64,000 nt of DNA from Sphyrna mokarran (taxonomy: Eukaryota), in NCBI GenBank assembly GCA_024679065.1, contig JAGIQG010000002.1:83948001-84012000 (forward strand). Direction: 5' to 3'. The notes under the pieces were generated by a model. That model was given only the letters and a program-made list of their open reading frames with translations. It was not told the origin of the DNA and searched no databases. The position numbers and the translations under genes were made by a program. Shown here piece by piece: positions 1 to 64,000 of this stretch (position 1 is its first letter; every line of letters begins with the position of its first letter).

Positions 1-624
1 ATATTACTCTGCACAGTGTTACACAGTTAAAAGATTTTTTTAGATTATGTAGTAATCCATCCCTTGCATTTTTGTTAGCAATATTGTTTCAGAAAAGCAA
101 TTGGCCATTTACAATTCAGAGAATTACCGAATCACAAAGTTGTTACGTTGCTGAAGAAAGTCATTGGCACTAGTTCTCCAAATAAGCATTATGACTTGGT
201 GCCATTCTCTAGCCTTTTTCACATACCTCAAATAAATTCACAGAGCTTAGCCTATCAAATTATGTGAATGAATTCTTTGATATATGTGATGAATCTGGGA
301 TCAAAAAAACGTTTCTCATTACACAGAATTACATATCGATAAAATGTTCCTAATACGGACCAAAGTAACAGGACTAAGTGTACATCTCCAGCAATATAAA
401 ATGTTTATCAGGTAGAAACTTGGATTATTCGGGATCATTTAAGTTTTCAGATAAACTGTAGAAATAAAAAAACTCCTTTGTTGCTGTTTGTGCTTAAAAG
501 GTTAACTTCATATCCGAGAAATCTGCCATTGCTTGAACATTCAAAATGTATAACATTAAGATGTCAGCAGTATATACTCATATATCACTACATGGAGCTG
601 CCACTTGCTGTATGGAATAAACAA

Positions 625-1130
625 AAAGCACTTATATGCATATAGTGCTTTCCATAACCTCAAGATGTCCAAGGCAATGTATTGTCAATTAAGTATTTTT
701 GAGGTATAGTTACTGTTGTAATGTAAGAAATACAGTAGCAAATTTCTGCACAATGTGGTACCACAAACAGCAATGTGACAATGACCAGATAATTTGTTTC
801 GGTGATGTTGGCCAGATCACTAGGGAGAATTTCCCTGCTCTTCTTCAAAACAATGCTTCACTTTAGCTGAAAAGTCGACAGATGAGCATAGGCTGCTCCT
901 CACGTTGAGGGGGAGAGCTGATTGGTGGGGATTAAATCTGAGGGTCCTTGAGGGGCAAGGTTAAGAAGCCAGTACCTTCAAAAATAACCTCAGTTGATAT
1001 CAGAATTGAACTTAGCATTCCATCACAAACCAACTGTCCAGCCAACTGAGTTAACCACTTCTCCTGCCTCACTTTAACAGCTCATCCAGAAGACCTCAGG
1101 CAGTGTAACATTCCCTTAGTATGACACTAA
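625..1130 (-). mobile_element. Degenerate SacSINE1/Deu-domain-type SINE with a second tRNA-SINE nested at ~880-1060
   Basis: Matches the recalled Deu-SINE body (gttactgttgtaatgtaagaaa...ccacaaacagcaatgtgacaatgaccagataat...ccctgctcttcttcaaa). The insert has a tRNA-like head on the minus strand (GTGGTTAACTCAGTTGG...AGTTCAATTC). Confidence 0.65.
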
Positions 1131-1337
1131 AATTAGAAAATTTAACATCTTGAAATAAACTTATAACCAAAATCTTCAAGTTTTTACCAAATGAACTCTG
1201 CAATATACCTAAAGAAACAATTCAAAAATAACAGTAAAGAGATGTTAATGCTAACCATAACTAATCATCACCACATAACTTTTGCTAGGACTTCTTGAGC
1301 CTTGAACCTTAAAACATAACTTCATAAGGCTGTTTTT

Positions 1338-1655
1338 CATAGAAGCATAGAATACTTATAGTGCATAAGGAGGCCATTCAGCCCATTGAGTCTGCACCAC
1401 CTCTCTGACAAAGCGTCTTACCCAGCCTCACTACTCCTCTGACCAATACATTCTTTGGATATTACTGAGCAATTTAGCATAGCCAATGCAATTAACTTGC
1501 ACTTCTTTGGACTATGGAAGGAAACAAGAGCACCCAGAGGAAGCCCATGCAGAGAAGGGGAGAATGTGCAAACTCCAGACAGAATAACCCAAGGCTGGAA
1601 TTGAACCCAAGTCCTTGGGAACTCTGAGACCGCAAAGCTAACCACTGTGCGACCA
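1338..1655 (-). mobile_element. HE1-like tRNA-derived SINE (V-core, CR1/HER1-type tail)
   Basis: Minus strand: GCACAGTGGTTAGC A box, GGGTTCAATTCC B box, central TTTGCACATTCTCCCC...GGTTTCC core, tail GAATGGCCTCCTT...TTCTATG. Confidence 0.85.
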
Positions 1656-2429
1656 TAACATCCTAATAGTGCTAGAGAAATTGATGAATCACATGTGTAG
1701 CATATTATGCTACTCCATTTATTGGGCAGAAGTTTATTTTAAGCTGATTTAATGTGGGCTCATTAGTAGTGCACTGTTTTTGTATCATTTGAAAACATCA
1801 AACAAGAAAAGGTCAACTTATCTCTCCAGCCTGTCTCAGAAAGTTTTGATTCCATATGCATCATGTCAAGAAAATCTTTTTTCTTGGTTTGGTACTGGCA
1901 CCTCATGTGAAATAATCTCCATGTTAACAAGGAACTGGTCCAACTCTCTCTTTAAGGTAAACTGTAAATTTGAACTCAGCAACCATGCCAGTAACTTATT
2001 CCAACAATCCAGTTAAATCTGGCATTCCCATCATTAATTTGACTACGTACATTTTTATTGTCAATACTCGCAAAGGACACTGAGTCAATATATTACAAGC
2101 TTGTAAAACAATTATACTTACAAAATGGAACAATTTTGCAATGAAATAATGCATTAAGCAATGTATTTGTAAGACCCAATTTCCTGATGGGTAGGACCAA
2201 ATAATGGGAAAAATGTTAAAATATCATTCAGTCTATCAACTTATTTCAATTAATTTGTCATAAAATCATTGCATCATTTGTCTCTAAAGTACTTAGATTC
2301 TGAAAAATTCCAAATATCTCATCTATTAAAACAAATGTTCATAAGAGATATTGCTGTTTTTTGTTTATCTTTAGATAGATGTAATGTACTGAAGCAATTA
2401 AGTAAATTGTGTAGAAGCAAATCACTGCT

Positions 2430-2567
2430 TCACATGTGGTGCACCTACACCTTGTGTTCAGCAGCAGTTTGAGAAAGCAGTTCATCATTTTCTCAAGAGC
2501 AATTAGGGATAGGCAATAAATGTTGGCTTAGCTAGCAACACTTTTATCCCATGAATGATTTAAAAAA
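2430..2567 (+). mobile_element. 3' tail of a CR1/L2-group LINE
   Basis: gcaattagggataggcaataaatgttggc...atcccatgaatgatttaaaaaa; the same tail occurs at 59810-59878 and 60130-60170. Confidence 0.6.
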
Positions 2568-3374
2568 CCATGTTTGTAACATAGTCAGGATGATAATGGT
2601 TCATGCTTCTTTACCCCTCCTAATTTGATCTTATTTGGTCCAATGCAAGTGTCTCCATTCTCAACAACAAAAAGGTCGGAAAACAACTTTTTAGATTAAA
2701 TCCTTCTGGTAGACTCCCAGCCATGCAATTTTGTGAAAGAGGCTACTTGATAAGTACAATAACATATTCTATTGAGAATAAGAAAATTAAATAGCATTAT
2801 GATGTTAAATATTAAACAATTCAGGTTTCACCAAAGTTGTGGATGGAATTTTAGTTATCTATTGATTTTCCAATTTGTACCACAAGCGTAAAACTCATTT
2901 AGGCAGGATGTGTGTTCAATATTCATGTCAGGCATGCTTTTCAGAAATGCTTGGCTACGATTCTAATAATACATATAGTACTAATTTTCCAACAAACTTG
3001 TTAAAATATTACCTGTTTCCTTCAATAACTCACAGACATTTTGAAAGTGTTTTGTTCTTTTACAGAGCGTTACTTGGGAAGTTTATATGTATTCATTGAA
3101 TGGAATTTTAAATATAACATTTAAGACCAAGATCTGCATTTCACTTCAAAATATAGCCTCTGCAAACATTGGCTGTAACATCCTTCATATCAGTGAAAAT
3201 GAAAAATGGTGCTAATGGCAGGATTGATTTCAATTTAGCAATGTCAACATTTCAGTGCAAAAAGTGTAATTGATTTTCAATTAATAATTAGTTATTTTTC
3301 CAAATATTCTTTAGTCCCTATTTATTTTGCTTAAACTGTTTCAAAATTGCAGACAATACTTTTCTCTTTTTCCC

Positions 3375-4500
3375 TTTTCACAGAATCACAAGATAATTAT
3401 GGTCATGGAAAACGATTTAGCCCATCTTAATTCAGCAATCCAGAAAGACCCTAAAGTCATACAATTGTAACTTCTTAAATTATTCCAATTTTTTTTGCTT
3501 CCAATTCATCATTTCTTTCATGAAAATTAACTTGCTTGTATCAGTAGTGAATTTGCCTTCACTAATTTAAACCAACAGCCATGACATTGGCCTTCAGTGC
3601 TAGCACAAAACGGGTAATAACAAATTAACAGCCTGTTTTCCATAAAGCCACTGTAAAAAAAATTGCATTGGGGGTAAATGGGCTGTTGATTCATCATCAC
3701 CTGTTCTGCACCATTGTTGAAGTCTCCTTGACCTACCCTCACAGTATAATTTAAAGTAATTTTCCAGATTTAACTTGTCCACTCCCATAAAGATCCATAC
3801 ATCACCATAGGAAAACCTCTCAAATTCTACCTTTTCAGGCTGAAAAGAAAATGTTTATCTGGCCTAACATGTTCACTCTGGGAATCAGTGCTGTTGCTTT
3901 TCTGTTCACTGACTCCAATTCTAGGATGTCTTCATTGTGTCTTGGTAATCAGAATCGGACATGGCACTCAAGATATGGTCTGATCAGACAACTTATAATT
4001 TGATCATAACTTACTCTGATTAGTTTTCTCCTATTTTGGTTATTTAGTCTAACATTTTATTGGCTTTGTTATGCAAGTGTATCATTTATGAAATTCATCT
4101 GTCACATTTTTTTCTTCCAATGTGCAACATTGTACAAATGTCTGTGTTAAATTTGATCTGTCATCATCCCACTTATCTACATATTTTGCTCAGCTGTAAT
4201 TTTTAGACTCCTTTTTCCATTTCTCCTTCTTTAGTGTAATCTGTAAATTTGGCCAGTGAGGGTTAGCTTTTCAAAATTAAATCATTGACGGAAACTAAAA
4301 ATAGATGTGGTCCCAAGATCATTCAATGATTCCATCCTATCTTCAATAAGTACCAAGTTTTTCTACTCTTTAGACAATTTCTTACTCAGTCATAAGGTGT
4401 ACTTCAAATTCTCACAACTTAATGCTTAACTAACAGGATTTTTGTGTTCGACCCTTGTCAAATGCTTTTGGAATTATGGGCATATTGCATCATAGCACAC
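3375..4500 (-). mobile_element. Old, heavily degenerate CR1-type LINE fragment
   Basis: Remnant RT-region motifs on the minus strand (ccttgtcaaatgcttttgg; tggcactcaagatatggtct) and a CR1-like 3' end. No ORF remains. Confidence 0.5.
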
Positions 4501-4719
4501 ATTATTAAAAGAGCAGTTCTTCAGTTACAGTTGAGATATTAGTATTTCTTATTACTCCATTTCCCTTGAAAACAAAGGGATATAGAAAAATCGAGCTATC
4601 CAACATTTTCTTGTGAAGAATACTCAATTAAACATCTATAGTGGTCTTCGTGTAGGGTACTTATTCTTTACTTTTCATTTTTTTTAATCATTTCAAAGAA
4701 TCAGTTAGAAGTACTTCGT

Positions 4720-4905
4720 AAAAATTGACAGGAAATTTTGAAAGGATGCAGCAGGCCTACTAACACATCAGGAAAAAACAAAAAATTAAATTTCAGGTCA
4801 TATTTGGACTGATATGACATTTTCTTTCACAGATGCTCACAGACGTGTTGTATACTTCAATGTTTTTTTCGCTCTTATTTTAGATTTCCAGTACCTGTAA
4901 TTTTT
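4720..4905. mobile_element. Degenerate inverted-repeat Penelope-like terminus
   Basis: cacagatgctcacagacgtgttgtatacttcaatg...ttttattttagatttccagtacctgta resembles the 32055-32125 element, with a weak inverted copy upstream. Confidence 0.4.
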
Positions 4906-6589
4906 TTTTAAAATCTCAACAGAATACATATGGTTTTGTCATTTGTGACAGGATTTCAGAGAAAAAATGTATAAAACACTTAGAATGAATATACATATTG
5001 ATTAAATATATAAACTACATAGGACTGAAACAATTCAAATCACTTTGTCTTAATGAAAGACATTGTTCCATAGATATTTAGATTTTTTTTGGCTTGCTAC
5101 ACAAAATTTCTATGTTTATTTGCTTTTATTTTTATTGAAAAATATGTTTAGTATTTTATTTTAATTGCAATTGTGTATGCAAACTACTGTAAAGTATTAT
5201 CTATATTCTTATGATTCGTAGATGCAAAACAAGCAGAAATGAGCAAAAGATAGTAACGACGCAAAAACATTTTAACTATGGTTTAAAAAAAACATTCTGG
5301 ATCAGTCAAAAACTCCAAAACAGAAACAATGGATTAACACCGTCAAAGAAAAACTTACCGCCAAGCAATTTGATTTGAGATGCTTAGCACAGTATATCCA
5401 TTAATTAACAATTTATTCTTGACTTTATAAGATTCGAAATCTAGAGAGCAGGATTATTGGAAAAAAGCTGTTCTATATATCATTGATATAATCCTAAAAT
5501 ACATAAAGCTACTAATAATTAACGTAATAGCATTTTAAACATTTGTCTTAATTTCGCTTCTTTGCTGTTTTTCCTGGGTATCGTAAATGCATTTATTTTG
5601 GTCAGATTGTATTCGTGCCTTAATGGTGCAAGGCATAGTTTCAGAACCGAATTTATGAAGTACATTTTAGTTGTCAAAAATAATGATAAGTACCGGATTC
5701 CACATTAGGCATAACATCAGTGCAGTAACCCAAAAATAAGACGGTTTTAAATCTGCTCCTTATACATATCCCGTGAGCGTTTGATACTTGGTACCAGCTG
5801 TTTCATTTTGACATTAGCAGACTTCACGTCCTTGTCTGCAATCACATAACATTAAAACCAGTTTCCCCCCGGAAGCAATGATCTGTGCGTGTGTCCCAAA
5901 ACCGGTGCAGTTTCAGCTGTACAGGTGAATGCATTCCGAAGTGTTGTCTGATCAGCAAACTCCCGAGTCGTCCAACTGTGCGCAGCACACCATAGGCATC
6001 GGTTTGAAATCAGTAGGAGCAAAATGACTACAGTTTAAAATAAACTGACAACAGTGTAAAATGGTCATTTTAAATAGCTTGTATGTGTACTTACAGCAAG
6101 TTACAATAACAAATAAATCTGCTATCATTGCAATATAAAGATTGTTATACAGTAGCAAATAATAAATACCATTACAAAACCATGGGAGGGTAAGTGAGCC
6201 AGCCCGCGTGGATCACTGTATTACTACAATCTTTCAGTACACCTGCATATCAAACATGTCTGGCAACAATCTAAATTACTCCAATATGTAACAAGAACTT
6301 TTTAAAAAAATTTATAAATATCATTTAAAAAAAACTTCAGTAAGTGAATCTTGCCATAGTGCTTGTACTTTTATTCAAGGAATGCAGTTGTGCGAACTTT
6401 TACAATAATATTAACTACAATCCTCTGAAACAGAAGGCCTGGGGAAACGATCGAAATGCGAGTACCTGCACTGTGGTGTTAAAACTGATTTTTGATGTAC
6501 CCAAAAACACAATTTAAAAGCTACAATAATATTTCCAGAACAAAGGATTTTTGTTTGTTAAAAGAAAGTTTCTACAATTCAGGCCAAAA

Positions 6590-6752
6590 CGTTGTGTGAT
6601 TTTGAGAAGGGATTAGACATTGCTCTTGGGGCTAAAGAGATCAAGAGATTATGGGGAGAAGGCGGGATGGAGGATTGAATTCGATGATGAACCACGATCA
6701 GAATGAATGGTGGAGCAGACTCCAAGGGCCTACTCCTGCTTCTATTTTCTTT
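6590..6752 (+). mobile_element. CR1/HER1 LINE 3' end fragment
   Basis: gatcaagagattatggggagaaggcggga...gaatggtggagcagactccaagggcctactcctgcttctattt is a typical shark CR1 3'UTR. Confidence 0.75.
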
Positions 6753-9700
6753 GTAAACACCGACAAACGATGCAGAACTTCCACAATGTCAATTAAAGCA
6801 CGCTATCACAGCACAACGGGAGGACAAGGTAGTTGGATCTGGCACACACAGGTGCACACATATCAATGCCACCCTGGGACGTGTGCTGTAGCGTTGTAGT
6901 AGATCCGCGAGGTGACGCTGTCCAGCCAGGGTACAGGGACCTAAGCATGACTGTGCACAAAGCTGTCAGATACACCTTAAGCGGTTTTAACACAGAATGT
7001 TTTTTTTTCGTCCTCTCTCTTAAAACAAGCCATGCACAAGGTTCAAGTTATCGGTGGCGCTACAAAAGAATCGAGAAACTGAAAATATTGAACCTTCCGA
7101 AAAAAGAAATCCAATGAACGAGAATGTCAGGATTTCCAACCTGAATTTGCACATCCGAATAAGCATAATTTCTGGTACCTTTATTTGAATTTTAAAACAT
7201 TAAACTTGTTCATTTGTCCCAAGACGTCCGTGCCCGGACTCAATGCACATGTTGCTCCAGCTTTGCGTAAGTTATTTCTCTATAAATCGCTGCGGTTCTT
7301 TGTATGTTTCTGGTGCCCTAATAAACGCTTAATAGCACGAAAGCTTTATCTGGAGCGGTTTATAGTCTGCTGGGACTGATTGCTGAAATGACTGAAAATG
7401 GTTTCAAACCATTTGCGTTTCAACTAAATTGGACCATTATAAATAATTAGTGCAGATCAGTTTGATGCATTTACTGAAAGGAGACGTAAATTTCCATTGT
7501 TTTGCTTCCAAGTATCCACTTTAATTTCGGGGGAGATGTTTTTTGATGATGCTAATGTTCGGGCCGGAAGCACTGAACTGGAAATTCGGATCATGCAAGT
7601 ATCTGCCATATGCTATAGAGTAAGACTATCTATATATACATATTATTGTTTCAACGTAACCTCAAACTCTGCAAAAGCTGATTCTGTATATAGGAACGCT
7701 TTCAGTCGAATTAAGTTTTCCAACGAGTTCTATTTTAACTGCAAATACCAAACTAATAGAAAGGATACTTGTTCAAGTTTAACAACCAGAAGAAAAAAAA
7801 CATAATGGCGTTACTCTATGTTCCAGATATTAAGTTATTGATTTCAACATCATTACCTCTTAACTTAGGAAATCTGGTAATCGTTGCAGCGGAACTTTGC
7901 CCTGAAAACTTTGAGCAGGAAAATGCGCGCGTTCGGAAGTTTGACCTTGATATTGATAACCGCCCCCCATCCTCTTCAAAAAAAACCTGAATTGCTATCT
8001 GCGTTTTATTGTCTACCAAGCACAATACGCACGAATTTCTTTACAAACTTATTGGGCTTTTGAATAGAAGGCCTATTTGTATTGTATTTGCTGAAATGTG
8101 CTGGGCCATTGGATTGTAATCATTTACCAAAATTGTGCCGCAGTCCGTTTACTTCCCATTCCAACATACACAACCCCAATTCTGGGACTTCAAAACCAGA
8201 AACAACGGCTGTCCCAAACGTTTAAAGAAAAGCATGGCTAATTCAGAAATGCTCCCGTTGTCCATCAGCTTTCAGATTTTAAAAATGAAACTACCTAAAG
8301 TAAGATTCAGCGATATTAATAACATACAAGAACTCCATCACATCCCGACCCTGCTCCCGTTACCGTGTTCATTCCCTTTGAGATAGTGTTGCCTCCATCA
8401 CCACCCGTACAACTATTCTGAGTCTTTTACAGTGAATAAATAACTTCCAGAACAACAACAATTCCCTTCCACCCCCGAACCTCGCTCAGTATAAAGCAGC
8501 TTTAGAATTTTCCTAATGATCTGTCAGTAGTCTTAGCCAAAGGTGGAAGCTCTGTCAAAGGCGATTGTAGAAAACAGTTCGTTTGACACGTCGCTCAGAC
8601 TACGTCGTTTAAACTAATATTCCAGTAAAAAGAAATCCTGGGGTCTGAAGCTCCGCGGTCACATTAGAGCTTTAAATCTATATTACGGCTGCTGTGTAAA
8701 GTAATTTTCATCACAGGACGATTTCAAAGTGCTTGCATTAAGTGACCTCTCGAGAAGAAAGGCTGTAAATTGTCCACTAGTCGGGAGTTTACCTGTTGAT
8801 GGACAACAGGTTGACCCAAAGGGGCAGCAATGATCTCGGTTTTGCCTTGATCTGTGAGCTGTGATCTGCAACCTTTGGTCTCAAATCAGATAAGAAACCG
8901 TTTACTTTCTACTGCCTCTGTAGCCTTCTCTATACACACCTTGTATTACGATATAATGAGCTTTGAATTCGGCTGAGCGTGTGCCGTGGAAGAAAACATA
9001 GCTTTTTTCCGCGATTGCAAATAATCCTCATCAAAAATAGTCGCAAGAACATGATTTTAAAACGAGGAGGTTGCTTTAAAAAAGACATTTGAAAAAATCA
9101 ACAGTGAAAATGTGCTGAACGTGCTACGGTCAGGCAGAAATGAAACCCACCAGGAAACATATTCCAATGGGAAAGTAGGACAATAATTCTAGACACCACA
9201 AAAATTGTCAAACAGGCAAAACTATTTGGAAAGCGCCCTGACCTTTGACTGGTTCACAGTGGGACTCTGAGGTGGAAACAAAAGACAAAATAGTGAAATA
9301 GATATATTTCATTGTTATCTGAATTCTTATTGCAATGATCCTAATGCAGAAATGTAAACGAGAAAGAATCTTATGGCTGCAGCAGACTGTGTTTGAGTCC
9401 TAACTCACATTGTGGCCCTGGATAGTGCAACTACACGACCAGAAAAAAAATACATCAGTGACAACAGTAATCGATATAAACTGGCTCGAGATTATAAGTT
9501 TAATATGAGATCTTCCTGCAAATTTCCTTAATTTATCGTGACATGAAATGTATGCAATTGTAACTAAGTCTCTATAGGCCAAATCCCATCGCTGCTAGTT
9601 AATTGGTAATTACTAAGGCAGCAGCTTTATCTAAACGGCACAATGAGTATTGTATTGGCTGGGATAGCTCCTTGAGTCTTTTACAACTAGAGTTAACGAT

Positions 9701-10439
9701 ATTCAAATAACTTCTCTGGACCGTTTCAGTCAAAACCCAGACCTTTGAAATGCTCCGCACATATACATAGGGGGCTTTTAAAATTAGCAGAACCTCTTTG
9801 ATATCAATGGTTGACGGTTGAAATGCAGTCTAGTTACTTGAGATAGCTCTTAGGATGTTTAACATACAAGTACCTCCTGTTAAGGCACACAATGCCTAGA
9901 GCAAATGAAAAGGAGATGACTGTTTATAAAGTAAGTCAAACCTTCACCCCCTCCCCCTCCCCAAAAAATGGAATGTCAATAAGTATTCTCTCTCTCTCTC
10001 TCTCATTGTTACCATTTAACTCGAAGAGGAGACAATATTCGGAGTTTTTTTTTTCGAGAGGTCAACTAAATCGCAGCATATAATTTATAGACAATAAATA
10101 TTCAACATTATTTTTGTTTTATTATGGCAGCAATTTCCCGTTGAAAGTGTGTTTTATTCTGTCAATCCATATTCCAAGACTAATTGGAGATGCACTTTGC
10201 AATAGCATCCCACTTAGATTGCAAGAATTCGTGCAGAATTTAGGTCGTTTCATTTTATGCATTTCTTTGCAATTGCACATTACGAACTTGTAAAATAGAG
10301 GGGTACAGCAATGATCAAGAGAGACAAAAGTGGACCTGAAGAGACAAATGGATTTTTCCAAAAGCTTTTTCCCGTCTTAAAATAAAACATTAAATTATCT
10401 ATTTTTATAAAATTATACCTAAAATAGCGTTGACCGTTG

Positions 10440-12182
10440 AAGTTTGCTGTACATATATTATTTTATTTTGGTACACACATTTCATATACAATTAATTCCA
10501 TGTCTGTGCCGAGATACAAAGAAAATGTATTAAATACAACCGAGGGACAGCTTCTCTCCAATGGAGAGAACTTCACACTTCAAAAGTGCACAGAAGACGA
10601 TAGAGTTCAAAAACTATAGTACTCGTCGCGTCTTTCCAGTTGTCTATAACGCTGCGTTACTCGAATAGGTGCACCTCATTGTAGTTTTACAAGTTTGTTA
10701 TCATAAAGTGGTCTGTTTAAAGATCATATACTATATTTCCAGTTTATAAGAAAGTTTAAATACTTTTCTATTTAAAAAAAAACAAATACACGTAGACAAC
10801 AGGTCAGATCTACTCCAGGATTTATTCTATAATTTGGGGTCTGCTGCAAACCCACTTGTTACGAAATAAATGCGGATTGTGCCTTGAAACTATCTGACTG
10901 CCAGTATATGCAAATAAGTAGATACATGCTTCATTAAATAAAATAAAAAGCCATTCAACATTTACCAAACATCCCCTTGCTTCATTCTATAAGTTTTTTT
11001 TTCACAATTCCAAAAAATAAAAAGAAAACAAGTAAAGTTCTCGAAGTGCGCACTGGATACACCTCAAGATCTATTAAGTTCGGAAAATCCAATGAATTCC
11101 TCAGCGACATGTCACTGTAACTTTCTTGACAACAACCGAAAGAAAAGCCCCCTTAAATTTACCCTTATATATGTTCAAATATTTTTTTCAGAAGAATTTA
11201 CAGGAAAATACTATACAAATCGTCTCCTGGACAAATAATGTCTCGCACCTACATACTGGTGGAGTAATTATTTAATAATTAACTATTGTTAATCATGACC
11301 CCAGTTTTACAAAGCCTTGCAGATATTTTACAAAGTTGGTCTCCTTCTCATTCTCACTCTACACAGCGCCGTCCACCGTGTTTAAAATCAATTCGTCACT
11401 TTATTATTGTTGGACAACGAAAAGAATAAGTACCTTAATATACATGTTGAAATACTTGTCGAAGGATTTACAGGCGAAAAATACTATACATACAAATCGT
11501 CTCCTGCCTAAGCAGAATTTGCACTGGTAGCTACAAGTGATGCAACTTCTTTCAGGTATAGTTAAGGACAAAAAAAAGAGGGGAAACCGAATCGTCTTGT
11601 GAATCTGCTCCTATTGTGCGTTTTATCGTGTTGAAGGTATGTGAGATTAGACAGCTTTCTTTGCCTGCATTCAGAGTGGATTCGCTGAGATTATTTTTAT
11701 AAAAAGAAACCAAACGAATTACCGATTTTGCAGAGACGGGAAGGCACACTGCATTTTGTGTGTGTGTTGAACTCGACGAAAGGGTTTGTAATCCAGCCGA
11801 TTGAAAATAAAATTGAAAAGGGTTAAAAAAAACTGACGAAATACTCCTCTAAACTGGATTGCAACGGGTAGAAAGGTTGGCTCACAGTTTGGTGAGAGTG
11901 AATTGGAATGACAAGAAAAAGCTATTTCTACCTGAAGGGACGCATCAGCCAATTTCAGGTGGAATTTAAGTAAGTTCGATTCTTTTTTTGTCCTCAACTA
12001 TCTAGTCTATCCTAGCAAAGCGGGTGCGTTTTCTGTTGATTTTTTTTCTCTCTCTCTTGATAAAGCTCCCCCTTTTTTTTTAGTTTCTTTACTTACACGT
12101 AAAATCTCTCTTTAAAGTTTGAACAATACTTTTTTTTTGCTCTTGGTGCCGCCTGCTGAAAGCGTCTCCTTCTTTCTCTCCT
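10440..12182 (-). other. sp8: Probable Sp8 3'UTR (~1.7 kb)
   Basis: AU-rich, repeat-free sequence after the stop, with many UGUA motifs. AATAAA on the minus strand at 10467-10462. The 3' end is inferred, not proven. Confidence 0.55.
10462..10467 (-). terminator. Candidate polyadenylation signal AATAAA for Sp8
   Basis: Plus strand tttatt. On the transcript strand there are upstream UGUA motifs and U-rich sequence downstream. Confidence 0.45.
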
Positions 12183-23300: not shown

Positions 23301-23990
23301 CATTCTTCTAAATGTACCCACGTTACAATGTCATCTAGTTAACAACATGTGCTGTCAATCTGGGCATACGAATATTTCTTTCAAGACATAGCGATCAAAT
23401 CAGGAATTCATTCACACTCACGCGGTAATTTGATCAACCTATCTGAACTAACGCGTTATTAGTTTTGGATCCAAGGACTGAAACCAGAGCCAGTATTCAC
23501 AGTACAGTACAACTGTTAATATGGGGGAAAAAGTTGTTAACAATTGCCGATAGCGTTCTCCAAATTAACAACACAAATTACACCCACAATGGAAGACATG
23601 TCTGAGGCAGTGGGATAATGCCAGTTATGGAAGAGTTAGAAATTGAAATATTAAGGCATGTTGCTGCATCAGCAGAATATGGTGATAATTTTATAAATCG
23701 GTGTTACCAATGGAAAGCCTGAATCAGTGCCGATACAAATCATAAATCGTGGCATACGCTTACTATTACATTTTCATGGGCAGCAAACATCCACGTTTCT
23801 ATTTGCTTTACTATGCCATGCTGCCTATCATCATTGGAAATACATGATTTGCCTTCTTTAAGACTGAGGTCATCCAGTTGAAGATGCAAGGTAGTCTGCT
23901 TCGGTAATATTTTATGTTCAGCCTGCTCACAAGCAACAAGGAAAACATTTAACCTTTCAGAAGGGCACAGGAAGAATTTCTAGTAGATTT

Positions 23991-24276
23991 CATAAAACCT
24001 TTACAGTACAGAAGGAGGCCATTCTGCCCATTGAGTCTGCACTCACCACAATTCCTCCCAGGCTTTATTCCCATAAACCTACATATTTACCCTGCTAATC
24101 CCTGACATTGGATCAATTTATCATGGCCAATCAACCCAACCTGCACATCTTTGGACTGTGGGAGCAAACCACAGTGGGAGAGCATCTGGAAGAAACCCAT
24201 GCAGACATGGGAATTGAACCCGGATTCTTGGCATTGTGACACAACAATGCTAATCACTATGCCACCATGCCACCCT
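23991..24276 (-). mobile_element. HE1-like SINE
   Basis: Same architecture as 1338-1655 (gaaggaggccattc...catctttggactgtgggag...cactatgccaccatgccaccc). Confidence 0.85.
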
Positions 24277-24679
24277 AATTAATAACAAATTGCACTCACA
24301 ATGGAATTGAACCCTGGTCCCAATTATGCTATGAGAAAAAAAAGACTTGTGGACTCTTTGCCTTAAATACGAATGACAAGTGATCTTACAGGTTACTAGA
24401 AATACTAAGCTGAACAAGGAAGGTTAGAGTGGAACCATATTCTGTGTTAAAACCCAACTACATCACAAGGGGACATAGGTACAAGTTGGTATAAAATAAA
24501 ATCAGCATCAATGTCAAGAAGCACATTAGTTCTTGAAATGGCATTCTGGTGGGGTGATGGAAGCAAAAATAGAAGCCATTCAAGAGGCTGTCATAATTTT
24601 CTATGGAACAATTCGATGAGGTAAGTGGTTTTCTTCATTTATATTGATTTAATTGTCATATATTTTGATACATATAAGC

Positions 24680-25052
24680 TTCAGTTTGGCTCAGTTGATA
24701 GCATTAACATTTCTGAGACTGCATGTAATGGATTTCAGCCCTTTCCAGTTCTTGAGGCACAATCTGAACTGATACTTCAGCATTGTATGTAGGGACCATT
24801 ATGGAAGGCTGTGACATTAACCCAAGTTCATTTGCTGATTCAGATGGATGTATAATATCCCTTGTATTATTCAAGAAAGAGCAGTTGTACTGACAAGAAA
24901 ACCGGTAACTGGCCCTTCTTCTTGCTACTGTTGTGAGGGATGGGTATGTGCAAATTGTCTACACATCTACAATTGCAGTTCAGAAGTACATTATTGGATG
25001 TGAAACACAATGGAATGTTGGAAGAGGTGCTATAGTAATAAATCCTTTTTTA
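24680..25052 (+). mobile_element. Degenerate SacSINE1/Deu-type SINE
   Basis: tRNA-like head (tggctcagttgatagca), central cagatggatgta...attattcaagaaagagcag, L2-like tail (ttcagaagtacattattggatgtgaaac...gtgctatag). Confidence 0.6.
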
Positions 25053-25986
25053 ACTTATTTTTGTGATACTACGTTTTCCCTAAGATTACTTAAAACACAT
25101 TCTTGAAATATATAACGAGTTATCATGTTGTTGGCACTTGTTCAATTTAAATAATACTTATAGATGAACAGGCAACAGCAATGAAGTACATTAGTACGAG
25201 GGAGAAATTTACATTCCTCACTGGCAGTTTTGTAGGTGGGGACGAGGCAGGATAGGGTTGTGTGTAAGATTCCTCAGAAGGTCTTGCCATTGTCCTTCAC
25301 TTGCTCCAGGTTCCCCTAAGTTGGCCTGTCCATCCTTGCCTCAACTGAGGCCTTTAAGTGGCCAATTAATGATGACATAAGAGCCATTTCCACTTAGGCT
25401 CAAAGTTTACGCTGAGAGGAAGAGTTCAGTCATGGGGGGCAGCTTCAGAAAGTCACCTTGCATAGGCATTGATTGGGAAGGTGAATACCTCCACTGAAGG
25501 TGTCTTTTAACACTAGCTTTGCCCAGTGTTAGAGGACTACTGTTAGTCCTCCAACAGTACTAAATAAACATACAGGCAGAATTCTTCCGTCAATATCTGC
25601 CAATGCAAATACTCCCTGCACCAGTGACATCTCCATCATCACCCTCGCCTATCTCCACCACCTGACTTTTGCTCAACACTACCAGATCTCACCACCCCTG
25701 AGATCTGATACTTTCCCTGATCTGGACACCGGGCTTTAGATTCAGAGGACTGTTTGTAATCCCAGTCTTGGCCACTGGCTTGTGGTGTAGTTAGGGTTCA
25801 GGAGTTACTGGCCAATCAAATTAGCTGGCAACCCTTTGAGGTAGAACTTCCTCCAGCCAGTTAAGATTCCTCAAAGCATTAAATGGCTGCAAGGCAGCTG
25901 GTATTGGTGATAGTACATTCACCACTGACTCTTCAAGTGGTAGGTCAGGAAACCCCACCATCTGAAAAATCCTGGCCATGCTCATC

Positions 25987-26108
25987 ATGAGATGCTGACA
26001 TTGGACTGGGGTAAACACAGTAAGAAGTCTCAGAACACCAGGTTAACATCTAATCAGTTTTTTTGATGGTAATCCCACAAGCTTTTGGAAATGCTGTTCC
26101 TCATCATC
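25987..26108 (-). mobile_element. Penelope-like terminal fragment (same family as 48045-48233)
   Basis: ttggactggggtaaacacagtaagaagtctca(g/c)aacacca is nearly identical to 48064-48103. Confidence 0.8.
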
Positions 26109-29021
26109 ACAGCTCTGAAATAACAAAAGCATCAATCTTTTTAGGAGCAATTTTCATTAGAGATATTTTAGTTACTTAAAGTGACACAAACATACTATCA
26201 TGACATTCAATTGTCAGAATCCTTCATGAAATAAGCTAACTTCCAGTTTTATGAGCAAAGTCTTGAAAACTAAAAATTTGCTACAATTACCTACCTATTC
26301 GTTATGCACATAAAATGCCATGAGTTTGGTGTGATATCGTTTTTAAACAACTGGTGAACTTTACTGGACATAACATGAGTTGTTTTAAAATTACACTTAA
26401 CGGGTGTCATTGAATCAGTAAATCTGTGAGATTCATCAACAACCAAATTTGTATAGATATATTCCTAAATGTAGTAAAAAAAAGTCATTATGTGCCAAAT
26501 TAAGATAACCTCAACTGAATGTACCAGCACATTATGTGTTCTCACACTTAAATCCAGGTGGCAGGTACATTGTTCAAGCTGTGAGGTGAAATTCTTGTTG
26601 TCATTCATTTAATGATTAAGTAGTTGTGAATATAAAACAATACATTTACATCACCAGTGTTGATTAAACGAGTAAAGTCAGGAATTCTGTTCCCTGATGT
26701 TCTCATCCAAATTCAGTGACCAAGTCCACGTTAGCAGATTGATCTGAAAAATGCTTTTTACATTGCTAAGCCGTTTTACTGCTAATTTACATTTTTTTTG
26801 CAATTATATTTTGAGCATCTGCACACATGGGTATTTAAAGCAATGTATGCCTATTCATCCACAAATCATGCAAACACTAGGATATCCAGAAGACAATGTG
26901 ATAATATGTAGACGATGCAGAGACTGGAGAATGGTCAAGAGAGTATATTGAAATCCATTGGTACACAATGGGATTCTGATTACAGATTCACTGACTATTA
27001 GTCTTAAAATAAATCTAAGGGCTCATTTACCTTTTGACTTGATCCTGAGTTCCAGACAGATTTAGAGGAATAATTTATACTTTATTATAATTGATAATTT
27101 ATACTCCCAAACTTATTCCTGTTTCCATTCTGAAGTTGGTTTTCAAATTCAGTGATGTTCTTACTTTGTGATATCTTAAGGTTGCCAGAGTTTGGAAGCT
27201 CAATACATTCATAATATGATCACAGTGGGTTTCAAAACTAAATATTGGAGTTTCATATTTTACTTTCAAGTACAATTAGAAATAGGACCATATATTGGAT
27301 TTCACATTTACACTACATTTTCAGCACAGAAAGAGCAAACCTGGTGTGCAAAAGTAGTTGTAACCTGAATTAACCAGAAGCAAATTCAAATATTGAATAA
27401 TTTCAGGGCCAAATCAATGCATATTTGGCTTTAGAAAAAGGTGCAAAATCAAAATTAAAAGGACAAGTTTAGTATCTCCATGGTTTTTGTTCTGCTTTTT
27501 ACATGTATTTCATTTTTTTTATCTACTTAACTGATTTACCGTAGAATTCACACCAAAAATTCAGTGATCACACATAGCCCATACTTATATTTAGTAAAAT
27601 CACTTTATTTGTGACATGCAAATGCCATCTATCAGTGTCTATCAGACACATTGCCTGTGATTTCTGTCTTGAAGTCTGAACTCTATTTACACCCATAGCA
27701 AACAGGCAAGTTATTCTTTCCAAGACTATACTTTATTCATAAAATTTGCAAAAGTACAACATAAATCATTTCAATTTAGAAATGAAAGGAAATGACATAG
27801 AATTCGAATTGTCTCCCTACAGCATTTTCCACTCTTCGGTACTCTGCACAAGTGTAATTCTTTTGATATTTACGATATACATTCCATGTCAGGCATACAG
27901 CCTGGAGGCAAAACATTTCAAATTGAACAATTATAATAAGTGCAATAGAATTCAACTTTCCTTCATTCAGCACGTTCCTCTCTGGGGTGCTGGAATACGC
28001 ATTTCAATACTATTTTTGTTTCTGTTTAATGTTAGACACACAGCTTGAGACATTCTATAAATTTGTTTCAAGTTTAATCTTTTAGCAGTAGATCTTATTT
28101 TCTTGTCTATTTTTTATTGATGAGTTTTTTACACTGGGAACTTTGATCAGATAACACACTTTCCTGTATTAGTACTATTACAGAGTTGCAAATATAACTG
28201 AAGCACTAATAACATTGGATGTAATTGGACGAAGGATGAACATTGCTACGGCTCAGCTGCAAGTTCATAGCAAATGAAAATTTGCAGCTGTAGTATGGAC
28301 TACTGTGATGCAAATGAGACTGGTGTAAATAACAGTAGTCTGATTCTCATCCCCAGTCATTTCCTGCTCTATGGAAAACTGCACTGCATGCATTGGACTG
28401 GCAATCTGATTCTATCCAGTGCAAAAAGTGGAAGGGCTAGAAGTGAGACTAAATGCAGAGAAATTGTTATCAGTTTGGATCAACTTGATTTGAACTAATT
28501 ATTTGTTGTAAATGGGACTTAAGAAAGAAGTCTGCTAATTTTATGTCAGTTGAAAAGATTACTTACCTTCCTGTCAATCCTTCGTGCCAGTCTTGTTCCC
28601 CGTTGTGCTGTTGTAGAGAAAAATCATTTGTAATTATGTGCAATTTTGGCACTGGGGAAGTAACATCATGGCTCTTTTGTACAAAGAATTGTGGGTCCTG
28701 TGACAAACTCGACAGCCTCATGCTGTAGCCACAATTTTTAAATGTCCTAATTGTTTACAGTGCTGCGTGAAAGTGTCACAATAAAACATTGAAATGTAGC
28801 ATTGAAAACAATCACCAAGATGTTGAATTTTCTCCTCGCAGCAGGAGCCCTTAGATTTAAGGGAAGATTTTAACTCACAGCAGGAAGCTGGCGGCAAATG
28901 TGGTTTCTCATTCAGGAGCTATTGTGGGAGGCCTGGTCCATTTTAACAATTGGGCCTCATGAGCATTCTGCCAGTCAGCTACCTACAGAAACAGAGGTCC
29001 AGAGACAGTTCGCTGGCTTGG

Positions 29022-29735
29022 ACCGTAGAATCATTGAATGTTTATAGCTCAGAAGGATGCCATTTGGCCCATCATATCGATGCTGGAACTCTGCCTTGCC
29101 CAATAGCCCTGTGTTTTTTTCTTCTCAGGAAATTATCTCCAATTGAAACAGGCCCCTGCCTGCATTAGATTCTCAAGCAGTGCGTTCCAGATCCTAACCA
29201 TTCACTAAGTAAAACAATCTTTCCTTATGTTGCTGTTGCTTCATATGCCAGTCATGTGAAATCAGTGCCTCTGCTGTTGATTCTTCTAACAATGGGAACA
29301 GCTTTTCTCTAACTACTGTGTCCATACTACTCATGATTTTGAATACCTCTATTAAATCACTTCTTATCTTCTCTATCCAAGGAGAACAGACCAAGCTTTG
29401 CCAATTTATCATGTAATTGAAGGTTGTCATCCTTTGAACAACTCTTGTGAATCTTTTCCACACCCTCCCTAATGCCATCACATTCTTCCTGAAGTTTGGT
29501 GCCTTGAATTGGAAACAGTGCTCCAGTTGAGGTAGGTTTAGCATAACATCCTTGTTTTTGTTCTCTTTGCTGCTCTTCATAAAACACTGAATCCTACACA
29601 CTTTACTATTCACTTTCTCACCTTACCCTAACAACTTCACTGAGTTGTGTTCATACACCTGCAGTTTCTTCAGTTGCTGCATTCTATTTACAATTGTATG
29701 CTTTGTTTTATATTGCCTCGCCTCATTCTTCCTAC
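29022..29735 (-). mobile_element. Degenerate CR1/HER1 LINE 3' fragment
   Basis: ORFs 29194-29613 and 29357-29587 carry CR1 ORF2 C-terminal motifs (PQLEHCFQF..P.FRKNV.AL.RV.KRFTR; KLGLFSL; RSDLIEVFKIM), frameshifted. Confidence 0.85.
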
Positions 29736-31009
29736 CATGAGATCTATGAAGATTAGGCCACCAGGCCAGCAGTCTAGTAAGTATTGGGAGAGAGTTTTCC
29801 GTGTAGATCTCATAGATCCCAAGAGTGCCAACTGATCTAATTTTCTTTGTGAGGTCCAAGTGATGAGAAATCTGACAAAACAAAAATATCATACTTAAAA
29901 TACCAAGATTTTGCAGGGTGTCTGATAAATTTTACTCAGAAATTCAGCGCCATTACAATTACATCAGGGTTGCATCTAGTTAATAGCAGCCCAATTTGTA
30001 TATATTTATAATGCTACACTTTGTTGAAGAAAAGACCAACATTAAAATTGTCACAGAATGGAAATTACATGACAAATAATTAGCTCAGATTTCAGTTTCC
30101 ACCGCCCCCCCAGTTTTTTTTACGAGGAAGGAGTTAAAATGACATCCTTATATTCAAAGATATGATCATTAAATACGCTTTATTGTTAACATTGTACTTC
30201 TTACGCTACAAATTTGGAGAGCATTGTTTCAACTTGATAGAAATGTTTGCATTCCTTTCCTAATCTAAATTAGCACCAAAGACAAAGAAAAAATTCACAG
30301 TTTCAATAAGCTGTAATGCCTTCAATCAATATTGAAATTTGTTTTCTAATTATAACAAACTACATTTATCTGTTTTTCAATTTTAATATTGTATCTTAAC
30401 ACAGAAACATTTTGCTGTAATCAGCAAAGTTTCACATGCTTGTACATTAAAATATATCTTTTCAAATTATTATTCCTCTGAATTTCTCTAAAATATTACA
30501 TTATTTTTTGACTATGGTCTTTTGTCATTGTCATTTCCATCCTCCACCCCTCATCTTTTCTGAAGGTGCTGATTTATGCTGTGTTATAACTCCACAGCAA
30601 TAACTTGTCCAACTGTGCTTCAGGCCATTCTTTGTATGTGATCCCAGATAGTGAGCATTGGCAAGCTGTGCAATACAATCGGGGCTGGATTGGTTTTGCT
30701 GCCAGTAGTAGCTCATAGTGGGATTTTAATCTTCCTGCCATGACTGACCAGATTTCCTTAGACGTGTCTAATTATACATAAAAGATGGCTCCACACAGAG
30801 ACTCTGCCACACAGAGGGAACCTAACAGTAATAGTCAGAACAACCTGACAGCACTGCAATGTGATGTTCGAAAGAGGGAGAGACAAAATTGAAAGGGACA
30901 AGGGCAACCCAAAGATTTATCAGATTCTTAAAACACTGGAAAATATTAATGATTAGAATATTTTCTGGTGCAGGAAGCAGTAGACAAGAAGATTCGGCCA
31001 CACCCAAGC

Positions 31010-31185
31010 TTTTACATAGAAATGTAAGAGAAGGAGCAGGCCATTTGCTCTTACAAGCCTGCTTCTCCATTCAATGAGATTATGGCTGACCTGATGTGGC
31101 CTCAACCCTCTTTCTGCCTGCCTCTGTAACTTTTGACTTCCTTGTAAATCAAAATTATTCCCAAAAATTTATCCTGATAATCTTC
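31010..31185 (-). mobile_element. CR1 LINE 3' end fragment
   Basis: catagaaatgtaagagaaggagcaggccatt...ccattcaatgagattatggctgacctg. Confidence 0.7.
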
Positions 31186-32049
31186 CACATCATCAACTTG
31201 AAATTTAGTGTAATTTTAGCCCCAAAATGGGTGGCTTTGGGTTTGGGTAAATGATTACATTTATAAAATTTCAAACTGACTCTAATCGACCTGAAACCAA
31301 CCCATTTCCAAATTTTATTAATAAAATTAATAATAAGAGTTGGGGCTCCAATATGCTCTCTCGAAGCAATGAGGTTTGTAATGGAATGGAGGCTGCATTC
31401 TTTCATTCAACAAATAATTTATTTTCACCGAATGAAGCCACGGTAACCAGGAGGCAAAATGAAGTGTGTCGGATTGGATCCATCAGGTAAATCCCTTTCC
31501 AGTATTATGGTTGGACCACGAGTGGAAGTATTTACCCCAAGCTCAACAAGCTACTTACCTAGCTCCACAATCACCAAATTTGCCCCACCATCATATTGCC
31601 TCCACTGACCATCATTTCTCTACCTGCCCATTACCATCTTGTCCCACTCCCTACAATTATGGTTTCACCCTAACTGACCATCCTTAGAACCCCCAACTCC
31701 TCCACCAAATGTAACCATCTTCCTGCCATAAATACCCCTCACAGCATATCTCTACTTCCCCATTAACAGACCCCTTCTGCTCCCAACAGTGATCTCTCCT
31801 TGCCTCCCTATTAAGATGAATGCTCTCTGTTAAGATGAATTGTTCTACTGTATGTGCATCAGTCTGATAGGTAACCACACTATCGATAAGGTATATTATC
31901 AGGCAGGAAACACACAGCAAAAAACAAAGAGATATCCAAAGTTGAAAGGATATCTGGTATTTTTGTCTTTTTCATCCATAACTTCACCATCTCTCCCTCT
32001 CCCCGCCCCCCTACAGCCCCCCACCCCTTACTGTCCAATAAAATTTGGG

Positions 32050-32127
32050 GTCATTAATTTTGAACTCTTCTGTCTCCACAGATGCTGCCTGACCTGCTGA
32101 GTATTACCAACATTTTCTGTTTTTTCT
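32050..32127 (+). mobile_element. Penelope-like terminal fragment (second family)
   Basis: ctccacagatgctgcctgacctgctgagtattaccaacattttctgttttt, a very common shark repeat end (recalled). The family assignment is inference. Confidence 0.55.
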
Positions 32128-33379
32128 ATCTTACCTGCCTCTAATTTGCACAACAGGAGCTCCACTATAATTATACATGACACACATGACAAGAATGCCA
32201 CAAGCATAATAAATAAAGTGAATGAGTCGGAAGTTATAATAAATTAGGATCTGTGAGCTACTGTAGTAATCCTGAAGCCTGACTAAAGGAAAGTGATAGA
32301 ATCAATTTTAATAGAGAGTAGAAGTGAGTGGTTGCAGGTTTGTGAGTTAGCAGCACACCTAGATTATATCACCAACACAAAAGCTTGATGCTTTTTACTA
32401 TTTTATAATATGATTGGCAACTCACCTGCTCAACCATTTAACACAATTTCCAATGGGGGCCCTGAGGCAACATTCTTGTATCTCTTAATGGAAGAGTGTT
32501 ATCACTAAATTTGCACACATTTTTAATAATTGGGTGTATGATCCTTCTAAATGTTTGGATATAGTATTCCCATATCTTCCTAGAGCTGTCATCAGCAGAA
32601 ATCAGAACGAAGAGACAAGTACTTGTATCACTAAATGGGAAGGAGAATCCTGAGAGTCTTGATCAGAAAGCCGACATGTTATCATTGCTGTGGGTTATAA
32701 ATAGGGTTGTTCATGATTGTGGCTTATAGATATTGCTAGGGGCAAGGCTACTAGTAAATTATCAATGTACAATACAGACATAACATAAGACTCTACGTGG
32801 AATTATCTTCTTCCATTCTCCGTTGTCATGTCTTATGACCCTGATCATATAGACTTCATATTTAATATTAATCCTTTATATTGCAGCTAGAACAAAGGTG
32901 AAACATGAAGTGAACTGTAAGAGAATCATTCAAATAGTCTGGATCCAGTGTAGTTAGTGATTAAATGATCTCATAACATCAGCAGCATACAAATATTCCT
33001 TTGCCTATATTTTGTATTGCGTGACTGCATCAGAAGACCATTTCACCCATCAAATCTATTCCTGCTGCTCTGACTTGTATCTGTTATCACTAGGAAATCT
33101 GTTGTGACGGTATGTCACATTCACCTGTCTACAAAATTAACATAGATCAGATAAAATGTAGAATTTAGAAAATGGATTGGGTGTGAATACCACAAAGACA
33201 AAACAAATTTTACCTTGTCAAGTTTTGTTTGGAGACAAAAGTTTGTCTCCACATTGAGGATATCTTCTACCATGTTGTGTGGCACTTTCACCGTGCTAAG
33301 TGAAATAAATTTTGATCAGATCCAACAATGCAGCTCAGGGCATACGTGGAGCACTCTAGACCACCAGCAGCAAGAGAAC

Positions 33380-34128
33380 TGTATTCAACCACAATCTGTA
33401 AACTCATTCACTGGCATATCTCCACACTACCATTACCATCAAGAGCAGCATCAAACATGAGTAAAATAGTGTGTCAACCTGGTGACGTTGCAACATAGAA
33501 CTATTTTCATGTGAATCAATAGAAGCAGCATGTGGTAATAGAAGTTAAGCAATTCCATAGCCAACAGGTCAGACTTAAGCAATGAACCCTGCCATATCCA
33601 GTTGCAAATGATGACAGACAATTAAACAACTAACCAGAAGAGGAAGCTCCAAAATAGCCCTATCCTCAATGATGGGAGAGCTCAGCATATCAGCGTAAAA
33701 GACAAGGCACAGGATTCTTCAACTGTTCATGCCAGCACAATTTTCTGGTCCTGCTGCAGTGAATGGGGATTTGGCTGAACTCCAAGTTCTCCACCCTCAC
33801 TGACAGTGACAGTAGGACTGAATGGCTGGAGAAATCCAACTAAGGTTGAAGCATTTGCAACAACTTTGAGCCAGAAGTACCAAGTGGATGATTCATTTTA
33901 GCCTCTTCTGAGTTTGCATCATCACAGGCATCAGTCTTCAGCCAATTTGATTCATTCCATTTATATTAAGAATCAGCTGAAGATACTGGACACTGCAAGG
34001 TTATGGACCCTGGCAATATTCCAGCAGTAGTTTGAAGACTTGTGCTCCAAAATTAACACACCCCTCGCTTGTATAGCCAAAATACTGGCATCTATGCTAC
34101 AATATAAAAAGTTGCCCAGGTGTAACCT
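33380..34128 (+). mobile_element. Degenerate CR1/L2-group LINE ORF2 fragment interrupted by a MITE at ~33709-33840
   Basis: The LINE motif aaagacaagg|..|ttgaagcatttgcaac is split by a ~130 bp insert flanked by caa/taa. Confidence 0.6.
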
Positions 34129-34859
34129 TGCAAAGAGTCATAGCAAGACTGGGGAGCAGCAGAGTTCTAGAAACCATTAAATCAGAATCAGAAAAAGTGA
34201 ATATAAGGGTAAACTAGAAAAAATTGTCATGTTTTGAAGACATTAAAGAAACCATAACCTGTTTAAATCAAGATTTTTTTACACAATTAAGAAATGGACC
34301 TTTCTCAATCAAATGATGGCTGCCACAGGACACCTGATGCACAAGTTGGCAATTTCCAACAGTAATTATAGGACAAAAGTTCAATCTCATCCTTGTAGAA
34401 TCTCATATCTCCTATTGTGTGGACAAATTATAATCAACAAGGGCAGGGACCAGCAGGCTTCCTGCCTGCACAGACAAGTCATATTACAAAGGAAGCACCA
34501 TCAAAACCCGTTATATGGCCAGAAGCAATAAAAGCCATCATCCATCTCCCACAATGGATAATGGATTTTGACCAGAGGTGTAGAAACTACTTGTTAGCCT
34601 GCAGCTGACTTATGAATGGGCATCATATCATGTGACCTAAGCTTCTTTGGAAAGTTTTTAATACTGCATTTTTATAATTGCTACTGAGTTTGTTGTTTAA
34701 ACACCAGCCTACAAATTTTAAAGCAGGTCTCCAGGCTGACCAACAGTAGGCATTAAGTCTAAGCTTGTTTTAATGGCAGGTTCTTGCCTACACCTGCTGA
34801 GCAGACCAAATCTCTCTGTACCAACTTCAAGTTTCTGTACCCCCATTAACTTCAACAAA

Positions 34860-35180
34860 ATTCAGCAAATCCTGCTTCAATAGCCGAATCTGCCTGAAAT
34901 ACTTATTTTCAAGTCCCTTCATGGCCTCTGCCCCCTTCCCCCCATCTCTTCAATCACTTCCTGCCCCATAATTCCCCAAGATACCTGAGCTCCTCTCATT
35001 TTGCCTTGTGTACAGTCTATTGCTCCACTCTTGGCATTCATGGCTTCATCTTTCCCAATCCTAAATTCTGGAATATCCCCCCTCTCCCAAAACTTATTTT
35101 CCTCTATATTTTGCATTCATCTTTTAAAACACTTCTTATAACCTACCTCTTTGACTGAGATTTTTGTTCATCTGACTTAA
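34860..35180 (+). mobile_element. L2-type LINE 3' fragment
   Basis: Reverse-complement similarity to 45408-45900 (ccctaaattctggaat...cttttaaaac..ttcttataacctacctctttgac). Confidence 0.55.
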
Positions 35181-35390
35181 TGGCTAGAATTCTCTGGTCA
35201 TTCGTGTCAGTGCAATTTTGTGGTCCTGACAGTAGCACACCCCCGCCTGTGAGTTTCCCAGTGACATGGGGTATCTTTTGTGGGAAATCCTGTTAACAAC
35301 AGCAGGATTATAGAATCTTGCCCCCAGCAAATAATATGCTGCCTTCTACTGCCAAGAAACATGCGGCTGGGAGGCTAGACAATCCACCCC
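35181..35390. mobile_element. Non-autonomous DNA-transposon-like element (MITE, PIF/Harbinger-like)
   Basis: Begins taa|tggctagaattctctgg and ends ggctagacaatccacccc: imperfect terminal inverted repeats. Confidence 0.45.
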
Positions 35391-36532
35391 CACCCCCACC
35401 ACCACCTCCCCCATTCCCCCCATCTCCCGAATCTCCTAGTTTTATGGCCCATTGTTGTACATTGATTCATAATGGTTTTGTGAATGATCTTTCATTATTT
35501 TCATTTTTCTATAGAAATATAAGCTGTGGTTGTTGTTGTAAATAAATGGTTTAAATTGTGCATCGGTAATGCTGGCACATTTTGCCTCGTGTATTTGGCG
35601 CTGCTGGCATACAGAAGGGACTTCTCCCAGGATTTCCATGCTCCCCTTATTTGCATGCAGCTGTACATTCTCAGCCTAAATTCTTTCATGGTCTGGAGTG
35701 CAGAAGTTAGGATTTTCTGGATAAGAGTAGAAATGTTCTTAAAGTGGCATCTTCACTTTCCATTGGCAGCAAATTATGCATTTTCTGCTGTGTTTTGTGC
35801 TGAGACGGCACAGATGATTTGTTCATCTCAACGGGTCATGCTGACAGGCTATGAGTTTTGAATGGTGGAGCCCAGCAGTAAAGTTGGAACCAAAGAAAAC
35901 ACCATAAATAAACATTTAATCCAAAGAGACAAGTAAAGGTGCAATGCCAAGAAATGAAAACTGACAAAAATAACATAAGGACTAATCTCATCAAAGGATT
36001 GCAGGTATCTGCTTTGCTCCAACAGTTAAATGCACATCACAGTTCTGGCACTGAGATTGCATTTGATCAGAATTCCCAGAACATCAACATTGGCCCCCAG
36101 CAGACCCCAAATGAATACTATAATGATGTTTGTGGCATGCAATGGTGCCAGCCTCCTGTGCACACTTTTCACATCCAGGGGTAACACCAGGGCAAAAGTA
36201 AATTGGCTACATTGGCTCAGATCCCAGTTTCTGCTCCCTCTGCATGTCTGTGCTACCATAGGAATGAAATTTCAGTTGTAAGTAAATTCTTTGTTTCAAT
36301 TATGCCAGGTTTCTAATACATGTAAAGATTCTCATAGTTTATGATAGGCAAGCAATTTCTCGAGTATCTTACATCTTTGTAACACAACCTCTTATATGAC
36401 TTCTTTATTCTCTTTATCAATGGATGGTTTGCACTGTTTAAACTCAAAAGTAGAAATTTCATTTGATTCATGATATGCAGGAATTATCCAAAGTTGATAA
36501 ATTTACATTTTTGAAATACGTCACATTTTGTA

Positions 36533-37160
36533 CAAGAACAAGAACAAAGAATAAAGAACAGTGCAGTGCAGAAATAGGCCCTTCAGCCCACCCAGTCTGT
36601 GCGAACACAGTTGTCTTTCTAATTGAACATTGTCTTGCCTCTATGGGGTCCATATCTCTCTATTCCCTGCCTATTCATGTTTCCATCCAGATGCCTCTTC
36701 AACTTTGTTATAGAATCTGCTTCCACCAGCTCATCTAGCAGCTTGTTCCAGGTATTCACCACCCTCTGGGTGAAAAACTTGTCCCATACATCACTTTTAA
36801 ATTTTCCCTCTCTCACTTTCAACCTATGCCCCTGAACAATTGACCCATTGATCCTGGGAAAAAGACTCTGACTATCCATTTTATCCAAACCAGTCATAAT
36901 CTTGTAAACCTCTATCAAGTCCCCCCTCATTCTCCAATACTTTAATGAAAACAATCCAAGTTTGTTCAACCTTTCTTCATAGTATGCCATACACCTTCTT
37001 GATAATGAGTTGCCACCTGAGTTGTCACCTTCTGAGAACTGTGGATCTGAATACCTAGATCTCTTTGTATGCTGATATTTTTAAGATCTCTACCATTTAC
37101 TGTATACTTTATTTCTGCAGTAGACCTTACGAATCACATCACTATACATTTGTGTGGATA
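36533..37160 (-). mobile_element. CR1/HER1 LINE 3' fragment
   Basis: ORF 36619-36990: YEERLNKLGLFSL..RMRGDLIEVYKIM...GHRLKV...FFTQRVVNTWNKL; (TTCTTG)n tail at ~36533-36556. Confidence 0.92.
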
Positions 37161-37887
37161 ATTGTGAATTCAATATGTACAGTATTAAATAAATTTATTT
37201 AGATTGTTTGTAGATATGAGATCTGAAATATCAATGCATAGACTCACACTTATCAAACTATGTTCTTATCTCTCACTGCTAATTTTGCAAAGTACTGAAT
37301 TATCTATCCCAATGTCTTTCACTGCTTTCATAAAGCAATCAGTAGTCCATCATCGTCTGCATGATGGATTTGATAATCGTCTCACAATGTCCTTGACAAA
37401 ATGCAGTCTTTCTAATAGAAGAATAATGATGATAGTGGCAGATGGAAAAGGCATCCCTTCTTTTTTTAAAAATTTTCTTCACTATTATTGGTCTGTGTAG
37501 TATTATGTGAATATTTTAAGCTTATTTTTCCAGCCCCCATACTAAGACACTACCAATTGTAGTTATGTGATAATTGATCTTAGTAGTTTCCAGAATGGTG
37601 TGTTATCAGCAAATGCAGATAAATGAGAAAGTAGTTCATATCAGGAAGGATTTATTAGTAAGGTAGAACAATGGTGTTACCAGAAAACTGGATATAGATA
37701 GTTACAGATAAGATATTTTAAAAACCTGTAAATATAATGAACAATGTCTGTAATACAACGCAGTATTAAGATTCTAAGCACAATTTTTACAACACGCAAT
37801 TGGTCCTAGGAGAAGGTTCATATTCTTCAAATAATTCAGTCCATCAAGTGATATTACCAAATATTACTGAAATAAACACATATTATA

Positions 37888-38038
37888 AAGGGTTAGTTGG
37901 ATTGATAAATGCAATCCTAGGGGGATTAGGATAAATATGTGAGGGTCATGGGAATAGGGCTTGGGTGGGATTATGGTCAGTGCAGACTCAATGGGTCGAA
38001 TGGCCTTCTTCTGCACTGTAGGGATTCTATGATTCTAT
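37888..38038 (+). mobile_element. HE1-like SINE 3' fragment
   Basis: gggaatagggcttgggtgggatt...gaatggccttcttctgcactgtagggattctatgattcta. Confidence 0.8.
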
Positions 38039-39269
38039 AAGGAAAAATTGTCCTTTATTCACTTAAGTGAATGGAGGACCAAGCGGGTTTAACATGGGGA
38101 GTTGAAGCTTTACATCTCAGTGTCAACCTTGAATGGAAAAGACTGATATTCAATCATAGTTACTATCAATTAATAAATATTATTTACCCTGAGCATTGCA
38201 CCAGTTGCATATCATGACAGTTTTATGAGCAATTTACTTTAAATATTATTTATGCAAATAATATCTGTGAAGACACAAATGTTTTTTGAAGGCTAATGTC
38301 AATAGAATTTGGGGCATTAACTGAACCAAGGTATAGAGGTTGGAAAAATAGAATCAATGTAAAATTTGAGGCAGATCTTAATGAATGTGGGGCCAGCACA
38401 ATGGGCAAAACAGTCTACTCTTGCTCTCAGTTTGTTCATATTTTCCAATACTCAAAGATTGAAGGATAGACTTTCATTGCCAATTATGCATGACTGTTAA
38501 GTGTGGAACTGGGACCCAATTTGACTTTAAATTAACAGACACCATTGAAGGAAATCATTTCATATCAGTTGGGCTTGATCACATATGAAGCCAATTGGAC
38601 ACTCCCATTACGGAACAGTCTTCAGGGAGAATGTAATTTAGGAATACATGATTTAAAAACCATTAAAACACTTGTGGAAAATCATCAGCTGACGTGATGT
38701 TCTGACTTGGCATCTGTTTTGTGGCATTGTCATACCATTTGGTGTTTGTACTTGAAAATAGTTTAGCTGACAATTTCTGCTGATTTCTGTACCATATGTT
38801 ATACTCGGACCTTTTCTCTAACATTCAGGTTCGGTAATCGTTACCTGCATGTCAGAAGTGGGCACCTTCCATTGTCCCCTGTTTCCCAATTAATCTACTC
38901 CTGGGAGTATTAATGAGTGGTGACTGAGGAATATTGTCTGCACCTGTCTGCCAAATAGTAATCCCTCACTGGTTGTACAGTACGATGAAGCTTATATATT
39001 CGGTTCAAATTGTGCTGCATAGACTGTTGGCTGATGATCTCTGTTACAGAGTTAAGTTTCCTAACATGATCATTACGATTTCAGTAGTACTCCTTAAGGT
39101 CTGTGACCCCCATCATTGCCTTGATAGTATTATAGGTGGTGATCAAGGACAGGTCTCTGCAATCTTGTAGGCCTGCTATTACTGAACCCATTTTGTCCAC
39201 AATATAAAATATCTGAGGTGACAAGGTGAATTATAGTGATACATGAATATAATGGATCCCAGGCACTGA

Positions 39270-39396
39270 GGAAGGGATTTTCCAGCTGAACTCCCCCAAA
39301 ATTGGAAAATCCTGCTTGAGATCAACAGATATTTGCATGGCCCATGTCCCGCCCGCTACGATTCCCATGGCAAACAGGACAGGGAAATTCCACCCT
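39270..39396. mobile_element. Short MITE-like element
   Basis: Termini gaagggattttcc ... ggaaattccaccc are imperfect inverted repeats. Confidence 0.45.
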
Positions 39397-39489
39397 GAAT
39401 CTCTGGTTCATTGTATGTGGTGAGTTTGGCAGTACTTAGTTGAACCACCATTTGCTACTTCCGTAGGTACATAGATTTCAGTGTGCATA

Positions 39490-40140
39490 ATGGAAGGATG
39501 TTTGCACCTGTAGCAGTGTCCGGTTTCAAAAACAATTTGTGCAGTTCCTGTATCAGTGGGGATTTTTCTGGATGATGGGATAAACTTCACTTGGTATCAC
39601 TGTGCCAGTATATTCTTTGATACTTACGATGTGGAATGCCTGTTCACTCTGCATATCAATAATCTGGCTATCCTCAGCATCTCACCATCTCATTTGGCTG
39701 GACATTTCATGGATTTTTTTTTCTTAGTTTATTGAAATGCTGTCTGGCCTCTAGTGACTTCTCATGATTTCAATCCACTTGTTCCAGCCTTTATTTTCAG
39801 CATTGGTGCTTCCAGTGTTCTCTGGTGCTATATGCCTTGCATGCATCATTAAAGTTGGGCAGCTCCTGAGTGCAATTGTGGGATGACATTGCCTGCTTGC
39901 TTGCGTTGGCTATCATGCCAATTGTGGAAGAATTACATCCTGCATGTAGATTCTGTCTACTAATATGGCTTTGTACTTGTGTTTACTTTGCAGTAACTAT
40001 GCTGTAACCTTTGTGTTGGTCCAAGAGACTGTTTTAGAATGAGGTAAATGTTATTATGAGCTCAATTCTTCTGTCAGCTAACTCTGGTGGGTAAAATTAC
40101 AATCATATCCCTTGCCACTGCATCTTCATATTAATTGGTC
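39490..40140 (-). mobile_element. Degenerate CR1/L2-group LINE fragment
   Basis: Motifs shared with the 33380 and 57955 family on the opposite strand (tccagtgttctctggtgcta...gttgggcagctcctgagtgca). No ORF. Confidence 0.4.
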
Positions 40141-40177
40141 AATGTTCTTTATTGGTTGTTGCTTAAAAGAACATGAA

Positions 40178-40425
40178 TTCATAGAACAGAATTATAGAAT
40201 CCCTGCAGAATGAGGCCATTCAGCCCATTGAGTCTGAACCAATCACAATCTTACTCAGGCCCGATCCCCATAACCCAATGTATTTACTCTGACATTAAGG
40301 GGCAATTGAGCATGACTAATCCACCTAAACGACACATTTTTGGAGTGTGGGAGGAAACCGGAGCACTCAGAGAAAATTCATGCCAGCACAGAGAGAACAT
40401 GCAAACCCACACAGACAGAGATCCC
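40178..40425 (-). mobile_element. HE1-like SINE, 3' part (5' head displaced to 41560-41603 by a LINE insertion)
   Basis: gaggccattcagcccattgag...gtgggaggaaaccggagcac...acacagacagag; the SINE resumes after the LINE as cccaggccagg..cctggcactgcgaggtggcagtgctaac. Confidence 0.85.
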
Positions 40426-41560
40426 CCCCCATGCAAGGCTTCTGGAGAAGGTGAGAGGGCATGGGATCCAAGGGGCTTTGGCCTCGTGGATCCAGAACTG
40501 GCTTGCCGGCAGAAGACAGAGAGTGGTTGTGGATGGTTCTTGTTCTGCGTGGAGGTCGGTAACCAGTGGAGTGCCCCAGAGATCTGTTCTGGGACCCCTG
40601 CTGTTTGTCATTTTCATAAATGACCTGGGTGAAGAAGGGGAGGGATGGGTTAGTAAGTTCGCCGACGATACAAAGGTCGGTGGTGTTGTGGATGGTCTAG
40701 AGGGATGCCAAAAGTTGCAGCAGGGCATAGACAGGATGCAAGACTGGGCGGAGAAGTGGCAGATGGACTTCAACGTGGATAAATGTGTAGTGATCCATTT
40801 TGGCAGGAATAATGGAATGAAGGAATACAATATAAGGGTTAGAAGTCTTAGCTGTGTTGTAGAGCAGAAGGATCTTGGGGTCCGGGTCCACAGGACTCTT
40901 AAATTGGCCTCACAGGTGGAGGAAGTGGTCAAGAAGGCGTACGGTGTACTGGCCTTCATTAATCGAGGAATAGAGTTTAGGAGTCAGAAGGTAATGATGC
41001 AGCTCTATAAGACTCTTGTCAGACCCCAGTTGGAGTATTGTGTGCAGTTCTGGTCGCCTCAATATAGGAAGGATGTAGAGGCTATTGAGAGAGTTCAGAG
41101 GAGATTTACAAGGATGCTGCCTGGATTGGGTAGCAGGCCTTATGAAGATAGGTTGAGGGAGCTGGGACTCTTCTCACTGGAGAGATGTAGGTTGAGAGGC
41201 GACCTGATAGAGGTTTATAAAATGTTGAGAGGAATAGATAGGGTGGACTCTCAGAGACTATTTCCCCGAGCTGAAATGGTCACTACGAGAGGACACAGAT
41301 TTAAGGTGCAGGGAAGCAAATACAAAGGAGATGTCAGGGGTAGGTTTTTCACTCAGAGGATGGTGAGTGAATGGAACCGACTGCCATGGGAGGTTGTTGA
41401 GGCAAACTCACTAGGGTCTTTTAAAAGACTTCTGGATGAGTATTTGGAAAAGAATATGGTAGGGGGTTATAGATAGGTCTGTAGATTGGTAGGTGTGATC
41501 GGCGCAACTCGTAGGCCGAAGGGCCTGTTTGCGCTGTATTGTTCTATGTTCTATTTTCTA
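40426..41560 (+). mobile_element. Young 5'-truncated CR1/HER1 LINE; uninterrupted reverse-transcriptase C-terminal ORF to 41476
   Basis: SGVPQRSVLGPLLFVIFINDL, KFADDTK catalytic motif, RPQLEYCVQFWSP, LRGDLIEVYK. No stop over ~350 codons. (TTCTATG)-type tail. Confidence 0.96.
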
Positions 41561-43289
41561 TCCCAGGCCAGGTACCTGGCACTGCGAGGTGGCAGTGCTA
41601 ACTATTTCAAATGGTATATTCTGATGTTCACCTTCACTTACAATTAATCGCTGGGTGTTGATCATATTTTATTTGGATTTTTAACAGACCTGATGTGTTC
41701 AGTCTGTGGAGGACCTAATTGCCTACAACCATTTTATCTTAATGGCTTGTTTATTTATCTGGTTCAGAAATATTGGGGTCCAGAAAACAGTCCATGACAC
41801 GTTGTCAGAACAATGTAAACTCAGAAAAGCAATCCATTGTCAGTGTTGGAAGTTTTGTGATCATTATGTAACTTTCTTCAGGATTATTAAGATTATCTGG
41901 AGCTGGAATCAATATTCAGATTTTTCAGAGCCCTTCAGTACTTAACTTCGCTCCCTGAGTTACAGAGCCTGAAACTGTCACAGCCACTTAAGTGGTCACT
42001 TGACTGCAATGTTGGCATTGTTGATTAGTTTCTGTCTTTCAGGTTTACCTTCAGCTTTGTCCACAAAACTGTGACTTTATTGCAAAAATGGACTTGAAAG
42101 GTAAAAATAAACAATGGAAAGAAAACTTTTTACATCCTTCCTCAAATTGTTAGAGGCTGTTGGGAGCTGTTACTGGACAAAATCTTTTTTTCTTGCCCAG
42201 TGTCCAGTGTTTAATCTCCCCCGACTTCCTGAGGAGAGAGTCTAAAGCATAAATTAATCCTCCTGTCTGTGGGGTTCTATTTAAATGAGAACTTGGCTAT
42301 TTGATGCCTGTTCCTGGACCAACTGCACAACAGAAAGATTCTAGTTGATTAAACTCTCCTGAGTTTGAACAATGTCACCGGGAGCAAATAGTGATGTGCC
42401 ACTATTGAAGATACAATGTGCAGGATTCCTGCAGTACTGCAGAATCCCTTACACATGGTGAGTACTTGATAGTTATTTCATTGCCACACCAGCTTTTCTG
42501 TTGCATTTAAAAGGATTGAAACTTCTGTATTTATCAATCAAATCTTCAGAAACCACACTGCCACAATGTCGATTTCTTCTCTTTTCATAAACCAATCAAT
42601 CACATGACAATGATGGGTAAAATAATAATGTGGGTTCTTTATTTGGAGGTAAGAATATGCTGTTTACAGGGGAGCAGAGCAGGCACTATATTTGATTTGA
42701 TTTACTATTGTCACATCTATTAGTATACAGTGAAAAGTATTGTTTCTTGCGTGCTATTCAGACAAAGCATACGTTTACATAGAGAAGAAAAAGCGAGGCT
42801 ACAGTATTAGAGTCATGGCTAGGGTGTAGACAAAACATTGTTTCAAAGTTTGAAAGAATTAGAACAGAGTTTTAAAAGCATAGAACAAGAGTTAAAAATA
42901 GAATTAGAGGGTATGCTGGGCACAGCTTGCAAGAAGTCGCCAAAGGATTACTATATCACAGCCTGTCTTGACCATAGTGACTGACAGTAGTTTAAGATAC
43001 ACTCCCTTAAAGGGACATGTACCTCATTTCACAGCAGGAATCAGGCCATTTTATAAAGTTAAGCAGAACATATTAAAATGCTCCTGCTTGAACTCTCAGT
43101 ACATAAAAAATATACCACAGGAATAGACCCCTGTGCAATTCCTCTGTTGATAAAATTCTGAGTGTTAAAGTAGATATCTTCTGCTTTGAATGGCTTTTAT
43201 AGGGAATTTTCTAAGGATTGGTAAAAACGTGAATTAATATTGTGCCTAATAAAAGCTAGAACTGTTGCTACCTGTTGCTGAGGTCTCGT

Positions 43290-43448
43290 GCATCCGCTAG
43301 CAATGCCTGAGTAGCTTTGCTAAAACTAGGCTTTCCTACAAAACACCAGCAACTACACTTCAAAAAGCACTTAACTGGCTGTGAATCATTTTTAATATTG
43401 AGGTCATGAATGGCGCTTTTTATATAAATATGCAAATTCTTCTCTTAT
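43290..43448 (+). mobile_element. SacSINE1/L2-type 3' tail fragment
   Basis: cacttcaaaaagcacttaactggctgtgaatc...gaggtcatgaatggcgct..tatataaatatgcaaattc. Confidence 0.55.
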
Positions 43449-44077
43449 TCACTGGCGTTTCCCAGCCACCTGTACTGATGAATCTTGTGTTTATTCGGTG
43501 GTAACCTCTGCTTGCGTAAGCCCCATAAATTAGATACTGGCTGCTGTAGTAATTTAATAACTGCAAAATGAAAACAGTTTATTCAAGTAAAGATTATTCA
43601 AGTAAAACAGTTCACAGGAGGTTTTACACCTGAAATCTTATCTTGCCTTTTCTCTTTACAGATGATAATGGATTTGCACTGTATTTCAATATTTCTGTTT
43701 TTATTGAAGTGTTTTCTGGTTGAGTCTTACTCAGTATCTTGCAGGAGTGATCAGCTTCCTTTTTAAACAAAGCTGGTTCAATGCTTCTTCTAAAAGTCAA
43801 GAAAAGTATTTATATCTGAGTGATAACAAACATCCATGATTTTATGTGGCGAGATAATGCAAATCAGTGCATTTGAACTCAAAAATATTTAGCACAATCC
43901 AAAGCTATGGACATTTTCTAATGAAATTCATTTCTCTAAAAGACATTTTGGAGAGACAAGTTGATGAGAAATATTTAATTCATCAGTTGCAAGTAGCTAA
44001 AAGGTTACCATAGTGGCACATTTCATGGATTCTAGCAGAAGCAGGTCAGGGTTCATCAACAGTAGTGAGGGAACCTG

Positions 44078-44256
44078 AGTCCAAAGATGTGCAGATTAGG
44101 TTGATTAGCCATGCTAAAATTAACCCTAGTGTCAGGAGATTAGCAGGGCAAATATGAAGGGTTACAGAAATAGGGCCAGGGTGGGATGGTGATCAATGCA
44201 GATTCGATGGGCTGAATGGCCTCCTTCTGCACTGCAAGGATTCTATGATTCTATGA
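44078..44256 (+). mobile_element. HE1-like SINE 3' half
   Basis: gtccaaagatgtgcagattagg...gaatggcctccttctgcactgcaaggattctatgattctatga. Confidence 0.85.
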
Positions 44257-44779
44257 CTTTAAAAGATAAGACTACAGTGATTAAAATTTGGAAGTAGCAA
44301 ATTTAAGTTTGGCCTTTTCCTTTTTGGCATGTACGGTGATGCTGAGCAGAGAGTGAAAGTCTCTTGATAATTACTGTTCAAGAACAAAGAATTTGTGATT
44401 ATGAAATTAGGTGATATATTAACTGTTACAGACGGTAATAAATCTGATCAACATAGCCTTGAGTTCTGAATTGAATTGTGGCAATATGGTTCATCAAATC
44501 CAAGGTTAAGGAGCATCATTATTTTATAATATTTTTCAGGAAATATGCTTAACTATTGTTTGATCCAAACTACATGCCACAAATTAAATAAAAGTATGAC
44601 TATCTTTTGTGTCAATATATTAACATTTAAAATCATTAATAATTTGCTAATATTTCTAAAAGTCTGGTTTTATTGTATCAGCCTATTAGCATGGCTTGAC
44701 ATTGGATGAGGAACCAGGGACAAAAAAAATGCAGAACTGTAGGCTTAAGAGACCTATACATGTGGTCCTGGTTGCTGGT

Positions 44780-45075
44780 TATGAGTAGTACTAGAAGTGC
44801 TCTAAAGCATCTCCAAGCATACTTGTCCTCTTCAAATAACTTGATCACCTGAGATCCAAGGCAAAGGTACTAATTCCACAGCATATATGATTGCAAAGAT
44901 AATGACATCTGCACTACCTCATGTACATTCTTCAGATAGATGACAGCTGTATATCCAAAGATCGGTACAATTAATAGGCCATTGGGTCTCGCCCTCTTAG
45001 ACATCCATACCTCCACTACAAGGATAGCTGCAACTAACATGTGAAGATGGCAGACTTTGACAGCGAAAATAGTCA
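44780..45075 (+). mobile_element. Degenerate RTE-clade LINE C-terminal fragment
   Basis: Manual translation gives DDSCISKD...AIGSRPLRHPYLHYKDSCN*HVKMAD, resembling the RTE ORF end DGRIPKD..ELATGSRP.GRP.LRYKDVCKRDMK. Confidence 0.6.
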
Positions 45076-45404
45076 CTGGTAGTCATGATTTCCAACATTG
45101 ATGTAGAAGATCCACCACAATCTAACTGAATAGTTGAGCAGGGTTAAGGGGCTGAATGGCCCATGCCTATTTCCTTTGTTCCTATGTTTACATTCTCCTC
45201 AAGCATTCAGCCATTCACGGTTCACAAATGCAAGTCTAACCATTAGCACTCATGGTGCCCTGATACCTGCACAACAATTCCTCCCTACCATGTTTGCGAC
45301 CTCTATTTTCTAGGCCTATATTTATTGGAATTTGGAAGATTGAAAAATGATCTTATTAAAACACGGAAAATTCTTAAGGACTTGACAGGACTGATGCTGA
45401 GAAA

Positions 45405-45905
45405 ATTAACAACTTGGGTTCATATTAAATCTCTAATACACCAAGACATCCCAAAGCACTTTTTCAGAGCATAATCAATAAAGTTTGATATCAAGAAACA
45501 TATGGCATAAGGTAAGAGATAGATTTTAAGGCACATTTTAAAAAAAGAAAGAGAAGAACAAAATTGGAGAGATTTAGGGAGGCAATTCCAGTGCTTAGGG
45601 CCTAGTCAGCTGAAGACATGACAGCTAATGGTAGAGTAATTAAAATCAAGTATGTGCAGGACATCAGAATTAGAGGACAGCAAAGATCCTAGAGGGAGAT
45701 TGTGGGGCTGAAGGAGATCGCAGCTATATGTAGTGGGAGTGAGTGGGGAGATAGTGGGGATAAGGGTGAGAGGGTGCAGGATACGGCAGACAGTGAAGCT
45801 GTGAAGATATTTTAAAACAATGTTGAGAATTCCAAAATCAAAGTATTTTAAAATTTGGAACAAGTGTAATTCAGTGAATACAAGGCTAGGTGAAAAGGAA
45901 CAGGA
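45405..45905 (-). mobile_element. L2-type LINE 3' fragment
   Basis: gatttagggaggcaattccagtgcttagggcctagtcagctgaag...cagaattagagga is the reverse complement of an L2 ORF2 end (APKHWNCLP-like) and tail. Confidence 0.7.
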
Positions 45906-46214
45906 CATGGTGCAAGTATGGGACTGCTGCCTCACAATGCCAGGGACCTAGGTTCAATTCCACCTCGAGTCACTGTCTGTATGAGGTCTGCACATTCTCA
46001 CCGTGTCTATGTGTGGGTTTCCTCTGTGTAGGGGCAAAGTTTCCTCTCACAGTCCAAAGATGTGCCATTTAGTTGGATTGGCCAAAATAAATTATCCCTT
46101 AGTGTCAGAGGAATAAGCCGCGTAAATGCTTGGGGTTGCAGGGTTGGGTCTACTGCAGGTTTGATGGCCCAAATAATCTCCTTGTCCACAGTGGGATTTG
46201 ATTTTATGATTCTA
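45906..46214 (+). mobile_element. HE1-like SINE
   Basis: actgctgcctcacaatgccagggacctaggttcaattcc head, V-core, gattct tail. Confidence 0.85.
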
Positions 46215-47063
46215 AGTTAGTAAACGAGCAGCAGAGTTTTGAAGGCTAGCGAACTTCAATGAAATTACCAAAATTTCCATAAATTTAGATTTCTCATTCA
46301 ATGTTCTGTTCATCAGTTCTCAGAATGCATTGGGCTTTGAAGCGAGTTGAACCTTAGAGTCAATTTTTTACAATGAATAAGTTGAGGTTTCACATTTGTT
46401 ATGGAGCTTTGTAGTGTACTTAGGCTGCGTTTGTACTGCAACAATTGATGTAAAGTCATTCGATGCATGGAACTGGCAGCATAATGCAGAAGGCAATTGA
46501 GCATCCTAAAGCTTAGGTGTGAGATCTGCTCCAACAAGTCACCTAACAGTTTGAGTTTGTAAAGTGAAATCAATAAAAATCCAGTTATAGATGGTTCAGA
46601 GGGATTCCAGCATCAGATGAAAAATGCAAGGACTTCTTTTGCTAATATGAACTGTTGTAGGGTGGAGGCCTTAGTATCTGGCTTTGCCTTTAACCATGCA
46701 AAGCAGCTGGCAGTCTTTACACAGAGAAAGCACAGAGACCATCAATCTTTCTCAGTTGTCAGGAGGAAGTTCTTCACTATTTTGGAGACCAGAGTGACAT
46801 CTGTTATTCCATTCACTGCTGGGATTCAAGATCAGGGAAGGTACAGCTGCCCTATTTCTTTGAGATGCTTAAGGGTTGGAAGGTAGTTTCAGATGACACA
46901 TGGTTAATGCATGCCCCATGTAAAGGTCTGCAATTTTCTTTGTTTGGAATCATATTGATTTGGCAGTGATTTAACTACAACAATGAAAAAAATGAAATGT
47001 CAATATTAAATTCATAAGCAAGGTTCAGTTTACTTCCTGTATCAAGAAATAACTTTAGATAAA

Positions 47064-47407
47064 TTATAGAATTCCTGCAGTGCAGAAGGAGACCATTTGC
47101 CCCATTGAGTCTGAAGCAACTCTCTGACTGAGCATCTTACACAGCAGCCTCCCCGCCTCCTCCCCAATTCCCTTACCCACATGCATTTACATTGCTAATC
47201 CCCCTTATACATCCCTGGACACTAATGGGCAATTTAGCATGGCCAATCCAGCTAACCTGCTCATCTTTAGACTGTGAGAGGAAACCGGAGCACTGGGAGG
47301 AAACCCAACAGTCACGGGGAGAACCTGCAAACCCCACACAGACAGACATCTAAGCCTAGAAAAGAATCCAGATCCTTTGAGGCAGCAGTGCTAACCACCA
47401 TGCCACT
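47064..47407 (-). mobile_element. HE1-like SINE
   Basis: atagaattcctgcagtgcagaaggagaccatt...gaggcagcagtgctaaccaccatgccac. Confidence 0.85.
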
Positions 47408-48044
47408 ATTCTTCAATAGAAATAAACATAATTAGTAAACTAATTTTAAAATATTTTACAACTATTTCAGAAAAGTAATGAGGACGAATTTCCAAATTTT
47501 GGCGCAGATCATGCCAATTCCGGAAGATAGAGTGCAAGGTTAAAATGAGGGGTGGAACACTGCAAGAAAAATTCTAAGTGTCCAGCTAGCTTGAAAATGG
47601 GACAGTTGCAGATCTGAGTTTTTACTTCCAATCTTATGCACATTGTGCTTGAGAAAATGGGCTAGATTTTTTCTAATTACTACAGGCAGCTCTTGGGGGT
47701 GAAACTGCAGTGGCGGGGGGGGTATTTCTGAGAGATTTTTTCTTATGTGACAACAGACACAAGGGTCTGAATTTTCAGGATAGCAAGTACTCAGCACCTG
47801 CCGACCTGAGTGTCCTCTGTTGACTCTGACAGGCCTGTTACCATTTTGTGCTCAATTAGGTGCTGACTAGCAGCAGACGGGAGTACTGTCTGCCCTTGGA
47901 CAGAAGTCCTGTCTTAATGAGTTATTGGCCAATCAGACTGTTCAGCCTTTTCAGCTACAGAAATGCAATGGCCTGAAAAGTGTTTTGAGACTAAGTCATG
48001 CGAGCGCTCTTCAGGTATATATCAGTGGCCCCAGGTGGGAGGAA

Positions 48045-48233
48045 TGATGTGGAGATGCCAGCATTGGACTGGGGTAAACACAGTAAGAAGTCTCACAACA
48101 CCAGATTAAAGTCCAACAGGTTTATTTGTAGCAAATGCCACTAACTTTCAGAACTGGCCACCTGACAAAGGAACACCAATTCCAAAAGCTAGTGGTGTTT
48201 GCTACAAATAAACCTGCTGGACTTTAACCAGGT
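48045..48233. mobile_element. Penelope-like inverted terminal element with a decayed minimal hammerhead motif (48157-48196)
   Basis: Arms ttaaagtccaacaggtttatttgtagcaaatgccacta / tagtggtgtttgctacaaataaacctgctggactttaa; core GCCAC-CTGACAA-A-GGAA..TTCC-AAAA-GCTA-GTGGT. Confidence 0.8.
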
Positions 48234-48318
48234 AGGAGAGTCAGGGATGCTCTCTGTCTTGAAGGGTTGAGAGGAGGTTATCACTGGTGTCAGGAAGTAA
48301 GTTGGAACAGGGAGGAAG

Positions 48319-48536
48319 ACTCAGTAAGAGTCTGGCAACACCAATTTTAAATCCAACCGATTTACTTGATAGTAAATCTGCTAGCTTTCGGCCTTTGTAG
48401 CCTTCGTCTGACGAAAGCTACAAAGGCCGAAAGCCAGCAGATTTATTATCAAATAAATCGGTTGGATTTAAAATTGGTGTTGCCAGACTCTTACTGAGTT
48501 TACCCCAGTTCAACGCTGACATCTCTACATCATGAA
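48319..48536. mobile_element. Young palindromic Penelope-like insertion (90-bp arms, 11-bp TSD)
   Basis: Arms 48319-48408 and 48410-48499 match at 86/90. Unpaired tail to ~48536. AGGGAGGAAGA flanks both sides (48309-48319, 48537-48547). Confidence 0.85.
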
Positions 48537-48889
48537 AGGGAGGAAGAGCCAGGGCTCCCAGCTCCCTGAAGGGAGGGCACCCAAAATCTCTAACCTACCC
48601 ATCCAAGATCAATGCTGAAAATGTTTTCTGTTTGGCAACTTGATCTAACAGGTGCCTGCCAGGCTAAAAATTGAGGCTGGGCAGGAAAGGGCCCCTACGT
48701 GGCCTCTAAAGGCCTTAATTGGGGCATGGGCAGGCTTCTCATCACAGGCCCTTTTCACCCCTCTGTTAGATTAAGCCTGGGTTGAGGCTGGTGGGATACC
48801 AGAGGGAATTCCATCCATGTGCTTTTATGTTCCCCTGGCTTAGAAGATGCTGGGGAAACATAAAGTTCTGGCCTCAGTAATTGTTTAGT

Positions 48890-50715
48890 TTCTCCAACAT
48901 TTCACCGTTTCCCTATTCTCCATCATAAACTCTCCTGCCTCAGCCTATAATAGGTCACATTTGTCCTTGCTGATTGTTTCTTTTCTATATACATAAAGAA
49001 GCTTTTATCATCTGCCTTCATGTTAATCATTAGATTCCATTCCCTTCTTTACCAATTCCTTAATCCTCCTTTGTGGGATTCTGAATTACTCCCAATCCTC
49101 AAACTTACTACTTTTTCTGACCACCCGATAAACCATTTCAATTGATATAATCCAATCTTTGTTATTTTTCTTATCCAAGGTTGATTTGCCTTTCCTATTG
49201 GATTTTTGTGACTCTGAGAATGTTGTAGACCATATAATGCTTCTTTAAATCCTAGCCACTATCTTTCTACTATCAAATCTTTTGATGTCTTTTTCCAATC
49301 TACCATAGCCAATTATTCCCTCACAACTTTATAATCTTCTTTGTTCAGGTTTAGGACCATAGTTTCAGAATGAACTATGTCACTTTTAGACTCAAGGTCA
49401 CTATTAAGGCCACATTATGGTCACTATTTCCTAATGGCTGCTTTACAGCAAAGTAATTGGTTAGTCTTTTCTCATTCGATCATAGTAAATCCCAAAATAG
49501 ATTGATTCTTAGTTGGCTCGTCAATGCATTACTCCGGGAACACATCTCACACACACTCCAGAGAGTTATCCTCCATATGACCAGTGCTGATTAGGTTTAT
49601 TCAGTCTATATATAAATTCAAATTGCTCATTATTACTGTCTTACCATGTTATATGCAACTCTAATTTCCTGATTTATACCATGCCAATGTTATCACTCCA
49701 TTCTGGAGTCTGTAAACAATTGCTACTGTTTGCTGTCCCTTGTTATTTCTTAGCTCCGCCAAACTTATCCAAATCATTCAACTTAAGATCCTTTCTTACT
49801 AACGTATTGATCTCACCTTTTATTAACAGAACTATTTCACTTCATTTATCTCTCCTCCTTTTCTTCTTAACTGAAGACTGTCCCTGACCATTTGGTTCCC
49901 AATTCTGGTCACCCTGTAACAACATCTTCATAATCGCAATTAAATTGTAACCATTTATCTTTATTTGCAACTTCAAATCCTTGCTGTAGATGTTGCATGC
50001 ATTCAGGTGGTGTGCCCTTAATTTTTTAACATTATTCTGCATTTCATTTGCTACTTTTCTACTTCATATTATCAATTTTGCTTTTGTGCAATCTGAGCTC
50101 CCTCTCAGATTCGCAACCCCCTACCAATCTAATTTAAACCCTCCCAAGTAGCACTAGCAACCCTCCCTCCCAGTGCTGCAAACGTGCAACCTGTCCATTG
50201 CACAAGTCCCACCTACCCAGACCCAGCCCTAATGCCTTAAAAATCTGATACTCTTTCTTCTACAAGAATTCTTCAGCCATATGTTCAATCAATCAATCCT
50301 ACTCCTAAGCTCACTAGCACATGACACTGGGAATAATCCTGAGATTGCTGCTTTTGATGCCTTGCTTTTTAATTTCTTTCCTAACTCCCTAAAATCTACT
50401 TTCCGGACCTCATCCCTATCTTTGTCATTGGTACTAATGTGAACCATCATTTCTAACTGTTCACTGTCCTCCAGAAGAATGTCCTACTGTTGCTCGGTGG
50501 CATCATTCATCCTGGCACCAGGGAAGCAGCACATCATCCTGGAATTAAGTCTGAAGCCTCAAAAAAAAATTAATCTGTTCCCCAAATTAACAAATACCTT
50601 ATCACTATTGCCTTTTCACTATTTTATCTCCCCTCCTCTGCAGCCCAATCATCCATGGTACCACAGACTCGACTCTTGCTTCACTCCTCTAAGGGACCAT
50701 CACCCTCACCTGTAT
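48890..50715 (-). mobile_element. Old CR1 LINE 5'/central fragment (ORF1 end and endonuclease region)
   Basis: ORF 49842-50042 (LNACNIYSKDL.LQI.INGYNLIAI.K.LLQGDQNW) resembles the CR1 endonuclease N-terminus (LNARSI.NK..EL..QI....YD..AITETWLQ.DQ.W); many stops. Confidence 0.75.
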
Positions 50716-52454
50716 CCGTTTATGGTATGTTTCTAAACTAGTTAAAAAATAGCAGGTTTTATTTGATCCAACTTTATTTAGGCCAGAGCACAATTAAAAG
50801 CAAACAGGAAGAAAATCAATACAATTAGTAATCCATTTTTGTATGGACATTTATTTCAGAAAAGTGCAAGTAGCAAAAATGCTTTGGTACAAAATATTTT
50901 ATTTTGACATGAAATGTTAAGAGTTCAATGCAATGTTCTTCTGAAATGTGGCTGCCTTTAAAATACTCAGTACATTGCCTGAGTTGAAAGTAAATTGTTA
51001 ATGTTAGCTTAAAATTTTTTATTAGTTTAAGTACTGAACTTACTGTTATGTTATATGGAATGGAATTGTCTGTGGGGCATGAAATTGACAAATAACACCC
51101 AAAATTGTTCTCATTTATATCCAGATTTTCTGCTAATCAGATTAGCATAAAGGAACAGAAATCAGGGTAAACATTTGAGCTTTGAAAAAAAGGCCATATT
51201 TATACTATATGCTGTATTTCTTTCTCATATGAAAATAGAGGATTCAAGCTATCAAACTATTATTCAGGCACTTTAGATACAGTAGATTTTGGTTTTGTAT
51301 GATAGTGTAAAATTGGTGCCGTTCATTTTACATCACTCCTTCTTGAACCACTGCAGTTCATGTTAGTCTGAGATGACTGTCTTTCAGCAGCCACAATCAT
51401 CATTTCCTGTACTAGATTTGATTCCAAACAGCAGAAAGTTTTCCTCTGATCCCCAATGGTTTCAATTTTGCTTGAGCCATTTGATGAAAAATAAATTTAA
51501 ATGCTGCCTTAATATCAATGGCAGTCACTCTCACCTCATTCTTGAATTCAGCTCTCCGAAAATATTGTCTCTTTGGTTTAACCTGCTGCAAAATTAATCA
51601 TTCAACTAAAGATATGCCCAATGCAAAAACTCATCCTGATAAATTCCCAGACTACTATTAATGGCCTAATTGGATTTGCACTACTTTTACAGGATAGGAC
51701 ATGTCTAGGCAATATTCCACATTGTCAGGTAGATGCCAGTTTTGTAGCTGTACTGGAACGGCTTGGCTAGATGCATAGGTTAATTCTGAATGATAAGTTA
51801 TCATACCCAGGAAAATTATATGCAAACTTTCCATTTACGAATGCATAACTTCTTAAATCAACAATGGTACAACTGATATTGAGAAAGTTCAGGGTTTGTT
51901 TAGAACTTTATCGCATCTCTCAAAAATATCTTAAAGTGTTTACATGTAATGGACTATTTTGGAGTGCAATAATTGTACTAATGTGGCTATCATTTTATAC
52001 ACAGTATAATCCACAACGAGTAATTCTAGGTATTTGAGTATTTATTTTATTTTTGGTGCCATTAGTTGAGGAAGAAAGTTTGTCAAAATGTTAGTGAATG
52101 TGGCGCTGCAAGTGTACTAAAACAAAACATTGGGAAATCATGAATTCATGTAAGTATGAAAAGAAAATCCTGTCAAAGGACTGACAATTGCTCATTTACT
52201 GACCAAGATAGATTAGGGTACGATCTTACTTGCCATTCAAGCCATGCTCCTATTTAGCAAGGTTCACTGCAGTGGGATGGGAAAAGCCCACTGGCGTGAA
52301 ATGTGATAAGACTTCAACCTAGAAAACATTTGATAAAGTTAATAAAGACACAAAGCAAAATATGATCCAAAATTCTTTAGAAACAGAAAATGTATCAAAG
52401 TGATGCAAATGATGACGGCTAAAATTCTGTTAAGTGTCCCAAGAAATTTATCCC

Positions 52455-52600
52455 AAGATATGTACTTTAAGGGACATTAGTGGGGTAAGTACATGGGGTT
52501 ATGAGGATAGGATCTGGGTGGGATGTGTTAGACAGTCAGTACAGACTTGATGGGCTGAATGGCCAGCTTCTGCACAGTAGGATTTCTATGATTCTATGAA
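52455..52600 (+). mobile_element. HE1-like SINE 3' fragment
   Basis: ggggttatgaggataggatctgggtggga...gatgggctgaatggccagcttctgcacagtaggatttctatgattctatg. Confidence 0.8.
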
Positions 52601-52694
52601 GCTTCATAATTATTTTGATCTCAAAGTAGTGGTAGCTATATTTAGGGATCAATATCAGTTGCTAAAGAACTAATTTAATCGGAATGCTTGAAGA

Positions 52695-53520
52695 AATTAA
52701 ACATATGGACAAATTGACATTGTATGTTTGGATTTTCAAAAAGTATTTGATAAAACGGTGAACAAAGTTTTCAAATAAGTACCATAATCAGTTGGCCATA
52801 AGATTTGGAAATAGAGTAATTGTAAATGACTGTACTTGGTTTAACAAGATGCAGCTGTTGCCAGACATTGGGAATCTAGGGATATCTCATTCTCAATAGG
52901 TACAATTGATTTGAGCCTAAATATTGAGGGACTAATATAAATGTTTGCTGTTGATGGCATGGCATGAGAGAAAATGTTGAAGACAAAAGTTGCAGATTGT
53001 CGGCAAATGCAGTTAAGTGAGATAAATGTGAAATATAGAATAGAATAAAAACATAACCAATATGAGGAAAATTCTCAATGAAGTGGAGGCAAAAGATACA
53101 GTAATATATAAATATTTAAAATGAAAATAACAGGTCAAAAACTGTTCAGAAAGGCAAATGGGATTCTAGCTTTTCATATAGTTATGGTGAAGCAGGCGAA
53201 AAATGATTGCAATTAATTACAGAACCTAATTATGATCTAATTATGATATGCTTGGTCTTGAAAGTGTTTGACATTCTTCAGTGAATTGATAGCAAGAAGG
53301 TATAAATTTAAGACAAGTACTAAAAATGCAAAAAGTTGAAGGAAATTCATGTTAATATACAATGCGGCATGGTAAGTGGCAATCAAATTATTTCCAGTAT
53401 TTATACTGAAATTATTTGAAAAATAAAACTGTTCCTACAGGGAAAATACAGGAAATGTAATTAGTGAAAATGAAGTTGATGAAAAGTCAGTACAATGCTA
53501 AAGTTTGGTGCTGAAAATCT
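52695..53520 (+). mobile_element. Very old CR1 RT remnant
   Basis: gacattgtatgtttggattttcaaaaagtatttgataaa (DIVCLDFQKVFDK) and tttgctgttgat (FADD-like). Confidence 0.55.
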
Positions 53521-55895
53521 TTTCAACTTTGTGACTAATGTCAGTTTCAAGAGCTCTCCGATTAACCTGGATTAGCTGAAGAGTAGAGTCCTCTATCTCA
53601 TACTTTAGAAATGTGCATTCACTTTAATTGTGCAAAGTCACCCTCTACTGCACCAGTGTGCTGTTTTTGTTTCCCATAGCAGTCATCCTTGTGATTTCCC
53701 TAAGTCAGATTGATCATACACTGTGTAATTATGATCAGTTTTATGATAATGGCTCCTGTCTGCTTGGAGCTGTGTTGAAACTACGCAAGTTAATTTCACA
53801 GGACCATTAAAGCTGTCAGAGAGCTATATCCTATCAGTCTGAGCTGGTTTTGAAACCAGGTCCCAGTGGTTAAAGGACAATGTTCAGTTGCTCATCCATT
53901 TTCTCTCCTTCTAAAATTCCTGGGTGATTACATACCCACCCAAGCAAGAAAATAGCATCCTCCTTACAAAAGAAAGCCCAATGTCAGTAAACCTTGCTGG
54001 AAATAATTATGACAACTTGAGCATGATTTTGTTTTTACAACTGCCTATTTCTGCATTTTTTATAACTAAATATTTTTTTCCTTTAATCAGTGAATGCTGA
54101 TGATATTAGGAAAATTGACTGGGGGATTGAGCTGCACAGTATGAAAGAGCCAAATTAACACCAGTCAATAACAAAGATGAGACACATTGAATACTGGAAG
54201 CTGCCAAGGCCATGAAAAGGCAGCCACTTACTGGTGGAGTCATTAAATAATCTAAATTAAAAGGAGACAAGTTATCCAAAGCTTTGTGACATAGTAACAC
54301 TTACGTTAAACAATAGCAAAATAATAAAGGGTTAAAAAAAAGACGTCAGCTGTTTTTATATTCTTTTAATCTGTAAAGCTGGAACATTTAAGTCTGTCAT
54401 CAGTCTACAGAAAATGGACTTAACAGCATCTACCCAGGAGCTGACTCCTGGATGCCAAGCTCCCAGCATCCAAATTAAAAGAGCTGTATAAATGCAACAA
54501 GGCTTGGGTGATTTAATGACCTTGTCATTTACAACTGTGCGTTAATTCACTTCCTTCACATTGTTGATCTCCAATCTCCTCCCATTTAGTTTCCCAAACA
54601 ATTTCATTATCATTCACCCTTTAAATAATAATATTCAATGAGCAAGAATACATAAAAGGAAAATATTCATCATGGGTCAGTTAGTTTCAACCCCACAATG
54701 TATTCCTACATTACTGAATTTTGGGTACACAATTCTCAGAGACATAAAATTAGAAAGCTAGCTACTGGGGTCATTCTTATACAACTTGTCGCAGCTAAAT
54801 CAAAAGGAGGATTTATTCATTTAATTTGTTGCCATCTTCAGAATTTCTGTAAGTGGCAAGCTTGCAGTATAAGTGGGGAAGAAGTCTATTTAAACAACTT
54901 GGGATTATTTTGCTTATTTTAAATAAAAGATGGTAAAATACAATAATGTACAAATGGACTGTTTATGTGATTATGGCTGTAGCATTCCCTTTAAATTGCA
55001 CCACAGCACAGCAACCCAAAAGATCTTCTGCAGATTGTGCATAAGCCAACTACTTTAAGTTACCACACGGGCATACTTGTGCAAAAGGTTTTAAAGAGCC
55101 CGCACACTTTGATGAATTGGCTGCACACTTCAAAAAATTAGATGGTCTATGTGCTTTGAGTATACTTAAACCTGCTAATAATGGGTAAGAATGGAAATTG
55201 TTGCTGTTAGTAATGGTGGGGTGCTTATCATTGTGAACACTGTCCCTGAAATTCCAGCTGTAAAGTTCCAGGAGATGCGCAAACCCTGCTACACTCATCT
55301 GAAGATTCAGGGCATTGAGTAGAGGGGCATATGCCAAAAACTGATGACAAAACAGTAACTAGGAATGTAGGAGTGGCACTCCGTCTCCATTAGGGTGAGA
55401 ACCTAATCAGATGTGAGTTACTCTCAATTCTGCTAAACGTGGCCCAGAGCTGGCCCATAATCTGCCTGGCACCATGGCAGTCACTTGAGCTACAGAGTCA
55501 AAATGGACTGTGTCTACAGGGCACAATGTACAAATCTCTTGATAAAGGGAAAAAAATAAAAACATTTTTATCATGTTGATGTCCATTTTTATGTATAGCT
55601 GCATCAAGCTGTGTGTAGAACCTCAGTATGCAAACACTAAGGGTGTCATTTTCCTGAGGGATTAGGGAACATGGGTAATGGGAGATGGGTTCAACCCCAG
55701 GTTGTAAACTCACCCTAATGTAAATAGGAGGTCGCTGTTACTTAAGCTGAGTCAGGGGGTTAATTGTCTAGAGATGTGATGCCACCCAATGAATCAGAAC
55801 TCCGCTGCCACTTAAAGACTTCATCAAAGTGGTGGCAATAGCAAGGAGATGAATATAAATGAATGTATCATTTCCCCTCATTGTGGTAGTCAGAA

Positions 55896-56212
55896 GGGAA
55901 TATGGTGGCACAGTGGTTAACACTGCTGCCTCACAGTGCCAGGGATGTGCGTTCAATTTCCGCCTTGGGTCATGTCAGTATGGAATTTGCACATTCTCCC
56001 TGTGTCTGCGTGGGTTTCATCTTGGTGTTTCGGTTTCCTCGCCAAGTTCAAAGATGTGCAGATTAGGTAGATTGACCATGCTAAATTGCCCTTTAGTGTC
56101 AGGGGAACTAGCTAGGGTAAATGCATGGGGTTATGGGAATAGGCCCTGGATGGAATTGTTGTTGGTACAGACTCAATGGGCCAAGTGGTCTCCTTCTGTA
56201 CTGTAGCATTCT
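55896..56212 (+). mobile_element. HE1-like SINE, near full length
   Basis: A box TGGCACAGTGG (55906-55916), B-box-like GTTCAATTTCC, V-core, CR1-type tail ctccttctgtactgtagcattct. Confidence 0.88.
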
Positions 56213-56542
56213 TTGGGAAATCGCAGGAGAATCCCATCTTTAATGCCAGAAGAATTCAAAGAAAAAGATCCTGCAAGTTTAGACGGCTTGTTTCTTCACT
56301 TGGTCAGTGTTTTGCAAATAATGTAGATGAATGATAGAATTTTTACTTCTTCTCTTCCCTCTTGGAACAGAGTGTAATGTGGAAAATTTCAAGTGAGAAG
56401 AAACCAATGAATTTAAGGTGGTGGGGTGGCAGGAATTGGGGGGCTGGGGGTGGCGCTCTCTGAACATATGAATTTGTGCTGGTGTTTTCCAACAAAAAGA
56501 GCAAGTTTTATGGATGAATATTGTCCAAGTAAATAAGAACTG

Positions 56543-57692
56543 GAGGAAATCTTACTTTACACCATCTTCTTGTGCCACCACAGGAAGCTATTGCATGATG
56601 GTCAGCACACTTTACAGTGAGGTGGCCAACTCTAGTGCTGGCCAGATTCATGTAGTGTTTCTTAGTTGATGTTACAATCTGGAGGCTGGCAAACAGCCAA
56701 CCCAACACCTTCATCAGTGCCATGTGCCACCACAATGGGCTGTCAACTATTGCCACATCATCGTCATGGTAGGCACATAGAGCATAAGGGTGGCTGTGAG
56801 GAGATCTCCATTGGGAACTCCTGAAACATGGAGCTGAATCCTCCCATCTAAACCTCTGGTGCACTGGCTTCCAGGAATGGCTTGCAGAACAGATGGAAGG
56901 AAGAGAAGCACCCTCATGATTTTCATGCAACAGATGGCCATTGTAAAAAGCACTGCAGAGACCATGCAGCATGCAAAGCCTTGTTAACACCTGTCGAACT
57001 TCTTTGGTTGGTGTAGCATCTACCAGCCCTAGTTCTTGTAACTGTTAAAGGGGCCTGAGATGGAATGTCGGCAATAAATCACAGACCTGTCCATGGTAAT
57101 CAGTGCGACATCAGTGGGTTTGGGACTAGACCTCAGGTGCAACCACTTGGGGGTCATTCAGTGGCGAGAGGGAATTTGCACAACACAAGTCCCAAGCCAG
57201 CGGTGATCTCAGACCTGTGGATCATCGGATACACCTGAGCCCCCCATCTCCCACCACCCGTGCAAGGTCTCCATTCCACCCAGCACCATGGTAGCAGCTG
57301 ACACCCCATCCCATACCCCAGAGGTGAGTGCTCAGTATTACTTAACTCCTCGCTCTCCTTTGCTACTGCTGCATAAGAGACACGCTTTTAAAGAGCAGTA
57401 TTACTTGCCACCAGTGTGACATCACGCTGGTGAGGTGGGAAACAATCAGGAGCAGGTGAGGAGGGGGTGGTACACGCATGCTGAACTAACTAATTATATT
57501 GAAATCCAGTCAATCTCATGTGAAAAAGCTATGTGCCCTTTATGTGTGTGAAGTGGTTTGTGCCATTAAAATGGGGCTTGGAAGTTGGAAACTGGTTAGC
57601 GCCAGATATGAATCGGAATTTTAGCTTTGAAAGCTATTTTCACAGCTTGCCATATTGATCGCCAGTGCAATGAGATGGTAAAATCACATCAA
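56543..57692. mobile_element. GC-richer degenerate non-autonomous DNA-transposon-like element
   Basis: Termini ggaggaaatcttact ... ggtaaaatcacatc. Internal motifs (cgccagtgtga..tcacgctgg, ctagtgctggcc) resemble the 62125-63058 element. Confidence 0.4.
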
Positions 57693-58655
57693 TGGCTAAG
57701 TGTGGGAAAATTTTGATCTGATTCACTGGCACTGGATGTCTCTCCTGAAATTACATTTTGGGAAAACTCTGTCTGTGATTTTTATAACACTATCCAAGCC
57801 AGAGGGAATTGTTGCTATGCACAAGACAGTAGCACTTGGATACAGATAGATTGTTGTAGCAGGTAAACAACTGGGAGTTGAAATTTAATATGGTTAACTA
57901 TGAACTGATGCATTTTTGCAGAAGCAACATTGAGAGGCAGCATAATCTAAGGTAGAATTGACTACACTTGACATCAAGGCAACACTTAATCAAGTGTGGC
58001 ATCAAGGGACCCTAACAGAATTAAAGTTAATACAAATAAAAGGGAACGTCTCCAGTGTTTGGAGTCATACCTAACACAAAGAAAGATGGTGATGGCCATA
58101 TATTTCTGTCCTAGGGCATGGTTGCCAGTGCTCATTAATGTAGTTTCCTGGGTTCAACCATCTTCAGCATCTTCATCAATGGCCATTCTCCAATTTAAGA
58201 TCAGGAGTGGGCATTTTATTAATGATTACAATGTTCTATGCCAATTTCAATTTCTGAGATACTGAAGTACTTCATGGCTGAAATTCAGGTATGGGCTGAT
58301 AAGTGGTAAGTAAGTGATTAGTTGCACAAGTTCCAGGCGATGACCATCTCCAAAGAGAGATAATCTAGTTACCCCCATTTGGTATTCAAAGGCATTGCCA
58401 TCACTGAATTTTCCCACCATCAATATCCTAGAGATAGTATTGACTAGAAACTGAACTGGACCAACTATATAGATACTGTGGCTACAAAAGCAAATCATAG
58501 GCTGGGAATTACTCTGGCGAGTAATTCACCTCCTGAATTCCCAAAGCATGTCCCCTATCTACAATGTAAAAGTTAGGGATTTTGATGAAATATTCTTTAC
58601 TTGCCTTGATGTGTGCAGTTGCAATAATATTCAAGAAACTCAAGACCATCTAAAA

Positions 58656-59333
58656 TATTAGTGTACTTTTAAGAGTAGATTTTTAATTCATGCTCACAGC
58701 CTTAGGTAATGTCATTGTTGGGAGGAGAAAAGAACTGTAGGCAGGTCAGGTGATAGGGATTTAATTTTCAGTTTGTAGCTGCAGGTTTGAGCTTTACACG
58801 CTAAAAAGAAGAGTTTCACTCTCTCCCTGTTTTTTTTTTGAAAATTCTTTTGGGTAGCTGAAAACAAATTTTTGTTTTTCTGAAGGGTGAGAACCTGCTA
58901 TTGTTGGGGGCCGGATCAGAGTCTCACTCTAGTGTTTTGGGGAAGTTTTCTTGTCCTCAAGAGCAGAGTCAACTAATGGCCTTGATCCCAGTATCACATG
59001 AGACTTAGTCTATGCTGTGTTGAACTTATTTAAAGAGTTGTTCATGGAGTGAATTTGATAGGAACAGTTTATATTTATTCATTAAGGGTTATACATTATT
59101 ATGGTTGTCTTGTTTTTGTTTTAATTGATAAAAGTTCTTGCTAATTTTCTTACTATATATGTTAACTGTATTCTTAAATAAACTTTGTTTGATAAAAACT
59201 CCCTACTGCGTCATTTGAATCATACCTGAAGTGAAACATCTCATGCTTATCCTAGTCAAATTCAAGATGCAAAACATAGGGTTTAGAGGGCTTCATAAAA
59301 CACTTCGGAGTTTCTAACCTGAACCAGAAAACA
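58656..59333 (+). mobile_element. Probable solo LTR (~680 bp)
   Basis: Interrupts the LINE. AT-rich U3-like body, AATAAA at ~59177, ends ...AACA. A clean TG start and TSD were not resolved. Confidence 0.45.
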
Positions 59334-59530
59334 TATAACAAACTTGACTGGCACCTAAACCATCACCAACTCCATTACCAACACTCCATGGCAGCAGTGT
59401 GTACCATCTATAAAATGCACTGCAGCAACTTTCCAAGACACCATAAACAGCACCTTCCATACCTGCAACCTTTTCCATCTAGATCAAGGGAAGGATATAT
59501 AGGGGAACACCACAACCTGACAATTCCTTT

Positions 59531-59878
59531 GGGGGAGACAATGGCCTAGTGGTATTATTGCTTGAGTATTAATTCCGAATCCCTGCTAATGTTCTGGGGA
59601 ACTGGGTTCAAATTCGGCCATGCAGATGGTAGAATTTGAATTGAATAAAAAAATTAAGAATCTACTGATGGCCATGAAACTATTGCCAATTGTGGGAAAA
59701 ACCCATCTGGTTCACTATTATTCTTTAGGGAAGGAAATCTTCATCCTTACCTGGTCTGCTTTACTTGTGACTCCAAAGTCATAGTAATATTTCTTAACTG
59801 CCCTCTAATGGGAACTAGAGATGGGCAATAAATTCTGGCCAGCCAACAATGCCCATGTCCCACGAATGAATAAAAAAA
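59531..59878 (+). mobile_element. tRNA-derived SINE of a second family sharing its 3' tail with the host LINE
   Basis: A box TGGCCTAGTGG, B box GGTTCAAATTC, tail gggaactagagatgggcaataaattctggccagcc...gaatgaataaaaaa. Confidence 0.75.
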
Positions 59879-60179
59879 CTATCATTAATAGATTAATAGT
59901 CAAACGAAAATATCGCTACGCCATTGCCTCCTCAAAAGGAATTTTCTAACACAGAATTATATTATTGTTCTTTCATTGGCACTTGATCAAAATCCTGGAA
60001 ATTCTCCCACCAACTCCCCCCTCCCCCCCACACCCCGCCACCTCCCAATAAACCAGCAGCAATGTGGATGTATCCACATGAGGTGGACTGCAGTGGTTCA
60101 AGACAGTTCAGCTTATCAATATGCTCTCAAGGGCAATTAAGGATGAACAAAAAAGAAACTGGCCTTGTCAGTGTCTCCA

Positions 60180-60625
60180 GACCTGTTTAGAGGAGGTGCA
60201 AGAGCAAAGGTGCATATTCCTACATCTTTGAAGGACACCTGGGTGATTTATTCAGGCAGTTAATAAAATCTATGAATTACTTGGCTTTGCAAATAAGAAC
60301 ACTGAGACAAGGATGGCATGTTCAACTGTTACAAAGTATTCATCAGGCCTCTGTTGGAATAGTGTGCCTACTTCTGCCCACCAAACTTTTGGAACGATAT
60401 CAATGTCTTAAAAGTTACGTGGAAGTTTACTCAGATGACAGCAGGATGATGAACCTCTGTTCAGTGGACTGATTGGAGAGTTTGAAATTGTAATATAATT
60501 CCAAAAGGACTGAAGGACAAACAAGAACATATTTTTCACACAGGAAGTTATTTGGCATTGGAATGCACCATCTGAAAGGATGTGGAAGCAAATACCATAA
60601 AATTCCACTAAATACAATTGGATGT
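60180..60625 (+). mobile_element. Degenerate CR1 3' fragment
   Basis: tttttcacacaggaagttatttggcattggaatgca (FFTQ.V...WNA) and upstream CR1 motifs. Confidence 0.55.
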
Positions 60626-60975
60626 AGAACAATAGAACATTAGAATCCATACAGAGGAGCAAAAAGCCATTTGGCCCATTGAGTTTGCATTGACTCTCTG
60701 AAAAAACATCCCACTGAAGCCCTCCCTCAGTCCTGTGCCCATAATTGTCCTCATTTACCATGGCTAATCCACCTAATGTGCATATTGTTGGATACAAAGG
60801 GTCAATTTAGTACGGCAAACCCACCTAAACTGCACATCATTTGGACTGTGGGACTAAACTGGACCATCTGGAGGAAACCCACACAGATACGGGGAGAACT
60901 CTACACAATCACCCAAGGCTGGAATTAAACCTGGGTGCCTGGCATAGTGAGGCAGCAGTTCTAATCATTGTTGCA
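60626..60975 (-). mobile_element. HE1-like SINE
   Basis: gccatttggcccattgag...ttggactgtggga...ggaggaaacccacacagatacggggagaa...gtgaggcagcagttctaatcattg. Confidence 0.85.
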
Positions 60976-62123
60976 ACCTATGTACTTGATGTGTACTTGA
61001 ATGCGACTAATTTGCATGATTACTTTACTAAAGTTGTTGCGTTCATCTAATTGGGACAATTCTATCAAAGAGCTGACATACATACGATAGGCCAGGTGGC
61101 CTACTTGTGAATTGTAGGATCCAATGTGTTGCAAAAGAAGACATGTGTACAGAGTAAAATCAATAGGTTCTACTGCTGGTTTGCATTCGAATGTTGCCAT
61201 TGGAGGCATCACTGTGATAACTTTAGTTACGCAAACTCGTTAAGTAGGTGACAAAATGAATGCTGCTGACAACACATAATAATATGCAGCATCTTTGTTT
61301 GACTGTGGATTGTTTTTGGTTTGGCTCAAGTATGCTTTTGCTAGATACAGAGAAACCTTTCAGCCATTAAACTGAGACCTTTGAACAGCTCCACATGAAA
61401 AAGCCTGAAAAGGTGTGTTCATTTTAACGCTGCCATTGAAGATCTGAAATCCACTCTGCAGTGTAATTAAGGCTGATCCCTGAGAGTCAAGAGCTGTGAA
61501 ACATTGGGAACCACTCCAGGCAGAGGTGTTTTAGCAATATTAATGCAATTTAGGTGAAAGAAATTGCTTAATGTTGTCTTTGGCACTCTGACATACTCAT
61601 GGCCAATGGGAAAACAGCTTCTAGGCATAATCTTCAATGTTTTAGGTGGGTGCAACCAGAATAGATTCTGTCATTGTAAATAAATAGATAGGGATCAACA
61701 AATAAGAAAATTCAGCACCAGAGGGAAACTTGGCTTTTCTTAAGTCACAATTAAAATATTATATTGCCAGTCTTTGTATGACAAAATGAGTCCATGAGAG
61801 CTTTTAAAATCAGAATTGTTTTCATTGTAGACAGAGTGTGTGAAATTGTCAAACATTCTTTGTAGCAGTAATACAGAGACCTAGTCTTGCTTTACCTGTC
61901 TCATCATTGGTGATGCTCGCTTTCTGCACAATTTGCATGGCATTGCTGAAAAGAATGGGTGTGTGCACGGCTGTCCCTGTGTAATCCAATAGATCTTATA
62001 TAGATGTTATCCTGGTGTCACAATACCCAACTTGCTGATGTACACCAGGGCTCAGGTGTGGATGAATATGTCGGGATAAGCTGGATATGTTATCTGAATT
62101 TTTACACTGAAGACGGACACAAA

Positions 62124-63058
62124 AGGAGTGATTCTCTCAAAGAAGTTCTAAGTACTCAATGTGTGGGAAAACTGATGTAAATCATGATTGTTCTTTCAGT
62201 GAGAGTTCACACTGGAATCTCTCACACTCTGGGCAATGCACAGTAGCACTTTGCTGCCACCTCGATTGCTGGCCAGCCTGGGGCCTCCACAGGGCAGTCC
62301 CCTGCAACCCCCCCCCCTCCCCCGCAGCTCCCCCCACAACCAGATTGCAGCCTCTACCATCATTCCTGGGCCAGCCCCAACTGTCCTCATTCAGGAGCAC
62401 TCAAATCTTCAGCGCCTCCCCCCAGCAGTGACGATCCCTCCAGCCCCCTGCTCAGCAGACCACCCCAAGCCAGTCCCGATTGCTGACCTCCTTCCTGCCA
62501 TGATAGGATCCAATGCAGAGTAGCAGCAGAAGCCCCCACCCGAACAGGTCACTCCTCTACACTGCCCCCCAGCAGGCTCTGTCACCTAGGCCCTGCTCTC
62601 AGCTGGCCCTTCTCCCTTGGCACTACCCTATACCAGATGAGCAGTGCCAAGATGTCCCTTGGGCATGGGCACTTTGCCCATTGGGCAGTGTCTGGGGACA
62701 CAAGCTGGCATTGCCATGGTGCCCATGCCCAAGGGCATCACTCCCCACCACCCAACCTCCTGCTGGCCCTGATTTCCCTCTTCACTCTAGCAGGGTCTCT
62801 TGCTAGTTACTGTAAACCACACCGAGTGAAATCACACTGGCGGTGTGAGAGATCACATTTAAATTACAATCAAACAAAGTTAAAATAATTTACATGCTGT
62901 TCCTATCAGTTTCCAGTGTGGTCTTGACCATGTTGGATATCTGTTGCTGGGAAGTGCACATGCGTCCGGAACGCATACGCGATTCCTGTGATTTGGCACG
63001 ATTCTCCCTGCCCAACCCGCCAAAGAATTAGCGGATTGGGATGGGAGAATCGTGGCCA
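62124..63058. mobile_element. GC-rich non-autonomous DNA-transposon-like element (PIF/Harbinger-like termini)
   Basis: Termini ggagtgattctctc ... gggagaatcgtggcc are imperfect inverted repeats; internal hairpins; no transposase ORF. Confidence 0.6.
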
Positions 63059-63059
63059 A

Positions 63060-63615
63060 AATATCTGCTAAAACTTCTGCTAGTTTCTTATTTCCCATTA
63101 TTAATTCCCCAGAATCACTCAACAGAGATTTTAGTTACTCTTTTCTTTTCCAAATACTTCTTGTTCTGCAAATATAATAGAACCTCTTACAATATATTAC
63201 ATTTCTAGCCAAATTTTCCCTCATATTCTAATTTCTCCCTTTATTAGTCATGCTTTGCTGGTTTTTAATTCTGTCTGATCTTTTTACCTACAACTAATCT
63301 TCACAGAGTTGTATGGTTTTCTTTCAATGTCGTATAACTTGAACTTTCTTGATTAGCCACTAATTGTGTATTTGTCTCCCAGAGTCTTTACTTCACATTG
63401 GAATGTATCTTTGCTGAAGATTATGAAATAATTCCTTAAATGTCTGCCATTGTGTTTATCCTGCCCTACACCTGAACCAAATTTCCCAGCTCTCTTTAGC
63501 CAGTGCCATATCCTTGTAATTGCCTTTATTTATGTTTAAAACACTAGTCTTGTGCTCCCTCGAACTGAAAGTGAAATTCAATCCTATTAGACCATTAATT
63601 TGAATTTTATGTCTT
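63060..63615 (-). mobile_element. Degenerate CR1 LINE central fragment
   Basis: Minus-strand peptides SGELIMGNKKLAEVL and LNINKGNYKDMA..LAK.SWE match CR1 ORF2 inter-domain motifs. Confidence 0.7.
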
Positions 63616-64000
63616 CCCACTGGTGGACTTTTAGATGTGGTGGAAAGGGGAGCATGAAATTGCAGGGTCTGGATTCTCTCCAGGTTCCCGCCTTCTCCAA
63701 CCACAAAGCAATTGATAGCCACTTTAGGGCTGTTTACTGCACAGTCTCGGTTTTTAGGCTAACAGGAATATTAAAACTCCATGGGGAAAGGATGGAACAA
63801 ATCAAAATTAGATCTTGATAGGAAGGGGAAGGGAGTCACTGGCATTAGAAACCCCCTTTTGACTGGGGGCCTGGTGACTCCAGACCCCTCTCCCACCCCA
63901 GCATTTTCTCTGAAACCCTGACGATACCTCTCACAACTCTCCAGGATTTCCCCATCCTCCTTCTGGGATTCTTTACACTTACCTTGTCCTCTGACTCCAA

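Follow-up and report, generated by a model that had tools for sequence, protein, structure and literature searches.

A palindrome from Sphyrna mokarran as a probable single-event, 5'-truncated insertion of a Penelope-like retroelement

The sections of the literature drawn on here and below describe for Penelope-like elements (PLEs) a pattern in which an inverted 5'-truncated copy is combined with a tail of 30-40 bp at one end (PMC8557442), and the tail is also covered in PMC11167929. In rotifers, an inverted and a direct pLTR overlap (the shared stretch is 15 bp in Pen2a_Av), and a tail, a TSD and palindromes at the junctions are present (PMC3846280). Hammerhead motifs of metazoan PLEs have also been reported in pairs on opposite strands, 100-700 bp apart (PMC4209133). 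The protein of a lizard PLE cuts and extends both strands in vitro, with two internal starts that bound the tail, and is predicted to be dimeric; in the part of that study used here, cleavage by PLE hammerheads in vivo was not shown by RNA-seq (PMC11167929). The way in which PLEs come to have inverted structures is called undefined in PMC8557442.

The window analysed here is a stretch of 64,000 nucleotides of Sphyrna mokarran DNA (GCA_024679065.1, contig JAGIQG010000002.1, positions 83,948,001 to 84,012,000). Within it, two arms at 48319-48408 and 48410-48499 face each other about a single-nucleotide centre (48409) and are identical at 86 of 90 pairs, the differences lying at 48402/48416, 48383/48435, 48372/48446 and 48365/48453. 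The direct repeats AGGGAGGAAGA at either end constitute an 11-bp TSD (Table 1; family coordinates are counted from hammerhead C3 = 0 = 48408). Re-measurement gave the same arms, centre, tail and TSD as a preliminary description of the locus, and the core readings on both strands were as written there. A contig from run X6, of another organism, joins 48308 straight to 48537 with one TSD copy and is thus an empty site, which fixes the ends of the insertion, and a contig from run X1 (48506-49100, 1 difference) supports the right junction; among the contigs listed for the runs, none spans the palindrome. The direct and inverted arms overlap by 13 bp, and the ATG of the tail (48532-48534) is the start of the element ORF in ORF-bearing copies. 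RNA folding of 48300-48550 gave -165.6 kcal/mol (z -24.4), a value reached by 0 of 200 shuffles. The segment 48309-48547 is very probably a dead, 5'-truncated insertion of an EN+ Penelope-like retroelement, made in what was probably one event by the enzyme of the element and not copied from another palindrome.

Table 1. Features of the palindromic insertion, its degenerate hammerhead and the neighbouring element
Feature	Position	Strand	Remarks
Older Penelope stub, related family, same anatomy, separate insertion	48044..48233	-	tail 48044-48079; decayed core at 48163
Left TSD copy, 11 bp	48309..48319	+	last A common to arm; empty site in run X6
Short tail-less inverted arm	48319..48408	-	family ~+89 back to ribozyme core (C3 = 0)
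Join TTCGTC-T-GACGAA, mini-palindrome	48403..48415	.	helix I 5' strand and core; in unjoined family sequence too
Direct tail-bearing arm, 5'-truncated 3' pLTR of Penelope-like family	48403..48536	+	-5 to +128
One-sided 37-nt tail	48500..48536	+	ATG at its end
Right TSD copy	48537..48547	+	repeat of left TSD; empty site in run X6
Degenerate minimal type-I hammerhead	48403..48442	+	alignment; descriptor from the part of PMC4209133 used
Hammerhead helix I remnant	48403-48407	+	TTCGT, 5/6 of 5'-strand bases
Hammerhead core CUGACGA	48408-48414	+	then extra A at 48415
Hammerhead stem II	48416-48428	+	carries G10.1>A (48416)
Hammerhead GAAA	48429-48432	+	then GC, U16.1>C at 48435, H17 at 48436
Hammerhead helix I 3' strand GCAGAT	48437-48442	+	4/6 pairs still possible with 5' strand

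The hammerhead of the family fits a minimal type-I ribozyme, with a 6-bp helix I, CUGAYGA, an extra A, a short stem II, GAAA, GC and UH, and it shows stem II with G10.1-C11.1, A15.1-U16.1, the palindromic 15.2-16.2 and an H17 that is not G; a type-III fold of the core was dropped, the minimal type-I reading having fitted the alignment. Across 43 segments, 93.0% of cells in the helices are paired, compared with 15-43% when the pairing is slid, and five pairs have changed on both sides, the covariation that the preliminary description had proposed looking for; a pattern fixing the core had selected 40 of the 75 distinct segments, and the invariance of the core is hence by construction. Helices I and II fold unaided in the segment of copy L113 and fail to do so in that of L094. 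In the palindrome, the plus-strand core carries the two changes given in Table 1 and the short inverted arm reads CAGACGA, in which U4>A (48409) is the defect and G10.1 and U16.1 are kept, such that neither strand holds an intact catalytic core. Given that the core is broken on both strands, and judging by known core requirements, both copies would be inactive and the palindrome would not self-cleave, which the preliminary description had also thought probable. That account attributed the loss to a missing stem I; helix I is indeed incomplete, but five of the six bases of its 5' strand survive on the plus strand, where four of its six pairs can still form. Modelled read-through RNA would bury both cores in a long hairpin, and a putative role as dsRNA, siRNA or cruciform is physically feasible; no RNA data set was listed with the palindrome, which counts neither for nor against expression. 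The locus itself is a dead repeat. A scan of the window with Rfam gave no hammerhead at E <= 1 and a miRNA model (E 0.084) as its sole match, and palindromic stubs of this type are easily mis-annotated as MITEs or miRNA hairpins.

The palindrome is the extreme 3' end, from hammerhead to tail, of an autonomous RT and GIY-YIG Penelope-like family, because longer copies run on upstream, by way of a 3' UTR, into an ORF with RT and a GIY-YIG-like C-terminus. The right arm gave 2,916 first-look candidates in the genome and the tail pattern 8,162 exact matches, and at each of the 9 other loci examined a 3' UTR and an ORF adjoin the arm without a break, at 91-95% identity. The ORF carries RVT_1 (E 3.2e-10 in copy L049), and its C-terminus resembles GIY-YIG clusters in a protein atlas (score 0.97, with PF01541 on 31-34% of members), the motif VVY..YIG being visible in the translations; Pfam returned no GIY-YIG match on this C-terminus, and the piece of the ORF from L049 had 0 sequence matches in the PDB. 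Copy L041 is almost complete: it has a piece of the 5' pLTR, an ORF whose start is the ATG immediately behind the tail, a 3' pLTR and, at its 5' end, an inverted copy. The family displays the partly tandem pLTRs, variable 5' truncation, inverted 5' copy, 30-40-nt tail and TSD of EN+ PLEs. The Penelope origin put forward in the preliminary description is upheld by this linkage to an RT ORF, found in place of the DNA transposase that had been named as the refuting outcome. Summed contig depth over the palindrome is ~10^6 in run X1 and 10^3-10^5 in three other runs, whereas the neighbouring element's family has high depth in every one of these runs; although depth does not measure copy number, the contrast fits a lineage-specific burst of the palindrome's family. 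X1 contigs set on the family 3' end are, among the matches listed, mostly stem-II length variants.

The anatomy of sister copies was surveyed in 90 of the 8,162 copies, picked by tail pattern alone, all from one contig (C1) and with related subfamilies included; the arm ends were taken from BLAST alignments to a single natural copy and may be several bases off. All 90 direct arms finish at +120 to +132. An inverted arm is present in 45, starting at +68 to +99 and in 39 of them at +85 to +99, and the 5' ends of both arms range from +84 to past -1400. Joins vary along a continuum: both lie 3' of -25, giving short hairpins, in 30 of the 90 copies; they fall within 14 nt of each other in 23 of the 45 two-armed copies; and in 11 of the 45 the short arm extends past the tail arm on the 5' side by 15 nt or more, with the reverse in another 11. 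In L165 the arms overlap by only ~7 nt. A TSD score of at least 8 was obtained at 61 of 80 loci but in only 11 of the 80 controls with shifted positions (9 of 89 loci had been dropped as duplicates or as too near an edge). Four copies (L091, L099, L115, L118) end at ~+87 to +90 without tail or inverted arm and have a TSD of 6-8 bp or none, unlike tail-ended copies, with 11-14 bp. The arms of one insertion come from different stem-II subfamilies in L104 and L119, which suggests two RNA templates or one mixed tandem template. In eight copies (L002, L003, L014, L016, L024, L029, L265, L282) the direct arm begins at -79 to -84, an extra join hot spot in the 3' UTR. The hammerhead-centred join itself has 71 exact matches, compared with 3,118 to the unjoined sequence. 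Of the 70 join copies retrieved, 35 carry the intact core on the short arm and 20 carry it on the tail arm; 15 are unclassified, the present palindrome being one of them, with its core on the tail arm by inspection. A TSD was found in 44 of the 70, all different, with a length range of 10-19 nt and 35 of the 44 at 11-14 bp.

The mirror arm would probably arise by priming from both nicks. The enzyme would nick the two target strands ~11-14 nt apart, and each 3' end would prime reverse transcription inside the element RNA, one at ~+124, the end of the tail, and the other at ~+89; both cDNAs would halt near the 5' edge of the ribozyme and anneal via its own mini-palindrome, TTCGYC-T-GACGAA, whereupon repair would keep the centre of either cDNA and fill in the TSD. 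The one-sided tail would then be the gap between the two start sites, and the four substitutions in the arms would have been acquired after insertion. The family shows two fixed starts ~35 nt apart, free 5' ends and a staggered TSD, with microhomology at the 48403-48415 join, which is likely the annealing site of the two arms; the priming and annealing themselves are inferred. They are favoured by the short arms that outrun the tail arm on the 5' side and the equal number that fall short of it, by the scant overlap in L165, by centres that derive from either arm, and by the lizard protein, which acts on both strands and has two starts. At 48485-48501 (+), the short-arm start (+85 to +97) lies on the 3' side of a small, weakly predicted hairpin (z -1.47), reminiscent of the stem-loop start site of the lizard Penelope element. 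Searches of a literature set with few subscription papers turned up no such account of PLE inversions by double priming.

A different origin of the arm, judged unlikely, is that one cDNA or antisense template doubles back at the mini-palindrome already in the sequence and serves as primer for its own copying, a route suggested for rotifer Penelopes; self-priming has been put forward for palindromes at inverted junctions (PMC3846280). The join stretch is self-complementary, as the fold of 48402-48450 shows, the two arms agree in subfamily in 36 of 38 palindromes, and the closeness of the joins in half of the two-armed copies is also as this would have it. However, there are three points against it: first, folding of a tail-primed cDNA predicts that the centre is always on the tail arm, and it is on the short arm in 35 of the 55 classified copies. 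Second, it cannot yield short arms that reach further 5' (the 11 of 45 above; L165), and because the L165 arms overlap so little the short arm is no copy of the tail arm. Third, by itself it leaves the fixed short-arm start near +89 unexplained. Later recombination between arms could flip hairpin centres and mimic the two centre types, in copies other than L165, which weakens the argument for double priming from centre orientation.

A more tentative reading is that the joins are a fossil record of the ends of element RNA and of germ-line double priming. Arm ends cluster in two intervals, one at -12 to -2, where the ribozyme has its 5' edge, and one at +29 to +39, immediately 3' of the point where cleavage is predicted (+28/+29). 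The tests are divided: within -65 to +65, 13 of 51 direct ends lie in the first interval (scan P 0.012), and for inverted ends the second takes 11 of 36 (P 0.005), but the other two clustering tests gave P 0.097 and 0.93. The pile-up at -12 to -2 is possibly an RNA start; a fixed start near -7 was not seen in ORF-bearing copies, of whose 29 measurable 5' ends (33 examined) only 2 lie near the ribozyme, at -6 or -2. The peaks may alternatively be caused by native mini-palindromes, which occur at both, or by variable sites at +28 to +33 that stop alignments. Were the joins such a record, PLE hammerheads would cut in vivo and inverted PLE insertions would come from two cDNAs primed at both nicks.

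The preliminary description regarded the palindrome as the best candidate for an under-described system of tiny non-autonomous palindromic retroelements mobilised by Penelope enzymes, a system understood here as a 217-bp unit transcribed and re-inserted whole. That 71 sites share the same join, mostly with similar ends and TSD lengths, is in keeping with this reading, as are a few small all-palindrome clusters in the arm tree (one starred, 5 rows) and the existence of non-autonomous PLE derivatives such as retrozymes (bioRxiv 10.64898/2026.07.22.740005) and the non-autonomous members of Chlamys (PMC8557442). Nevertheless, the reading is largely refuted and its remaining probability is very small. 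The palindromes form no clade: in a tree of 48 palindromic and 25 ordinary arms over 87 columns (rows with at least ~80 aligned bases; 41 of the 69 internal branches are open), palindromic and ordinary arms required 23 label changes, compared with 21.1 when shuffled (469 of 500 shuffles as low), a single palindrome clade was rejected (p-AU 2.75e-40), and divergence is alike between palindromes (10.7%), between palindromes and ordinary copies (10.8%) and between ordinary copies (10.6%). Each of the five stem-II subfamilies shows both centre types, for which ~ten masters would be needed, the joins form a continuum, and the stubs are without RNA downstream of the tail, a requirement of the lizard enzyme (PMC11167929). 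Given the five subfamilies, the two centre orientations and the lack of a clade, hammerhead-centred palindromes are recurrent by-products of the autonomous family and no self-propagating mini-element; the same join recurs because the unjoined sequence is already a mini-palindrome. Limited re-copying of palindromes is possible on the arm sequences. With the anatomy already published for EN+ PLEs, the claim of an under-described system is not sustained, and a literature search for palindromic non-autonomous Penelope elements listed no title on point.

Two further explanations have next to no probability. Perfect-looking hairpins are a known type of artefact and no listed contig crosses the palindrome, but an assembly or library fold-back, the possibility that the preliminary description had wished to exclude, is opposed by the four arm mismatches, by the agreement of the TSD with the empty site in another organism and by the sister palindromes, of which just 2 of 45 have identical arms (median divergence 5.4%). 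A MITE of a DNA transposon would have long inverted repeats and a TSD, as here, and is refuted by repeats that are not terminal, given the one-sided tail, by the variable TSD length and by a sequence that is the 3' end of an RT-encoding element.

The neighbouring element at 48044-48233 is a two-armed stub with its core on the tail-less arm, and alignment confirms the earlier view that it belongs to a distinct subfamily with compensatory changes in helix I and stem II. Its junctions are present in the runs of other organisms too, and it is the older of the two, since the X6 empty-site contig carries part of it. By eye, an 11-bp TSD with one mismatch possibly flanks it, and in each of the four runs the loose ends of contigs of its family show peaks at 48044-45 and at 48079-80, a spacing that is again ~35 nt. 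The preliminary description found it worthy of remark that the palindrome had inserted beside this copy, ~85 bp away. No special cause is needed: in 44,439 bp of sequence flanking 30 loci the neighbour's family was found 4 times, and the palindrome's family has thousands of copies, which makes such closeness ordinary. Targeted insertion was rejected, the neighbour's family lying within 400 bp downstream at 0 of 30 loci. Copies L019, L081, L128 and L171 lie in or by older PLE copies. Elsewhere in the window, the neighbour's family is represented once more by a decayed Penelope stub, the third, at 25989-26101 (79% alike); a 501-aa stop-to-stop frame with C2H2 zinc fingers at 12186-13688 (-), in a stretch of GC 0.587 ~35 kb from the palindrome, is likely an exon of a transcription-factor gene; and a 386-aa frame at 40316-41473 (+) with RVT_1 (E 1.1e-10) is likely a retroelement fragment. 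Among the 40 of 131 window ORFs scanned with a host gene in mind, none near the palindrome matched Pfam.

In summary, the palindrome is real and ordinary in kind, and the kind is already published as PLE anatomy. The family is of modest interest because the mechanism of PLE inversion is described as undefined: thousands of fairly young stubs, with fixed starts, variable joins and two centre types, make double priming testable from genomes together with an in vitro PLE system.

In L1 twin priming, both ends of the target prime cDNA and an inversion joined by microhomology results. With double priming, the palindrome would be alike in both respects; the two parts in L1 cover different stretches of the RNA, however, whereas the arms here cover the same stretch from two fixed starts ~35 nt apart. 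As far as the cited sections go, the closest systems are EN+ PLEs such as Pen2a_Av (PMC3846280, PMC8557442), which share with the palindrome an inverted truncated copy beside a direct one, a one-sided tail, a short TSD and a junction palindrome. The overlap is 15 bp in Pen2a_Av and 13 bp here; the palindrome differs in having no ORF between the repeats and both arms cut to the ribozyme, and its family has a TSD of mostly 11-14 bp where the rotifer examples have 8-10 bp (PMC3846280). Poseidon PAc of Anolis carolinensis resembles the family in its RT with C-terminal GIY-YIG, its pLTR hammerhead and two internal starts bounding the tail (PMC11167929). The PAc start is 111-118 nt inside its ORF, the opening of which is at stem II, and corresponds by arithmetic to ~+119 to +126 from C3, near the +124 of the family, although the ORF of the family opens at +124, after the tail, and that of PAc in stem II (PMC11167929). 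Non-LTR retrozymes are, like the palindrome, short, non-coding, PLE-related and of type-I hammerhead, but they are head-to-tail tandem arrays with intact ribozymes, whereas the palindrome is a single head-to-head insertion with dead cores (bioRxiv 10.64898/2026.07.22.740005); as a single head-to-head unit without a complete hammerhead, it was rejected as a retrozyme. The metazoan PLE hammerheads of PMC4209133 share with the family CUGANGA, an extra base before stem II, G10.1-C11.1, GAAA, a palindromic 15.2-16.2 (GC), UH and a short helix I, and the ribozyme of the family may already be among the supplementary vertebrate motif alignments of that study; the family is set apart by its 6-bp helix I and 3-4-bp stem II, and the palindrome by cores changed at conserved positions.
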